A stretch of DNA of 64,000 bases from Dehalococcoidia bacterium (GTDB taxonomy: Bacteria > Chloroflexota > Dehalococcoidia > Bin125), in contig CAXXSR010000001.1 in assembly GCA_963662615.2 (NCBI GenBank), forward strand, positions 1,280,001 through 1,344,000, in the 5' to 3' direction. The notes beneath the pieces are model-generated. The model did not search any database and was not told the origin of the DNA. It saw nothing but the letters and a program-made list of their open reading frames with translations. The translations under genes and the position numbers were made by a program. This document shows positions 1 to 64,000 of the stretch, one piece after another (position 1 is the stretch's first letter; each line of letters starts with the position of its first letter).

Positions 1-2
1 CC

Positions 3-1106
3 CTCGTCAATCCGCGCTCCGGCCGCCAGGTCGGGACCCGTAGCGCCCGCCAGGTCTTCGACCTTATCGCCGCGGAGGCCTGGCGCAACGGCGACCCCGG
101 CCTCGTCTTCCTGGACCGCATCAATCGCGACAATCCCACGCCCGCCCTCGGCGCTATCGAATCGACGAATCCCTGCGGCGAGCAACCCCTCCTGGCCAAC
201 GAGTCGTGCACGCTGGGCTCCATTGACGTCTCCAAGTTCTTCGCCGACGGCGATCTGGACTGGGGCCGCTTGGGAGCGACGGTAGACACGGCCGTGCGCT
301 TTCTGGACGACGTGATTGACCAGAACCGCTACCCCTCCGAGGAGATCGCCCGCACCACGCTGAGCACGCGCAAGATCGGCCTTGGCGTCATGGGCTTCGC
401 AGACCTCCTCATCCTCCTGCGCGTGCCCTACGGCTCCGAGGAAGGGCTGGCCTGGGCCGAGCGCCTGATGGGGTTCCTCCAGGACCGGGCCAACGCGGCC
501 TCCCTGGCCCTGGGCGAAGCGCGCGGTGTCTTCGCCGCCTGGACCGGCTCCGTCTTCCACCCGGGCGGGCCGCGCTACCGCAATGCCACCCGCACCACCA
601 TCGCGCCCACCGGCACGCTCAGCATCATCGCCGGATGCTCCGGCGGCATTGAGCCGGTGTATGCGCTGGCCTACGTCCGCCAGCACTATCTAGACCGCGA
701 CGATCCCACCCGCCTGACGGAGATCAGCGAGGTTTCCCCCCTCCTCCAACGCCAGGCCCAGGCCGAAGGCTGGTGGAGCGGGGCGCTGTTGGGGCACTTG
801 CTGGCGGGCGGCTCCCTGCGCGACTGGGATGCCACTCCGGATTGGGCACCGGACGTCTTCGTGACCGCGTACGACATCTCCTGGGAATGGCATGTCCGTA
901 TGCAAAGCGCCTTCCAGCGCCGCGTTGACAATGCGGTCTCGAAAACGGTTAACTTCCCGGCTGCCGCGACCAAAGATGACGTGGCGGCGGCGCTCTTGCT
1001 CGCCTGGCGTGAGGGCTGCAAGGGGATCACGGTCTATCGAGACACGTCGCGCCAGAACCAAGTCCTCTCGCGTGTGCCCATTGGCCCGGAACGCGACTGG
1101 CACTGA
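3..1106 (+). CDS. nrdJ: Class II (B12-dependent) ribonucleotide reductase, 5'-truncated by window edge
   Basis: Frame open from base 3: GDPGLVFLDRIN, TNPCGEQPL (catalytic NPCGE), RKIGLGVMG, TIAPTGT, AVSKTVN, CKGITVYRD. Confidence 0.93.
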   Translation, partial: LVNPRSGRQVGTRSARQVFDLIAAEAWRNGDPGLVFLDRINRDNPTPALGAIESTNPCGEQPLLANESCTLGSIDVSKFFADGDLDWGRLGATVDTAVRFLDDVIDQNRYPSEEIARTTLSTRKIGLGVMGFADLLILLRVPYGSEEGLAWAERLMGFLQDRANAASLALGEARGVFAAWTGSVFHPGGPRYRNATRTTIAPTGTLSIIAGCSGGIEPVYALAYVRQHYLDRDDPTRLTEISEVSPLLQRQAQAEGWWSGALLGHLLAGGSLRDWDATPDWAPDVFVTAYDISWEWHVRMQSAFQRRVDNAVSKTVNFPAAATKDDVAAALLLAWREGCKGITVYRDTSRQNQVLSRVPIGPERDWH

Positions 1107-1410
1107 GACAGTGCCGGTGTAGAGCCCCGCGGCGTCGCCTGTGCATCAAGGCCGCCCTCTCCTCGCTTATGACGACGGCGCTGCCGGTGGTCTCAACCGC
1201 TCAATCGCGGCATCGACGGACGCACCAGAGAAGAACGCAAAATCATGCGCCGACGCTGCAGGCGTCTGGGGTGCGCGAATGCGCGCACCGGATCGGCATC
1301 GACTTGCGCATGACGAACGCGGCGCACGTCTTGTCGCAATGACCATCGTGCGTCGACGCATGCATGACTGCGAGCGCGGGTGCGGTGATCAGACACCCAA
1401 AAACTTTTTC

Positions 1411-1430
1411 TTGACAACATCTTGTCGCAA
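1411..1430 (+). promoter_or_regulatory. Probable promoter region of the histone-like gene
   Basis: Perfect TTGACA at 1411-1416 preceded by an A/T tract; GACAA-N4-TTGTC palindrome; no clean -10 box. Confidence 0.4.
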
Positions 1431-1501
1431 GTGCGAATAGGCGCTGTAATTAGTGCGAGCAGACTTTGTCTGCGCGGAGACGAAACCGGGGAGGACAGCA
1501 C

Positions 1502-1777
1502 ATGCCAGCAGCAAGGAAGCGCGGGGCCGGTAAGGCGGCGGCGCGCAAGACTACCGCCCGCAAGGCCGCCAAGAAGACCGCGCGCAAGACCACCGGACGC
1601 AAGGCCGCCAAGAAGACCGCGCGCAAGACTACCGCCCGCAAGGCCGCCAAGAAGACCGCGCGCAAGACTACCGCCGGCAAGGCCGCCAAGAAGACCGCGC
1701 GCAAGACCACCGGACGCAAGGCCGCCAAGAAGACCGCGCGCAAGACCGGCGCCCGCAAAGCAAGCAAGCGGCAGTAG
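1502..1777 (+). CDS. Histone H1-like Lys/Arg/Ala/Thr-rich basic protein (91 aa)
   Basis: GGGGAGGA SD before ATG 1502; tandem RKAAKKTARKTTx repeats with synonymous third-position variation; followed by a strong hairpin. Confidence 0.85.
   Translation: MPAARKRGAGKAAARKTTARKAAKKTARKTTGRKAAKKTARKTTARKAAKKTARKTTAGKAAKKTARKTTGRKAAKKTARKTGARKASKRQ
1541..1760 (+). repeat. 39-bp coding tandem repeat, about 5.5 copies
   Basis: Unit CGCAAGGCCGCCAAGAAGACCGCGCGCAAGACYACCGSM. Confidence 0.95.
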
Positions 1778-1814
1778 TCCCGGCGCAGCGGGCGAGCAAC
1801 GAATCGGTAACCAC

Positions 1815-1846
1815 AGAAGGCCGGCTGCCGGCGCAGCCGGCCTTCT
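1815..1846 (+). terminator. Terminator-like hairpin after the histone-like gene
   Basis: Perfect 14-bp stem AGAAGGCCGGCTGC/GCAGCCGGCCTTCT with a 4-nt loop. Confidence 0.7.
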
Positions 1847-1998
1847 CACGTGCGCTTTTCCTGCCCGACCGGGCCCTCGCGCGGAGCCGACGCAGACCCT
1901 ACGATGCCCGTTGAACGTCTGCCGGCGCGGGCCTCGCCCGCTACCCCAGCACGCCGTGTCACGACAATGTCAGAAGCAGCTCCCTATACTCGAGAGCA

Positions 1999-3654
1999 AT
2001 GACCGCCATCACCGTGCAACCCGCCATCGCCACCGCACGCGCCCGTTTGCAGTCGGAGCAGGGCGCCATCGTGAAGGATTGGGGAGGGCGGCTCCCCTTC
2101 GTGCTCGTCTACCCAAATTCGTACTACATCGGCATGTCCAACTTGGGCGTGCAGACCATCTACACGCTGCTCAATAAACAACCGGATCTGGTCTGCGAAC
2201 GCGCCTTCTACGATCCCCCCCAAGATGGCGAGGCCCCTTCCGCGCCCCTCTCCGTGGAATCGCAGCGCCCCTTGGCCGATTTTCCGGTCGTCGCCTACAC
2301 GCTCACCTACGAGATCGACTACTACCACGTGGTGCAGTCGCTCCGAGCCGCGAAGATCCCGCCGCTGGCGGCCGAGCGCGACGAGCGACATCCGCTGATC
2401 CTGGGCGGCGGCGCCGCCGTCATCACCAACCCCATGCCTCTCGCCGACTGTTTCGACGCCTTCGTCATCGGCGAGGCGGAGCCCGTTCTCGATCAGCTCG
2501 TGGAGACGATCCGCGAGCATATCCACAGCGGTCGCGCCGACCTCCTCGACGCCTTGGCTCACGTGCCCGGCGTCTTCGTCCCGGCTCACGGCGCAACGGC
2601 CGGGGTGGAGCGGCAGTGGCTGCGAGACGTCGGCAGCACGGAGGCAATGTCGGCCGTCCTCACCGAGGACACAGAGCTGTCCCACATGACCCTGATTGAG
2701 GCGGCAAGGGGCTGCGGCCGCGGCTGCCGCTTCTGCATTGCCGGCTACGTCTTCCGGCCGCCACGATACCGGCCGTTGGAAATGCTGCTCGACCAAGTAG
2801 ACCGCGCGCTCAAGCAATCGAACCGGGTGGGACTCTTGGGGGCAGCCGTGGCTGATCACCCGCAGTTGGTGGAGCTTGCCCACCAGGCGGACCAGCGTGG
2901 CGCCCAGGTCTCAATCAGCTCTCTGCGGGTTGACAATCTGCAGCCGGAGCTCCTCCAGGTCCTCAGCCGCGGCGGCACCCGCACGGTCACGCTCGCCCCG
3001 GAGGCCGGCAGCGAGCGCATGCGCGCCAAGATCAATAAGGCTGTCAGCCACGACCAGATCCTCCGTGCGGCGGACCTTGTCGGGGCCGCGGGCATGCGAC
3101 GCCTCAAGCTCTACTTCCTGATCGGCCTGCCCGAAGAGGAGGACGAGGACGTCGTTGAGATGGCCAACTTGGGAATTGAGATCAAAGAGCGCCTGGACGC
3201 GCACGGCCACGGCACGGAGCTCGTGATGAGCGTCGGGCCTCTCGTGCCCAAGCCGGCGACGGCCTATCAGCACCTGCCACAGACGGATGCGCACGTGATC
3301 ACCGCTCGCACGAAGATCCTCCGCCAGGCCTTCCGCAACACGGGCATCCGCTTGCGCGGAGAGGGCGCGGCCTGGGCCCGCATTGACGACATCTGCTCCC
3401 GCTCCGACCAACGCCTCGGCCACGCCATCTTGGACATGCGCACCAACACCCGCGCCGAGTGGATGCGGGTCGCCGCCGAGTGGGGCCTGGACGGTCCTCT
3501 CCCCTGGGGCGGAGGCCCCATGCCCTGGACGAGGATCGATACCGGCATCACGGCGCGCTTCTTTGAGCGCGAGTGGGACAAGCACCTCCGCAGCAAGCCC
3601 ACGATCGCCTGCCCGCCTCCCGAGATCGGCTGCAAGCTCTGCGGCGTCTGTTAG
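1999..3654 (+). CDS. Radical SAM protein with an N-terminal B12-binding-like domain
   Basis: YPNSYYIGMSNLG N-terminus, RGCGRGCRFC CxxxCxxC motif, APEAGSERMR, KLYFLIGLP, C-terminal CKLCGVC. Confidence 0.85.
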   Translation: MTAITVQPAIATARARLQSEQGAIVKDWGGRLPFVLVYPNSYYIGMSNLGVQTIYTLLNKQPDLVCERAFYDPPQDGEAPSAPLSVESQRPLADFPVVAYTLTYEIDYYHVVQSLRAAKIPPLAAERDERHPLILGGGAAVITNPMPLADCFDAFVIGEAEPVLDQLVETIREHIHSGRADLLDALAHVPGVFVPAHGATAGVERQWLRDVGSTEAMSAVLTEDTELSHMTLIEAARGCGRGCRFCIAGYVFRPPRYRPLEMLLDQVDRALKQSNRVGLLGAAVADHPQLVELAHQADQRGAQVSISSLRVDNLQPELLQVLSRGGTRTVTLAPEAGSERMRAKINKAVSHDQILRAADLVGAAGMRRLKLYFLIGLPEEEDEDVVEMANLGIEIKERLDAHGHGTELVMSVGPLVPKPATAYQHLPQTDAHVITARTKILRQAFRNTGIRLRGEGAAWARIDDICSRSDQRLGHAILDMRTNTRAEWMRVAAEWGLDGPLPWGGGPMPWTRIDTGITARFFEREWDKHLRSKPTIACPPPEIGCKLCGVC

Positions 3655-3671
3655 CCAGCTATCCTGGCGCT

Positions 3672-4352
3672 ATGGCTCAAGGCGGTTCGCTGACAGGCTG
3701 GGATCACGTCGGGCGAAATCTGCAGCACTTGCGCGAGCAGATCGCAGAGGCCGCCGAGCGAGCCCACCGCGATCCCGCGGAAGTCCAACTCGTGGCCGTG
3801 ACCAAGACGGTCCCCCTGGAGGGCATCCGCGCCGCCGCCGAGGCGGGCCAGACCATCTTCGGGGAGAACCGCGTCCAGGAAGCCCTGCCGAAGATCGAGG
3901 CGCTCCAGAGCGCCGGCGCCCGCTTCCACCTCGTGGGCCACTTGCAGACGAACAAGGCGAAGCGGGCGACCGCCTTTGATATGATCGAAAGTGTGGACTC
4001 CGTTCGCGTTGCCGTGGCGCTGGACCGGTATCTGAGCAAACCCTTGCGCGTCCTGCTGGAAGTGAACGTGGCGCAGGAAGCGAGCAAGCATGGCTTCGCA
4101 GCGGATGACCTCGCCGACGCGCTCGCCGTCATGGCGCCGCTGCCCCACATCAAGGTCGAGGGGCTGATGACCGTGGCGCCGCTGGTGGCGGAGCCGGAGG
4201 CCGTCCGCCCGATCTTCCGACAAATGCGGCAACTGCGAGACGAGCACGGGCTGGCCACCCTGAGCATGGGCATGACCAACGATTTTCCCGTCGCCATCGC
4301 CGAGGGGGCGACCATGGTGCGAATCGGTCGCGCCATCTTTGGAGACCGCTAG
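3672..4352 (+). CDS. yggS: PLP homeostasis protein YggS
   Basis: [38 protein letters not shown]. Confidence 0.95.
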
Positions 4353-5208
4353 CGTGAGCGGGGAGCAACACGCCTCAGCCACGGGCGACGACGCGGCCAC
4401 AAGCAGCCAGGTGTTCGCCATCATTGGTGGTGGCACCATGGGCGGCACCTTCGGCCGCGCCCTGCTGGACAATCAGCTCGCCGACCCAAAGACGATCACG
4501 GTCTGCGAAACCCACGCCCAGCGGCGCGCCGATCTCCAGGAGTCGCTCGGCGTACGCGTGACGGCGGGCCCGGCGGAGGCGATCGCGGGGGCGTCCGTGA
4601 TCTTTCTGGCCGTCAAGCCCCAAGACTTTCCCAGCGTCGGCGCCGCCCTCCAGGGGCTGATCCTCCCCGAGCAATTGGTGGTCTCGATCATGGCGGGGGT
4701 CCCCATCCAAAGCCTCCGCGACCAGCTCGGGCATCGGAGCGTGGTGCGGGCAATGCCAAATACGCCGGCCCAGATCGGCCAGGGGCTCACGGCCTGGACC
4801 GCGCCGCCGGAAGTGACGGAGGCGCAGCGCCGCCAGGTGCAACAGATGCTCGCCATCCTGGGCAAGGAGATCTACGTCCCGGACGAACGGCACATTGACA
4901 TGGCCACCGCGGTCAGCGGCTCCGGACCGGGCTTTTTCTTTGTGATCCTAGAAGCCATGATAGATGGGGCGGTGCAGATCGGCATGCGGCGCGAACTGGC
5001 CACGGAGATGGTGTACCAAACGGCGATCGGCTCAGCGCTGTACGCCCAGCAGTCTGGGCTGCATCCCGCCGTCCTCCGCGACATGGTGACCTCACCGGGC
5101 GGGACCACGGCGGAAGGCTTGCGGGCCATGGAGAAGCACGGCGCCCGCTCCGGGACCATGGAGGCCATCATCGCCGCCTATCGCCGCACACGGGAACTGG
5201 GTCAGTAA
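4339..5208 (+). CDS. proC: Pyrroline-5-carboxylate reductase
   Basis: [36 protein letters not shown]; start may be GTG 4354. Confidence 0.95.
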
Positions 5209-5209
5209 C

Positions 5210-5467
5210 GTGGACGGCGCCGAACTCGTTTTCCTCCTACTGGAGATCATTTGGTGGTTGATCCTTGGCCGCGTGCTGATGAGCTGGATTCCCATGTTTA
5301 CGCAGCGCCCGCTTGACTACGGCAACCCGATCGTACGTTTCCTCTTCAACATCACAGAGCCCCTTCTTGCGCCCATCCGCCGCTTCGCCCTGGTGGGCAC
5401 GTTCGACCTCTCGCCGATTATCCTGCTTATTACGATTCGCGTCGTGCAAGCGGTGCTGGTCGGCTAG
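5210..5467 (+). CDS. yggT: YggT family membrane protein
   Basis: RVLMSW, ITEPLLAPIRR, DLSPII; yggS-proC context. Confidence 0.9.
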   Translation: MDGAELVFLLLEIIWWLILGRVLMSWIPMFTQRPLDYGNPIVRFLFNITEPLLAPIRRFALVGTFDLSPIILLITIRVVQAVLVG

Positions 5468-5793
5468 ACCGAATCCCGGTCGATGGCCGCATCGAGCCGG
5501 ACGTGCAGGTCTCCCTCGCTTAGCCCCGCAATGACGAACGTCTTGTCGCGACTCCGTTGGCCGCGCCTGAGCGTAAGAGCGGCGGCGGGAACGCCCAACG
5601 CCTGACTGAGCAGCTTGATCGCCGCCTCATTGGCCTTGCCCTCTACGGGCGCGGCGCCCACGCGAATGCGCAGCACCCTCTGCCCTCCCTGCAAGCCCTC
5701 CCGCTGACCCTCTCCTGCCTCCCAACCGACGATGGCATCGCGGCCGCCGCGCGGCGTGACGCGGACGTGCAGGATTGCGCCGGAAGCTGTCAC
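5464..5793 (-). CDS. yggU: DUF167/YggU family protein
   Basis: VRVTP, APVEGKANEA, GQRSRDK; GTG 5793 chosen because TAGGCT lies 6 nt upstream (ORF track starts at 5799). Confidence 0.85.
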   Translation of the reverse strand: MTASGAILHVRVTPRGGRDAIVGWEAGEGQREGLQGGQRVLRIRVGAAPVEGKANEAAIKLLSQALGVPAAALTLRRGQRSRDKTFVIAGLSEGDLHVRLDAAIDRDSV

Positions 5794-5862
5794 GGCCACA
5801 GCCTATTGGCAACGTGACGCAGCGCCGCTCTCTCGCGACGCTGTCTCCTCCTTGCTCGAATG

Positions 5863-5900
5863 GAACACATGTGCGACAGTGCGCCTGCGAACGGTTGTTC
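5863..5900 (+). promoter_or_regulatory. Two LexA (SOS) boxes upstream of recA
   Basis: GAAC-GGTT-GTTC at 5889-5900 (perfect) and GAAC-ACAT-GTGC at 5863-5874 (one mismatch). Confidence 0.8.
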
Positions 5901-5990
5901 TCATTCGCGCGACCGCTGGCCGGCCCCCCTCCTCTATGATGGGGCCGCGCGCTGAGGCGCTTGCAACAGTCGACAAGGAAAGGGCCGGCG

Positions 5991-7109
<1,119 letters not shown>

Positions 7110-7122
7110 CGCCGGTCAGCCC

Positions 7123-7764
7123 GTGCCTGAAATCACGGAGATTCACCGCCGCGGGCGGACGGTCACCGTGGCCTTCAACGAAGGGCCACCGCTCCACTGC
7201 GACCGCCAATTCCTCCGCACCCACCTCTTCGCCGTGGGTCATTCCATCGCGGCGCCGGCCTTAGAGGACGTCCGCCGGGAAGCGTTACGGCACGAGGCCA
7301 ACACGGCCGCCCTGCGTTGGTTGGCGCCCCGGCCGCGCAGCCGCGCGGAGGTGGAGCAGCGGCTGCGGCGGCGCGGCACACCGGCGGACGTGATCGCTGC
7401 CACGCTGTCCACCCTGGAGGCGCAGGGCTACCTGAATGACGGCGCCTTCGCCGTCGCCTGGACCGACGAGCGCGTACGCTTGCGCCCGCGTGCGCGGCGG
7501 ATGATCCAAGCGGAGCTGCGGACCCAGGGCGTGGACGCTGCCATCGCAGAGGGGGCCACCGCCGACGTCGACGACGGCGCCCTGGCGAAGCGGCTCGCGC
7601 AGACGCGCGCGAGCCGCTTCTCCGGCACCTGGGACGACTTTCGCCGCCGGGTGGGGGGCGCGCTGCGGCAGCGAGGGTTCTCCTTTGACGTTGCTGAGCA
7701 CGCCCTGCGGGCAGCGTGGCAGGGGCGACCTGGCGGGGATGACGACGATCCGCCGCCCCCCTGA
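7123..7764 (+). CDS. recX: Regulatory protein RecX
   Basis: RPRSRAEVEQRL, GYLNDGAFA, LRQRGFS; directly after recA. Confidence 0.9.
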   Translation: MPEITEIHRRGRTVTVAFNEGPPLHCDRQFLRTHLFAVGHSIAAPALEDVRREALRHEANTAALRWLAPRPRSRAEVEQRLRRRGTPADVIAATLSTLEAQGYLNDGAFAVAWTDERVRLRPRARRMIQAELRTQGVDAAIAEGATADVDDGALAKRLAQTRASRFSGTWDDFRRRVGGALRQRGFSFDVAEHALRAAWQGRPGGDDDDPPPP

Positions 7765-7932
7765 CTTGGCGGCTTCCCCACTGCTGGAGACAACCTCCCC
7801 CTGTAGCGACGCAAGTAGCGCTCCGCCGCGTCGCCCCGTAGGATGAGCACGAGCATCAGGGAGCGAGTTCGGTTTGATTCGCCAACTTCACCTACCAGGT
7901 GATCAATCTACTGATCAGTTAGCGAGGACACC

Positions 7933-9423
7933 ATGTTGGGAGCCCTTTTACGGCTCCTGCGCGGCAGGAGAGGGCGTCAGCCTGACCCGCGCGAACAAGC
8001 CAGGTTGGAGGCCGAACAGATCCTCCAACGGGCAGAGCAGGAAGCCCGTGCCAAACAGCTTCAAGCGCAAGAGGAATCGCTGCGCATCCGTCAGGAGATG
8101 GAGTCCGATGTCCGCACAACGCGGACCGAAGTTCAGCGCCACGAAGACCGCCTCATTAAGCGCGAGGACCAGCTAGAGCGCAAAGCGACCGATCTGGAGC
8201 GGCGCGACGAAGGGCTGCGCAGTCGCGACGGCCTGTTGGACGATCGCGAAAGCGGGATCGACCAGCTCATCGCCGAGCAACAGCGACAGCTGGAACAGAT
8301 TGGCCAGCTCACCAGCGAGGAGGCGCGCGAGCGCCTGCTCACGCAAATCGACGCGGAAGTCCGCGACGAGGCGATCCGCCGCCTCCGCGAAGCGGATGTG
8401 CGGTACAAGGAAGAGGCAGAAGAGAAGGCCCGGAAATACATCGCCACCGCCCTGCAGCGCGTCGCTTCGGAAGTGACCACGGAAACCACCGTCTCCGTTA
8501 TCCCTATTCCGAGCGACGAGATGAAAGGGCGGATCATTGGCCGCGAAGGCCGCAACATCCGCGCCCTGGAGGCGGCCACCGGCTGCGACGTGATCATCGA
8601 CGACACTCCCGAAGCGGTGACGCTCTCCGCCTTCGATCCCGTCCGCCGCGCCGTCGGCAGGATCGCCATGAGCCGGCTGGTCGCGGACGGCCGCATCCAC
8701 CCTGCCCGCATCGAGGAGCAGGTCGAGAAGGCCCGCAAGGAGGTGGACGCCACCATCCGCGAGGCCGGCGAAGAAGCCGCGATTGAGGCGAAATGCCAGG
8801 GGCTGCCCCGCGACATCCTGCACCTCTTCGGCCGGCTCAAATACCGCACGTCCTACGGGCAGAACCAGCTCACTCACGCCGTGGAGACGGCCCACATTGG
8901 CGCCATGCTCGCAGAGGAGTTGGGCGCCGACCCCGAGGTGGTCCGGCGCGGGGCCCTCTTGCACGATCTCGGCAAGGCCGTCGACCACGAAGTGGAAGGG
9001 ACGCACGCCCTCATTGGCGCGGACATCGCCCGCCGCTTCAAGGTCAGCGAGCCTATCGTTCACTGCATTGAGGCGCATCACGAAGAGGTCGAAATGCATA
9101 GCGTTGAAGCCGTCATCGTGCAGATGGCGGACGCGATCTCCGGCGGCCGGCCCGGGGCACGGCGCGAGTCCGCCGAGCGGTACGTGGAGCGGCTCCGCGC
9201 CCTGGAGGAGATCGCCAACTCCTTCGACGGGGTGGACCGCTGCTTCGCCATCCAAGCGGGGCGGGAGGTTCGCGTCATCGTGAATCCCAAGAAGGTCGAC
9301 GACCTGGAGTCCATGCGCATGGCGCGCGACATCAGCAAGCAGATTGAAACCAGCTTGCAATACCCCGGGCAGATCCGCGTCACCGTCATGCGAGAGACAC
9401 GGGCGACGAAGGTAGCCCGCTAG
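7933..9423 (+). CDS. rny: Ribonuclease Y
   Basis: Coiled coil, KH domain KGRIIGREGRNIR, RTSYGQN, HD domain LLHDLGK, ADAISGGRPGAR. Confidence 0.97.
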   Translation: MLGALLRLLRGRRGRQPDPREQARLEAEQILQRAEQEARAKQLQAQEESLRIRQEMESDVRTTRTEVQRHEDRLIKREDQLERKATDLERRDEGLRSRDGLLDDRESGIDQLIAEQQRQLEQIGQLTSEEARERLLTQIDAEVRDEAIRRLREADVRYKEEAEEKARKYIATALQRVASEVTTETTVSVIPIPSDEMKGRIIGREGRNIRALEAATGCDVIIDDTPEAVTLSAFDPVRRAVGRIAMSRLVADGRIHPARIEEQVEKARKEVDATIREAGEEAAIEAKCQGLPRDILHLFGRLKYRTSYGQNQLTHAVETAHIGAMLAEELGADPEVVRRGALLHDLGKAVDHEVEGTHALIGADIARRFKVSEPIVHCIEAHHEEVEMHSVEAVIVQMADAISGGRPGARRESAERYVERLRALEEIANSFDGVDRCFAIQAGREVRVIVNPKKVDDLESMRMARDISKQIETSLQYPGQIRVTVMRETRATKVAR

Positions 9424-9426
9424 GGC

Positions 9427-10197
9427 ATGCGCGTCCTCCTTCTCGGCGACGTGATGGGCAAGGCCGGCCGGCGGGCCCTCGCCGCGCTCGTCCCCCAATT
9501 GCGCCGTGAACTCGACTTGGATTATGTCATTGCCAACGCCGAGAACGCCGCCGCCGGGCGCGGCACCACGGAGAAGATCGCCCGCCAACTGCTCGACTCG
9601 GGCGTTGACGTCCTGACCGGCGGCAACCACACCTGGGCCATCGCCGACTTCGCTGCGGCGCTGGACGGCGATCTGCCCGTGCTCCGCCCGGCCAACTATC
9701 CCGCTGCGGCGCCCGGCCGCGGCGTCTGGCACAACTCCCGCCTCGCGGTGCTCAATCTGATCGGGCGGACCTTCATGGCGCCGCTCGACGATCCCTTCGC
9801 GGTGGCGGACAGGCTGCTTGACGAGCTCCCTGACGGACTGCACGTCGTGGTCGACTTCCACGCCGAGGCCACCGCGGAGAAGCAAGCCCTCGGCTGGCAC
9901 CTGGATGGCCGCGTCGCGGCCGTCGCGGGCACCCACACGCACGTGCCCACCGCTGATGCGCGTATCCTGCCCGGCGGCACCGGCTTCGTCACGGACATCG
10001 GCATGTGCGGGGCGCGGGACTCCATCATCGGCACGGAGGTCAAGCCGGCCTTGCAACGATTCCTCACCGGCCTGCCAACACGGCTCCCCCCGGAAGAGAA
10101 GGGCCCTCTCGTCTTCTCATCGCTGCTGGTGGACATCGACGAAGCAACGGGCCACGCGCGCGCAGTCGAGCGCGTTGACCGCACCCTGGACGCCTGA
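9427..10197 (+). CDS. ymdB: YmdB-like metallophosphoesterase
   Basis: GDVMG, NAENAA, TGGNH, DFHAEATAEK, GTHTHVPTAD; rny-ymdB synteny. Confidence 0.93.
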   Translation: MRVLLLGDVMGKAGRRALAALVPQLRRELDLDYVIANAENAAAGRGTTEKIARQLLDSGVDVLTGGNHTWAIADFAAALDGDLPVLRPANYPAAAPGRGVWHNSRLAVLNLIGRTFMAPLDDPFAVADRLLDELPDGLHVVVDFHAEATAEKQALGWHLDGRVAAVAGTHTHVPTADARILPGGTGFVTDIGMCGARDSIIGTEVKPALQRFLTGLPTRLPPEEKGPLVFSSLLVDIDEATGHARAVERVDRTLDA

Positions 10198-11057
10198 TGG
10201 CGCGCGCCGATTTCCACGCGCACAGCACTCAGTCGGACGGCGTCTTATCGCCGCGTGAACTCGTCGCCAAGGCCGCGGCCCGCGACGTGGCGATCCTGGC
10301 CCTCACCGACCATGACACGACCGAAGGCGTCGCCGAGGCCGTCGCAGCAGGCCGGGAGTTCGGCCTGCGCGTGATTCCGGGCGTGGAGCTCAGCGCCGAC
10401 CTGGCGGATGGTGGCGACGCGCATCTTCTGGGCTACTTCCGCACGGTGGAGAGCCGGCGGCTGCAAGACTACCTTGCCGCCCTGCGCCGCGGACGCATGC
10501 AGCGCGGGCGCATCATGCTGGCCAAGCTGGACGCGCTGGGGATGCCGTTGCGGTGGGAGCGGGTGCAAGCCATCGCCGGCGAGGCGGCGGTGGGACGGCC
10601 TCACGTCGCCCGGGCAATGGTCGAGCGCGGCTACGTGGCGAGCTTGCGTGAAGCGTTCGACAAATACCTCCACACCGGGGGGCCTGCGGACGCGCCGCGC
10701 GAGAAGCTCTCACCCAAGGACGCGATTGAGCTGGTCCGCGAGGCGGGCGGCGTCGCTGTCCTCGCCCACCCCTCCTTCTTGCTGGACGCAGAGGCGGCCG
10801 TCTCCCAGCTCGCATCCGTCGGCCTGCAAGGGTTGGAGGTCTTCTACAAGAACTATACGGAGCCAGAGATCGCCACCTTCAAGGCGCTCGCGGATGCCCA
10901 CGGCCTCCTGCCCCTGGGCGGGTCCGACTATCACGGCATCCATGACGATGAACGCGAGCCCGGCGACATCCCCCTCCCCGACGATGTGATCGACGCCTTC
11001 CTTGCCTTTGCAGAATCGCAGTGGACGGCCGCGGCGGCGAAACCCTCAACGCCATGA
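10197..11057 (+). CDS. PHP-domain phosphoesterase (YciV/TrpH-like)
   Basis: [34 protein letters not shown]. Confidence 0.9.
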
Positions 11058-11503
11058 CCGAGTTCGACGCCCGCCGGATTCTGGACACCATCCCGCATCG
11101 CTACCCCTTCCTCCTCGTCGATCGCATTGTTGAGCTGGAGGAGGGCCGCCGGGCGGTGGGGATCAAAAACGTCAGCGCCAATGAATGGTTCTTCCCGGGC
11201 CACTTTCCCGGCAACCCCATCATGCCGGGGGTGCTCATCGTGGAAGCGCTGGCGCAGGTAGGCGCCGTGGCGCTGTTGAGCAGTCCGCAGTTCCGCGGAA
11301 AGCTCGGCCTCTTCGCCGGCATTGACAAGGCCCGCTTTCGCCGGCTCGTGCGCCCCGGCGACCAGTTGCGTCTCCAGGTGACGCTGGAGCGACTGCGGGG
11401 GTCGTTGGGCAAGGCGGCGGGCGTCGCCACCGTTGACGGCGAAATCGCCGCCGAAGGCCTCTTGACGTTCGCGATCGTGGACTCGCCGGCAGCGGACGGC
11501 TAG
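11054..11503 (+). CDS. fabZ: 3-hydroxyacyl-ACP dehydratase
   Basis: [32 protein letters not shown]. Confidence 0.96.
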
Positions 11504-11522
11504 CCGCCGGCGCGGCCCGCCT

Positions 11523-11906
11523 TCAGAGCCGGATCGCCGCCCACAGGACCAAGAGCACGGCCACACTGACGCTGGTAGTCAGCGCGATCCAGCGCATGTC
11601 GCCGCGGACGTAGCGAAAGTCGTGCGCCATCGCCAGCCGTCGTGAGGCGCGGCCGCTCACGGATTGTCGCGGTCCCCCACGTGATCGCTGGGGACGCTGG
11701 GCCGGCGGGCGGGCGGCGGGCAGCGTGACACTGCCACCAAAGGTGGCGCCACCGGCCGGCGCTTGCGCCGCACCGGGCGCGGCGGTCGGAGTCTCGTTTT
11801 GCGCCGACCGGCCCTTACGCTTGCGACCGCGACGGCCCGGCAAGGGGGAACCGCTCCCGCCCTTGCGAGACGCCTGAGGCCGGCCGCCGCGTTGTCCTCG
11901 TGCCAC
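11523..11906 (-). CDS. Hypothetical basic protein with a C-terminal TM helix
   Basis: GTG start after a purine-rich segment; R/G-rich N-terminus, then DFRYVRGDMRWI and a hydrophobic tail. Confidence 0.65.
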   Translation of the reverse strand: MARGQRGGRPQASRKGGSGSPLPGRRGRKRKGRSAQNETPTAAPGAAQAPAGGATFGGSVTLPAARPPAQRPQRSRGGPRQSVSGRASRRLAMAHDFRYVRGDMRWIALTTSVSVAVLLVLWAAIRL

Positions 11907-12036
11907 GGACTACTGCCCTTCATCTTAAGTATACGCACCAGCGCGGCCACCCCAGGGGCGCACGCGCCTCCGGCCGAGCTGGTTCCACACCGCCGCGATT
12001 GACCCACGATCGGGCGCTTCCTAGACTCGCTTGAGG

Positions 12037-12113
12037 GGCCCCGTGGTGTAGCGGCCAAACACGCCACCCTGTCAAGGTGGAGATCGGCGGTTCGAATCCG
12101 CTCGGGGTCGCCA
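12037..12113 (+). tRNA. tRNA-Asp (GTC)
   Basis: Acceptor GGCCCCG/CGGGGTC, anticodon arm CCACC-CTGTCAA-GGTGG, T loop GTTCGAATC, encoded CCA. Confidence 0.97.
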
Positions 12114-12262
12114 AACCCACCCATCCGCAGGGACAGCGCAGGCACGCCCATCTGCTCGCGGGGCGCTGGCGTCCAGCAAGCCCGGAGATGCGCGGGCGAC
12201 GTCGTTGCCCGCCGCCCGTCAGCCACTGATCGACGTCCGAACCGTCGACGCTCAGACGCGAA

Positions 12263-12293
12263 CTCGCCTCGCGAGGCACCCTCGCGAGGCGAG
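12263..12293. terminator. Perfect 14-bp inverted repeat between convergent tRNA-Asp and amidohydrolase
   Basis: CTCGCCTCGCGAGG-CAC-CCTCGCGAGGCGAG; no U tract. Confidence 0.5.
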
Positions 12294-12358
12294 CCGAATC
12301 AGCTCATCGCACGTCGGCTATCGCGGCGGCGGCGGCGCGAGCGGCGCCGCTGCGAAAT

Positions 12359-14104
12359 CTACCGCTCCGCGCGGCCCCCACGCAGCAGCGCTCCGGGGGT
12401 GGCGCCGGTGCACTCGCCGTCCTCAAAGGTGACCTCGCCATTCACGAGCGTCCAGCGGTACCCCTCCGCTCGCTGCACGCGCCTCCACTCGTCGCCTGGG
12501 AGATCGTGCACCACCACGGAGTCATGCTCGGGCACGCTCTTCAGATTGTCGAAGTCGTAGACCACGATGTCCGCGGCCATGCCCTCGCGGAGATAACCGC
12601 GGTCTTTGAACCCGCCCGCGTGGGCCGGCAAGGCGCTCAGGCGGTAGTGGGCCTCCTCCAGTGTGAGTTTCTGCGTGTCGCGCACCAGCCAGGTGAGGAA
12701 GTTCGTGGTGTAGGCGCCGCCGACCAGGAACTTCGTGTGGGCGCCGCCGTCGGAGATGCCCGGCATCGTGTAGGGCGAGAGCATCAGCTGGCTGACCTTC
12801 TCCGGGTCGTTGCTCGAGACGTCCTCGGTTTGGAATTCGGCCGTGAGGTCGCTTGCCACGGCGATGTCCAGGGCCACGTCCAGCGCGTCCTTGGCTTCCG
12901 TCTTCGCGATCTCTCCCACAACCCGTCCCTGATACTTGTCCAACTCCGAGTGGTTGCCCACGGACCGGACGGTCCACTTGTCAACCGTCCCACCCAGCAC
13001 CTCGGTGAGCAGCAGGTGCTCCTCAGCCTTCATCTGCGCGCGCAGCTCCGGGTCCGCGAGCTTCTCCATCTTGTCGGCATGCGTGCCCGTGGTCGCCCGC
13101 GCCCACGCGGGGCTGCTGTCGAAAAGATTCCAGTCTTCCATGGTCAAGACGGTCCACTGGCGGTGGGTGAAGCCTTGACCGAAGAGAGCCAGGCCGCGCG
13201 CGTTGGAATTCTCCAGCCAGCGCATCTGAGTGCGATGGAAGTCCGGGCTGGTGTCGAAGGCGGCGACCACGTTAAAGAGAACCGGACGGCCGCTCACCTA
13301 AGCCAGCTGCTCCACGAAACGGTAATCGGCGTTGCCTTCAACGTTGGCTGCAAAGTCACCCTCAGCGGTGCTTTGGGTGATCTGGATCAGCCCCTCGTCC
13401 CGCTCGCGCAGGACCTCCGCCAAGGCCAGCACGTCTTCGTCCGTCATCAGGTCCGTCGGCATCGGCGTTCCGTCGTAGTCCGACTGCACGGAATTCTTGC
13501 CGAACCGCTGGATGGACCAGCCGCACCCGCCGGCCTCGATGCCCTCGCTGAGCAGCCGTTGAATCTCGCGGCGCTCTTCGTCCGTCGCGCCGCGGCTCTT
13601 GGCAGCCTCCAGGCCCATCACCCAGACCATGAGCGGGGAGAGCGGGACGTAGCTGAGGCAGTTCACCCCCTTGGGCATGCGTCCCAGCGAATCCATCCAC
13701 TCGGGGAATGTAACCCAGTCCCACAGCATCGCAGCCTGCATGGACCCCAGCGGGATGGCCTCGTTGCGCGACATCATCAGCATGGCGCGATCGCGCTCGT
13801 CCGCCCGCACCGGAGCGAAGCCGAAACCACAGTTCCCCAGCGCCACCGAGGTCACCCCGTGCCAGCCGGAGATCGTGCACCACGGGTCCCACTGAATCTG
13901 CGCATCGTAGTGGGTATGCAGATCGACGAACCCCGGCGCCACGATCAGCCCGCTCGCATCAATGACAGTCCCGGCGTCGCCGCTCCTGATCCCTCCGATC
14001 TGGGCGATGCGCCCGTCCTTAATGCCCACGTCGGCGCGGAAGCGCGGCACGCGCAGACCATCGACAACCGTGCCGCCCTTGATCAGCGTGTCGAACTCCG
14101 CCAT
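12359..14104 (-). pseudogene. N-acyl-D-amino-acid deacylase-like amidohydrolase interrupted by an in-frame TAG (13298-13300)
   Basis: PGFVDLHTHYD and GNCGFG in the 5' part, SDGGAH, ADIVVYD and LVNG in the 3' part; both ORFs are in one frame and read EQLA*VSGRPV. Confidence 0.8.
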
Positions 14105-14265
14105 CTCCTGTCCCTCCTCGTTGCACGGTCCAACGTACGTATCGGCCGGCGCGAACGCGCCGCAGGTGTCGGGTTGGCCATGCCAGCGCGATTCGCACCG
14201 GGCTCTGTGCTCGTCACCGCCCTCACGAACCGCCGCAGGACCACCCTTGGCGGCATGCTGACGAT

Positions 14266-14303
14266 CGCCTCACGGGCTGTCAAGCGCCTCACGGGCTGTT
14301 AAG
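14266..14303. repeat. 19-bp direct repeat x2 in the amidohydrolase upstream region
   Basis: CGCCTCACGGGCTGTCAAG / CGCCTCACGGGCTGTTAAG; one copy contains TTGACA on the minus strand. Confidence 0.8.
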
Positions 14304-14345
14304 GCCAGCGTTTGCCAGTGCGATGCGATGCGGAGCCGATCGCGT

Positions 14346-14361
14346 TGTGATGATATTCACT
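14346..14361. promoter_or_regulatory. CRP/FNR-family-like binding site
   Basis: TGTGA-TGATAT-TCACT, one mismatch to TGTGA-N6-TCACA, in an intergenic region. Confidence 0.45.
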
Positions 14362-14654
14362 GACTGCCGGACTACGTCGTCCAGACGTCCGGCGGCCTTG
14401 TTCCCACCTCCCGGCGCGACCGCGACGCCGCCCGCATCCCGCTCTGCGGGCTGTAGTGCCGTCGACGCGAAATCCGGCGCCGTGCGACAGCACCACGGTC
14501 CTGCCATCAGAGGATCCGCATCCGCCCCAGGGCGCTAAAACGAAGCGGCGGACTTCTCGTCCACCGACGGCGCGACGCCAAATGGAAGCAGCGTCGCAGT
14601 CTCGTCCGGCCGGCGGCGGCCGCGCCGATCGGCCCACCGATACCGACGCCACCG

Positions 14655-16076
14655 TCAGTGCAAGTGCCACCTGCGCGGCGCGATCAACGCATCGGCCTCC
14701 TTGGGACCCCAACTCCCCGCCGGGTACAAGCAAAGTTCTGGCGGATCGTCAAGGATCCCCTGGATGACGCGCCATTGCGCGTCAATGCCGTCGGAGCGGG
14801 CGAAAAACGTTTGGTCGCCCTGCATGGCGTCCAGAAGCAGCCGTGTGTAGGCATCCCGCGACTCGCGCTCAAACGTCTCGGCAGTGCGGAAGTGCAAATC
14901 CACCGGGGTCACCCGCAGCGCCGAACCGGGCATCGTGGACTGAATACTCAGCGTGACCCCTTCGTCCGGCTGGATCCGGAACGTCAAGTGGTTCGGCGCC
15001 ACATCCCCGATCGCGGCTTCCTGGAAGAGGCGGATCGGCACATCGCGAAAAGCAACCACCGCCTCCGTCACGCGGCGCTGCAACGCCTTGCCGGTCCGCA
15101 GATAGAACGGCACGCCGGCCCAACGCCAATTGTCCACGAACAGTTCGAAGGCCATGAATGTCTCGCGGGACGAGGAGGGATCGACGTTGTCCTCATCGTG
15201 GTAGGCCGGCACACGGGCGCCGGCCGCCTCGCCCGCGGTGTACTGCCCGCGGATTGTGCGCGCCGGATCGAGCGGCCGTACTGCGCGGAAAAGCTTGGCC
15301 TTCTCATCACGCAAGGCGCGCGCATCAAACGCAGCCGGCGGCTCAATGGTCAAGAATGCCAGCACCTCCAGGAGGTGGTTCTGGGCCATGTCACGGCCGG
15401 CCCCGACCGTTTCGTAGTAGTCGCCCCGCCCATCGATCCCCCCCGACTCGGCCACGGTGATCTGCACGTGATCAATGACGCTGCGGTCCCAGACTCGCTC
15501 GAACAGGCTGTTCCCGAAGCGCAGCACCAGCAAGTTCTGGACCGCCTCCTTCGCCAGGTAATGATCGATCCGGAAGATCTGGGACTCATCAAAGACGTCA
15601 TGGAGGACGCGATTGAGATTTTTGGCGGAAGCGCGATCCCAGCCAAACGGCTTCTCCAGCAACAGTCGGGTGCCGTCGACCAGATCGTTCTCGGCGATGT
15701 CCTGAACGATCGGCGCGTGGACGGTTGGCGGCACAGCCAGGTAGACGATCCGCTTGCTCTCCTCGCTGCGATGCTTCAGTTCCGGGACACCCCCTTCGCG
15801 GGCGCACACGAACGCGAGCCGTTGTTCGAACTCGAGCCAGGCGCCGTTGCGATCGTCGATCGTGTCCGCCCCCACCGCCTCACGCGCGAGCGTGCGGAAA
15901 TCCTGATCGGACAGGCGCGCGCGGGCATAGCCGACAATGCGGCCGGCGGAGGGAAGCTCCCCCTCGCGGTGCAGTTCATACAGCGCCGGCAGCAGCTTGC
16001 GGCGGCTCAGGTCGCCGGTGGCTCCAATGATGATGATGTCCTGCGCTGTCGGCCGTGGCAGAGCCATGCTGGTCAT
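14655..16076 (-). CDS. zwf: Glucose-6-phosphate 1-dehydrogenase
   Basis: [49 protein letters not shown]. Confidence 0.95.
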
Positions 16077-16196
16077 CCCTTCCGCGCTTGAGCCAAAGGC
16101 CCAAGGGTAGGGTACGGCCGCCGCACTGCCTCCGTCCGCCTACGCGACTCAACCGCCATTACTCAACGCCCCATCCGCGTCGGCACGACTTAATTA

Positions 16197-17651
16197 TCAA
16201 CGCCGCTCCCCCTTCCACCACCCGAGGCCGAACGCGACCACAGCCGCGACGGCCAGTGTCGCGGGGGAGGACTTCAGCGTCGTTGCGGGGACACGGTCCA
16301 TTTTGCTCACGACCGAGCCTTCGCCGGGATCCAGCGGCGCGGGCCCAGCCCCCGGCCGACGCCAGTTGCGTACCACGACTCCCACGGCTGCCATCGCCAT
16401 GACCGCGAGCGCAACCCGGGCACCCAGCAGGATCCATTCGACGCCCCCGCCGGCGCCGGCGTCCGACGGTGCGCCCGCGATGGCGGCCGGCGCCTGCCCG
16501 GCTTCAGTCACGTGAACCGTGTGCGCACCGATCAACCGCCACGAACCGTCGCGCGAGGCCTGCGCGTAGACGGACAGATCATTCCGACCGGCGGCCAGTC
16601 CTTCCACGTGCAGAGCGAAGCCGGAGGCGGCAAATCCGCCGCCGAACTGCTCCGCAGCGTCCGCTCGGATCAGCCCGTATTCGCTTGATCCGAGATACGT
16701 TCCCGTCTCCATGTCGCCGGCGTAAAGCGCTACCGCATCGATCCCCGGGCCCACGGCCGCCTGCGCATCGATCGCCCAGCCCGTGACTGGAACCGGCCCC
16801 GACACCTGATCCGGCGGCGGCGGATCGATGTGCCCGCGCACATCCACCGCCGGCAGATCCGCGTCAATGACCACTGTATAGGTCGCCACGAGGGCCCAGC
16901 GATCATCCACGGTCGTGTGCGCGTAGATCGAAAGTTCCTGCCGCCCGCCAGCGAGGTCGGCAAGATTCACCGCATACCCGGCAGGGGCGAAGCGTACTCC
17001 GAAGCGTTGCTCCACGTCGCTCCGCTCCGAGCCGTATTCGGCATCCGCCAGCCAGCGACCCAATTCAATCTCGCCGGCGTAGATGGCCACGGAATCCACG
17101 CCTGTGTCGGTTCTCGCGCTTGCATCCAACGCCCAGCCCGTGACCGGAACGGGAAGCCCTAGTGTGTCCGCCGGTGGCGGGTCCACATGCCCAACGAGAT
17201 TGGGAGAGTCAATGTCAACGCGGAAGCTTGCCAGTCTGCTCCACGCGCGTTCACCCGCCACTCGGAGATACACCGACAGTTCATGCGCACCGGGCGGGAG
17301 GGCGGTGACCGAAATGGCGAAACCCGACTCCGCAAAAGAGGCGCCCAGCGCCGTCGCAATGTCTCGGCGATCGAGCCCGTACGTCCCCTCCGTCACAAAG
17401 CGCCCGGGATATTGGGGGGCTTCGATCAGCACGACTGAATCGATCCCGGGCCCCTCGGACGCCGAGGGGTCCACCGCCCAGCCGGACACGGTGAAGGGCA
17501 GCCGGACGGTTCCGGCCGGGATCGCATCCAAACCGCCTCGCACCGGCACCGCCTCGGCCCGCACCGAGGGGCTCAGAGATACCACGAGAACGACGGCGCC
17601 GAAGAGGACGCCGGCGACGAGCCGGACGCGCGCATGGACGAATCGCTTCAT
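16197..17651 (-). CDS. Secreted, C-terminally membrane-anchored protein with three ~115-aa beta-rich repeats
   Basis: Signal peptide from ATG 17651; three repeats of V[ST]GWAxD..G[IV]DxV..YG..R.D; hydrophobic C-terminal segments and a WWKGERR tail. Confidence 0.8.
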   Translation of the reverse strand: MKRFVHARVRLVAGVLFGAVVLVVSLSPSVRAEAVPVRGGLDAIPAGTVRLPFTVSGWAVDPSASEGPGIDSVVLIEAPQYPGRFVTEGTYGLDRRDIATALGASFAESGFAISVTALPPGAHELSVYLRVAGERAWSRLASFRVDIDSPNLVGHVDPPPADTLGLPVPVTGWALDASARTDTGVDSVAIYAGEIELGRWLADAEYGSERSDVEQRFGVRFAPAGYAVNLADLAGGRQELSIYAHTTVDDRWALVATYTVVIDADLPAVDVRGHIDPPPPDQVSGPVPVTGWAIDAQAAVGPGIDAVALYAGDMETGTYLGSSEYGLIRADAAEQFGGGFAASGFALHVEGLAAGRNDLSVYAQASRDGSWRLIGAHTVHVTEAGQAPAAIAGAPSDAGAGGGVEWILLGARVALAVMAMAAVGVVVRNWRRPGAGPAPLDPGEGSVVSKMDRVPATTLKSSPATLAVAAVVAFGLGWWKGERR

Positions 17652-17700
17652 CGGGGTGGGCGCGGCGGTCGCGCTCCGCCGGCTCCAACGGCTCTCTGAG

Positions 17701-18711
17701 TCAGAGCGGGGGAACCGGTGCGCAGCGACGGGCACGTGGCTCGACGGGAGTCGGGGACTGGATCCAGTCCCACGCGCTTGCCACGGCGTCCAGGAAGCTG
17801 AGCTTCGGGCGCCAACGCAGGGCGGTCGCCGCCTTCGCAACGTCAGCGACGAGGATCGGCGGGTCTCCGGGCCTCGGCGGACAGTCCTCCACCTCCAGGT
17901 CCAGGCCGGTCACCTTCTGCACCGCGACGATCACCTCCCGTACGCTGGTGGGCGTGCCGCTGCCCAAATTCACTGCCGTGCTGGCGCCTCCTTCGCGGAG
18001 ATAGCGCAGTGCGGCCTGGTGACCGTGCACCAAGTCAACGACATGCACATAGTCGCGAATGCAGGTGCCGTCCGGGGTTGGGAAATCTGTTCCAAACACC
18101 CGGGCCCGCTCGCCGCGCGCGGCCGCTTGGAGCAGGCACGGGATCAGATGCGACTCGGGCTCGTGCGCTTCGCCGGTGCCGTACCCGGCGCCGGCGACAT
18201 TGAAGTATCGCAGGCTGACGAAGCGGAGTTCGCTTCCGTCGGCCCACCGCTCCAGCAGCTGTTCCACCATGAGCTTGCTCAGTCCGTACGGACTGAGCGG
18301 GCGCAGGGGTGCATCTTCGCGAAGGGGAAGCTCCACGGGAGTCCCGTAGACCGCTGCCGTGGAGGAAAACACAAACTCGCGAACGCCGGCCTGACGCGCC
18401 GCCAGGATCAGGTTGGCGCTCCGCGCCGTATTGGCCTCGAAGTATCTCTCGGGACACTGGACCGACTCGCTCACCACGGCATAGCCGGCGAAATGGAAGA
18501 TCGACTCGATCGCGTACCGCCGTAACAGAGCGAACAGCCGCTCGCTGCTTCCCAAATCGTCACGAATGACCGGCACCCCGGACGGAATCGCCGCCGCGCG
18601 CCCTCGCTCGAGCGAATCCAGGACGACCACCTCTGCTTCGGGGTCCTCGTGGAGGAAGCGCGTCATATGGGAGCCAATGTAGCCCCCACCTCCCGTCACC
18701 AGAATTGCCAC
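17701..18711 (-). CDS. galE: UDP-glucose 4-epimerase
   Basis: TGGGGYIGSH, FSSTAAVYG, YGLSK, LRYFNVAG, DGTCIRDYVHV. Confidence 0.95.
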   Translation of the reverse strand: MAILVTGGGGYIGSHMTRFLHEDPEAEVVVLDSLERGRAAAIPSGVPVIRDDLGSSERLFALLRRYAIESIFHFAGYAVVSESVQCPERYFEANTARSANLILAARQAGVREFVFSSTAAVYGTPVELPLREDAPLRPLSPYGLSKLMVEQLLERWADGSELRFVSLRYFNVAGAGYGTGEAHEPESHLIPCLLQAAARGERARVFGTDFPTPDGTCIRDYVHVVDLVHGHQAALRYLREGGASTAVNLGSGTPTSVREVIVAVQKVTGLDLEVEDCPPRPGDPPILVADVAKAATALRWRPKLSFLDAVASAWDWIQSPTPVEPRARRCAPVPPL

Positions 18712-18727
18712 CGCAGCCTCGTTCCCG

Positions 18728-19972
18728 CTACGCGGCCAGTTTCCGCTCCGCCTCGCTCAACCGATCGATGCGCGGAGCGGGCCGAGCCATCGATCGAAAC
18801 AGGTGCGACGCCACCAACGACGTCATGAAACCGAGCCACACCGTCCCCGCCCCCGCAATCATCAAGCTGTGGGACAAGGATGCGAGGGATACGGTTGGCC
18901 CTACCGCGCCCCCCTCGCCATTCACTACCAGCAAGGCAAGGCGGATGCCCACCCCGCTCAACCCGGCCAACGCGCCCACCAAGACGAGCCGGTTCGGCGA
19001 GAGCCAGCGCAGAAGCGTCCTCATGACCCGATCGGGGCGGCCCAGCCCGTCGCGGGCCGCCAGCTGCGCCGCCAACGCGCCAATGCCCAAGGCGTACAGC
19101 CCCAAGACCAGACAGACGGACGAAAGGAACACCGGCAGCGACGCCGAGCTACCGGCCACGACGCCCCCGCCGCTCACGAACGCCAGGACAGTCAAGGCGA
19201 TGCTCGCCATCAGTAATGTGAGCCCGGGGATGGTGAACAGCATCGTGGGGCTGGCCGCGAGAATCAATGACAGATGCCGCCAGCCATCACGAAACGTCGC
19301 CAGCTTCGCTTCTCCGCGCCGGACCCGGAGCGTCGCCGGCTGCTCCCGGATCACCAACTGCGATCGATAGGCCCGCAAGATCATCTCCGACGCCAGCTCC
19401 ATCCCGCTGGTCTGCAGATTGAGCCGCTCAAGGGCGGACCGCCGCAGCGCCCGCAGCCCGCACTGGCTATCGCCCAGCTTCGATCCGCAGGTCACGCGCA
19501 GCAGCGCCGACAACGCCGGCGTGCCAATGTAGCGGTGGCTCCAATCCATGGCCTCGGGGTCAATCCCGCCTCGGAATCGATTGCCCACGCACATGTCGGC
19601 GCCGGCGTCAAGGTCCAAGAGCATAGGCAGCGCGTCCTGGAACTGGTAGGTGGCGTCCCCGTCACCCATCACCACATAGCCGCCTTTGGCGGCCGCGAAT
19701 CCGGCGCGCAACGCCGCCCCGTATCCGCGCTCCTCCTCTCGGATCACCCGAGCGCCCAGCTCCTCAGCGATCTCAACCGAGCGATCGGTGGATCCGTTGT
19801 CCACCACGATCACCTCCCCGCCCGCGTCGAGCGAGGCGACGAGTTCCAGCGCCGATCCGATCGCGTCCGCCAGCGTCGGCTCTTCATTCAGGCACGGAAT
19901 AACCACCGAGACGGATTCTGCGAGCCTCGTTGATTTCGGCTGAGCTGAAGACTGCACGCGCAGAATCGCCAT
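18728..19972 (-). CDS. GT2 glycosyltransferase (polyprenyl-phosphate glycosyltransferase-like) with C-terminal TM helices
   Basis: VVIPCLNEE, VDNGSTD, MGDGD, DSQCGLR, FRDGWRHL, then about 4 TM segments. Confidence 0.9.
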   Translation of the reverse strand: MAILRVQSSAQPKSTRLAESVSVVIPCLNEEPTLADAIGSALELVASLDAGGEVIVVDNGSTDRSVEIAEELGARVIREEERGYGAALRAGFAAAKGGYVVMGDGDATYQFQDALPMLLDLDAGADMCVGNRFRGGIDPEAMDWSHRYIGTPALSALLRVTCGSKLGDSQCGLRALRRSALERLNLQTSGMELASEMILRAYRSQLVIREQPATLRVRRGEAKLATFRDGWRHLSLILAASPTMLFTIPGLTLLMASIALTVLAFVSGGGVVAGSSASLPVFLSSVCLVLGLYALGIGALAAQLAARDGLGRPDRVMRTLLRWLSPNRLVLVGALAGLSGVGIRLALLVVNGEGGAVGPTVSLASLSHSLMIAGAGTVWLGFMTSLVASHLFRSMARPAPRIDRLSEAERKLAA

Positions 19973-20137
19973 GGGGCACCTATCCTCCCACGCAATTTTA
20001 GGTGTCTCCCGTACCGCCCGAAATCAGCAATTCCCCTACCCCGAAACGGCGATGTGCTTGAGGATGCCCGCTGAGAAGATCCGGCCATGCAACACGGCGT
20101 CCCCGCGGCGGCGTGGTAGCTGGGCTGGGAATAGCAA

Positions 20138-21271
20138 ATGCGCGTCCTTGCCTTTAGCGATGTCGCGCTGCCCGAGGGCGACGGCGGCGTCGAGCGGACG
20201 TTGGCTGAGATCTATCCGCGCATCGTCGCGCCTGGGGCCACCCGGGTGCGACTGCTCACCATGGCGGCGCCGCAGGCGCCGCCGCGCGAAGTGCGTGACG
20301 GCGTCGAGATCGTACGGGCGCGCCGGCTTGACCTCGGGAGCGTGACGGGAGCGCAGACGGCGCTGTCGTGGCAGATGTGGCAGCGCGCTTCCCAATCGGC
20401 GCGGGAGTTCCGCCCGGACCTGCTCCACGCCCACACGCTCTTCTTCCACTCTTCCTTGGTTGCCGCCGCCGTGGCGCGACGGCTGCGGCTGCCCCTGCTC
20501 CTCACCCTCCACATCGGCTCCACCGCGGCCCTGCCCCAGCCGCACCGATTCGCCACGCAATGCTACGAACGCACCCTCGGTCGTGTGCTCCTCCGTGTGG
20601 CCCAACGGATCATCTGCGTGAGCGACGACGTGCGCCGTCACGCCCTCTCCCTCGGCGCCCCGCCCTCCAAGCTCACCGTGATCCCCAACGGGGTGGACCT
20701 CGCCGACTACCAGCCTGCTCCCCGTCCCCCCCGCGCCGTGCCCGTGGCGCTGTGCGTGGGGCGATTGATCTTCAACAAGGGGCAGCGCTTTCTCCTCGAC
20801 GCCACCGCGCGCCTGCGCGACGAAGGCGCTCCGCTGCGCGTCCGCTTCGCCGGCGACGGGCCCGCGGCCACCGCGCTGCGCGCCCGCACCCGGGCGCTGG
20901 GACTCACCGATCGAGTCGAATTCCTCGGCCACCAGGACAACGTCGCTGCCCTCCTCGCCGACGCCGACATCTTCGTCCGGCCCTCTCTCACCGACGGCAT
21001 GTCGCTCGCCGTCCTGGAAGCGCTCGCCTCGGGCCTGCCCGTTGTGGCGACCGACGTCAGCGGCACGCGCGAACTGATCGGGGACGGCGCTGCAGGGATC
21101 GTCGTCCCACCCGCGTCCACGGCTGAGCTGGCGCAAGCGCTGCAAGTGCTGGCCCAAGACCCCCAGCGGCGCCTGCGGATGGGCGCGCGTGCGCGCGAAC
21201 GCGCTCTCGCCTTCGACTGGGCCTCCGTCGCCGCACGGACCCACCGAGAGATGACCGATGTCTGTGCCTGA
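20138..21271 (+). CDS. GT4 family glycosyltransferase
   Basis: GGVER, IPNGVD, GRLIFNKG, VLEALASGLPVVATDVSG. Confidence 0.92.
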   Translation: MRVLAFSDVALPEGDGGVERTLAEIYPRIVAPGATRVRLLTMAAPQAPPREVRDGVEIVRARRLDLGSVTGAQTALSWQMWQRASQSAREFRPDLLHAHTLFFHSSLVAAAVARRLRLPLLLTLHIGSTAALPQPHRFATQCYERTLGRVLLRVAQRIICVSDDVRRHALSLGAPPSKLTVIPNGVDLADYQPAPRPPRAVPVALCVGRLIFNKGQRFLLDATARLRDEGAPLRVRFAGDGPAATALRARTRALGLTDRVEFLGHQDNVAALLADADIFVRPSLTDGMSLAVLEALASGLPVVATDVSGTRELIGDGAAGIVVPPASTAELAQALQVLAQDPQRRLRMGARARERALAFDWASVAARTHREMTDVCA

Positions 21272-22292
21272 CCGCCCTCTCCGCGTCGGCATCATCGGGA
21301 CCGGCTGGGTGGCCGGCGACCGCCACTTCCCCGCCTACAAGCGGCACCCGGGGGCACATGTCGTGGCGATCTACGACCGCAACCGCGCGACCGCGGATCG
21401 CTTCGCGACCGCCCGCAAGGTCCCGTACGCCACGGACAATTTCACCGACTTCCTGCGCCAGGACCTCGACTTGGTGAGTATCTGCACACCTCCCATCGTG
21501 CATCACGAGCACTGCCTCGCCGCCTTGGAAGCCGGCTGCCACGTCTTCCTGGAAAAGCCCATGGCGATGAATGCGGACGACGCCCGCGCCATGATCGCGG
21601 CCGCCGCGCAACACGACCGCCTCCTCTGCGTCTCGCACAACTTCCTCCACAGCCGTTCCATGCGCCGCCTGCAGCGGGTGCTGGCGTCGGGTGAGGTAGG
21701 CCCCATCCAGCTCGTGATGGGCATGCAGTCCAGCAGCCCGCGCCGCCGCCTCCCGCAGTGGTACGGGGAGCTTCCCGGCGGCCTCTTCTTCGACGAGTCG
21801 CCGCACATGCTCTATCTCGTCCGCGGAGTGCTGGGCGACGCGGAGGTCGAGTTCGCCACCGCCTCTGCGGCCGCGACGGGCGCACAGCAGCCGCTCTCCA
21901 CCGTGCACATTGCTCTGCGCGCCGGAACGGTGCCGGCAACGTTGACCATGACCTTCGAGTCCGCTGTCTCTGAATGGCACTTCCTCATCTTCTGCCAACG
22001 CAAGATCCTCATGGCCGACCTCTTCCGCGACGTCGCCGTCGTCCTGGACCAGGACGGATCGCACCGCGCGATCGACGCCTTGCGCACCTCCTTTCGTGTC
22101 GGCGGTCAGCATCTCCTCCGTTTCGCTCAAAGCGGCGGCCATTGGCTGCGCGGCCGCCAGGATTGGGGGCATGGCCGCCTGATCCACCAAACGATCGATG
22201 CCGCGGCGAGTGGCGACCCCAGTCCGGTGCCGGTGGAGGACGCGCTCGCCGTGGTGCAGCTCACGGAGGAGGTGCTCGCACGAATGCGTTAG
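21258..22292 (+). CDS. Gfo/Idh/MocA family oxidoreductase
   Basis: VGIIGTGWVA, HVFLEKPMA, GGLFFDESPH. Confidence 0.9.
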   Translation: MSVPDRPLRVGIIGTGWVAGDRHFPAYKRHPGAHVVAIYDRNRATADRFATARKVPYATDNFTDFLRQDLDLVSICTPPIVHHEHCLAALEAGCHVFLEKPMAMNADDARAMIAAAAQHDRLLCVSHNFLHSRSMRRLQRVLASGEVGPIQLVMGMQSSSPRRRLPQWYGELPGGLFFDESPHMLYLVRGVLGDAEVEFATASAAATGAQQPLSTVHIALRAGTVPATLTMTFESAVSEWHFLIFCQRKILMADLFRDVAVVLDQDGSHRAIDALRTSFRVGGQHLLRFAQSGGHWLRGRQDWGHGRLIHQTIDAAASGDPSPVPVEDALAVVQLTEEVLARMR

Positions 22293-22336
22293 TCCTCACC
22301 CGCGTTCACCACCGCACCGCGCTTCCCGCCTGGGGG

Positions 22337-23803
22337 ATGCGTACCGTCGTTGAGCTGGGCCCGCTGGTCGCGGTGATCACGGCCCTGGCTCTTCGCCGCT
22401 GGTCCCAGACGGGCGCGTACCCCACTGGACTCGACGCAGGCAACTGGTTGGCCTACGGCGCGGACCTCTTCGACGGCGCCGGCAAGTCCACGGGCGGCAC
22501 CTACCCACCCTTAATCCCGGCGCTGCTCCACGTGCTTGCCCAGTGGTCCGACCCCGTGACCGCCGCGCGCCTCGTGAGCGTGCTCTCGATTGTGGTCGTG
22601 CTGGCCTCGACGTATTGGCTGACCCGCAAGTACTCAGGCCGCTGGATCGCCCTGGCGCTGGCCACCACAGTGGGGCTGTCCGGCTACCTCACCGAGACCG
22701 CCGCCTTCGGCGGTTATCCCCAGAACTTCGCGCTTGCCTTTCTGCTCCCGTTCGCGTACTTCAGCGCGTGCTATCTCCGCGCCGGCGCTCGCCGCGACCT
22801 GCTCGCCGCTGGCGGTTTCCTGGTCCTCGTTGCGCTGAGCCACCAACTCTATTTTGGCGTCGCGGCCGTCGTCGCTCTTGTGATCTGGCTCATCTGGCTC
22901 TCGCTGCGGCCGGGGTGGCGTCCCTTGATCGGCCGGACTGCAGGACTGGCGCTCGTCTGCCTCATCGGCGTGCTGACGTTCTTGCCTCCGTTCCTCATCA
23001 ACCGCGGTGAGGGCTTCAGTCCGCTGTTCAACGCGGCGAGCCTGAACTTTGGCAGCGTCTTGCACTACCCGTTCACGGAAGCCGTTTGGTTCTGGTGGAC
23101 GTTCATCGCCGTCTCCACGCTCTACCTCGCTCTCAATGTTCGCCGGCGATCCTCCGTCCTCTGGCAGACCAGCGCGGCGCTCGTGGCCGCCGGCCTGCTG
23201 GGAATGGCGCTCTCGGGCGAGCCCAGACTGGCCCTCGCGCTGATCGTGGGAGCGACGCTGGCCGCGGCAATTGCGCTGCAGGCCATCCTCACCAAGTCCC
23301 GCGGCACGATCGTTGCCAATCTCGCCATCCCGGCGGCGGTGGCGCTGCCGCTGCTCCTCCTGCCGCTCTCCGACACGCGCGCGCGCGACCTCTACAACTA
23401 TTACGGCATCGCCGATCGGTCGCTCATTGAAACGGCCGCTTGGGTGGACGCAGAGCACCAAGGCCGGACCGTGGCCGTGGCCCGCAACAAGGAGAGCTGG
23501 CCACTGGGCTGGTGGTTTGAGGGACTGACCGGGGCGGAGATCCTGGTGGGCTCCGACGAGCGCTGGCTCGGTTTCCCAGCGGAGCGTGAGGCCGCGCGTA
23601 TTGTCAATCGGTTCGTGGACCAGCCGCTCACCAGCGCGGAGGTGCGGGCACTCGCGCGGCAGTCCGGAGTCGAGCTATTGGTGGTCAAGCAGGCAGATTG
23701 GCCCATCTCGCGGATCTGGCAGTCGGGCGAGGATCCACTCCCCGTCGTGTTTACGGACGCCGGCGGCGGCGGTTTCACAATCTTTGACCTCGCCTCTCGC
23801 TAG
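22337..23803 (+). CDS. Polytopic membrane protein, GT-C-like fold, with a soluble C-terminal domain
   Basis: About 11-13 hydrophobic segments; first loop PTGLDAGNW...YPPL; soluble C-terminal ~130 aa; start uncertain. Confidence 0.7.
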   Translation: MRTVVELGPLVAVITALALRRWSQTGAYPTGLDAGNWLAYGADLFDGAGKSTGGTYPPLIPALLHVLAQWSDPVTAARLVSVLSIVVVLASTYWLTRKYSGRWIALALATTVGLSGYLTETAAFGGYPQNFALAFLLPFAYFSACYLRAGARRDLLAAGGFLVLVALSHQLYFGVAAVVALVIWLIWLSLRPGWRPLIGRTAGLALVCLIGVLTFLPPFLINRGEGFSPLFNAASLNFGSVLHYPFTEAVWFWWTFIAVSTLYLALNVRRRSSVLWQTSAALVAAGLLGMALSGEPRLALALIVGATLAAAIALQAILTKSRGTIVANLAIPAAVALPLLLLPLSDTRARDLYNYYGIADRSLIETAAWVDAEHQGRTVAVARNKESWPLGWWFEGLTGAEILVGSDERWLGFPAEREAARIVNRFVDQPLTSAEVRALARQSGVELLVVKQADWPISRIWQSGEDPLPVVFTDAGGGGFTIFDLASR

Positions 23804-25019
23804 CGTCCGGCTCATCTGGGAGGATCACGGCGGCGGCGCGGCCTGGCTCACGGCCGGCATCGCCGTCACCTTTTTCCTTGGCCTGGCGCTTCAACTCCTG
23901 GGACTGCGATCGCTCAACAACGGGGACTATTCCACGTTCGTGCTCGCCCTGGGCATCGGCAACGCCGCCAACGCGCTGGCGGTGGCGATTCAACCGGTGG
24001 TGGCGGTACGGGCATCCTCGCGACAGCCCGCCTTCCTTCCGGGCCCGCTCCGCAGCATCCTCCTCGCCACTACGGTCGCGACGGGCGTCACCGTCGTGCT
24101 CCTGGCGGGGAGCATTGGGCCGCTCGGCGCGACTTTGGTCATGCTGCAGATCCCACTGCACGCCGTCGTGGGTGTGGGCCTGGGCCGCCTGCAGGCGGCG
24201 CGCTCCTTCCGCCGCATGGCCACCACCTTGGGGATCTGGTCCCTCGCCCGCATCACCATTGTCCTGCCCTTCGTAGCGGGCGGTGCGGAATCCGCCAACA
24301 TCTTTCTCGCCGGCCTGCCGGGCGCCCTGCTGGTCGAGATCGTTGTCCTCGCGCGCCTGGGCGCCTACCGCCAGGTCACGCTCGCGCCCGCGCGGGACGG
24401 CCGCCACCTTCTTCGCGCCTACGCCTTCTGGCTCCTCTTCGCCTGGCTTCTCAATCAGGACGTCGTCTGGGCGCGGCTGTTCCTGTCCCCGTCCGATGCC
24501 GACAGCTACGCGCTCGCTTTCACCTTGGGGCGCCAGCCGGTCTATGCCGTGGCCCCGCTCGTCAACGTCCTCCTGCCCGTGACGCTCGCGAGCCCATCGC
24601 TGCGCCTCCAGCGACGGCGTCTCTGGGCGATCCTTCTCGTCTCCGCGCTCCTCCTGGTCGCCAGCTTCGCCGTCTTCGGTGTCGCCCCGGCTCCCATCGC
24701 CAGACTGCTCACCGGCGACGCAACCTCGTTCGACGCAACCCTGATCCGCGGCTACGTCGCGGTCGGCGCGCTCACGGCCGCGGCCATGCTGCTCACCACG
24801 CAGCTCTTCGGCCTGGGCGCGATACCCCGCCTCCGCGTCCTAATCGTTCTAACCGCGCTCTCCGCTCTCGCCGCGCCGGTTGCCGCGGGGACCTCCGCGC
24901 TCTCGCTCTTGGCCGTCCAGGGCCTGATCATCGCCGCCCTCGTCGCCCTCTTCAGCATTCAGGGATTCAAAGCCACGTCGGCCGGGGAGTCAGCGTCGCC
25001 ATTCCGACGGGCGGCCTGA
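23784..25019 (+). CDS. Flippase-like (Wzx/MOP) polytopic membrane protein
   Basis: About 12 hydrophobic segments in a glycosyltransferase cluster; TTG start overlapping the previous stop is tentative. Confidence 0.65.
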   Translation: MTSPLASVRLIWEDHGGGAAWLTAGIAVTFFLGLALQLLGLRSLNNGDYSTFVLALGIGNAANALAVAIQPVVAVRASSRQPAFLPGPLRSILLATTVATGVTVVLLAGSIGPLGATLVMLQIPLHAVVGVGLGRLQAARSFRRMATTLGIWSLARITIVLPFVAGGAESANIFLAGLPGALLVEIVVLARLGAYRQVTLAPARDGRHLLRAYAFWLLFAWLLNQDVVWARLFLSPSDADSYALAFTLGRQPVYAVAPLVNVLLPVTLASPSLRLQRRRLWAILLVSALLLVASFAVFGVAPAPIARLLTGDATSFDATLIRGYVAVGALTAAAMLLTTQLFGLGAIPRLRVLIVLTALSALAAPVAAGTSALSLLAVQGLIIAALVALFSIQGFKATSAGESASPFRRAA

Positions 25020-25190
25020 CCCCGTGGACGAAGCGCTCGGCCCAGGCGTCAATCCCAGTCCGCCACCCGCCCCACCAGTGGGATGGAGAACCTGGAGAAA
25101 CTATCGCATTCCCTCATATCCGCCCTTGCGCCTCTTAGAGAACGATAGAGACGAATCCAAACGGCACGTGGGCTGAGACGAGGGATCTAG

Positions 25191-26384
25191 ATGATTCGAA
25201 CGGTGCGGTCGTCAGGCATCTTTCTGATTGGAATTTTCGCCGCCTTGGTGGCGCTCATCGTCGCGCAGACCGTCACCGTCAGTGGCGACGAGGGCATCAG
25301 GGTTGCGGGCTACGAGGTCAGCCCAACGACGGACGGCACCGATCCCACCGCGGAACTCGACGGCACCACTGCCGGCTCCGGCACGATCGTTGAAGCGGAC
25401 TTCACCCTCGTCACTGACGATGGCAGCCTCACGGTCAACGTTGACGCGGGCAGCGCCGATACGGGGACCACGGTCGAGGTCCAGAGTTTCAGCGGCGAGA
25501 ACACCCTGAGCGAGCTGGCGCAAGTCACCAGCACCTCCACTGGCACGTCATCCACCGACGCGTCGTCCCCTGACGCACCCACGCGCCAAATCATTGCGGC
25601 CTACGAGATCAGTTTCAACGCCTCTCCGTCCGCCGGGTCCAACGAGCAACCTGGGACGGGTGACGTCGGAGTCCAGCTTTCGGAGCCGGTGGAGCTGACG
25701 TTCGACCTGGGCGCCATCGGGGTCGCCGGACTGCGCGCGGCAGCGCTGGCAACGGCGCAGGCGCCCTCCATCGCCCGCTGGAACGGATCTCGCTGGTTCG
25801 ACCTGCCGACCATCGTCGACCGCGAGTCCAACACCGCCACCGCGTTCATCGAGGCGGGCGGCCTCTACGCAGCGTTCTTGCGCGACCTAGAGACGCACGT
25901 GGTCGGATCCGGCCTCACGGCGATTCCCTTCGCAGGCGCGAACGGAACCGGCGTGGCCCTGGCCTTCGCCGACAGCGGCGGCATCGCCTCCTTCTTCAGC
26001 TTTGACGCAACATCGGGACAGTACCGCAGCTTCAACCCGGGCGCCCCGGGGACACTGAGCGCCGTCAGCGAGTTCGATCCGGTCTTCGTCAGTGCCCCCG
26101 CCGCTGGGAGCTGGACGCAGTTCGCGCCGATCTACCGGGCCCGGACCGTGGCCGTGCTACCGGGCCTGGACTTCGTCACCTACACCGGCGCGAACGTCTC
26201 CGTCGATGCCCTGACCATCGATGGCGCCTGGACGGCCGGCTGGCTCTGGGACAACGAGTCCGACCGATGGCCGGGCTTCTTCCCCCAGTGGGTGCCCTCG
26301 ATCGTCAATAGCGTCCAGACGCTCCAGACCGGCGACATCGTAGTGATCGTCAGTCCCTCCGGAGCCACCTGGGCCATGCCGTAG
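25191..26384 (+). CDS. Secreted acidic Ser/Thr-rich surface protein
   Basis: N-terminal hydrophobic signal, S/T/D-rich body, two C-terminal repeats (GSGLTAIPFAG; LPGLDFVTYTG...W). Confidence 0.8.
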   Translation: MIRTVRSSGIFLIGIFAALVALIVAQTVTVSGDEGIRVAGYEVSPTTDGTDPTAELDGTTAGSGTIVEADFTLVTDDGSLTVNVDAGSADTGTTVEVQSFSGENTLSELAQVTSTSTGTSSTDASSPDAPTRQIIAAYEISFNASPSAGSNEQPGTGDVGVQLSEPVELTFDLGAIGVAGLRAAALATAQAPSIARWNGSRWFDLPTIVDRESNTATAFIEAGGLYAAFLRDLETHVVGSGLTAIPFAGANGTGVALAFADSGGIASFFSFDATSGQYRSFNPGAPGTLSAVSEFDPVFVSAPAAGSWTQFAPIYRARTVAVLPGLDFVTYTGANVSVDALTIDGAWTAGWLWDNESDRWPGFFPQWVPSIVNSVQTLQTGDIVVIVSPSGATWAMP

Positions 26385-26468
26385 CGCGCGCCTCAGCGGG
26401 ACCGGGCCGGCCCTGAGGCATCTTCGGCTCGGTCCCGCCATTCAGAAGCGCAGGACGGCCACTGGAGC

Positions 26469-27557
26469 GTGATGAAAGCGGTCCTGCTCTGCGCCGGCAA
26501 GGGCACCCGTCTGGCGCCCCTCACGCACACCCGGCCGAAACACGATCTTCCACTCAGCAACCGGCCTCTCATCGCGCACCTGTTCGACGCTTGCCGCCGG
26601 CTGGGCCTCTCCGAGGTCATCGTGGTGCTCCATCCCACGCTGGCCCCCGGCGCTGACGAGCTAGCCCAACACGCCGATGGCCTCGTCCTCCACGCGGCTT
26701 ACCAGGACGAACCGAACGGGCTGGCTGACGCCGTCCGAACCGCGGCGCCCTTTCTGGGCGTGGATCGTTTCCTCTTGCTTCTCGGCGACACGCTCCTGAC
26801 AGACGCCGCCATCCGGCAGGTGGCCCAGACCCTCCACGAGCCGGGCTCAAAAATCTACGTCCAGCCGGTGGAGAATCCGTGCCAGTACGGCGTCGCCGTC
26901 GTCCGCGGCGGGCAGGTCGTGCGGCTGTTGGAGAAACCGCAGCGTCCTCCCTCCAACCTCGCCCTCGTCGGCCTCTATCAGTTGGAGCCGTCCATCTTCC
27001 CTGCGATCGAACGGATTCAACCGTCCCCCCGTGGGGAACTGGAGATCACCGATGCGATCGACCGGCTTGTCCAAGACGGCGAGCGCGTCGAAGCGGTTGA
27101 GCTTGCCGGTCGCTGGCTGGATTGCGGCAGCCTCGACGGCGCGCTGGAGGCGAATCGCGCCGTCCTGGATCGGCTCGGCGCGCCGAACGACATGCGCACG
27201 CGGGAGCCGGCCCACCGTCCCGCTCGTGGAACGTGCCGCATCACGCCGCCGGTCGCCATCGGTCCCAACGTCGTCTTGGAAGACTGCGAGGTCGGCCCCT
27301 ATGCCTCCATCGGCGCCGGCTGCGTCATCCGCGGCGGCGCGATTACGAACAGCATTGTGCTGGAAGGCGCATCGATCGAGAATGCCTGCTGCCAGAACGC
27401 GATCGTGGGAGCAAGAGCGCGCATCGTTGGCGGGGAGGGCTCGCGCCTGATCGCCGATCGCATCCTCGGCGACGAGGAGGTCGTCGAGCCCACGCCTCTC
27501 CTCTCGCTTGCCGGATCCCGCGGCCGCGTCGACGACGACTCAGAGAGTCGCGAATAG
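26469..27557 (+). CDS. Sugar-1-phosphate nucleotidylyltransferase (long-form glucose-1-P thymidylyltransferase-like)
   Basis: AGKGTRLAPLT, LEKP, SPRGELEITDAI, C-terminal left-handed beta-helix-like repeats. Confidence 0.9.
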   Translation: MMKAVLLCAGKGTRLAPLTHTRPKHDLPLSNRPLIAHLFDACRRLGLSEVIVVLHPTLAPGADELAQHADGLVLHAAYQDEPNGLADAVRTAAPFLGVDRFLLLLGDTLLTDAAIRQVAQTLHEPGSKIYVQPVENPCQYGVAVVRGGQVVRLLEKPQRPPSNLALVGLYQLEPSIFPAIERIQPSPRGELEITDAIDRLVQDGERVEAVELAGRWLDCGSLDGALEANRAVLDRLGAPNDMRTREPAHRPARGTCRITPPVAIGPNVVLEDCEVGPYASIGAGCVIRGGAITNSIVLEGASIENACCQNAIVGARARIVGGEGSRLIADRILGDEEVVEPTPLLSLAGSRGRVDDDSESRE

Positions 27558-27625
27558 CTTGTTCCCGTTCGCATCCTTGCGCTAGACTGGCGCCTCCTTG
27601 CGACGCAGCTGAGGAGAAGGATCTG

Positions 27626-28522
27626 ATGGCGACTGCCGCGAGCCAGCCTACCGTTCAGGGTCTCTTGGGAAATCTGGAGAATCTCTGGCAAGGGATCGAT
27701 GAGTTCTTAGGCACTCTCGGGCCGGACGACTGGGCCCGCCCTCACGGTCCGGACTGGGCCTTCGCTGACCTGCCGTATCACCTCTCCTACTTTGACCGCG
27801 AGATCATCGCCCGCGCGATTGAGCTGGGGCCGGACATCCCGGCCGACGAGCAGCAGGTGTGGAGCAGCTTCAATGATCTGAACGCGTGGAACGATCAGCG
27901 GTTCACGCAGCGGCCGGTAGGGCAGACGCCCGAGCAGTCGCTGGAGCAGATGCGGGCCAGCCGCGACGAGATTCGGCGGGTGGCCGGCCAGATGGGCGAC
28001 GCGGACCTCGAGCGCCCCACCTTCATCCCCATCTTCGGGGGCTGGCTCAATGCCGCCGCTGTGCTCGCCGCCTGCGGCGCCCACACCTGGAACCACCACA
28101 CGGAGCTGCGGCTGCGACTCGATCGTACTTCCCCGCAGCCGAGCCCCGCTGCCACCCACAGCGCGCTGGCGTTTTACACGACCCTGATCCCACATGTCTC
28201 GCTCGACCGCGACCAAGCGGCGAACCGACAGTTCACGACCGTGATGGAGTTCACCGGCCCCGGAGGTGGGGCCTGGACCGTGCGAGTCGCCAACGGCAGC
28301 TGCAACTGCAGCGAGGAGCGGGCCGGCCAGCCCGATCTCGTGTTGACCCAAAGCCCGGAGACCTTCGTCAAGACGCTCGCCGGGATGCAGGACCCGGCGG
28401 CGGCGATCGAATCGGGAGTCATCAAGGTGCAAGGGATCGAGAACATGCCGACGTACGGCGGCTTGTTCCCGCCCGTTGACCCAAGCCAGGTCATCCCACC
28501 CATGGGGGCGACGACGCTCTAG
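27626..28522 (+). CDS. DinB/MDMPI-like protein with a C-terminal SCP2-like domain
   Basis: GAGGAG SD; W..ADLPYHL, HTWNHH, GPGGGAWTV, ESGVIKVQG. Confidence 0.7.
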   Translation: MATAASQPTVQGLLGNLENLWQGIDEFLGTLGPDDWARPHGPDWAFADLPYHLSYFDREIIARAIELGPDIPADEQQVWSSFNDLNAWNDQRFTQRPVGQTPEQSLEQMRASRDEIRRVAGQMGDADLERPTFIPIFGGWLNAAAVLAACGAHTWNHHTELRLRLDRTSPQPSPAATHSALAFYTTLIPHVSLDRDQAANRQFTTVMEFTGPGGGAWTVRVANGSCNCSEERAGQPDLVLTQSPETFVKTLAGMQDPAAAIESGVIKVQGIENMPTYGGLFPPVDPSQVIPPMGATTL

Positions 28523-28832
28523 AGCCGCTTGCCGAGAGGCGCCGGCGCGACAAGCGCGGCTCGTCGCGACCCCTGCCTGCCGTGCAGCGCGAATGGGGCA
28601 CGCAGCTCTCGCAGGCAGCCGATGCCTCCGACATGATCAGCGATCGCCGGAATGGCATGATCGAAGTTGCCCGGAGTCCGTGACGGCGCCACAAATGCGA
28701 AACTGCACTCGGCGCGCCGACTCGTACGAATCTTCGCCCCAGAAGCCGTTGCGCCGATCCACGGGGCGAGGGCGACCGGCGCGGCCCAAGGACGATTGAG
28801 TCGCCCTCGCCGGCTCGCCTAGCACGAGGCCT

Positions 28833-29723
28833 ATGGTGACCACGCGCGATCGCTCGCTCAAGATCGGCATCGCCGGGGCAGGCCGGTTGGGGACGGCGCT
28901 CGCCCTCGGCTTGGAGGCAGCGGGGTATCGCCTCACCGGCGTCGCCGGCCCACGCACCGGCTCCGCCGAGGCGCTGGCGGCGCGGTTGTCGGGCGCGCAG
29001 CCGCTGCCCGCTCCGGCGCTCGCTGAGCTCTGCGACCTGATCTTCCTCACCGTTCCCGATGGCGACATCGCCACCACCGCCGCCTCGATCCCCTGGCGGC
29101 CGGGGCAGGCCGCCGTCCACTGCAGCGGAGCGCTTGGACTGGAGGCGCTGGAGTCCGCCGCCGCGGCCGGCGCTCGGATCGGCTCATTCCACCCCCTGCA
29201 GTCGTTCCCCTCGCCCACGGGCGACGCGTCACGCTTCCATGGGATCGTCTGCGGCGTCGAGGGCGCGGAGCCGCTGGGTGGCCGGCTGGAGCGCATGGCT
29301 GTCGCGCTGGGCGCCACGCCTGTGCGCTTAGAGGGCGTCGATCGCGCCCTCTACCACGCGGCCGCGGTGTTCGCGAGCAACTATGTGGTGGCGCTAGCGG
29401 CAGCAGCGCGACGCGTGTGGACCATGGCCGGGCTGCCCCTTGAGAGCGCGCAGCCAGCCCTGGCGCCGCTCCTCTCGGGCGCGGCCCAGAGCGCGGAGAC
29501 GCTGGCGCTGCAGCACGCGCTCACCGGACCGATCGCGCGGGGCGACGTGGATACGGTGGAACGCCACCTCGCTGCGCTCGCTTCCGACTCCGCGCTCCGG
29601 GAACTCTACCGCCGCTTGGGCGCGCAACTGCTCGATCTGCCGTTGAACTTCGCCCCGGAGTCCCAGGCCCGCCTGCGCGACCTGCTCGCCGCTGACGACG
29701 TGAGCGGCGGATCCCCTCGCTGA
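28833..29723 (+). CDS. Rossmann-like plus DUF2520 protein (PanG-like reductase)
   Basis: GAGRLG, HCSGA, FHPLQSF, YHAAAVFASN, LTGPIARGD. Confidence 0.88.
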   Translation: MVTTRDRSLKIGIAGAGRLGTALALGLEAAGYRLTGVAGPRTGSAEALAARLSGAQPLPAPALAELCDLIFLTVPDGDIATTAASIPWRPGQAAVHCSGALGLEALESAAAAGARIGSFHPLQSFPSPTGDASRFHGIVCGVEGAEPLGGRLERMAVALGATPVRLEGVDRALYHAAAVFASNYVVALAAAARRVWTMAGLPLESAQPALAPLLSGAAQSAETLALQHALTGPIARGDVDTVERHLAALASDSALRELYRRLGAQLLDLPLNFAPESQARLRDLLAADDVSGGSPR

Positions 29724-29823
29724 GGCCGCCCATCTCGATGCTCGCCAGGGCGGCACTCTTGTCGACGCACAGGCAATCCGTCGGCCGGGAGTAGAATAGC
29801 CCGGCACCGTGAGGGAGAGCATC

Positions 29824-31086
29824 ATGGTCAAGGTCATCTTCCAGGTCTACCCAGTGATCCACGCCGCGGACGAAGCGGAACGGACGGCGCTGCGGCCAAT
29901 CGGGCGCAACGCCGACCGCTACCAACAGGCCCTCAACGGCCTGCCCGACATCGTCCAAGCGGCCGACGCCCTGGGGCTGTGGGGCATCGCCTCGATCGAG
30001 CACCACTTCCACTCGGAGGGCTACGAAGTCGGACCGGACCCCGGCGTCTTGAACGCCTACTGGGCCGCCATCACCAAGAACATCCGCGTTGGCCAGTTGG
30101 GCTACGTAATGAGCGCTCAGCACCCCATCCGCGTAGCCGAGCAGACGGCCATCCTGGACCATCTCAGCCGTGGCCGCTGCTTCGTAGGCTTTGCGCGTGG
30201 CTACCAAGACCGCTGGACCAACATCATTGGCCAGCACCTCGGAACGCGCGCCACCCACTCGCTCGAAGGCGCCGACGACGCCCTCAACCGCGAGATCTTC
30301 GAAGAGCAAGTCGAACTCGTCATTCGCGCCTGGACGGAGGACAGCATTGAGCTGAAGAGTCCCCGCTGGCAGATCCCCTACCCCTACGACGATGGCATTG
30401 ACTGGTGGATGCGGGAGACGACAGCGCGGCTTGGCGCTCCCGGCGAGCTTGGGCCGGACGGTCGGGTCCGCCGGGTCAGCGTCGTGCCGGCGCCCTACAT
30501 CAAGCCTCATCCGCCCATCTTCGTGGGCAGCTCCGCCAGCGCTGCGACCGTGGAGTACTGCGGACGCAACGGTTTCATTCCCACCTACTTCGGCGGCGTC
30601 GAACGGACCGTCAGCTTCGGTCCGCGCTATGTCGAGGCCGCCGCGCAGGCAGGCCACACCTATGCGCTAGGGCAGAACCAGGCGGCGGTTCGCTGGCTGC
30701 AGATCGCCGACGACCGCGACGCTCTCCGGCGCGCTCTCAGCGCCTACGACACGGAGATCTACAAGAACTTCTACAACCAACTCCACTCCCAGGCCCGCCA
30801 CGCGCCCGATGCGCTGCCGCTCGATGCCGGAGAGGAGCAGATCCTCGACAGACTGGAACAGTCGCCGCAGCACGCCACCGGGACCGTGGACGAGGTCCGG
30901 GAGCTGCTCGTGAGCCAGCGGCGCGACTTCCCCGCCGAGTACATCGTCCTGATCCTCCACTACGCGCAGCAACCGGCGGATAGTGTGATCCGCAACCTGG
31001 AGACCTTCATGCGCGAAGTGAAGCCGGCGCTCGACGAATTGACGATGTATCCGGAGCCCGCGACGGCGGAGGTCGCGCCGCGGTAG
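29824..31086 (+). CDS. Luciferase-like (LLM) flavin-dependent oxidoreductase
   Basis: EHHFHSEG, PIRVAEQTAILDHLSRGR, GFARGY, PHPPIF; alternative start GTG 29809. Confidence 0.9.
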   Translation: MVKVIFQVYPVIHAADEAERTALRPIGRNADRYQQALNGLPDIVQAADALGLWGIASIEHHFHSEGYEVGPDPGVLNAYWAAITKNIRVGQLGYVMSAQHPIRVAEQTAILDHLSRGRCFVGFARGYQDRWTNIIGQHLGTRATHSLEGADDALNREIFEEQVELVIRAWTEDSIELKSPRWQIPYPYDDGIDWWMRETTARLGAPGELGPDGRVRRVSVVPAPYIKPHPPIFVGSSASAATVEYCGRNGFIPTYFGGVERTVSFGPRYVEAAAQAGHTYALGQNQAAVRWLQIADDRDALRRALSAYDTEIYKNFYNQLHSQARHAPDALPLDAGEEQILDRLEQSPQHATGTVDEVRELLVSQRRDFPAEYIVLILHYAQQPADSVIRNLETFMREVKPALDELTMYPEPATAEVAPR

Positions 31087-31166
31087 CGCCGCCCGCCCCC
31101 ACCGCCGCGTCCGAGCGAGCTCCCGACACCGGGGCTGCATTCCCCAATTGGAGAGGGGCGCCCTCC

Positions 31167-31991
31167 ATGAGACAACGGAGGACCGGCCGCCGCCAAAGCG
31201 TCGACATGCGCGCGGTCTGGAACCGCATGGCCCGCCCCTACCAGGCGCACTACCGCATCCCCACTGACCAGATTCACTACGGTCCCAACGTCCCCAGCGA
31301 AGACGAGCTGCAGCTGCTGGGCGATCCGCGCGGACGGGACGTCCTGGAGGTCGGCTGCGGCGGCGGGCAGAACGCCGTCGCCTTCAAGAAGCGCGGCGCC
31401 GCGCGTGTCGTTGGCATCGACATCTCCGACAGCCAGATCGCGCACGCGCGCGCGCTCGCCAAGCAGGAAAACGCGGACGTGCAGTTCTATCGTGGCACAG
31501 CAGAGCGGCTCCACCGCTTCAGCGACGCCTCCTTCGACATCGCCATCTCCGCCTATTGCCTCTCCTACGTCGCCGACCTTGCCCGCAGCCTCCGCGAGGT
31601 CTATCGCGTGCTGCGCCCTCACGGTCGCTTCGCCCTCTCGCTGGATCACCCCATCGTCGGGATGACCGGCGACGACGGCGTCACCTTCGAGCGCTCCTAC
31701 TTCCAGCGTGAGGCCGCCTGGTTATGGACCCTACCGGGTGGCGCGAGGGCGCGCGTGCGCGCCTACTACCGCACGGTTGAGGAGATCTTCGACGCCCTCC
31801 GTGCCCCCGGCTTCACTGTGGAGCGCATCATCGAGCCTCCGCACCGGCCGCTCCCAGAGAGCCGCTGGGACGAACCCATGTACACCCAGACGACGTTCCC
31901 AGCCACCATCATCTTCGCCGCGCGCAAGAGCGGCGGCTCGCCAGCGGATCGAACGAAGTCCCACAAGGAGGGCACCTCCGCTAGACTCTGA
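31167..31991 (+). CDS. Class I SAM-dependent methyltransferase
   Basis: VLEVGCGGG, GIDIS, FDIAIS, RVLRPHG. Confidence 0.88.
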   Translation: MRQRRTGRRQSVDMRAVWNRMARPYQAHYRIPTDQIHYGPNVPSEDELQLLGDPRGRDVLEVGCGGGQNAVAFKKRGAARVVGIDISDSQIAHARALAKQENADVQFYRGTAERLHRFSDASFDIAISAYCLSYVADLARSLREVYRVLRPHGRFALSLDHPIVGMTGDDGVTFERSYFQREAAWLWTLPGGARARVRAYYRTVEEIFDALRAPGFTVERIIEPPHRPLPESRWDEPMYTQTTFPATIIFAARKSGGSPADRTKSHKEGTSARL

Positions 31992-32032
31992 CGCACATTC
32001 TCAGCTCTGATAGCGGAAACGGAGGCAGCCCT

Positions 32033-32338
32033 GTGCGGTTCTTGATGAAAGTGACGTTGCCTGTTGAGACTGCCAAGGCCAAGGACGGCACCCTGGGCTC
32101 CACTATTCAAGCGATCCTCGCGGAGCAGCATCCCGAAGCGGCCTACTTCATGGCGGACCAGGGCGAGCGGACAGGGATCCTGATCGTCAACATGGACGAC
32201 ACGTCCCAACTGCCCGCGTTGGCCGAACCGTGGTTCCTCGCCTTCAACGCTGGAGTCGAGCTGCATCCGGTAATGGTCGCTGAGGATCTGGGCAAGGCCG
32301 GGCCCAGCATCGAACAGGCAGTGAAGGCCTACGGCTAA
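32033..32338 (+). CDS. Small conserved hypothetical protein (DUF3303-like)
   Basis: GGAGG SD; PEAAYF..GERTG..LAEPWFL pattern. Confidence 0.7.
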   Translation: MRFLMKVTLPVETAKAKDGTLGSTIQAILAEQHPEAAYFMADQGERTGILIVNMDDTSQLPALAEPWFLAFNAGVELHPVMVAEDLGKAGPSIEQAVKAYG

Positions 32339-32534
32339 ACCGTTCCCGAGCCGGCGAAGCCCAAGGTCCGTTCCCTCCCGTCACCATCCCCGCGACCGTA
32401 TCCTTGGTTGAGCGGACGGCCGCACCCCGGATGCCCTCTCTTCGCGGTCCCGCGGCCGCCATCGCGATTGCCGGGCCTGGGCGTGCGTGCAGGGGACCAA
32501 CAACGAGCTTGAGCCCGCTCGCTCGGGAGGCGTG

Positions 32535-33647
32535 ATGTCGCACCCAAACGACAGCAATCGATTTTGGATCGTGGGCGACGGCAGTGGCCTCGCCCCCGGA
32601 GACAGTTTCCACAAAGAAGAGGTCCAGCTCGCCCTGCGCAACAAGGGGATGCCCCTGGAAGGGCTGCGCTATCCCATCACGCCCACCGGCATGCACTACC
32701 TCCTCGTTCACTTCGACATCCCCAACGTCAACGTCAGGGAATGGCGATTGCGAGTAGAGGGATTGCTCTCCAATCCCTTGAGCTTGAGCCTCAATGACAT
32801 CAAGACGCGCCCCGCCATCACCATCACGGTCACCATGGAATGCGCCGGCAACGGCCGCGCCCTCCTCACGCCCCGTCCCATCAGCCACCCCTGGCTGGTT
32901 GGCGCGGTAGGCACCGCCGAGTGGACGGGCGTCCCCTTGCGGGGGCTCCTGGACGAAGCAGGCCTGCGGGACGACGCCACGGAGATCGTCTTCAGCGGCA
33001 GCGACAGAGGCGTGGAAGGAGGTCACGTCCACGCCTTCGAGCGCAGCCTCAGCCGCGACGAGGCGTGCCGCAACGACGTGATCTTGGCCTACGAGATGAA
33101 CGGTCGGGCGCTCCCGCCTCAGCACGGCTATCCGCTCCGGCTCATCGTGCCCGATTGGTACGGGATGGCGAGCGTGAAGTGGCTGGAGCGCATCGAATCC
33201 CGGAGCGAACCGTTCCCGGGCTACCAGATGACGCAGTCCTATCGCTACGCCAACGACGCGGACGACCCCGGAGAGCCGGTGACGCTGATCCGCGTGCGCG
33301 CCCTGATGGCGCCGCCCGGCATCCCGGATTTCCTGACGCGCGCACGCCTGGTCCCGGCGGGGCCGATCACCCTCTCCGGTCGAGCCTGGGCCGGCCGCGC
33401 CGGTGTCACCCGCGTCGACGTGAGCACGGACGACGGCGTCACCTGGTCACCGGCGCACCTGGACGGGCCGCTCTCGCCGTTCGCCTGGCGCGCCTGGTCC
33501 TTCCACTGGGACGCCTTGCCCTGCCACCACACGCTCTCCGTCCGCCCCACCGACAGACAGGGCGACGTGCAGCCGCTCGCGCCGCGCTGGAACTTCCAGG
33601 GGATGGGAAACAACGCGGTCCAGCGCGTTGCCGTCGTCGTCGAATAG
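32535..33647 (+). CDS. Sulfite oxidase family molybdopterin enzyme
   Basis: MECAGNGR (Mo-ligating Cys), EWTGV, AYEMNG, HGYPLRL, SVKWL, dimerisation domain; no signal peptide or heme domain evident. Confidence 0.92.
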   Translation: MSHPNDSNRFWIVGDGSGLAPGDSFHKEEVQLALRNKGMPLEGLRYPITPTGMHYLLVHFDIPNVNVREWRLRVEGLLSNPLSLSLNDIKTRPAITITVTMECAGNGRALLTPRPISHPWLVGAVGTAEWTGVPLRGLLDEAGLRDDATEIVFSGSDRGVEGGHVHAFERSLSRDEACRNDVILAYEMNGRALPPQHGYPLRLIVPDWYGMASVKWLERIESRSEPFPGYQMTQSYRYANDADDPGEPVTLIRVRALMAPPGIPDFLTRARLVPAGPITLSGRAWAGRAGVTRVDVSTDDGVTWSPAHLDGPLSPFAWRAWSFHWDALPCHHTLSVRPTDRQGDVQPLAPRWNFQGMGNNAVQRVAVVVE

Positions 33648-33699
33648 GGGCGTGAGCGCGGCGGAGCGGCGCGCTCCATTGCTGCCGGTACCGCGACCG

Positions 33700-34101
33700 C
33701 TAGCCGCTGAACGTGGCCGCCCCCGCGCGCGCGCACTCGCCGTCCTGCTCATCGCTGCCGCCGCTGCAGCCCATGCCGCCGATCACCACGCCGCTCTCCC
33801 GGATCGCCGTGCAGCTCTCCGCAAAGAAGATGCGGCCGTGGTAGAGCTGCGCCAGGCTGGGCAGAAACTTCTGCAACTGCGGGGCCTGCAACTCACTGCC
33901 ATCGCGGCGCATCGCCGCGGCCGTGAACGCCTTGGCCTGCGACACCTCCACGCTGATCCAGGGCGCGCCGTCCATGCGGCCGAACGCCGCCAGGCGTCCT
34001 TCCGCGTCCACGACGGCCGTACTGATCTGGATGCCCAGCGCCTTCGCCTTCTCTTGGCTGGCCTCCACCATCGCCTGGGCGGCGGCATACGTCAGCGGCA
34101 T
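33700..34101 (-). CDS. GlcG/HbpS family heme-binding protein
   Basis: AVVDAEG, RMDGA, AKAFTA, GCSGG..EQD. Confidence 0.85.
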   Translation of the reverse strand: MPLTYAAAQAMVEASQEKAKALGIQISTAVVDAEGRLAAFGRMDGAPWISVEVSQAKAFTAAAMRRDGSELQAPQLQKFLPSLAQLYHGRIFFAESCTAIRESGVVIGGMGCSGGSDEQDGECARAGAATFSG

Positions 34102-34236
34102 CGCTCGACTCCCCCCTTTGTCGACGTCCCGGACATCCGGGAGCGATTCGGCTGCGGGCACCGCGCTCGGTAGCGCTCGGCAGCACACGCCAGGCTACCA
34201 TAACCGCCGAGAGCCGACGCTCCCGGAGGTTCGCGC

Positions 34237-34737
34237 ATGGCAGGCGCCAAGGGGCCCTCGCCGCTGCACCGATTCCTCGCCGCCCGACTGCTCCTCTGCG
34301 CCGCCGGGGGCGTCCTCATCGCCGTCGGATCATTCCTCCCCTGGTCGCAGGTCACGCTCCCCTTCCTGGGCACGATCTCTTTGAGCGGCTTCGATACTGG
34401 GCGCAACGGAGACCTCACGCTCCCCCTCGGCCTGGCTCTCCTGGCGTTGACGTTGCCACCAGAGGGCGCGCTGTTGCGGCTGAGCGGACTGCTGGGCCTC
34501 GGCATCGCCATCGCCGTTATTGCCGTGGCCGTGACAGACCCCTTTGAACTGCTCGACCGCCAGGCGCTCATCGACCAGCTCGGGGTAGACCTCATCATCG
34601 ACACCGGCGTCGGCGTCGGTCTGATCCTCGTGATCGTTGGCGGTGCAATCGGCGCCTTGGGAATGGCCATGGCCGTCGTCGCCGGCCCGGGCGGCTGGGA
34701 GCGGAGCTTCCCGGCCCGGCTGCGTCCGGCCCGCTAG
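34237..34737 (+). CDS. Hypothetical membrane protein (about 4 TM)
   Basis: GGAGGT SD; GSFLPW motif and hydrophobic segments. Confidence 0.7.
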   Translation: MAGAKGPSPLHRFLAARLLLCAAGGVLIAVGSFLPWSQVTLPFLGTISLSGFDTGRNGDLTLPLGLALLALTLPPEGALLRLSGLLGLGIAIAVIAVAVTDPFELLDRQALIDQLGVDLIIDTGVGVGLILVIVGGAIGALGMAMAVVAGPGGWERSFPARLRPAR

Positions 34738-34846
34738 TTCGTCGGTCGCGTGCTCTCCACCATCCACTCCCGGTAGGGCTCGGCTGCGTGCCGGCATCTC
34801 CGGGGGCTGCCTGCTGGACGCGAGCGGGCTACGCTTTGCAATCGGC

Positions 34847-35728
34847 ATGCGCATCACCATCCGCGACCATGTGATCGACTGCACGGACCGCACCGCCATT
34901 ATGGCGGTCCTTAACCTCGCTACCGATTCGCCTGTGCGAGAGTCGGTCGTTGCCGTCGACGAGGCGGTCCGGCGCGCCGCCGCCCTGCGCGACGCCGGCG
35001 CCGAAATCATCGACGTAGGCGCTCATTCCACTCGCACCGGCGGTGAGACGGTCACCCCGCAGGGCGAGATCGACCGGCTCTGCCCCGTGGTCGAAGCGCT
35101 GCGGGCGCAGGATCACCTGATCTCCGTGGATACGTGGACGGCAAGCGTCGCGCGCGCGGCGGCCCAGGCCGGCGCCGATCTTCTCAACGACGTCTCGGCC
35201 GGCAGCGATCCCGAGATGGCCCGCGTAGCGGCCGATTTCCAGCTGCCGCTCATCATCATGCACATGCGCGGCCGGCCCAAAGAGCACCGCCGCGCCGACC
35301 AGCGCTACAACGATGTCGCCGGCGAGGTCCGCGACTTCTTGGCGCAACGCGCGGCCGCACTCACCGCCGGCGGCGTTGGTGAAGTCTGGCTAGATCCCGG
35401 CTTCGAGTTTGCCAAGACTGCGCCGGACAACGTGCGCCTGCTCCTGGACCTTCCCAACCTCTTGAGGCTGGGGCGGCCGATCGTGATCTCCGCCTCGCGC
35501 AAGAGCTTCCTGGCGGAGCTGCTGGGCCATCCCAAGCTGCCGTCCTCGGAAGTGCAAGCGCTCGACGGCCTCCTCGAGGCCACCCTCGCCTTCAACGCGC
35601 TGGCCGCCTACTTGGGCACGCACATCGTCCGCGTGCACGACGTCCCCGCCACCGCAGCAACGCTTCGTGTCGTCAACGCGGTGCGGGCGCAGCGGCGCCA
35701 GGAGAGGCCAAGCGATGCGCGCGGCTAA
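34847..35728 (+). CDS. folP: Dihydropteroate synthase
   Basis: IMAVLN..DS, IIDVG, ISVDT, LNDVS, MHMRG, DPGF, SRKSF, IVRVHDV. Confidence 0.93.
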   Translation: MRITIRDHVIDCTDRTAIMAVLNLATDSPVRESVVAVDEAVRRAAALRDAGAEIIDVGAHSTRTGGETVTPQGEIDRLCPVVEALRAQDHLISVDTWTASVARAAAQAGADLLNDVSAGSDPEMARVAADFQLPLIIMHMRGRPKEHRRADQRYNDVAGEVRDFLAQRAAALTAGGVGEVWLDPGFEFAKTAPDNVRLLLDLPNLLRLGRPIVISASRKSFLAELLGHPKLPSSEVQALDGLLEATLAFNALAAYLGTHIVRVHDVPATAATLRVVNAVRAQRRQERPSDARG

Positions 35729-35883
35729 TCTCCAGCGCGCTCAGCGCCCCCTCTGCCTCCGCGCGAGCGCCGTCTCTCAAGCCGCCGTCTCTTGAGTGAA
35801 ACACGGCTCGCAGAGCGCAGCCAGATGGCGGACTAGACTAGAAAGAGGAACCACAGAGGCGCACCCAGACAAGGATTATTCGT

Positions 35884-36729
35884 GTGACCACGACCCCGGT
35901 TGTCGACGCCGCCGACGCCACCTTCGCCAGCGATGTGATCGAGCGCTCCAATGAGCTGCCCGTCGTGGTGGATTTCTGGGCGCCTTGGTGCGGGCCTTGC
36001 CGCCTGCTCGGCCCTCTCCTCGAACAGGTCGCCGGCGAGTACGCCGGACAGGTCCAGCTCGTCAAGGTCAACACCGACGAGAATCCCCAGGTCTCCCTCC
36101 GCTACCGCATTCAAGGCATCCCGGCCGTGATCGCCTTCCGCGGAGGAGAGCCCATCAACCAGTTCGTGGGGGCGCTGCCGGAGCCGGAGGTCCGCCACTT
36201 CTTCCAGGCGATCGTCCCCTCCGACGTCGATCGCAAAGTCGCGGAGGCGGAGCAGCTCCTCCACCAGGGCCAGCCCGGCGCGGCGCGAGCAGCCTTCGAG
36301 GCGGTCCTGGGGGACGACCCAGAGCATCAGGCCGCCTCGCTCGGCCTGGCCTCGCTCCTCGCCACCACCGGCGAATACGATCGGGCCACCACATTGGCGT
36401 CGAAATGGCCGGGCGACCCCGCCGCCAAGCGCGTGCTCGGCATCGTCAACTTTCAGCGCGCTGCCGGCGACGCCGACGCCGCCACCCTAGTGGCCCGCCT
36501 TGCCGCCAACGACGCCGACTCGGACGCGCACTACAAGCTCGGCAACGTGCTCGCGGTGCAGGGAGACTGGCCCAGCGCGCTGGAGCACCTGCTCGCCACC
36601 GTCCGGCTCGACCGCAGCCTGGAGAACGACGGCGGCCGCGTCCGCCTCCTGGATGCCTTCAACGTCCTAGGCGAAGGCGACGCACTGACCCAGGAGTACC
36701 GCCGCAAGTTGGGGGCGCTGCTCTTCTAG
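35884..36729 (+). CDS. Thioredoxin with a C-terminal TPR domain (YbbN/CnoX-like)
   Basis: DFWAPWCGPC, TPR-like helices, terminal YRRKL..LLF. Confidence 0.92.
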   Translation: MTTTPVVDAADATFASDVIERSNELPVVVDFWAPWCGPCRLLGPLLEQVAGEYAGQVQLVKVNTDENPQVSLRYRIQGIPAVIAFRGGEPINQFVGALPEPEVRHFFQAIVPSDVDRKVAEAEQLLHQGQPGAARAAFEAVLGDDPEHQAASLGLASLLATTGEYDRATTLASKWPGDPAAKRVLGIVNFQRAAGDADAATLVARLAANDADSDAHYKLGNVLAVQGDWPSALEHLLATVRLDRSLENDGGRVRLLDAFNVLGEGDALTQEYRRKLGALLF

Positions 36730-37118
36730 CTCTCCCCGTTGCCCGGACTCTCCAACCGCTCTTCGTCGCCGTCGTCCTCACGCTCTCGCTTCGCCCACGC
36801 CCAGGCGAAAAGAATAGCAGTGGCCGCAACGAAGACCGCCGGTATGAAGATCGCGACGGCCAGGTCCTCGTCGCTGACAGCGAATTCGTCGTCCGCGGCG
36901 GCGGCCGAGGACGCGGCACCCAGCGCCGCTTCCTCGGCGGCCGAGGCCGCCGGAGCGGACAGCAGGGCGAGCAGCAAGAGCAGCGTGAAAAGGCCCGCCG
37001 CGGCCGCTGCTCGCAGCGTCCCCCGCTTCCACGGCCAGGCCGGCGGTTGCCCCAGGCTCACGATCCCCCTCATCGACGCCGATAACGCCAGTGTGGTCGC
37101 TGCCTCCCTGCCGGTCAA
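36726..37118 (-). CDS. Hypothetical small membrane protein
   Basis: Signal-like hydrophobic stretch plus C-terminal TM and charged tail; start uncertain. Confidence 0.5.
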   Translation of the reverse strand: MTGREAATTLALSASMRGIVSLGQPPAWPWKRGTLRAAAAAGLFTLLLLLALLSAPAASAAEEAALGAASSAAAADDEFAVSDEDLAVAIFIPAVFVAATAILFAWAWAKREREDDGDEERLESPGNGES

Positions 37119-37238
37119 CCGCGCCTTGCCGCCGCCCGCGCCTGCGGGCAGCCGCCACCGCGTCGATGATCAGAGGACGCCAGCGCGCCGGGCGTTTCGC
37201 TCCGGCCTCCGCCGCTGCGCGCGGGAAACGGGAAGCGC

Positions 37239-39638
37239 ATGCCCTCTTTGCGCGCAGCCGCCGACGTGCGACGGGCGGCCATCGCCATCGCCCTTACCCT
37301 CGCAACAGTGCTCGTCGTGGCCGCGGCCGTCGCCCCACCACTACGCACGCACGCACAGACGCTCACACAGATCACTTTCGTCAGCGCCTCCCGTGCCCCC
37401 TCCGCGGTCACCGCCGGCAGCACCGACGTCCCCTTCCTCAACCTCACTGCGACCGTCTCCGCCGCGACCGCACGCATTGACCGGCTCACCCGCACCGGCA
37501 CGGCCGCTGACGGCGATACCGCCGTCGACGGCATCCGGCTCTGGTTTGACGCCAACGGCAATGGGCTCGTGGACGGCGTCGATCAACTCCTGGACACCGC
37601 AACATTCCTCCAGGGCGTCGCGCTCCTGAAACCGGACTTCGTTGTCGCCTGGACCGCGCCAGCCCTGCTCATCGTCACCGTCGACGTTCGCCCCACCGCT
37701 GGCGCAGGTTCGACCTTGGGCCTCCAGATCGACAGCGCCACTAGCCTCTCCCTCTCCGCCGACGCGCTGATCGCCGGCGACTTCCCGGCCGACTCCGGAC
37801 TGGCCACCATTCTCGCCCTGCCGGACTCGCCCTCTACGGTGGGAGCCGGTACCTCCGTCTCGGGCAACACCACCACCACGGTCCAGACCGCGGACGGCCT
37901 CATCACGGCGACGGTTCCCGCCGGAGCAACCGCCGTCGATCTGATCGTATCGCTCGCCTTGGTGGACTCGGCGCTGCTGCCGGACCGCCCGGGAACGCCG
38001 GCGAGCGCCGCCTATCGCTTGACCTGGAGCGCCACCGACGGCGCCACGCCGCAGGTGCTCGCCGCAGCCGTTCGCATTGAACTGGACCTCGCCGCGATCA
38101 TGCAGGGCGGAGAGGACCATTCTCAGCTCACCGTGATCGCCCTGACCGCCAATGGCGCCTGGCAGGCGCTGCCCTCCACACTCTCGGCCGACGGACTGCG
38201 TCTTATCATCTCCGTGTCCGTCGAAGTGACGTTCTCCCTCGTCATCCTTCCGGGTGCCGTAGCCGATCTCCTCCCGCCGGCAGGCGGCGTCGTGGTGTCG
38301 GCTGACGGGACGGCTCAAGCCATCCTGCCCGCCGGCGCCGTGACCGAGCCGGTGCTGTTGAGCCTGACGCCGTCCCACGCGCCCGCCCCCACGCTCCCCG
38401 GCAGCAGCCGCGCCGTGGGCACTCCGCTGGCGTTCCGTCAGCAGAACCCCGCAACAGGAGAGCCCGCCGATCTGTCCGCCCCCATCACACTGGCCCTGCA
38501 GACGCCGGACCTGAGCGACGTTCCCGGCTGCGAGAGCCCCTGCGCCGTCGCCGTGTATGCCATCCCGAGCGACGGCGGCACGCCGGTCCCCGTGCCCTCC
38601 CGCCTCAGCAACGACGGCCTCCACGTCCTCATAGACGTTTCCGTGGACGTCACGCTGGTCCTGGTCGCCGGGCCCGACATCGCCAGCGGTACCATCGCCG
38701 CCGGCGCCGCCGGCGTCGTCGTCAGCGTCGACGGACGCATCCGGCTTGCCGCGCCGGCCGGCGCCGAAGATCTCACCGTCACGGTCGGGCCCGTGGTGCT
38801 GGACCCGGCCATCGCCGCGCAGGTCGGCTCGGACCTCGTGTTCGCCCCGCAGCACGTCGCCTTTGCCGAAGGCGCCGCTGGCGCGGGGCGCTCCGGTCGC
38901 GAGACGACGCTTGAGATCGCCCTCGACGCGCTCGCGCCCAACGTCGATCCCGCGCAGCTCCAGGCCTTCGGAGTGCCTGCCCATGCCGCCAACGCGGACG
39001 CCGCCACGCCCCGCCTGCTTCCGGCCGTTGTTGACACGGATGCGGACCTCGTCCGCATCGCCGTCAACGTCGACACGACGGTGTTCCTGACACAATTCGC
39101 TGCTTGCCGCGGGGTACCGCTGGAGGCGGGGTGGAATCTGGTCACGTTTAGCGGCCCCGAAGGAATGCCGGCGCCATTCCTCCACACCTTGCTCGGTGAC
39201 CGCCTCATTGCCGTGGACCGCTGGAACGCCGGCGACCGCCGCTACGACACCTATTTCCCTGCCCTCCCAATATCGCAATCGCTCCAGCGCTTCCGGGCGG
39301 AGGACGCGCTCTGGGTCCTCATCGCGGACGGCCCTGCACTGGCCTGGTGCATGGCGGATACACCGCCCGCCTCCCGCTCGGTCGCACTCCACCCTGGCTG
39401 GAACCTGGTCTCGTGGGCGGGGCCGGATACGCCGGCGCCCGAACTCCTGGCGCCGCTTCGCCACGACCTCATCTCGGTCTTCGTCTGGGACCCTCACACT
39501 GCCAGCTTGAACCCCCTCCTGCTGGCCATTGGCCCCATCTTCCCTACGCTGGTGAGCACCCGCGATGCGATGTGGCTCCTGGTCGCTGGGGACATCCCCG
39601 TCACCTGGAACCAGCCCGGCGCGGGCCCCGGAGGCTGA
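37239..39638 (+). CDS. Large secreted surface protein with C-terminal GWNLV repeats
   Basis: Signal peptide; repeated [ST]xDG beta modules; PLEAGWNLVTFSGP and LHPGWNLVSWAGP repeats. Confidence 0.8.
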   Translation: MPSLRAAADVRRAAIAIALTLATVLVVAAAVAPPLRTHAQTLTQITFVSASRAPSAVTAGSTDVPFLNLTATVSAATARIDRLTRTGTAADGDTAVDGIRLWFDANGNGLVDGVDQLLDTATFLQGVALLKPDFVVAWTAPALLIVTVDVRPTAGAGSTLGLQIDSATSLSLSADALIAGDFPADSGLATILALPDSPSTVGAGTSVSGNTTTTVQTADGLITATVPAGATAVDLIVSLALVDSALLPDRPGTPASAAYRLTWSATDGATPQVLAAAVRIELDLAAIMQGGEDHSQLTVIALTANGAWQALPSTLSADGLRLIISVSVEVTFSLVILPGAVADLLPPAGGVVVSADGTAQAILPAGAVTEPVLLSLTPSHAPAPTLPGSSRAVGTPLAFRQQNPATGEPADLSAPITLALQTPDLSDVPGCESPCAVAVYAIPSDGGTPVPVPSRLSNDGLHVLIDVSVDVTLVLVAGPDIASGTIAAGAAGVVVSVDGRIRLAAPAGAEDLTVTVGPVVLDPAIAAQVGSDLVFAPQHVAFAEGAAGAGRSGRETTLEIALDALAPNVDPAQLQAFGVPAHAANADAATPRLLPAVVDTDADLVRIAVNVDTTVFLTQFAACRGVPLEAGWNLVTFSGPEGMPAPFLHTLLGDRLIAVDRWNAGDRRYDTYFPALPISQSLQRFRAEDALWVLIADGPALAWCMADTPPASRSVALHPGWNLVSWAGPDTPAPELLAPLRHDLISVFVWDPHTASLNPLLLAIGPIFPTLVSTRDAMWLLVAGDIPVTWNQPGAGPGG

Positions 39639-39673
39639 CGCCGAGCCCGAAGCCCGTAGGCTACACTGCCCGC

Positions 39674-41239
39674 ATGAACCCGCCCGGCGCCTTCACCCTG
39701 AGCGACGATCAGGGCACGGCCCACCACTTCCCCAACCACACGCCCACGCTCTTGGCCTTCGTCAAAGAGGACTGCGAGACCTGCGATCTGACGCTCCCCT
39801 TGATCGAGGCGATTCATCAAGCGGCGGGAACCGGCGTTGACGTCGTCGCCATCGCCCAGGGGAGCGCCGACATCCCCGTCCTGCGAGATCGGCACCACCT
39901 GACCATGCCCATGCTGGACGACGCCGGCCTCGACGTCTCTTACGAGGCCGACCTGGATACCGTGCCCTCGCTGTTCCTCTACGACGCCGACGGCCACTGT
40001 CGCTTCCAAACCTACGGCTTCGACAAGGACCAGTGGCAGGAACTCACGACGGCCACCATGCAGATGGCCGCCAACTCTCAAGCGGCGCCCTCCATCAACT
40101 GGGACGCGCTGCCCAATCTCAAGCCCGGCTGCGGCGCCCGCAACGTCGATCCCGATGTGGCGGTACGGCTGGCTGCCCGCAAGAGCGGCGGCCTCCGCGC
40201 CCGAGTCATCGATATCGGCGCGCACGACGACGTGCACGAATTCCTTTTCGACCAGGGCTTCACGGACGGCCTCGCCGTTGTCCCACCCACCGCGGAGCGC
40301 GTCTGGCGAATGCTCCAGGGCACCAAGCGCGATCCGCAGGAGGTCGTGGCGGAAGTGCCGCCGAACCTCGCTCCCGCCACCGTGGAGAAAATCGCGATCA
40401 ACGCCGTCATGGCCGGCGCCAAGCCGGAGTACCTGCCCGTCATCCTGACCGCCGTGGAAGCCGCCTGCACCGACGAGTTCAATATCCACGGCGTCCTCGG
40501 CACCACCTGGGTCTCGGGACCCGTCATCGTGGTCAACGGCCCCATCCGTCACCGTCTGGGCATGAACATGAAGATGAACGTGCTGGGCCAGGGCAATCGC
40601 GCCAATTCCACCATCGGGCGCGCCCTCCAGTTGGTGATACGGAACGTCGGCGGCGGCCGGCCCGGTGAGGTCGATCGCGCAGCCCAGGGCGGCCCTCACA
40701 AGGTCGGTTTCTGTTTTCCCGAGTGGGAGGAGCGATCGCCCTGGGAGCCGCTCCACGTGGAACGCGGCTTCGCCCCCAGCGATTCCACCGTCACCCTCTT
40801 CGCCGGCAACGGACCGCAGCCGGTCGCCGACCAGCGGTCGCGCAACGCCGCATCGCTCGTGGCCAGCTTCGCCCTCAGCCTAGAGACGCACTGGCACCGG
40901 AAGCTGCGCAATCTGGGCGAGGTCATGGTCGTGGTGTCGCCGGAACATGTCGACACCATCGCCGCCAGCGGCTGGAGCAAGGACCAGGTTCGTCGCCACA
41001 TCCAGACGGCCATCGCGCGGCCGGCTCGGGACGTGCTCGGCGACGAAGACTGCGCCGAAGGCGTTCCGTCCGCGCTCGCCGGGGATGACCTCGATCGCAA
41101 GTTGCCGAAGTTCCGCGACGACTCGATGATCAATCTCGTCGTTGCCGGCGGCGAGGCGGGGATGTTCTCCGTAATCCTGGGCGGCTGGGCCAGCGGCCCC
41201 GGCGGATCGATCAGCACGACGCGCAAGATCGAAGAATAG
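39674..41239 (+). CDS. Redoxin (CxxC) domain fused to a conserved domain of unknown function
   Basis: FVKEDCETC and TVPSLF thioredoxin-fold motifs; then GFTDGLAVVPPT.ERV, TVEKIAINAVMAG, GNRANSTIGRAL. Confidence 0.85.
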   Translation: MNPPGAFTLSDDQGTAHHFPNHTPTLLAFVKEDCETCDLTLPLIEAIHQAAGTGVDVVAIAQGSADIPVLRDRHHLTMPMLDDAGLDVSYEADLDTVPSLFLYDADGHCRFQTYGFDKDQWQELTTATMQMAANSQAAPSINWDALPNLKPGCGARNVDPDVAVRLAARKSGGLRARVIDIGAHDDVHEFLFDQGFTDGLAVVPPTAERVWRMLQGTKRDPQEVVAEVPPNLAPATVEKIAINAVMAGAKPEYLPVILTAVEAACTDEFNIHGVLGTTWVSGPVIVVNGPIRHRLGMNMKMNVLGQGNRANSTIGRALQLVIRNVGGGRPGEVDRAAQGGPHKVGFCFPEWEERSPWEPLHVERGFAPSDSTVTLFAGNGPQPVADQRSRNAASLVASFALSLETHWHRKLRNLGEVMVVVSPEHVDTIAASGWSKDQVRRHIQTAIARPARDVLGDEDCAEGVPSALAGDDLDRKLPKFRDDSMINLVVAGGEAGMFSVILGGWASGPGGSISTTRKIEE

Positions 41240-41251
41240 GGGGCGCCAATC

Positions 41252-41782
41252 GTGGTTCAGATCCTGGATCCCACTGACGAACGCGAGCCGGTGCAGCGCC
41301 AGTTGGCCGGCCGGCCGGAGGCCCTCGTGGGCACCATTGGCCTCCTGGACATCTCCAAGCCTCGCGGCGACGTGCTCATCGATCGCATCGAAGAGCGCCT
41401 GCGCGAGGAGGCGCCCGCCGTCGCCATCAAGCGCTACGCCAAGCCCACCTACACGAAGCCCGCGCCGGACAACCTCCGTCAACAGATAAAGAAGGAGTGT
41501 GACTTCGTTATCGAAGCCCTGGCCGATTGAGGATCTTGCACCACGTGCAGTGTGCACGACACGACCTGGTTTGAGATTCACGGCCTCCCGGCGCTCTTCC
41601 TCGCCTCCACCGAGTTCAGCGACGGCGCCGCCAAGCAGGCGGCCATGCTCGGGCTGCCGCAGGCGCGGGGCGTCTTCGTCCAGCACCCGGTCCAGGGCCA
41701 AACGGATGACGAGATGCGCGCCAAAGCTGACGCCGTCTTCGATCGCGTTCTGGAGGAGCTGACCCGCCCGGGTGACGCCTAA
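41252..41782 (+). CDS. UGSC-motif selenoprotein (Sec at TGA 41528-41530), 176 aa
   Basis: Two in-frame ORFs joined across a single TGA: EALAD-U-GSCTTCSVHD; hairpin follows the TGA; TAA at 41780-41782. Confidence 0.85.
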
Positions 41783-41833
41783 CCGCCACAGCGTGATGGC
41801 CGCGCAAGCCCCAGGAGGCGACAACCTCCTCCC

Positions 41834-42457
41834 ATGACCGAGCCCCAACCGGCACAAGAGCGCGCCACTTTACGCGGCCACCTTGATCACCCTCCCCAGA
41901 TCGAGGTGGAGCTGGACGCGCGCACCCTGATCCTCACCAGCGCCTGGGGCCTCTTCTCCTCCAAAGGCATCGACGAGGGGACGGCGCTCCTCCTCAAAGA
42001 GCTGGCGGCTCTCGCTCCGCAGTCACGTGTCTTGGACCTCGGCTGTGGCTACGGCGCCATCGGCCTCGTCCTCGCGGCGCTCTGGCCCGATGCAGAGGTC
42101 GTCCTGCTCGACAAGGACCTCCTCGCCGTCGAAACCGCCCGTGGCAACATCGATCGGAACGGCCTCACGAACGCCCGCGCCGTCCTCAGCTCCGGCTTCC
42201 GTGACGCACCGCCCGGTCCCTATGACCTCATCGCCTCCAACCTCCCGGCGCAAGCCGGCAATGAGGCCACCGACGAACTCTTCTTGGACGCCTACGAGAA
42301 CCTCGGGCCGGGCGGCACCCTCGTCGTGGTGACGGTCGTGGGCATGAAGCGCTATGTTCGCCGCCGTTTGCTCGCACTGTTCGGCAACCACCACAAGGCG
42401 AAGCAGGGACCGCGCCACATCGTCGCCGAGGCGACGCGGTCCCTCGACGGGCCCTAG
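41834..42457 (+). CDS. Small class I methyltransferase (RsmC/MTS-like)
   Basis: GLFS..GIDEGT.LL, LDLGCGYG, IASNLP. Confidence 0.85.
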   Translation: MTEPQPAQERATLRGHLDHPPQIEVELDARTLILTSAWGLFSSKGIDEGTALLLKELAALAPQSRVLDLGCGYGAIGLVLAALWPDAEVVLLDKDLLAVETARGNIDRNGLTNARAVLSSGFRDAPPGPYDLIASNLPAQAGNEATDELFLDAYENLGPGGTLVVVTVVGMKRYVRRRLLALFGNHHKAKQGPRHIVAEATRSLDGP

Positions 42458-42474
42458 CGCCCCCCCCCCGCGCG

Positions 42475-43206
42475 CTAACTCCCGGCCCCACGGACGCTCG
42501 GCGCCCCCACCGACGGGAAATCCGGCGCCCCGAGGCAGCGCACGGTATGCAGCCGCGCCACCTCCGGGTCCAATGCTGCCACAGCGAGCAAGCGGCCGAG
42601 GTCCTCCGGCGTGTCGATGTCCAGCGCCCAGCGTTCGGCGATGTCGCCCGGGCTCAACGGCGTCTCGACCGCGACCCCCGCCGCTCGTGCCGCCCTCGTG
42701 TGCCGCGCCGCCGATCCCCTTCCGAACGCGGGCGCAATGACCCCGGCCGGTCGCAGGAACAGCCCGTTGGTCCCGCCGTTGTGCGCCGGGGCGATGAGGA
42801 CCGCCGCCCCCTCGCCCGAGCCCGCCGCCGCAACAGGCGCCAGAAACGCATCCACGTCATCCGGCCTGATCAGCGGTAGGTCGGCCGGCACGACGAGGAG
42901 CGCGACGCCGTCCCCACGCTCTTTCTGGGCATGACGGATCGCAGAGTTGAGCCCGCGAACGCCGGCGGGCTGGGGCAGGAAGCCCGCATCTAGCCGTTCC
43001 GCTTCGCGCGCGGCCGCGGCGTCTCGGCTCAGGATCGTCACGCGTTGCACCGACGCCGCATTCCCCACAGCCGTCACGACGTCCTCCAGCATCGCTCGGA
43101 CCAAGCGGTTGCGCTGCTGCACCGTGAGCAGCGCCGTCAGCCGCGTCTTGCCGGCGGGCAGGCCGCGGACGGGGATCACCGCTTCGATTTGCGGGGCGTT
43201 AGCCAC
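42475..43206 (-). CDS. cofC: 2-phospho-L-lactate/PEP guanylyltransferase (F420 synthesis)
   Basis: VIPVR..GKTRL, GLN.A, PADLP, GGTNGL, FG..S, DIDTPEDL. Confidence 0.92.
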   Translation of the reverse strand: MANAPQIEAVIPVRGLPAGKTRLTALLTVQQRNRLVRAMLEDVVTAVGNAASVQRVTILSRDAAAAREAERLDAGFLPQPAGVRGLNSAIRHAQKERGDGVALLVVPADLPLIRPDDVDAFLAPVAAAGSGEGAAVLIAPAHNGGTNGLFLRPAGVIAPAFGRGSAARHTRAARAAGVAVETPLSPGDIAERWALDIDTPEDLGRLLAVAALDPEVARLHTVRCLGAPDFPSVGAPSVRGAGS

Positions 43207-43239
43207 GGCGCTCGGATGTCCCCGTCGAACGGCGCCCGC

Positions 43240-44187
43240 TCATGCCTGCAGCGCCTCGAGCGTTGCCGCTGCCAGAGCGCACTTCTCGGCGGCGCCTCTC
43301 ATGATCGTTTGCGTCACGACGCAGCGAACCCCCGTTTCGACGGTGATCGTCGCGGCTTCGTCGGCATCCACTTCATCCAGAATGAACACGTCGATGAGAT
43401 CCTGATAAAGACGCGCCACACCCAACGCCGACACCTGGTGGCCTAGGCTCTCCAGGATGGCGGCGGCCGGCCCTTTAATCGCCCGGCCCCCAACAATGGG
43501 CGTGACCGCCGCCGCCGGAGCGCTGCTGGTCAAGAGGCAGTCGCGCAACCCCGGGACGGCCAGAATGGGGCCAATAGAGAGAAACGGATTACTGGGCGCG
43601 ACGATGATCGCGCGCGCCTCCATGATCGCATCGTGTACGCCCGGAGCCGCCTCTGCGGCGCCGGCGCCGGTGAAGTGCAGGCCCGTGACCCGATCTTGCT
43701 GGCCCCGCTTTACAAAGTATTCCTGAAACGGCAGCTCTCCCGCCTCCGTCTCCACGATCGTCCGCAGGCGCTGATCGGTCACCGGCACGATCGTGCTGCG
43801 CACGCCCCGCGCCTGCGCGATCTCCGCCGTCACGGCGCTCAACGGCGCCCCCTCCGCCAGCCGCTGCGAGCGGTACAGGTGCGTGCCCAGGTCGCGGTCG
43901 CCCAGCTGGAACCAGTCCGGGCCGCCCAGCGCCCTGAGCGCCTCCAATGCCACGAACGAGTCGCTGCGAATCCCCCAGCCGCTCTCCGGGTTGACCTCGC
44001 CCGCCAGGGTGTACGTGACAGTGTCGATGTCGGGGGAGATGTACAGCCCTGCGAGTTCGAAGTCGTCCCCCACATTGACGATGGCGAAGACGTCCTCCGC
44101 CGCCACAATCTGCACCAGGCCTTCCAGGAATCGGGCCGCCCCCACGCCGCCCGACAGCACCACCACCGGTCCGCTCTTGGGCGACAT
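43240..44187 (-). CDS. cofD: 2-phospho-L-lactate transferase (F420 synthesis)
   Basis: LSGGVGAARFL, NVGDD, SPDIDT, LGDRD, FQEYFV, PSNPFLSIGPIL, KGPA. Confidence 0.96.
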   Translation of the reverse strand: MSPKSGPVVVLSGGVGAARFLEGLVQIVAAEDVFAIVNVGDDFELAGLYISPDIDTVTYTLAGEVNPESGWGIRSDSFVALEALRALGGPDWFQLGDRDLGTHLYRSQRLAEGAPLSAVTAEIAQARGVRSTIVPVTDQRLRTIVETEAGELPFQEYFVKRGQQDRVTGLHFTGAGAAEAAPGVHDAIMEARAIIVAPSNPFLSIGPILAVPGLRDCLLTSSAPAAAVTPIVGGRAIKGPAAAILESLGHQVSALGVARLYQDLIDVFILDEVDADEAATITVETGVRCVVTQTIMRGAAEKCALAAATLEALQA

Positions 44188-44242
44188 GGCGCGAGCGTAG
44201 CACGCTGCCCTCGCCACCCCGCAGACCGCGTTGCAGCGACCC

Positions 44243-44590
44243 TCACTCCACAGCGACGTTGACGTGGAACGTCCCCGCTTCTTCTTCGCCGACCTCCACA
44301 ACGACGGGCGCCACCTCCGTATCCGGATCGGCGAAGAGCGCACGCAAACGGAGAGAGCCCCGCGGCTCAAATTCCAGCACTTCTCCCAGCGCGCCCGACC
44401 AGCTCCCGCCGGGCCCATCGACAGTCAGCTCGCCCTCTCGCACGTTGTGCTCCTCATCGATGATGAGATGGATCGTCCCCTCCCACTCCTCGCTCGCGTC
44501 GATCGCCCGCACCGTGAGATGCCGGCTGCCGTCCAGCTGCATCTCGTCCGCCACGGCCTCCCCGCGCAGCGGAGGAACGTTGAGCGCCAT
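44243..44590 (-). CDS. Hypothetical acidic protein
   Basis: 115-aa ORF with TACGAT 6 nt upstream of ATG; no recognised motif. Confidence 0.6.
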   Translation of the reverse strand: MALNVPPLRGEAVADEMQLDGSRHLTVRAIDASEEWEGTIHLIIDEEHNVREGELTVDGPGGSWSGALGEVLEFEPRGSLRLRALFADPDTEVAPVVVEVGEEEAGTFHVNVAVE

Positions 44591-44662
44591 ACACGGATCG
44601 TAGCGCTGCGACGGAAAGCAAGCGCAGCGTCTACCCTGCAGGGCGTCGAAAGGAGCGGAAGC

Positions 44663-45334
44663 GTGACGTACGCGCAGCCGTCACTCGCCTGTCCGAGTTG
44701 CTCGGGGCCTGTGGGGACCGGCCGCTTCTGCCTCAGCTGCGGCCTCCTCAACCGCTACCCGGACTCGGGCGCCTACGCCGCCAGCCGCCTCCGCCGCTTG
44801 AGCGGCGCCGTCCTGGAGGCTCTCTTGCTGATGGTGACGCTCGGTATCGGCTGGCTGATCTGGCTGGCCATCGTCGCCCCTCGCTCACAGACGCCGGCCA
44901 AGCAACTCCTCGATATGTACATCCTCAGGGAGGACGGCACGCCGGCGACGGCCAGTCGCGTCTGGGCTCGCGAGTTGCTGGTCAAGGTTGTCATCTTCAG
45001 CGCGCTCGGTGTGATCACGGGCGGAATCACCAGCATTCTTGACCCGCTCTGGATCCTCTGGGACAAGGACCGCCAGACCCTCCACGACAAGATGGCGGAC
45101 ACGATCGTGGTGCGTCCTCGCCTGGGCCTCCACACGCTTCGCGAAGGCGCTCTCTCGGCCCCGGAGCCGTCTCCGCCTCCCTACGCGCCTCCGCCCCCGC
45201 CCGGCGCCGGCCCCTACGCTGCTTACCCTTCGATCGAAGAACGCCTGCGCGACCTCCGCGAGCTGGCCGACCGCGGCCTTATCACCCCCGACGAGTACGA
45301 CGAACGCCGCCGCCAGATCCTGGACGAGCTCTAG
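44663..45334 (+). CDS. RDD family protein with zinc ribbon and SHOCT-like tail (copy 1)
   Basis: AAGGAG SD; CPSC..FCLSCG; QTPAKQLL, RQTLHDK..T.VV; LADRGLITPDEY. Confidence 0.85.
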   Translation: MTYAQPSLACPSCSGPVGTGRFCLSCGLLNRYPDSGAYAASRLRRLSGAVLEALLLMVTLGIGWLIWLAIVAPRSQTPAKQLLDMYILREDGTPATASRVWARELLVKVVIFSALGVITGGITSILDPLWILWDKDRQTLHDKMADTIVVRPRLGLHTLREGALSAPEPSPPPYAPPPPPGAGPYAAYPSIEERLRDLRELADRGLITPDEYDERRRQILDEL

Positions 45335-45392
45335 CTCCAAGCCGGCGAACGGCCGCAGCCTGTACCCTGCCGAAGTCGAAAGGGACAGAGGA

Positions 45393-46052
45393 GTGACGCA
45401 CGCTTGGCCCGCGATGGCGTGCCCGCGATGCCATGCACCGCGCGGCGACGGTCGCTTCTGCGCGACCTGCGGCATCCTCAACCGCTACCCCGACTCCGAC
45501 GCCTACGCCGCCAGCCGCCTGCGGCGCTTGAGCGGGGCGCTCCTTGAAGAGGTCCTGTTCTTCGTGACCCTGATCGTCGGTTGGTTGATCTGGCTGTATT
45601 TCACCGCCAAGAAGTCGCAGTCGCCCGCGAAACAGCTGCTCGGGATGTACATCCTGAGGAAGGACGGCACGCCGGCGACGGCCCGTCGCGTCTGGGCTCG
45701 CGAGTTGCTCGTCAAGATCCTCATCTTCGACACGCTTGGTGCGATCACGAGTGGGATCACCAGCATTGTTGACGCGATCTGGATCCTCTGGGACAAGGAC
45801 CGCCAGACGTTGCACGACAAGCTGGCGGACACGATCGTGGTCTACCATCCCCAGCCGGGGATGGAGGCGCTTCGTCAGGCGGCGGATCCGGGGCAGCAAC
45901 CGCTGTCCGCCCGAGCCGGCGGAACCGGCGCCTACGCCAGTGGCGCCACGGTTCAAGAGCGCTTGCGCGACCTGCGCGAGCTGGCCGACCGCGGCCTCAT
46001 CACCACCGACGAGTACGAGGAGCGCCGCCGCCAGATCCTGCACGAGCTATAA
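45393..46052 (+). CDS. RDD family protein with zinc ribbon and SHOCT-like tail (copy 2)
   Basis: GAGGA SD; CPRC..FCATCG; same motifs as copy 1. Confidence 0.85.
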   Translation: MTHAWPAMACPRCHAPRGDGRFCATCGILNRYPDSDAYAASRLRRLSGALLEEVLFFVTLIVGWLIWLYFTAKKSQSPAKQLLGMYILRKDGTPATARRVWARELLVKILIFDTLGAITSGITSIVDAIWILWDKDRQTLHDKLADTIVVYHPQPGMEALRQAADPGQQPLSARAGGTGAYASGATVQERLRDLRELADRGLITTDEYEERRRQILHEL

Positions 46053-46163
46053 CTGGCAAGCTGGGCAAGCGCCAGAGACGCCGAGCCCCGGGATACGGTC
46101 CCGGGGCTCAAACGTCGCAGCGTGAGGGATGAGGGTCGGCGGCTCTACCTCACGCGTTTCGCG

Positions 46164-46499
46164 CTACGTTGGTGGATGGCGCTCGTGCCGCAATCGCATC
46201 GGCATGCGCCCGTCCTCTCTGATCACCACAATGTTGCCAACGCCCTCCCGCTTCGCAACGAACATCGCCTGCGACAGCGCCGTGCCGATGGTCGCGTAGG
46301 CCGTGTACGTCGGCCCCTCCACTACCTGCCAGCATGTTCCCGCCTGGCGCACCTCCACCTCCCCAATTCGCCTCGCTCCGGGCCGCACCCCCTGCCGCCG
46401 CTCCTCATGCAACAGCGGCGGCCGGTAGTTCAGCGTGACCCAACCGTTGGCGGACGGCGCGCCCACCTCCACATTCGGAACCGTTTCCGTACCTGGCAT
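46164..46499 (-). CDS. Hypothetical protein translationally coupled to nrdJ
   Basis: ATG overlaps the nrdJ TGA (TGATG); 111 aa. Confidence 0.5.
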   Translation of the reverse strand: MPGTETVPNVEVGAPSANGWVTLNYRPPLLHEERRQGVRPGARRIGEVEVRQAGTCWQVVEGPTYTAYATIGTALSQAMFVAKREGVGNIVVIREDGRMPMRLRHERHPPT

Positions 46500-49426
46500 C
46501 AGCTGCACCCGCTCGTCGCGCCACAATTGAAGCAGCGGTAACAGCTCCCGTTCCGCACCATCATGTGCCCGCATTCGTGGCAGAGCGGCGCGTCCAGCTG
46601 ATTCTGAAACGCCCCCGGGCTGCCCTTCCCGTTCGGCTCCGGCACGTCCTGAGCGCCTCGAATCACCGGGGACTTGCTCAAGTGCGCCGGAATCGGGACG
46701 CCCTCCGCCGCGCTCGCATCAGTCGGGGGGCCGGCGGGGCGCTCCTCCTGCAACGGCAGGGGCGCCTGCGCCGCCGCCACGTCGGCCTGCTCCGGCTTCA
46801 GGTACTGCAGCCCCATCCAGCGGAACACGTAGTCCAGAATGGAGCTCGCGTAACCGATCTCCGGGTTGCGCGTCCAGCCGCTCGGCTCGAAGCGACTGTG
46901 GCTGAACTTGCGCACCAGCGTCTCCAGCGGCACCCCCGACTGCAGCGCCACGCTCGTCAACGCTCCCACCGCGTCGACCAGCCCCGAGACGGTCGAGCCT
47001 TCCTTCGAGATGTGAATGAACATCTCCCCCGGCTGGCCGTTGGCGAACTGGCCCACGGTCAGGTAGCCCTCGTGGTCACCGATGCTGAACTTGTGCGTGA
47101 CGGCGTCGCGCTTGTCCGGCATTCGGTGACGGCGATACGCCGGCGGGGTCAGCGCGTTGTCGATGATCGTCGGCGTATCCGCGGAAGCGGTAGCCCGAGT
47201 GGTCGCGTTAGCGGTACTGGTCGCTGCGCCGACGTTGACGTCGATCTTCTTACCGTCGACCCGCTGCCTCGTCTCGAGCGGCTGAATTCGCTTGGAGTTG
47301 TCGCGATAGATCGCGATCGCCTTGACCCCCAGCTGCCAGGCCTGCACGTATGCGTCCATGATCTCGTCGACCGTGGCCTCTTCCGGCACGTTCACGGTCT
47401 TGGAGATGGCACCCGAGATGAACGGCTGCACGGCCCCCATCATGCGCACATGTCCCATGGGTTCAATGCTGCGCCCTTCCCCTTGGGATGGGCCGGCGCT
47501 CTTGAAGGCGCAGTCGAACACTGCCAGGTGCTCGTCCCACAGTCCGGGCGCGCCCTCAATGGTGCCGTTCTCATCGACGTAGGCGACGATCCGATCGACG
47601 GCGTCACTCTCGTAGCCCAGGCGCGCCAGCGCCGCCGGGACCGTCCCATTGACCATCTTCATGTAGCCGCCGCCGGAGAGGTTCTTGTACTTCACCAGGG
47701 CGATGTCGGGCTCCACCCCGGTCGTGTCGCAATCCATCATGAAGGCGATCGTGCCCGTAGGCGCCAGCACCGTGGCCTGCGCGTTGCGATAGCCGAACTG
47801 GCGGCCCAGCCGCAGCGCCTCGTCCCAGCTGTGATGCGCGGCGGCCTCCAACTCCGGCGGCAGCGTGGCCAGCCCCTCGATCGCGGCGACCGCGTCGCTA
47901 TGCTTGCCGATCACGCGCAGGAACGGCTCCCGGTTCGGCTGGAACTCCGCGAACGGCCCCACCCGTTCGGCGATCCGCGCTGACTGTCCGTACGCCTCTC
48001 CCGTCATCACGGCGGTAATGACCCCCGCCATCGCCCGGCCCTCCACCGAGTCGTAGGGGAGGCCGCGCGCCATCAAGAGCGCGCCCAAGTTCGTGTAGCC
48101 CAGCCCCAGGGGCCGGAACTTCTCGCTGTTCTCCGCGATCAGCGCCGACGGGTAGGAGGCGTTGCTGACCAAGATCTCTTGCGCGGTGATCAGGACCCGA
48201 CAGGCGTGGCGGAACGCCGCCACGTCCAAGGTATGCGAGTCCAGGTCGTAGAACTTGAGCAGGTTCAACGACGCCAGATTGCAGGCCGTGTCATTCAGGA
48301 ACATGTACTCGGAGCAGGGGTTGCTCGCGTAGATCCGGTCCGTGGCGGCGCAGGGGTTCCAGTCGTTGATGGTGGTGTCGAACTGCATGCCCGGGTCGCC
48401 GCACTGATGCGTCGCCTCCGCAATGGCGCGCAGCACATCACGCGTGCGCAGTTCGTCCACGGGCTCACCCGTCGTCACCGCTTGCGTCCAGTAGGCGCCG
48501 TCCGCTTCCAGCGCGCGCATGAAGGCGTCGCTGACGCGGACGCTGTGGTTCGCGTTCTGGAAGAACACGGAAGAGTACGCCTCGCCGTTGAGGCCGCCGT
48601 CATAGCCCGCTTCAATCAGCGACCACGCCTTCCGCTCCTCCGCCGCCTTGCACCAAATAAACTCCATCACGTCGGGGTGATCGGCGTTGAGGATGATCAT
48701 CTTCGCCGCCCGACGGGTCTTGCCGCCCGACTTGATCACGTTGGCGAAGGCGTCGTAGCCCTGCATGAACGAGACCGGTCCGGACGGCGTCCCGCCGCCG
48801 GAGAGACGTTCGCTGCTGGAGCGCAGCGTGGACAGGTTGCTGCCCGTGCCGCTGCCCCACTTGAACAGCAGCGCCTCCCGCGTCGCCAGGTCCATGATTG
48901 ACTCCATGGTGTCTTCCACGGAGTTGATGAAGCACGCGGAGCACTGCGGCTTCGCTTCCACACCCACGTTGAACCAGACCGGACTGTTGAAGGCGGCGTA
49001 CTGATTGACCAGCAGAAAGCGCAGTTCCTGCTCGAAGGCCTGGGTCTCGGCCTCGCCCAGGAAATAGCCGCCTTCGCGCCCCCACCGGCCGATGCTGTCA
49101 ACGACACGGTCGATCAGCTGCCGCACCGACGTCTCTCGCTGCGGGCTGCCCACCGCCCCGTAAAAGTACTTCGACGCCACGATGTTGGTCGCGTTCTGCG
49201 ACCAGAACGCCGGCACTTCCACGTCCGCCTGCTCGAAGAGGACCTCGCCGCTGTCCGACGTGATTGACGCCCTGCGGCGCTCCCAAGTGATCTCGTCGTA
49301 GGGGTGGACCTCGGGCCGCGTGAAGCGACGCCGCAAGAACGGCGTCCCGCCCGCGTCCGCGCCACCCGCCCCCTCGGCGACCGACACCTCAACGCCCACA
49401 GCGGCAGCTTCTTCAGAGTGGCTCAC
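46499..49426 (-). CDS. nrdJ: Class II ribonucleotide reductase with C-terminal TSCPD-like domain and zinc ribbon
   Basis: FNSPVWFN, QCSACFI, SGGKTRRAAKM, SNPCSEY, LAPTGTI, ISKTVN; terminal CHECG..CYRCFNCGATSGCS. Confidence 0.96.
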   Translation of the reverse strand: MSHSEEAAAVGVEVSVAEGAGGADAGGTPFLRRRFTRPEVHPYDEITWERRRASITSDSGEVLFEQADVEVPAFWSQNATNIVASKYFYGAVGSPQRETSVRQLIDRVVDSIGRWGREGGYFLGEAETQAFEQELRFLLVNQYAAFNSPVWFNVGVEAKPQCSACFINSVEDTMESIMDLATREALLFKWGSGTGSNLSTLRSSSERLSGGGTPSGPVSFMQGYDAFANVIKSGGKTRRAAKMIILNADHPDVMEFIWCKAAEERKAWSLIEAGYDGGLNGEAYSSVFFQNANHSVRVSDAFMRALEADGAYWTQAVTTGEPVDELRTRDVLRAIAEATHQCGDPGMQFDTTINDWNPCAATDRIYASNPCSEYMFLNDTACNLASLNLLKFYDLDSHTLDVAAFRHACRVLITAQEILVSNASYPSALIAENSEKFRPLGLGYTNLGALLMARGLPYDSVEGRAMAGVITAVMTGEAYGQSARIAERVGPFAEFQPNREPFLRVIGKHSDAVAAIEGLATLPPELEAAAHHSWDEALRLGRQFGYRNAQATVLAPTGTIAFMMDCDTTGVEPDIALVKYKNLSGGGYMKMVNGTVPAALARLGYESDAVDRIVAYVDENGTIEGAPGLWDEHLAVFDCAFKSAGPSQGEGRSIEPMGHVRMMGAVQPFISGAISKTVNVPEEATVDEIMDAYVQAWQLGVKAIAIYRDNSKRIQPLETRQRVDGKKIDVNVGAATSTANATTRATASADTPTIIDNALTPPAYRRHRMPDKRDAVTHKFSIGDHEGYLTVGQFANGQPGEMFIHISKEGSTVSGLVDAVGALTSVALQSGVPLETLVRKFSHSRFEPSGWTRNPEIGYASSILDYVFRWMGLQYLKPEQADVAAAQAPLPLQEERPAGPPTDASAAEGVPIPAHLSKSPVIRGAQDVPEPNGKGSPGAFQNQLDAPLCHECGHMMVRNGSCYRCFNCGATSGCS

Positions 49427-49521
49427 GACTCAACCTGGATCAACAACGGCGTGCGCCTCGCGCCACCGATTCTGGTACAGAAGTTCTTACGGTGCTAAAG
49501 CAATATCGCCTTAGCGGTTTG

Positions 49522-49567
49522 CTCAATATAGGCCACGTCAGGGGGCTGTCAACCCCTAGATGTGGTG
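49522..49567 (-). promoter_or_regulatory. nrdJ promoter with tandem NrdR-box-like sites
   Basis: Minus strand: CACCACATCTAGGGG (49567-49553), TTGACA (49552-49547), 16 nt, TATATT (49530-49525) inside a second box about 31 bp from the first. Confidence 0.7.
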
Positions 49568-50097
49568 ATCAGGCCCAATTGAGCTTCAAGATCTGGGTTC
49601 TCGTCAACTACGACGATCACCGTCGCCAACAACCCTCACATAGCAAATGCCAACGGCCGGCGCGAGCCCAGAGTTGCCCCCGGCTTGCCATATTCGCTGG
49701 TTCCGCTCGCTATGACGCCAGAGATCTGGCCTCTCCACTCCCATCCCCATACCGTCGATGCCTGTCCACACTCGCGACTCACACCTTGTCCCCACTTTCG
49801 CTCCAGGAAGGCAGCGATACACTCGCCGCGCGCCGCCCTCCCGACGCGGCGGCCGCCCCTCGTTAAGGGGCAGCTCGTTGGTCCCCTCACGCTGTCGCTG
49901 GCGAGACGCGATCGGGCGGGGCGGCCCACTCACGCCCGCGCCGGAGGAGCGCCCGGCCTCGGACCTGGAGCCGCTCTCAACGAGGATGCGCTGCCGCGCC
50001 TCGATTCACCCGAGCGCTGGCGTGGACGGCCTCCTGCCCTGATCTGCTTCGCCCCCGGCGCCTGTCGATGGCGCACTTGCCCCGGCGCCCCTGGCTC

Positions 50098-51039
50098 CTA
50101 TGTCGCGGGCGCCACACCCTGCCGCCGCAGAAACTCCAGCAACAACCGATTGCACTCGTCCGGCCGCTCCTGCTGCACCCAGTGCGACGTGTCAGGCAGG
50201 TACCTGATCTCGAACGGCCCGGCGAAGAACTCCTCCATGCCCTGCGTCAGCTCCACGCCTAGCGCCGTATCCTCTTCCCCCCAGATTGCCAGCGTCGGCA
50301 TGTGCAGCAAGGGGAATACCCGCCCCTGGCCCGCCAAGATGGCGGGCCCCATCCCGCTGCGGAAGAGGGCGCGGTAGTAGTTGAGCGCCGCGGTCAGCGC
50401 GCCGCGCTTCGCTGCCGCCTCCTGAAACCGACGCACGTCTTCGTCACTGAAAGCCTCCTTCCTCACCGCCGTCCCACGCAGGACGCTCGCCAAGGTGCGG
50501 TAGTTGCCCCGGGAGAGGACGAACTCCGGCAGCCAGGGAATCTGAAAGAAGAACATGTACCAGGATCGGCGCAGCTGCCTGACGTTGAGCCGCCAGCCCC
50601 GCCGCATGTTCTGAGCGAAGGCGCCGGGGTGTGGCGCGTTCATGACGATCAGCGCCCGCACGACCTCCGGTCGCATGAAGGCGAGCTGGAAGGCAACAAT
50701 CCCGCCCCAGTCGTGCCCAACGACCACCGCCTCCGTCTCGCCGAAATGCTCGATCAGCGCCCGCACGTCCCGCGCCAGCCGCTCCAAGCGGTACGCGCCC
50801 ACGCCCCTGGGCTTACTGGAGTCGTTGTAGCCGCGCAGGTCGGGTGCCACGACGTGGTAGCCCGCCGCTGCCATTGCCGGGATCTGGTGGCGCCAGGAGT
50901 ACCAGAATTCGGGAAAGCCGTGCAGCAACACCATCAGCGGGCGCCTGCCTACCCCGCCCGGCCGCTGCTCCACGAAGTGCAGGCGAACGCCCGGCTCCAC
51001 CTCGGCGTCGCCATGCGTCCAGCTCTCCGCAACCGTCAT
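50098..51039 (-). CDS. Alpha/beta hydrolase (epoxide hydrolase-like)
   Basis: LHGFPEFWYSW, GHDWGG, LNYYR, WGEED, SHWVQQE. Confidence 0.92.
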   Translation of the reverse strand: MTVAESWTHGDAEVEPGVRLHFVEQRPGGVGRRPLMVLLHGFPEFWYSWRHQIPAMAAAGYHVVAPDLRGYNDSSKPRGVGAYRLERLARDVRALIEHFGETEAVVVGHDWGGIVAFQLAFMRPEVVRALIVMNAPHPGAFAQNMRRGWRLNVRQLRRSWYMFFFQIPWLPEFVLSRGNYRTLASVLRGTAVRKEAFSDEDVRRFQEAAAKRGALTAALNYYRALFRSGMGPAILAGQGRVFPLLHMPTLAIWGEEDTALGVELTQGMEEFFAGPFEIRYLPDTSHWVQQERPDECNRLLLEFLRRQGVAPAT

Positions 51040-51120
51040 GACCCGTCCGCGGTTGCGCCTCCGTCCTCACCTTTCGGAAGGACGCCGCTCCCCGCCCATG
51101 CGGCTCGCACTCGGCGCCGT

Positions 51121-52392
51121 CTAGGGGTTGAGCCAGACGAGCGGATCTTGGGACGCTCCGCCCATGAAAATCTCGAAGTGCAGGTGCGCGCCGGTCGAAT
51201 ATCCGGTGCTGCCCACGAAGCCGATCAGGTCGCCCGCCTCCACGTACTCGCCCAAGAACACGTCGATGTGGCTCATATGGGCGTAGCGCGTCACCACGCC
51301 TCCCCCATGGTCCACCAGCACCGCCTGTCCGAAGCCGCCGTCCCAGCCGGCCTGCACGACCACCCCGGGCGCGGCCGCGCCAATGAACGTCCCGGTGGGC
51401 GCACAAACGTCGATGCCGGTGTGGTAGCCGTAGCGATTCCCCCGCGGCGTGCCGTAGAAGTCGCACATAATCCCGCCAATCGGCCAGCGGAACTCGGGGA
51501 TCGCGTAGACCGGGCCGGCCGCCCCGAACCCGAAGGCAACGGAGGCGCTGCCCCCGACCAGCAGAATCGTCGAGCCCTCCACGAAATGGTCCGGGCTCTC
51601 CAGCCCGTTCCCCTCGAACGCGAGGACGTCGTCAACCTCGGCTGCGTAGTTCTCCGCAATGCCGAAAAGGGTGTCGCCTAGCAGCACCGTGTACACCACC
51701 CCGTCCCGCGCCGGGATCGTCAGTTGCGCCCCCGATTCCAGAAAGTCCGGGTTGCGGATCTCCCAGTTGTTAAACAAGATCGACTCAGCTTGCAGACCAA
51801 AGCGACGCGCCAGCTTCTCCACGCTGTCGCCGCGCTGCACTTCGTAGGGGAACGAGGGAGGCAACGGCGTGCCCGGCGCCAGCCCCAGACGGACCAGCAA
51901 GGCCGATTCCGATAACGTTTCCTCTATTTGAGCGGGCGGCTCCACACGCACCAACGCCGGGTTCGCCGCCACGGCAACCAGATTCTGCACCTGCGCGGCA
52001 GTGTGCAGCGGCTCCACCGCCAAGCGCGGCGCCTCTACGATGTCGGCCGCGAGATGGCTCGCGTACCGCCGCGCCGTCACGGTAGCCGGCGAATCGCTCC
52101 CGCTCGGGTGAAGGATCCCGACGTCGCGCAACTCCGTGATGTTGGCCGGAGCGCCGCTGCCGACCCCAGGCAGCACGACTTGCACGGCCAGCGAGGCCAC
52201 CACCACAGGCGGCGGCGGCTCTGGCAGCGCGCTGCTGTCGTCGGGGCGGAAGAGGGCGGCCAGCCCCGCCACCAGGGCCGCAATGAGCACTGCCGCCACC
52301 GACAGCTCGTGGAAGTGGTGCCGTCTCCCGCCAACGTCAATCTCGGCGCCACGGCCCAACGTTCCCCGCAGCGGTACCGTTCGCCCGACCAT
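51121..52392 (-). CDS. LysM x2 plus M23 metallopeptidase
   Basis: YEVQRGDS, YTVLLGDTL, HTGID, YAHM, STGAHLHFE; N-terminal TM. Confidence 0.9.
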   Translation of the reverse strand: MVGRTVPLRGTLGRGAEIDVGGRRHHFHELSVAAVLIAALVAGLAALFRPDDSSALPEPPPPVVVASLAVQVVLPGVGSGAPANITELRDVGILHPSGSDSPATVTARRYASHLAADIVEAPRLAVEPLHTAAQVQNLVAVAANPALVRVEPPAQIEETLSESALLVRLGLAPGTPLPPSFPYEVQRGDSVEKLARRFGLQAESILFNNWEIRNPDFLESGAQLTIPARDGVVYTVLLGDTLFGIAENYAAEVDDVLAFEGNGLESPDHFVEGSTILLVGGSASVAFGFGAAGPVYAIPEFRWPIGGIMCDFYGTPRGNRYGYHTGIDVCAPTGTFIGAAAPGVVVQAGWDGGFGQAVLVDHGGGVVTRYAHMSHIDVFLGEYVEAGDLIGFVGSTGYSTGAHLHFEIFMGGASQDPLVWLNP

Positions 52393-52504
52393 CGGCGTGC
52401 GGCTCCTCCCCGCCGGAGTGTACGACGCCGAGCGCTTGACAGCAGCCCTCGCCAGGGTCGGTTGTGCGTTCCCTCACAAGGCGCATCGGGCGCGGCGGCC
52501 GATT

Positions 52505-52650
52505 TGATATACTGACGGTACCCGTGAGAAAGGGGGCTCAAATGCTTCGAGTTGCCATTCACGCTCTCTACGGAGTCCGTCAAACTCACAGATGAGCCCC
52601 AACTGGGGCAAAACTCTGACAGAACGCCCCCGCTCGGCGGGGGCGTTTTC
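52505..52650 (+). other. Putative small transcription unit with a 17-codon ORF (52542-52595)
   Basis: Extended -10 TGaTATACT, SD GAAAGGGGG, ORF MLRVAIHALYGVRQTHR, downstream terminator. Confidence 0.55.
52623..52650 (+). terminator. Intrinsic terminator
   Basis: AACGCCCCCGC-TCG-GCGGGGGCGTT followed by TTC. Confidence 0.75.
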
Positions 52651-52722
52651 GTTGCCAGTGTCTTCGTTGCCAGAGTGTTCGTTGCCAGAGTGTTCGTTGC
52701 CAGCGCCTTCGATACCGGCGTC
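52648..52722. repeat. 15-bp tandem repeat, four good copies and one degenerate
   Basis: TTCGTTGCCAGTGTC/TTCGTTGCCAGAGTG x2/TTCGTTGCCAGCGCC/TTCGATACCGGCGTC. Confidence 0.9.
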
Positions 52723-52812
52723 TCTCGCTCAAACGAAGCCCGCCAGGGCGAATGCGCAGCCTTGTGCGCTTGCGGACCCGTCGCGCCCTCCCTAGCCTCC
52801 TCGCCAACGCCC

Positions 52813-53631
52813 ATGAACAACGCCGCCTCGGGAGGCGAGCCCACCGATCCAAACGGCCACCTGCCCGATGTGCAGCGCGCCGTCGAGATCCTTCTGGCTG
52901 CACACCACTGCGCCGCCTTGACCGGAGCCGGCATCAGCGCCGAAAGCGGCGTCCCCACATTCCGCGGCAAGGACGGTCTCTGGACCAAGCAGGGCGAGCC
53001 ACCCCCCAACCAGTACCGCCTCTTCCAGGACGACCCGGCTGCCTGGTGGCGGCGCCTCCAAGCGCGCCGGGAGGATCCGGACGAACTGGCCACGGCGCTC
53101 GCCGAAGCCGTCCCCAACGACGCCCACTTCGCCCTGGCGGAGCTGGAGCGGCTCGGCGTCCTCAAGCACACCATCACGCAGAACGTCGACGGCCTCCACC
53201 GGCTGGCCGGCAGCGCCCGCCTCACCGAGATCCACGGCAACCGCGCCCTCTTGCGCTGTACCCGCTGCAACGACAGACGCCCGTTTGACGAGATCCCCGA
53301 AGCGCTGCCGCCCCACTGCGAGCGCTGCCACGGACTGCTCAAACCCGACACGGTCATGTTCGGCGAGCCCATCCCGCGGGACACCCTGGTCGCGGCCATG
53401 GCTGAAGCGGGCCGCGCCGACTGCATGCTCCTCATAGGCACCACAGCCCTCGTCTCGCCCGCCGCCGATCTCGCTTGGGAGGCGTACAGCCGCGGCGCTC
53501 CGTTGATCGAGATCAACCTCGATCCCACCGTCATCAGCGATCGCTGCGCCGTGGCCATCCACGGCAAAGCCGGCGAGATCCTGCCTCGCATCGTCGATCG
53601 CCTGAAACGCCGACTGCCCGCCGCGCCCTGA
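52813..53631 (+). CDS. cobB: NAD-dependent protein deacylase (sirtuin)
   Basis: TGAGISAESGVPTFRG, TQNVDGLH, EIHGN, two CxxC, LKPD.VMFGE. Confidence 0.93.
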   Translation: MNNAASGGEPTDPNGHLPDVQRAVEILLAAHHCAALTGAGISAESGVPTFRGKDGLWTKQGEPPPNQYRLFQDDPAAWWRRLQARREDPDELATALAEAVPNDAHFALAELERLGVLKHTITQNVDGLHRLAGSARLTEIHGNRALLRCTRCNDRRPFDEIPEALPPHCERCHGLLKPDTVMFGEPIPRDTLVAAMAEAGRADCMLLIGTTALVSPAADLAWEAYSRGAPLIEINLDPTVISDRCAVAIHGKAGEILPRIVDRLKRRLPAAP

Positions 53632-53649
53632 TGCACGACCTGCCACCAC

Positions 53650-53697
53650 CCCCATCCTCCTTGCGCCCCGTCCTCCTTGCGCCCCGTCCTCCCTGCG
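53650..53697. repeat. 16-bp intergenic tandem repeat x3
   Basis: CCCCATCCTCCTTGCG / CCCCGTCCTCCTTGCG / CCCCGTCCTCCCTGCG. Confidence 0.9.
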
Positions 53698-53825
53698 ATA
53701 GTCCCGTGCTCCAGCGCCGGCGCGCTCGGGCGGGAGTGCGCAGCCGCGTGGCGAAACTGGCCCGCCGCGCACGCCGCGCGTACAATCGTCCGCGGTCCAC
53801 GCCGACCTGGAAACTGAGGCGCATT

Positions 53826-54644
53826 GTGCGAGAGCCGGCCCTGGACGGCCACTGGGCGCTGATCCTCGGCGCCTCCAGCGGCTTCGGCGGCGCCACCGCC
53901 GTCAGACTTGCCGCTGCCGGCATGAACATCTGCGGCGTCCACCTGGACCGCCGCGCCACCTTGCCCAACGTCGATCGCATCAAGGCCGCCATTGAGCGCG
54001 ACCACGAACGCCAGGCCGCCTTCCACAACGTCAACGCCGCCGACGAGGCCAAGCGCAGCGACGTCTTGGACGACCTCCAACACCGCCTTGAGCAGCAAGA
54101 GAACAGGCCGCACGTCCGCATCGTCCTGCACTCGCTGGCCTTCGGCACCCTGGGTCGGTTCATCGCCCCCGACGATCAGCGCCAGGCGATCGGCCAGCGG
54201 CAGTTAGAGATGACCCTGGACGTCATGGCCAACACGCTCGTCTACTGGGTCCAGGATCTCGTGAGCCGCGACCTCTTGGGCCCGGGAAGCAAGATCTACG
54301 CGATGACCTCCTCCGGCGACCAGCGCGTCATCCCCCACTACGGCGCCGTCAGCGCCGCCAAAGCCGCCTTGGGGTCGCACATCCGCCAGCTCGCGGCGGA
54401 AATGGCGCCGCTCGGCATCGCCGCCAACGCCATCAAGGCCGGCGTGACCGCCACGCCGGCACTCGAGCGCATCCCCGGCGCCGACAAGCTCTTGGCCTTC
54501 GCGACCGACCACAACCCCAGCGGCCGCGTAACGACGCCCGAGGACGTGGCCGAGGCCATCGTCCGCCTCAGCATCGCCGACTCTCACTGGTTGACCGGCA
54601 ATACCATCAACGTCGATGGCGGTGAAGACATCGTCGTCGTCTAG
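53826..54644 (+). CDS. SDR oxidoreductase (enoyl-ACP reductase FabL-like)
   Basis: LILGASSGFG, YGAVSAAK (Yx6K), TGNTINVDGG. Confidence 0.85.
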   Translation: MREPALDGHWALILGASSGFGGATAVRLAAAGMNICGVHLDRRATLPNVDRIKAAIERDHERQAAFHNVNAADEAKRSDVLDDLQHRLEQQENRPHVRIVLHSLAFGTLGRFIAPDDQRQAIGQRQLEMTLDVMANTLVYWVQDLVSRDLLGPGSKIYAMTSSGDQRVIPHYGAVSAAKAALGSHIRQLAAEMAPLGIAANAIKAGVTATPALERIPGADKLLAFATDHNPSGRVTTPEDVAEAIVRLSIADSHWLTGNTINVDGGEDIVVV

Positions 54645-54667
54645 GCCCCCGGACGAAGTGTCGAACC

Positions 54668-55903
54668 ATGCCCCCACGCGCCCTCAACGGCATCCGCGTC
54701 GCCGATCTCTCCTGGATCGTCGCCGGCCCGCAATGTACCCGCGTCCTCGCCGACTTCGGCGCCGAGGTCATCCGGGTCGAAAATCCCCAGACGCTCGACT
54801 CGGTTCGCCTCAGCCGTCCCCACCCGCAGGGCCTGGATCCGCCCGACTCCTCCGGCCTCTTCAACCTCTTCAACCGCAACAAGCGGTCGATCACTCTCAA
54901 TGCCCGCCACCCCGATGGCCTTGCCGCGCTCAAGCGCCTCATCGCGATCTCCGACATCGTGGTGGAGAACTTCTCCTCACGCGTGCTGGAAAGCTGGGGC
55001 TTGGGCTATCCAGAACTGCGCGCCATTCGCAGCGACATCATCTACGTCTCCCTCTCCGGCTTCGGCCACAGCGGCCGCAACCGCGACTACACGACCTGGG
55101 GCCCCACGGCCCAGGCCCTCAGCGGCCTCACCGTGATGTCCGGCCTGCCCGACAAGCCGCCGGCCGGCTGGGGCTACTCCTACATGGACCACACCGCGGG
55201 CTACTCCGCCGCCATCGCCACCCTGGCAGCCCTGCGCCACCGCGGGCGCACCGGCGAGGGCCAGCACATCGACCTCTCCCAGGTGGAGGCGGGCATGGTC
55301 CTCTGCGGCCCCGCCATCCTGGACTACACTGCCAACGGCCGTTCCTACCGACGCGCCGGCAACCCGCCCGGCAACCGCGCCGCCTGGCCCAAAGCGGCGC
55401 CCCACAACTCCTATCGCTGCGCCGGCGAAGATGCCTGGATCGTGATCACCTGCCTGACCCACACCCAATGGCGGGCGCTCTGCACCGTGCTCGCCCACCC
55501 TGAATGGCTCCAAGACCCCCGCTTCGCCACCTTGCCCAGCCGACTGCGCAATCAGGACGCCCTGGACACGCTCATTGAGGGCTGGACGACCGGGCGCGAT
55601 CCCCGTGCCGCCATGCAGGCGCTGCAAGCGAACGGCGTTCCCGCCGGCATGGTCCAGAACGGTCCCGCCATTGCCCGGGACGACCCCCAAATGCGCGCCC
55701 GCGGCTTCACCGCGCGCAACGTTCACGCCGTCCTGGGCGACCACCTCACCGACGGCACGCCCGCCCACCTGAGCCGGACCCCGGCGCGGCGCGACGCCGC
55801 CGCGCCCCTGCTGGGGCAGGACAACGCCTACGTCTACCGCCGCCTCCTGGGCTACAGCGAGGAGGGACTGCGCGAGTTAGAAGCGGCGGGCGCATTGGGA
55901 TGA
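54668..55903 (+). CDS. Class III (CaiB/BaiF) CoA-transferase, catalytic-Asp subunit
   Basis: AGPQC, GAEVIRVE, NRNKRSITL, VENF, SGFG, YMDHTAG, APLLGQ. Confidence 0.92.
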   Translation: MPPRALNGIRVADLSWIVAGPQCTRVLADFGAEVIRVENPQTLDSVRLSRPHPQGLDPPDSSGLFNLFNRNKRSITLNARHPDGLAALKRLIAISDIVVENFSSRVLESWGLGYPELRAIRSDIIYVSLSGFGHSGRNRDYTTWGPTAQALSGLTVMSGLPDKPPAGWGYSYMDHTAGYSAAIATLAALRHRGRTGEGQHIDLSQVEAGMVLCGPAILDYTANGRSYRRAGNPPGNRAAWPKAAPHNSYRCAGEDAWIVITCLTHTQWRALCTVLAHPEWLQDPRFATLPSRLRNQDALDTLIEGWTTGRDPRAAMQALQANGVPAGMVQNGPAIARDDPQMRARGFTARNVHAVLGDHLTDGTPAHLSRTPARRDAAAPLLGQDNAYVYRRLLGYSEEGLRELEAAGALG

Positions 55904-57150
55904 GCGGCGCTCTTGACGGCATCCGCGTCCTTGACCTCTGCGACCCCAAAGGCCAGTACATCGGTCGCCTGCTCGCCAATCTCGGCGCCGACGTCATCAA
56001 GATCGAGCCACCTCGCGGCGATGCCGCCCGCCGCATCGGCCCCTTCCTGGACGATGTTCCACATCCTGAACGCTCCCTTTTCTGGTGGTATTACAACGCC
56101 GGCAAGTGCTCGCTCGCCCTGGACATCTTTCAGCCGGACGGCGCCGCGCTCGTCCGGCGGCTCGCGGCCTCGGCGCGGATCGTCCTGGAGTCGTTCACGC
56201 CGGGCGTCCTCGCCCCGCTCGGGCTCGACTACGCCTCCTTGGCGGCGCCCCACGCCGATCTCGTCATGACCAGCCTCACGCCCTTCGGCCGGTCCGGCCC
56301 CTGGGCCCGCTGGGCCTGGTCCGACGCCGTCGCGCTCGCGCTGGGCGGGCCCATGTCCATGTGTGGCTACGACGACGTCCCCGGCGCGCCTCCCATTCGT
56401 GGCACCGAACATCAGGCCTTTCACATCGGCTCGCACTACGCCGCCATCGGCACGCTCCTGGCGCTCTTCCACTGCGATCGTACCGGGGAGGGACAACACG
56501 TCGATGTCTCCGTCCACGAGGCCTGCGCCTGCACGATTGAGGCGGGCATGCCCTACGCCCTCCTTCAGGGCCGCTCCCTGCACCGCCACACCGGCCGCCA
56601 CGCCGGCCCCGACCCAACCGAGCCCTGGCAGTACCCCACCGCCGATGGCCGGCTGATCAACCTCATGGGCATGCCCCGCAGCGACGCCGACTGGATCGCC
56701 ATCGTTGACTGGATCGGCGAGCAGGGCCTGGTGGGCAACCTTCGCGACCCCGAACTCCGGGACGCGGGCAAGCGCCGCTTGGGTCTCAGTCAGGAGTCGG
56801 CGCGACAGATGCTCGCCGACCTCGCCCGCTTCGTCGCCGCCACGCCCGCACTCGCGGTCTACCACGGCGGACAGAGTCGCGGCGCGGCCTGGAGCGTCGT
56901 CCGCTCACCGGAGGAGAATCTGGCCGACCCGCATTGGCTAGACCGCGGCTTTTTCGTCGATGTCGAGCATGACGATCTGGGGCGCTCCATCACCTACCCC
57001 GGCGCCCCCTACCAGCTCAGCGCCACCCCCTGGGAGCAACGGGGCCGCGCTCCCCACCTCGGCCAGCACACCGCCGCCATCCTCACCCGCGACCTGGGCC
57101 TGACCTCTCCAGAGCTAACGGCGCTGGCGGCCGCTGGAATCATCGCCTGA
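55900..57150 (+). CDS. Class III CoA-transferase-like second subunit
   Basis: GADVIKIEPP.GD, YNAGK.S, TPFG..GP, APHLGQHT; 4-bp overlap with the previous gene. Confidence 0.88.
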   Translation: MSGALDGIRVLDLCDPKGQYIGRLLANLGADVIKIEPPRGDAARRIGPFLDDVPHPERSLFWWYYNAGKCSLALDIFQPDGAALVRRLAASARIVLESFTPGVLAPLGLDYASLAAPHADLVMTSLTPFGRSGPWARWAWSDAVALALGGPMSMCGYDDVPGAPPIRGTEHQAFHIGSHYAAIGTLLALFHCDRTGEGQHVDVSVHEACACTIEAGMPYALLQGRSLHRHTGRHAGPDPTEPWQYPTADGRLINLMGMPRSDADWIAIVDWIGEQGLVGNLRDPELRDAGKRRLGLSQESARQMLADLARFVAATPALAVYHGGQSRGAAWSVVRSPEENLADPHWLDRGFFVDVEHDDLGRSITYPGAPYQLSATPWEQRGRAPHLGQHTAAILTRDLGLTSPELTALAAAGIIA

Positions 57151-57243
57151 GCCGCTGTCGGGCCCGCCCGCTTTCGCAGCGGGCGCCGAAGGTATTCCCC
57201 TTGCGCATCCGACCGCGCGCCCACTAGGTCACAAGCCCCTAGC

Positions 57244-58572
57244 ATGAGAAGAGCGATGTCCGACCGCAAACCCCGCCGTCGCCGACGCCGCCGACGTTCC
57301 CGCGGTCAGGCGGCGAACCCGCCACCCGCGCAAGACAGCGGCGATTCCGCACCACCGCCCAGCGACGATTCCGATGCAGAACCCGCTGCCGCCGGCAGGC
57401 GTGGCGCCCGCGGCGACGGCAAGCGGCGGGCCCGTCCCCAAACCGTTTGGGGCATCCCCCGCACCATGTTCATGATCGGCATCGGCCTTATCTTTATGAC
57501 CATCGTCGTCTTCATCCTCCCGGAGATCGTCTCATCCAGCGACGATGATGACCGCATCGAGTTCACCAAACTGCGTCAGTTCCCCGACCAAGGCCGCCGC
57601 CATCTCACTGCGGGCGCAACATTCGACAGCTACAACAGCTTCCCGCCCACCTCGGGCCCGCAAGCGGAGGAGGGCAGCCCTCCCGGGATTTACGGGCCCG
57701 ACGAGCCGGCGCCGTTCGACGTTCCGCCGGCGCCGGCGGAGTTCCTGCCGCTCCTGGAGCTGGGCGGACTGGTCTTCTACTACGACCCCGGCGCCCTCCC
57801 CTCATCGGACGCGGAGGAGTTGCGCGCATTTGTGGCGGCCCAGCTCGACTTGGGTCGTAACGTGGCGCTCGCGCCAATCGAGCAACTCGCGCAACGGATC
57901 AAGCCGGCGGAAGCAAGTGCGCCCATCATTGCGGCAGCCTGGCGGCACCATCTCCTCATCCAGGCCCTGGACGAAGAAGGCGCCCCTATCCCAGGCCTGG
58001 ACGACGCGGGCGCCGAGCAGCTACGCGCCTTCGCCGCTCCCGACCCCGACGGCTACTATGAGCGCTTCATCCTCGATCCCACCGCGCGAGAGGCCGCCCT
58101 CCGCGCTCCCCCAACCGCCTTCAGCGACCGCCGCCTGCGGAGGTTCGATGACGAGCTAACCGCCGCCGATCAGCAGCACCTGCCGCCGGGAGAGCCCATC
58201 TCGTACCCTGCTTCGCCGCCCTACGGCGGCTCTCACTGGGAGATCCCGACCCCCTGCGGCGTCTATGCCGAGCAGCAGGCCTTCGAGGGCCTGGTCCACA
58301 CCATGGAGCACGGCGCCGTCATCATCTACTACCAGCCCGACGTCTTTAGTCCCGACGAAGTCAACGAACTCCGCACCCTGGTGCTTGACCTTCTTGCTGA
58401 CGATAGGCGCATCATCCTCACGCCGAACCAGGACATCTCCTCGCCCCTCACCCTCACCGCTTGGGGCGCCATCTTGGAGCTCGACCGCTTGGAGGAGGAA
58501 ACCGTCCCTGGCTTCGTCAACGCCTTCGAGAATCGTGGGCCGGAGCGCTTCTCGCGCGAGCAGGCCTGTTGA
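57244..58572 (+). CDS. Membrane-anchored protein with two DUF3105-like domains
   Basis: Arg-rich N-terminus, TM helix, YNSFPPTSGP domain, then PPYGGSHW..VHTMEHGAV..LTAWG domain. Confidence 0.8.
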   Translation: MRRAMSDRKPRRRRRRRRSRGQAANPPPAQDSGDSAPPPSDDSDAEPAAAGRRGARGDGKRRARPQTVWGIPRTMFMIGIGLIFMTIVVFILPEIVSSSDDDDRIEFTKLRQFPDQGRRHLTAGATFDSYNSFPPTSGPQAEEGSPPGIYGPDEPAPFDVPPAPAEFLPLLELGGLVFYYDPGALPSSDAEELRAFVAAQLDLGRNVALAPIEQLAQRIKPAEASAPIIAAAWRHHLLIQALDEEGAPIPGLDDAGAEQLRAFAAPDPDGYYERFILDPTAREAALRAPPTAFSDRRLRRFDDELTAADQQHLPPGEPISYPASPPYGGSHWEIPTPCGVYAEQQAFEGLVHTMEHGAVIIYYQPDVFSPDEVNELRTLVLDLLADDRRIILTPNQDISSPLTLTAWGAILELDRLEEETVPGFVNAFENRGPERFSREQAC

Positions 58573-58659
58573 GTACACGAGGCCTGCAGGTAGGCTCGTA
58601 GAGGAGGGGCGTCGGACCCCCCAGCTAAGGGAGGCCCCTCAACCAAGGGAGACGATGAG

Positions 58660-59232
58660 ATGATGGGAGTTGTGACGCGCGCGTTCACTCGCCGCCGGGC
58701 TTGGCTGAGCATGGCGACCGCCGCCGCCGCCGCCGCCCTCATCGCCGCCGCTTGCGGCGGTGGCGGCGGCGGATCGGACTTCGAACACCCCCGGCTTCTC
58801 CGCTTCGAGGACGAACGGGTCACATCGGGCCAGCCTCATGCGGAACCCGGCACGCCCATCTCCTATCCCAGCACGCCTCCCTACGCCGGTCCGCACTGGT
58901 CCACCCCCAGGCCCTGTCGCGTCTACCAGGAGCAGCAAGCCTTCGAAGGCCTGGTCCACACCATGGAGCACGGCGGCGTCATCATCTACTTCCAGCCCGA
59001 CGTCTTCGCCTCCGACGAAGTCAACGAACTCCGCACTGTGGCCCTGGATCTCCTCAACGACAACAAGCGCATCGTCCTCACGCCCCACCGCGATATTCAG
59101 TCGCGCATCGTCTTGGCGGCCTGGGGCGTGCTCCTCCCGCTGGATGATTTCGACGAGACCATCATCCGCGACTTCACCGACACATTCGAGAACGAAGGCC
59201 CGGAGAAGATCCCCCGCTCGAATGCCTGCTAG
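58660..59232 (+). CDS. DUF3105-like lipoprotein
   Basis: RRR plus hydrophobic stretch and IAAAC lipobox; PPYAGPHW, VHTMEHGG, LAAWG. Confidence 0.82.
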   Translation: MMGVVTRAFTRRRAWLSMATAAAAAALIAAACGGGGGGSDFEHPRLLRFEDERVTSGQPHAEPGTPISYPSTPPYAGPHWSTPRPCRVYQEQQAFEGLVHTMEHGGVIIYFQPDVFASDEVNELRTVALDLLNDNKRIVLTPHRDIQSRIVLAAWGVLLPLDDFDETIIRDFTDTFENEGPEKIPRSNAC

Positions 59233-59303
59233 CATCACCCCCCGGACCGGGGCCATAGGGCTTCGGCTGCGCGACCGCTACTCTCGCCGTCAAGGAGCCG
59301 TGC

Positions 59304-60068
59304 ATGCCCGACGACGCCGAGCCGATCGTCGAGGCCACCGACATCGACAAGACGTACCGCACAGATGGCGCCGCGATCCAGGCCCTGCGCGGCGTCTCGC
59401 TTCGGGTGGCCCGCGGCGAGATGGTCAGCATTATGGGGCCGTCCGGCTGCGGCAAGACCACGCTCCTCAACTGCCTCTCCGGCCTCGACGACGTCGATAG
59501 CGGCGTCGTCCGCATTGAGGGCGAGGAGATCCAGCGCCTCTCCGACAACGCCCGCACCGACTATCGCGCCCGCCGTATGGGCTTCGTCTTCCAGTTCTAC
59601 AACCTCCTGCCCGTGCTCTCGGCGGTGGAGAACGTGGAGTTGCCCCTCCTGGTCAGCGGCGTCTCCGCCGGGCAGGCCCGGGAGCGCTCGCGTCGCGCCC
59701 TCGCGGAACTTCACCTCGCCGAGTGGGAGTCGCACCGGCCCGCGCAGCTCTCCGGCGGCCAGCGCCAGCGCGTGACCATCGCCCGCGCCTTGGTCAACAA
59801 CCCCGCCATCGTCTGGGCCGACGAACCCACCGGCGACCTCGACAGCGTCAACGCCGGCGAGATCCTGGACATCATCCAGCGTCTCAATGACGAGAACGGG
59901 CAGTCCTTCGTCATCGTCACCCACGACCCCGTTATCGCCGCCCGCGGCCACCGCACCATCCTCATGCGCGACGGCCGCATTGAGGGCGAAGAGCGGCATC
60001 GGCCCCTCACCTCGCGGCCCATCCCTCGGCGCGATCTCCCCGGCGCCGCCGGCGCTAGCACGCCGTGA
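59304..60068 (+). CDS. ABC transporter ATP-binding protein (LolD/MacB type)
   Basis: [38 protein letters not shown]. Confidence 0.95.
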
Positions 60069-63000
60069 ACGAACTCTTCGGCGCCCAGATGAGCGACGTC
60101 CTTGTCGTCATCGTGGCGCTCCTAATCGTCATCGCTGTCGTGATCGCCGCGCTCGCCTTGCGCAACCCGCTCCTCTTCAAGCTCGGCATCCGTAACCTGC
60201 CTCGGCGCCGGTCGCAGACCACGCTGATCGTGTTGGGGCTCACGATCAGCACGCTCATCATCGCGACCGCCTTCACCGTCGGCGACACCCTCGCCAGCAG
60301 CCTCCGCAACACCGCCTTCGAGATCACCGGCCCCATCGACCATGTGATCTTCTTCGATACCGACGCCGGCCGCGCCGTCACCCAGCGTGAGGCGGTCATG
60401 CCCCAGGAAGTGGCCGATGACCTCGCCGCCGAGTTCGCCGATGACGAGCACATTGCGCATTTCATCCGCGTCCTCTTCGATGCCGTGGCGATCCAGAACG
60501 TGACCAAGGCCCAGTCCGATCCCAACCTCTTTCTGCTCGGCCTCGATCCGGCCGAGGTGGACGCCCTCGGTGGCATTCCCGCCCGCGGCGGCGGCGACAT
60601 CCGCCTCGGCGAGCTGCAGGCCGGCAAGATCATCCTCAACGAGTCGGCCGCCAACGCGATCGCCGCCGAGGTCGGCGACCGGGTGCAGCTCCGCGTCCTG
60701 GGCCGCGAGGAGCCCTTCGAGGTCTTCGCCATCGCCGAGGACACCCTCCTCAGCGGCAAGGTTGACATCTCCGAGCCGGCCGGCGCTGTGATCGATCTCC
60801 GCCACGCCCAGGAGGTCTTGGAGCAGCCGAACCTCCTCTCCGGCGTCGGCGTCACGCTCGACGTCACGCTCCGCGACGGCACCGCTGCCGGCCTGAAGTT
60901 CTCGGACGACGTCGACCGCAGGCTCAACGCCTTCCTTGAGCAGCGGGCGCTAGCGGAGGTCGATGGAGAAATAGCGCCCGCGGATCGCATTTACGCCGAT
61001 GCCCAGGGCCGCCCCAACTTCGAGTCCGACCCCTTCAAGGCCGACACCGTTGACGACGCCGAGACCTTCGGCTCCATCTTCACCACCTTCTTCCTCGCCA
61101 TGGGGATGTTCTCGATCGCCGCCGGGACCCTGCTCATCTTCCTCGTCTTCGTGATGCTGGCGGAGGAGCGCAAGACGGAGTTAGGCATCTCTCGCGCCAT
61201 CGGCATGCAGCGCGGACAGCTCGTGCAGTCCTTCCTCGCGGAGGGGCTCGCCTACGACCTCGGCGCCGCCCTGGTTGGCACCGCCGCCGGCATCCTCCTC
61301 GCCTTCGGCATGGTCCAGGTGCTGGACGCCGCCTTCGACGACTTCGGTTTCACCTTCACGCCGCACGTGGAGCCCCGCAGTGTCGCCATCGCGGCCGGCA
61401 TCGGCATCGTGCTGACCTTCCTCACCGTCGTCATCGCGGCCTTCCGCGTCAGCCAGCTCAACATCTCCGCCGCCATCCGCGACATCCCCGAGAGTGGGCC
61501 AATCAGGCGCCGGCGCATCTCCGTGCCGGGGATGTTGACGACGACGATCGGCTTGGTCTTAGTAAGCACCCTCTGGATTCCAGTCCTCAACGCCATCGCC
61601 GGCTTCCTGGTGCTGAACGTCCCAGGCCTGGGCGGAGCCATCCGCCGCCGCGGCTGGGGCGAATGGACGGTGATCACAACCTGGCGTTTGATGCGCTGGC
61701 AGCAGGAGTGGTGGTTCACGTTCCTCGCTTTCGGCTTGGTCCTTGTCGCCTCCGGCCTCGACTCCGAGAGCGCCTTCCTGTACCTGGGCGGCCTCTCCCT
61801 CCTCCCCATCGGACTCCTCCTTCTCGCCCGTCGGCTCGGCCGCGCCGGGCGGATCGCCCACAGCCTCATGGGCGCGCTGATCCTCTTCTTCTGGCTCGCC
61901 CCCTTCGACTGGCACAGCGCAGTGACCGGACGGGAGACCGAGGGCGACATTGAGATGTTCGTCCTCTCCGGCATCATGATGGTCACCAGCGCCACCGTCC
62001 TCGTCATCGTCAACCTCGATCTCCTCGCCGCGACTCTCCGCGCGCCGGCACGCCTCTTCGGTCGCTTCGCCCCCGTCGCCCAGACGGCCGCCGCCTACCC
62101 CACCACCATGCGGTTCCGCACCGGCATGACCGTGGCCATGATCGCCATCATCATGTTCGCCCTCGTCACCTTCACCACCATCAACGCCAACTTCTCCCGC
62201 GCCTTCACCAGCGACGTCGCCACCGGCGGCTTCGACGTCCAATCGGACGCCACCCTCAACGACGACGTCGCCGACCTGCGCGCCGAACTCCAGGCGGCCG
62301 GCGCCGGCGACATCGCTGGCAACCTGGCGTCCGTGGGCCGTCTCCGCATCGCCAGCGCTCTAGGGACAGACGTCGTCACGCTCACGACGCAGCGCTTCGA
62401 CTCGCTCGACGATGACCTGGTGCTGGACGGCTCCGGCAACCCCATCGTCGATCCGGTCGCGGAGGGCGACGACCTCTTCGGCGCCCGTCTCGCCTTCCTC
62501 ACGGGCGCGGATGCGGCCTTCCTGCGCGACAATGAGGTGCGGCTCCAGGCGCGCGCCTTCGGCTTCGATTCCGACGAAGCGGTCTGGCGGGCCCTCCAGG
62601 ACGGCGACGAGCGCTACGCCGTCGTCACCGCGCTCGCCGTCGAGGAGGACGGCGGCTTCGGCGACCTCGACGACGAGAGCTTTCAGATGCCGGACACGAT
62701 CGATGCCGCCTCTGAGCGGATCCCCCGCGTGCGGGTGGAGCTTCAGAACGGCGGCCGCTCCCTGGACGCCACCATCATCGGCGTCGTCGATCAGGTCGTC
62801 GGCGTGACGCAGCCCGCTTTCCCCTTCGTCGCCAGCATCATCGTCAGCGACGCGCTCTTCGATCAGCTCTACGACGGCGCCGACCTCACACGTCACCTCA
62901 GCCGCGTGGGCGACGGCGTCGATCCCCTCGAGACGGCGCAAGCCATCGAAGCCACGCTCCGCATTGAGACGGTCTCCATCACTGACGAGCTGGAAGACCA

Positions 63001-63421
63001 GCAATCGACGTTCCGGGCGATCCTGCGGCTCTTCCAAGGCTTCACCGGCCTGGGCCTGCTCGCCGGCATCGCCGCCCTCGGCGTCATCTCGGTGCGGGCG
63101 GTGGTCGAGCGGCGGCAGCACATCGGCGTGCTCCGCGCCATCGGCTACCGCCGCGGGCTCATCGGCCTGGAACTCATGCTGGAGATGGGCTTCATTGCGA
63201 CCCTGGGGATCGGCATGGGCATCACCCTCGCCCTGGCGCTGGCCTGGCGCCTCTTCGATGAGGGCGTCTTCGGCAGCATCGGCGGGCTCGCCTTCTACGT
63301 GCCGGCCGGCCAGATCGCCATCTTCGCGGCCGCCGCACTGCTCGCCACCCTCATCATGACCTACCTCCCGGCCCGCCAGGCCGCCCGCACCACCATCGCC
63401 GAGGCGCTCCGCTACGAGTGA
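60065..63421 (+). CDS. ABC transporter permease with duplicated FtsX/MacB-like domains
   Basis: [13 protein letters not shown] and [13 protein letters not shown], terminal PARQAA..EALRYE. Confidence 0.92.
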
Positions 63422-63453
63422 CCGGCCGCCGCCACGCCGTTTCCCGCTCCGCC

Positions 63454-63999
63454 CTACCCCAACACCTCCGACGCCACCAAATCCGCCACCTCATCCTCGC
63501 TATAGCCCAGGATCCGCGTCGCCACCTCCCACGTGTGCTCGCCGAACAGCGGCGCCGCCCGCGTCAGTTCGCCTGCTGTGCCGTGAAGCCTTACGGCCGG
63601 CCCGTCGTAGGCGCTGCGACCGGTCTCGGGATGGTCCAAATACACGTAGTAGCCCCGCTCGCGCAGGTGCTCGTCGTGCTCCAGCATGTCCTCCGCGTCG
63701 TGGACCACGCCGGACGGCACGCCCGCCTCTTGCAGCCGCTGGACCAGCGGAAAGGCCTCCTCCGACACCGTCCACCCGCCGATCCCCTCCTCCAGCGCAT
63801 CCTCGTCCCGCCTGCGGCCCAGGATCGTCGTAAAGCGCTCGTCCTGTGTGAACGGCTGCCCCGCCGCCACCCGACGAAGCCCCTGCCACTCGGCGTCGTC
63901 CCCCACGGCGATAACGATCCAGCGTTCGCGCTCCGGCTCTTGGTTCGGCCCCGGCGGGTGCCGGCGCGGCTCGTCCCGACAGCGAAACGCTCCATGCGG
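63454..63999 (-). CDS. Class III CoA-transferase, C-terminal part (5'-truncated by window edge)
   Basis: Frame open to the edge: PHGAFRC..WIVIAV, AGVP, APLFGEHT. Confidence 0.85.
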   Translation of the reverse strand, partial: PHGAFRCRDEPRRHPPGPNQEPERERWIVIAVGDDAEWQGLRRVAAGQPFTQDERFTTILGRRRDEDALEEGIGGWTVSEEAFPLVQRLQEAGVPSGVVHDAEDMLEHDEHLRERGYYVYLDHPETGRSAYDGPAVRLHGTAGELTRAAPLFGEHTWEVATRILGYSEDEVADLVASEVLG

Positions 64000-64000
64000 C

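Follow-up and report, generated by a model that had tools for sequence, protein, structure and literature searches.

The locus analysed here lies in a window of 64,000 nucleotides (the whole stretch of DNA under study) and comprises two genes on the forward strand. The first, at positions 39674..41239, encodes by translation a 521-aa fusion protein in which a redoxin domain, a linker and a large domain follow one another. The thioredoxin-fold (TlpA/Redoxin-like) domain occupies 39674..40078 (+), with its CxxC motif, CETC, formed by C34 and C37 (nucleotides 39773-39784). The linker motif W..P..(R/K)PGCG is encoded at 40100..40135 (+), reads KPGCG in its last part and contributes C153 (nucleotides 40130-40132), while the large domain of ~365 aa spans 40181..41236 (+). 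This last domain is marked by the motifs G(W/F)TDGLPVVPPT, AINAVMAG(C/A), GxRANATIGRA and CFxE, and the window protein carries GFTDGLAVVPPT and NRANSTIGRAL. After a gap of 12 nt from the end of this ORF at 41239, a GTG start at 41252 opens the second gene (41252..41782, +), a UGSC-family selenoprotein gene of 176 aa with Sec93 and a TAA stop at 41780-41782. In translation, the ORFs 41252-41530 and 41552-41782 share the same frame, and their sole interruption is a TGA at 41528-41530 (+), the codon of U93; the product read across it is ...EALAD-U-GSCTTCSVHD.... A SECIS-type hairpin follows at 41542..41560 (+). Scanning for promoters and terminators gave no informative signal.

The read-through protein matched the UGSC model PF24696 from model position 1 to 171 of 172 (3.9e-46; 157.7 bits, cut-off 25) and NF041046 with 161.9 bits (cut-off 125). 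Among 301 genomes of the window's phylum, 51 of the 55 UGSC matches contained exactly one in-frame TGA, and two of the remaining four were partial matches ending short of the TGA site. Similarity was found on either side of U in 24 TGA-bearing homologues, and U93, G94 and C96 were invariant in 26 of 26 aligned UGSC members; the UGA is kept across the family and aligns with the Cys forms that the family also includes, as well as with the Sec of GrdB-like proteins. Moreover, contigs from four runs in four studies bridged positions 40402-41566 with 0-2 differences and an unaltered TGA. Because the model is matched over its whole length, the TGA is conserved, similarity is two-sided and independent assemblies agree, the read-through is more than chance. 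The genome also holds selA, selB and selD, each above its model cut-off (selD itself with an in-frame TGA), and a tRNA-Sec gene (selC; 74.5 bits, SeC(tca) according to ARAGORN). On sequence grounds, the in-frame stop of 41252..41782 encodes selenocysteine, and the gene is a genuine UGSC-family selenoprotein gene. A first-pass annotation of this DNA had proposed one gene with a U-x-x-C-x-x-C motif, split by TGA, and the shared frame and full-length model match bear this out. Two checks that it had named came out in its favour: homologues have either TGA or Cys where this protein has U, with similarity on both sides, and the genome has a Sec machinery. Its remark that gene callers would fragment the gene was equally apt: table-11 calling splits it into two ORFs, and most database homologues of the UGSC protein end at 96-100 aa (~51% coverage).

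The hairpin lies 14-33 nt 3' of the UGA, with a core stem of 41544-41549 and 41553-41558 and a GTG loop (41550-41552) whose G and T were invariant in 24 of 24 homologues. Across these 24 homologues, 84.4% of cells were paired versus 69.1% in shuffles, and compensatory cells numbered 20 versus 4.2, values reached in 0 of 500 shuffles each. Both-sided change was seen at five of the eight pairs, and in slid controls merely 20-56% of cells were paired. An Rfam E-value search around the UGA matched no relevant family, and the 73 nt 3' of the UGA, folded alone, were not unusual (z -0.53).

The 521-aa protein has more than 8000 full-length homologues of ~520 aa at 55-73% identity. Its redoxin domain showed weak matches to ResA, TlpA and AhpC, with 18.2 bits for Pfam Redoxin (below the cut-off of 26.6) and 25.5 bits for NCBIfam ResA (far below 170), and no hydrophobic N-terminus was seen. 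Some homologues of the 521-aa protein do pass AhpC-TSA/Redoxin. The two CxxC cysteines were kept in 117/117 and 116/117 fusion homologues, and W143, P147, P151, G152, C153 and G154 of the linker, a region in which the structure model is of low confidence, were invariant in all 117 redoxin-fused homologues. The large domain, modelled with a pLDDT of 90.6, belongs to a family of 5212 cluster representatives (E<=1e-3), and Pfam found no family on 44 of 44 members apart from N-terminal redoxin matches. Sequence and profile searches of the large domain against the PDB found nothing, Foldseek returned no match at E<=1e-3 (the best being class I fumarate hydratase and Toblerone-fold hydrolases, TM about 0.2), and the best Z in the VIA wide structure search, 6.4, was at background level. 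In the ESM Atlas, the large domain fell into unnamed clusters only, including one in which 41% of the members carry PF24696; a database Cys form of UGSC had no usable match there. Two ideas about this domain were rejected. The Fe-S hydro-lyase reading fails on its conserved cysteines, which are too few, and the main one, the near-invariant Cys of AINAVMAGC, is replaced by Ala both in the window protein and in its 11-13 closest relatives. Since the window protein reads G-A in place of the G-C of VMAGC, the idea of a pyruvoyl origin at that site was dropped.

Across genomes, UGSC was accompanied by the large domain. In the window's phylum, 33 of 301 genomes contained UGSC and 36 contained the large domain, which was present in every one of the 33 UGSC genomes; in a second phylum, the identical four of 301 genomes held both, with 5/5 UGSC matches adjoining a large-domain match. 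A same-strand UGSC gene lay within 400 nt, in either gene order, of 48 of the 58 large-domain matches in the window's phylum; the other ten had no adjacent UGSC, and three genomes held the large domain and no UGSC. The two also occurred as a single ORF, at L036, L057 and L054 and in GOS reads, and one genome carried up to eight UGSC and six large-domain matches. Redoxin was fused in about 7 of the 58 large-domain matches, and all five genomes with a redoxin fusion lacking a UGSC neighbour had UGSC elsewhere. Most pairs had no dedicated reductant alongside, while at L036 and L040 a thioredoxin-reductase-like gene lay immediately downstream of the pair. The remaining neighbours included CoA-transferases, SDR, hydroxyacid and isocitrate-type dehydrogenases, amidohydrolases and transporters. 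The large domain is the obligate partner of UGSC in two phyla. The co-occurrence and fusion of the two genes had been singled out for scoring in the first-pass annotation, and the genes were indeed found together, usually side by side and in some cases fused into one. In the redoxin-large domain-Sec relay that it suggested, the order of which is an inference, the large domain is the conserved partner and the redoxin an add-on.

The UGSC protein was modelled with a pLDDT of 94.9 as a flavodoxin-like fold of five beta-alpha units, with Sec93 and Cys96 of U-G-S-C predicted at a helix start. Its best structural matches were flavodoxin-like and CheY-like proteins, and comparison with solved structures gave only the generic flavodoxin-like fold and no specific relative. 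The model does not have the thioredoxin-like topology proposed in PMC2398784. In profile comparison by hhalign, UGSC aligned Sec on Sec with GrdB-like selenoproteins at 94.8% (E 5.2e-8) for a profile of four sequences and at 95.3% (E 2.3e-8; 96 columns) for one of 15, the alignment spanning only about the C-terminal 96 of the 196 UGSC profile columns. Some GrdB-like proteins carry U-G-S-C-N-R-C. Against the Pfam-covered part of GrdB, which excludes the Sec region, hhalign found nothing for UGSC (0.7%). We found no relation between the large domain and GrdE-like proteins (0.14%) or the N-terminal region of GrdB (0.05%), and these three comparisons served as negative controls. PF07355 (GRDB, the N-terminal ~345 aa) had no match at E<=10 in the window's genome, in a search whose 14-genome control matched nowhere, the same model having found 50 of 301 genomes elsewhere; by HMMER it matched 0 of 26 UGSC proteins at E<=10. 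The GrdB-like genes of the phylum have PF09338 genes upstream. By profile alignment, UGSC contains in its Sec-bearing half a free-standing homologue of the Sec module that forms the C-terminal end of GrdB (selenoprotein B of glycine/sarcosine/betaine reductase). The analogy with Grd/Prd may end at that module, because the large domain is unlike GrdE and the GrdB N-terminus and gives no indication of a pyruvoyl group.

Taken together, we consider it probable that the locus encodes a two-gene selenoenzyme module, a thiol-driven two-part reductase of the Grd/Prd kind with a new type of large subunit. The two proteins would bind each other, and the large domain (~365 aa) would probably bind the substrate in place of GrdE/PrdA, though unrelated to them. 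Catalysis could begin with attack of the selenolate on the substrate held by the large domain, after which Cys96 would resolve the Se-adduct to a selenenylsulfide, and this in turn would be reduced via Cys153 and the redoxin CxxC. At loci without a redoxin fusion, a free thioredoxin or the adjacent thioredoxin-reductase-like enzyme could serve as reductant. Judging from the neighbouring genes and from the several copies in one genome, probable substrates are small carboxylic acids or derivatives of amino acids, and these probably vary from one paralogous pair to the next. Counting against this reading are the Ala that the window protein has for the near-invariant Cys of VMAGC, the lack of a dedicated reductant beside most pairs, the ten large-domain matches that have no UGSC neighbour, the failure of PF07355 to match UGSC proteins and the restriction of the GrdB alignment to about half of the UGSC profile. 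More tentatively, and with appreciable doubt, we propose that UGSC and its partner form a widespread group of cytoplasmic selenoenzymes, driven by thioredoxin-type reductants and diversified in substrate, that carry out Grd/Prd-like reductive C-X cleavage with a pyruvoyl-independent substrate subunit lacking a solved fold relative.

Other explanations have to be weighed against such a reductase. A broken gene, whether a pseudogene in which Cys has turned into a stop or a pair of small ORFs independent of each other, would account for the two ORFs of table-11 calling and for the unremarkable folding of the 73 nt after the UGA (z -0.53), but it is effectively refuted by the same TGA in 51 of 55 family matches, the covariation of the hairpin, the full Sec machinery and the identical TGA in four independent assemblies. 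Considerably less improbable, yet still unlikely in our view, is a non-redox catalyst, an isomerase, racemase or lyase using Sec and Cys as nucleophile or in acid-base chemistry, with the redoxin merely keeping Sec reduced. Such a role would suit the absence of a dedicated reductant from most pairs (redoxin being fused in only about 7/58 large-domain matches), the location of pairs in catabolic clusters and a fused variant (L054:7079-8746) that has Thr for Sec and a motif devoid of Cys while the large domain is kept. Against it, a redox pair of the typical U-x-x-C form is present without exception in 26/26 sequences, and UGSC is, by its profile, homologous to a reductase Sec module; the >8000 redoxin fusions with their invariant extra Cys and the thioredoxin-reductase-like genes directly downstream at two loci also favour redox chemistry.

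Slightly less likely again is a general thiol-disulfide or antioxidant system, acting either as a peroxidase or in the reduction of protein disulfides or sulfoxides. The database name of the fusion protein, 'TlpA family protein disulfide reductase', suggests as much, as do the weak ResA, TlpA and AhpC matches of its redoxin domain, and PMC2398784 describes the majority of bacterial selenoproteins as homologues of thiol oxidoreductases. That name, however, is based on the N-terminal 120 aa alone, and what is conserved alongside UGSC is the large domain rather than the redoxin; several paralogous pairs per genome, within catabolic operons, and a UGSC model that is not a thioredoxin fold likewise speak against a general system.

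The UGSC family has been among the most abundant selenoproteins of aquatic metagenomes since 2005-2008, with 255 Sec forms counted in GOS in the relevant part of PMC2398784, and in a 2026 review it is still without a characterised function. A UGSC gene is named in Hyphomonas neptunium in PMC1976440. In the UGSC passages of their 2008 paper, Zhang and Gladyshev noted a 'UGSC/Unknown_1 fusion', called the fold 'likely Trx-like' and assigned no function (PMC2398784). The GOS reads filed under UGSC in Dataset S1 of that paper continue into GWTDGLPIVPPT...VMAGCRPEY, that is, into motifs of the large domain, and 'Unknown_1' is therefore the large domain. Obligate pairing, the redoxin/PGCG form and homology to GrdB did not appear in the UGSC passages of PMC2398784, PMC13188914, PMC1976440 and PMC9312934 or in the GOS data file (the 2008 Figure S1 apart). 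Thus, the family and its fusion were already known, while neither the obligate pairing nor the GrdB link turned up in the literature searched, and both are new relative to it. No family model exists for the large-domain family, with its 5212 cluster representatives, and its current name is wrongly taken from a redoxin domain that is optional. An obligate partner, kinship to GrdB and fused or adjacent reductant modules give an orphan a defined two-subunit make-up and an explicit hypothesis of its chemistry, so that UGSC function becomes testable and the enzyme open to expression and assay. If true, the more tentative reading of a widespread, substrate-diversified group of selenoenzymes would explain what an orphan selenoprotein that ranks among the most abundant in aquatic microbes does.

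Compared with known systems, the UGSC protein of the window belongs over its full length to the UGSC family (PF24696 / NF041046) and has U-G-S-C; its predicted fold is flavodoxin-like rather than the 'likely Trx-like' fold given in the UGSC passages of PMC2398784. The redoxin domain resembles TlpA/ResA oxidoreductases in its thioredoxin fold and CxxC, but differs from them in its sub-cut-off scores, in lacking a hydrophobic anchor and in being joined to a cytoplasmic domain of 365 aa via an invariant PGCG linker. A further parallel is with GrdB+GrdE, protein B of glycine/sarcosine/betaine reductase, and PrdB+PrdA, D-proline reductase, where, as in the UGSC pair, a Sec subunit and a larger substrate-specific subunit are encoded by neighbouring genes. 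In contrast to the Grd/Prd systems, UGSC (176 aa) has no counterpart to the N-terminal ~330 aa of GrdB, its partner is not GrdE/PrdA-like (PF09338), and the surroundings of the pairs showed neither a GrdA nor a GrdC analogue. The Sec modules of GrdB and UGSC nevertheless align Sec on Sec and have E..G.P and HP(L/V)G landmarks in common. Substrate plasticity among GrdB-type enzymes is described in the pertinent part of PMC10838667. Glycine reductase is driven by thioredoxin according to the corresponding passage of PMC10298544, and by analogy the UGSC pair may share with Grd/Prd a dithiol/thioredoxin drive.

The first-pass annotation had proposed that a selenoprotein of the UGSC family is hidden in two neighboring ORFs (41252-41530 and 41552-41782), and the ORF map agrees: both share one frame on the forward strand, with the TGA at 41528-41530 as their sole separator. 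When this TGA is read as selenocysteine (U), the gene encodes a protein of 176 aa containing ...EALAD-U-GSCTTCSVHD..., and its GTG start lies 12 nt after the stop of the upstream ORF. The Pfam UGSC model (PF24696) covers this read-through product end to end (3.9e-46), and with 161.9 bits it also exceeds the 125-bit cut-off of the NCBIfam model NF041046. The window's phylum (301 genomes) yielded 55 UGSC matches. Of these, 51 carried exactly one TGA, while the remaining four were either partial, with the site outside the match (2×), or full-length without a TGA (2×). When 24 genes with the TGA were aligned with two Cys forms, similarity extended over both flanks of the U site, and U93, G94, C96, G111 and P146 were invariant. 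As anticipated, gene callers break the gene, and protein databases mostly contain it truncated at 96-100 aa. Contigs from four runs of four studies bridged 40402-41566 with 0-2 differences and an unchanged TGA. Metagenome contigs also showed two variants, 41533 A>G and 41536 T>C, neither of which alters the encoded residue.

The machinery for selenocysteine insertion is likewise encoded in the window's own genome (2.66 Mb, two contigs, 93.6% complete), where profile searches identified selD, selA and selB, each above cut-off, together with a tRNA-Sec (74.5 bits; ARAGORN call SeC(tca)). Since the selD gene (G000:C1:19276-20211, outside the window) contains one in-frame TGA, it is itself a selenoprotein. 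Judged at the sequence level, the UGSC gene of the window is a real selenoprotein gene.

A hairpin beginning approximately 14-16 nt 3' of the UGA is possible in all 24 TGA genes. In the window, the core stem of this predicted SECIS element pairs 41544-41549 with 41553-41558 (+) around a GTG loop, whose G and T were invariant in an ungapped alignment of the 24 genes. Overall, 84.4% of the cells were paired compared to 69.1% upon shuffling, and 20 cells carried compensatory changes compared to 4.2, with neither value being reached by any of 500 shuffles. Both sides changed in five of the eight stem pairs, and in slid controls merely 20-56% of cells were paired. The 73 nt of the window folded alone were not unusual (z -0.53), and an Rfam search around the UGA returned no matching family; the case for the putative SECIS is therefore a comparative one. 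The stem lies within the coding sequence (codons 98-103, window 41543-41560), and due to this overlap residue 99 varies together with residue 102, as seen across homologues (C..H, W..H, A..A and R..R). The window protein has the U-x-x-C-x-x-C motif initially noted, but the third Cys of this motif, residue 99, is coupled to base pairing in the stem and is not conserved in the family.

The upstream ORF (39674..41239, +) encodes, as first described, a 521-aa fusion of a CxxC redoxin domain, a KPGCG linker and a large domain (found to span ~365 aa); its start at ATG 39674 is fixed by homologues that are also ~520 aa long and cover 100% of the protein. Known resemblance is confined to the first ~120 aa, and both Redoxin (18.2 bits) and ResA (25.5 bits) scored under their family cut-offs. 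More than 8000 homologues were found among the matches listed (55-73% identity over the full length), and their database name, 'TlpA family protein disulfide reductase', derives from the N-terminal domain. We aligned 117 full-length fusion homologues, after removal of P0003 (the same sequence as the query) and of three others below 500 aa. Cysteines were conserved at both CxxC positions (C34 in 117/117, C37 in 116/117), in the invariant W..P..(R/K)PGCG linker (C153, 117/117) and at C347 (116/117), whereas position 249, Cys in 106/117, is occupied by Ala in the window protein, as it is in the 11 sequences closest to it. This A249 (40418-40420) is the Cys position of AINAVMAGC, which is Cys in at least 90% of the wider family and Ala or Gly in the single-ORF fusions of UGSC with the large domain. 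Four metagenome runs showed a jump in summed contig depth from ~3-10 to 330-1490 at 40384-40454 (AINAVMAG motif) and 41520-41590 (UGSC/SECIS), two short stretches that many other organisms' genes match at ≥90%. Two long antisense ORFs within the fusion gene, 40078-40545 (-) and 40696-41226 (-), with their high third-position G+C, were dismissed as artefacts of the 68% G+C content.

The C-terminal large domain belongs to a sizeable family comprising 5212 cluster representatives at E≤1e-3, of which 1265 remain at E≤1e-30. In the 44 members scanned, Pfam gave nothing beyond occasional redoxin hits, and no NCBIfam model matched the large domain either. Although its structural model is confident (pLDDT 90.6, pTM 0.90), Foldseek returned no PDB relatives at E≤1e-3, the best VIA match (Z 6.4, 90 residues, rmsd 2.9) corresponded to background, and sequence and profile searches for solved relatives found none.

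UGSC and the large domain form an obligate module. Within the window's phylum, the large domain occurred in 36 and UGSC in 33 of the 301 genomes (34 and 31 of 299 without the unpublished G038 and G227); all 33 also carried the large domain, which three genomes had alone. The proposed pairing was evident from a same-strand UGSC within 400 nt of 48 of the 58 large-domain matches (45 of 55 without these two genomes), with UGSC first in 32 pairs and the large domain first in 16. The redoxin is optional, as only ~7 of the 58 matches reach the linker. When 301 genomes of a second phylum, around G302, were searched, each family turned up in the same four genomes, and all five UGSC matches adjoined a large-domain match. 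A search with the fusion protein gave ten loci, of which three had UGSC directly downstream, five had none in at least 850 nt of downstream DNA and two were cut off; all five genomes lacking an adjacent UGSC encoded a UGSC(TGA) elsewhere. The window's genome carries a second pair (C2:38526-40074, minus strand, outside the window), in which UGSC (TGA) precedes a large domain that is 36% identical to the window's, without a redoxin domain and with an SDR gene after it. Gene fusion was also found, as UGSC-type and large domains form a single ORF in L036 (H-U-S-T-C), L057 (its Cys form) and L054. The latter (L054:7079-8746) has Thr at the Sec position and a motif without Cys (GD-T-RSG-S); this variant may have no redox role or be inactive.

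Pfam scans of 129 ORFs neighboring the pairs identified CoA-transferases of three families (L029, L030, L034, L035, L038, L039, L048), SDRs (L031, L033, L038, L039), isocitrate-type and 2-hydroxyacid dehydrogenases (L034, L035), amidohydrolases and an M20 peptidase, ABC and MFS transporters, IclR regulators and a Pyr_redox_2 gene of thioredoxin-reductase size that immediately follows the module in L036 and L040. One genome contained eight UGSC and six large-domain matches. These neighborhoods and paralogue numbers fit a catabolic enzyme with diversified substrates and a need for a dithiol reductant. The window's own neighbors of the pair gave no substrate clue: they comprise an MTS methyltransferase, CofC and CofD of F420 biosynthesis (42475-44418, -) and a 799-aa protein without a Pfam family, with a thioredoxin-TPR protein (35884-36726, +) and a class II ribonucleotide reductase with a TSCPD domain (46499-49426, -) further away. 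The 799-aa ORF (37239-39638, +) is rich in Ala, Val, Thr and Pro, has a hydrophobic stretch at its N-terminus, and its 3' end is 35 nt upstream of the fusion gene.

The UGSC family and its fusion to 'Unknown_1' were described in a GOS survey (PMC2398784), and the UGSC passages of PMC13188914, PMC1976440 and PMC9312934 give its function as unknown. GOS reads that Dataset S1 of PMC2398784 assigns to UGSC contain fusions with the large domain described here, which identifies 'Unknown_1' with that domain. Obligate pairing, the redoxin/PGCG form and homology to GrdB, the selenoprotein B of glycine reductase, found no mention in the UGSC passages of these four papers, taken from the open full-text literature.

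The UGSC model (pLDDT 94.9) comprises five beta-alpha units with Sec beginning the third helix. It gave generic matches to flavodoxin-like and CheY-like proteins (Foldseek TM ~0.5) and a flat VIA list (best Z 11.4, 257 chains with Z≥8), and the predicted fold showed no resemblance to thioredoxin. Its U-x-x-C-x-x-C motif resembles GrdB. Genes matching PF07355 (GRDB) were present in 50/301 genomes of the phylum, a count that includes the unpublished G038 and G272, and their frames run on through a TGA just past the Pfam match (...AVILTST-U-GTSTRCG...E.AGIP...HPLG; in others VAT-U-G-S-C-N-R-C). Profile-profile comparison matched UGSC to these read-through proteins at 94.8% (E 5.2e-8) with four sequences and 95.3% (E 2.3e-8) with 15, over 96 columns and with Sec on Sec, whereas controls gave 0.7% for GrdB minus the Sec region, 0.14% for the large domain against GrdE-like proteins and 0.05% against GrdB. 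Gene pairs of GrdE-type and GrdB-type selenoproteins (loci L064-L079, in other genomes of the phylum) occur in 50 of 301 genomes, with several per genome; as Sec lies just past the end of the GRDB model, the TGA of the GrdB-type genes resembles a normal stop. Many further matches of ~140 aa in the phylum cover GRDB positions 205-346 only.

According to PMC10298544, glycine reductase is driven by thioredoxin and D-proline reductase by a dithiol, and both end in a selenenylsulfide; PMC10838667 reports that GrdB-type enzymes can accept other substrates. Given a homologous Sec module and reductants that are fused or adjacent, we propose by analogy that the large domain would hold a substrate, which Sec93 would attack; Cys96 would resolve the adduct to form an Se-S bond, and Cys153 and the CxxC would re-reduce it. 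This cycle is weakened by the partner not being GrdE-like and showing no sign of a pyruvoyl group, by the loss of the VMAGC Cys in the window clade and by the alignment to GrdB covering just half of UGSC. While the large subunits themselves are unrelated, GrdB-like genes come after PF09338 (GrdE-type) genes in the PF07355-bearing genomes, and this layout of a large subunit gene plus a Sec subunit gene parallels that of the UGSC pair.
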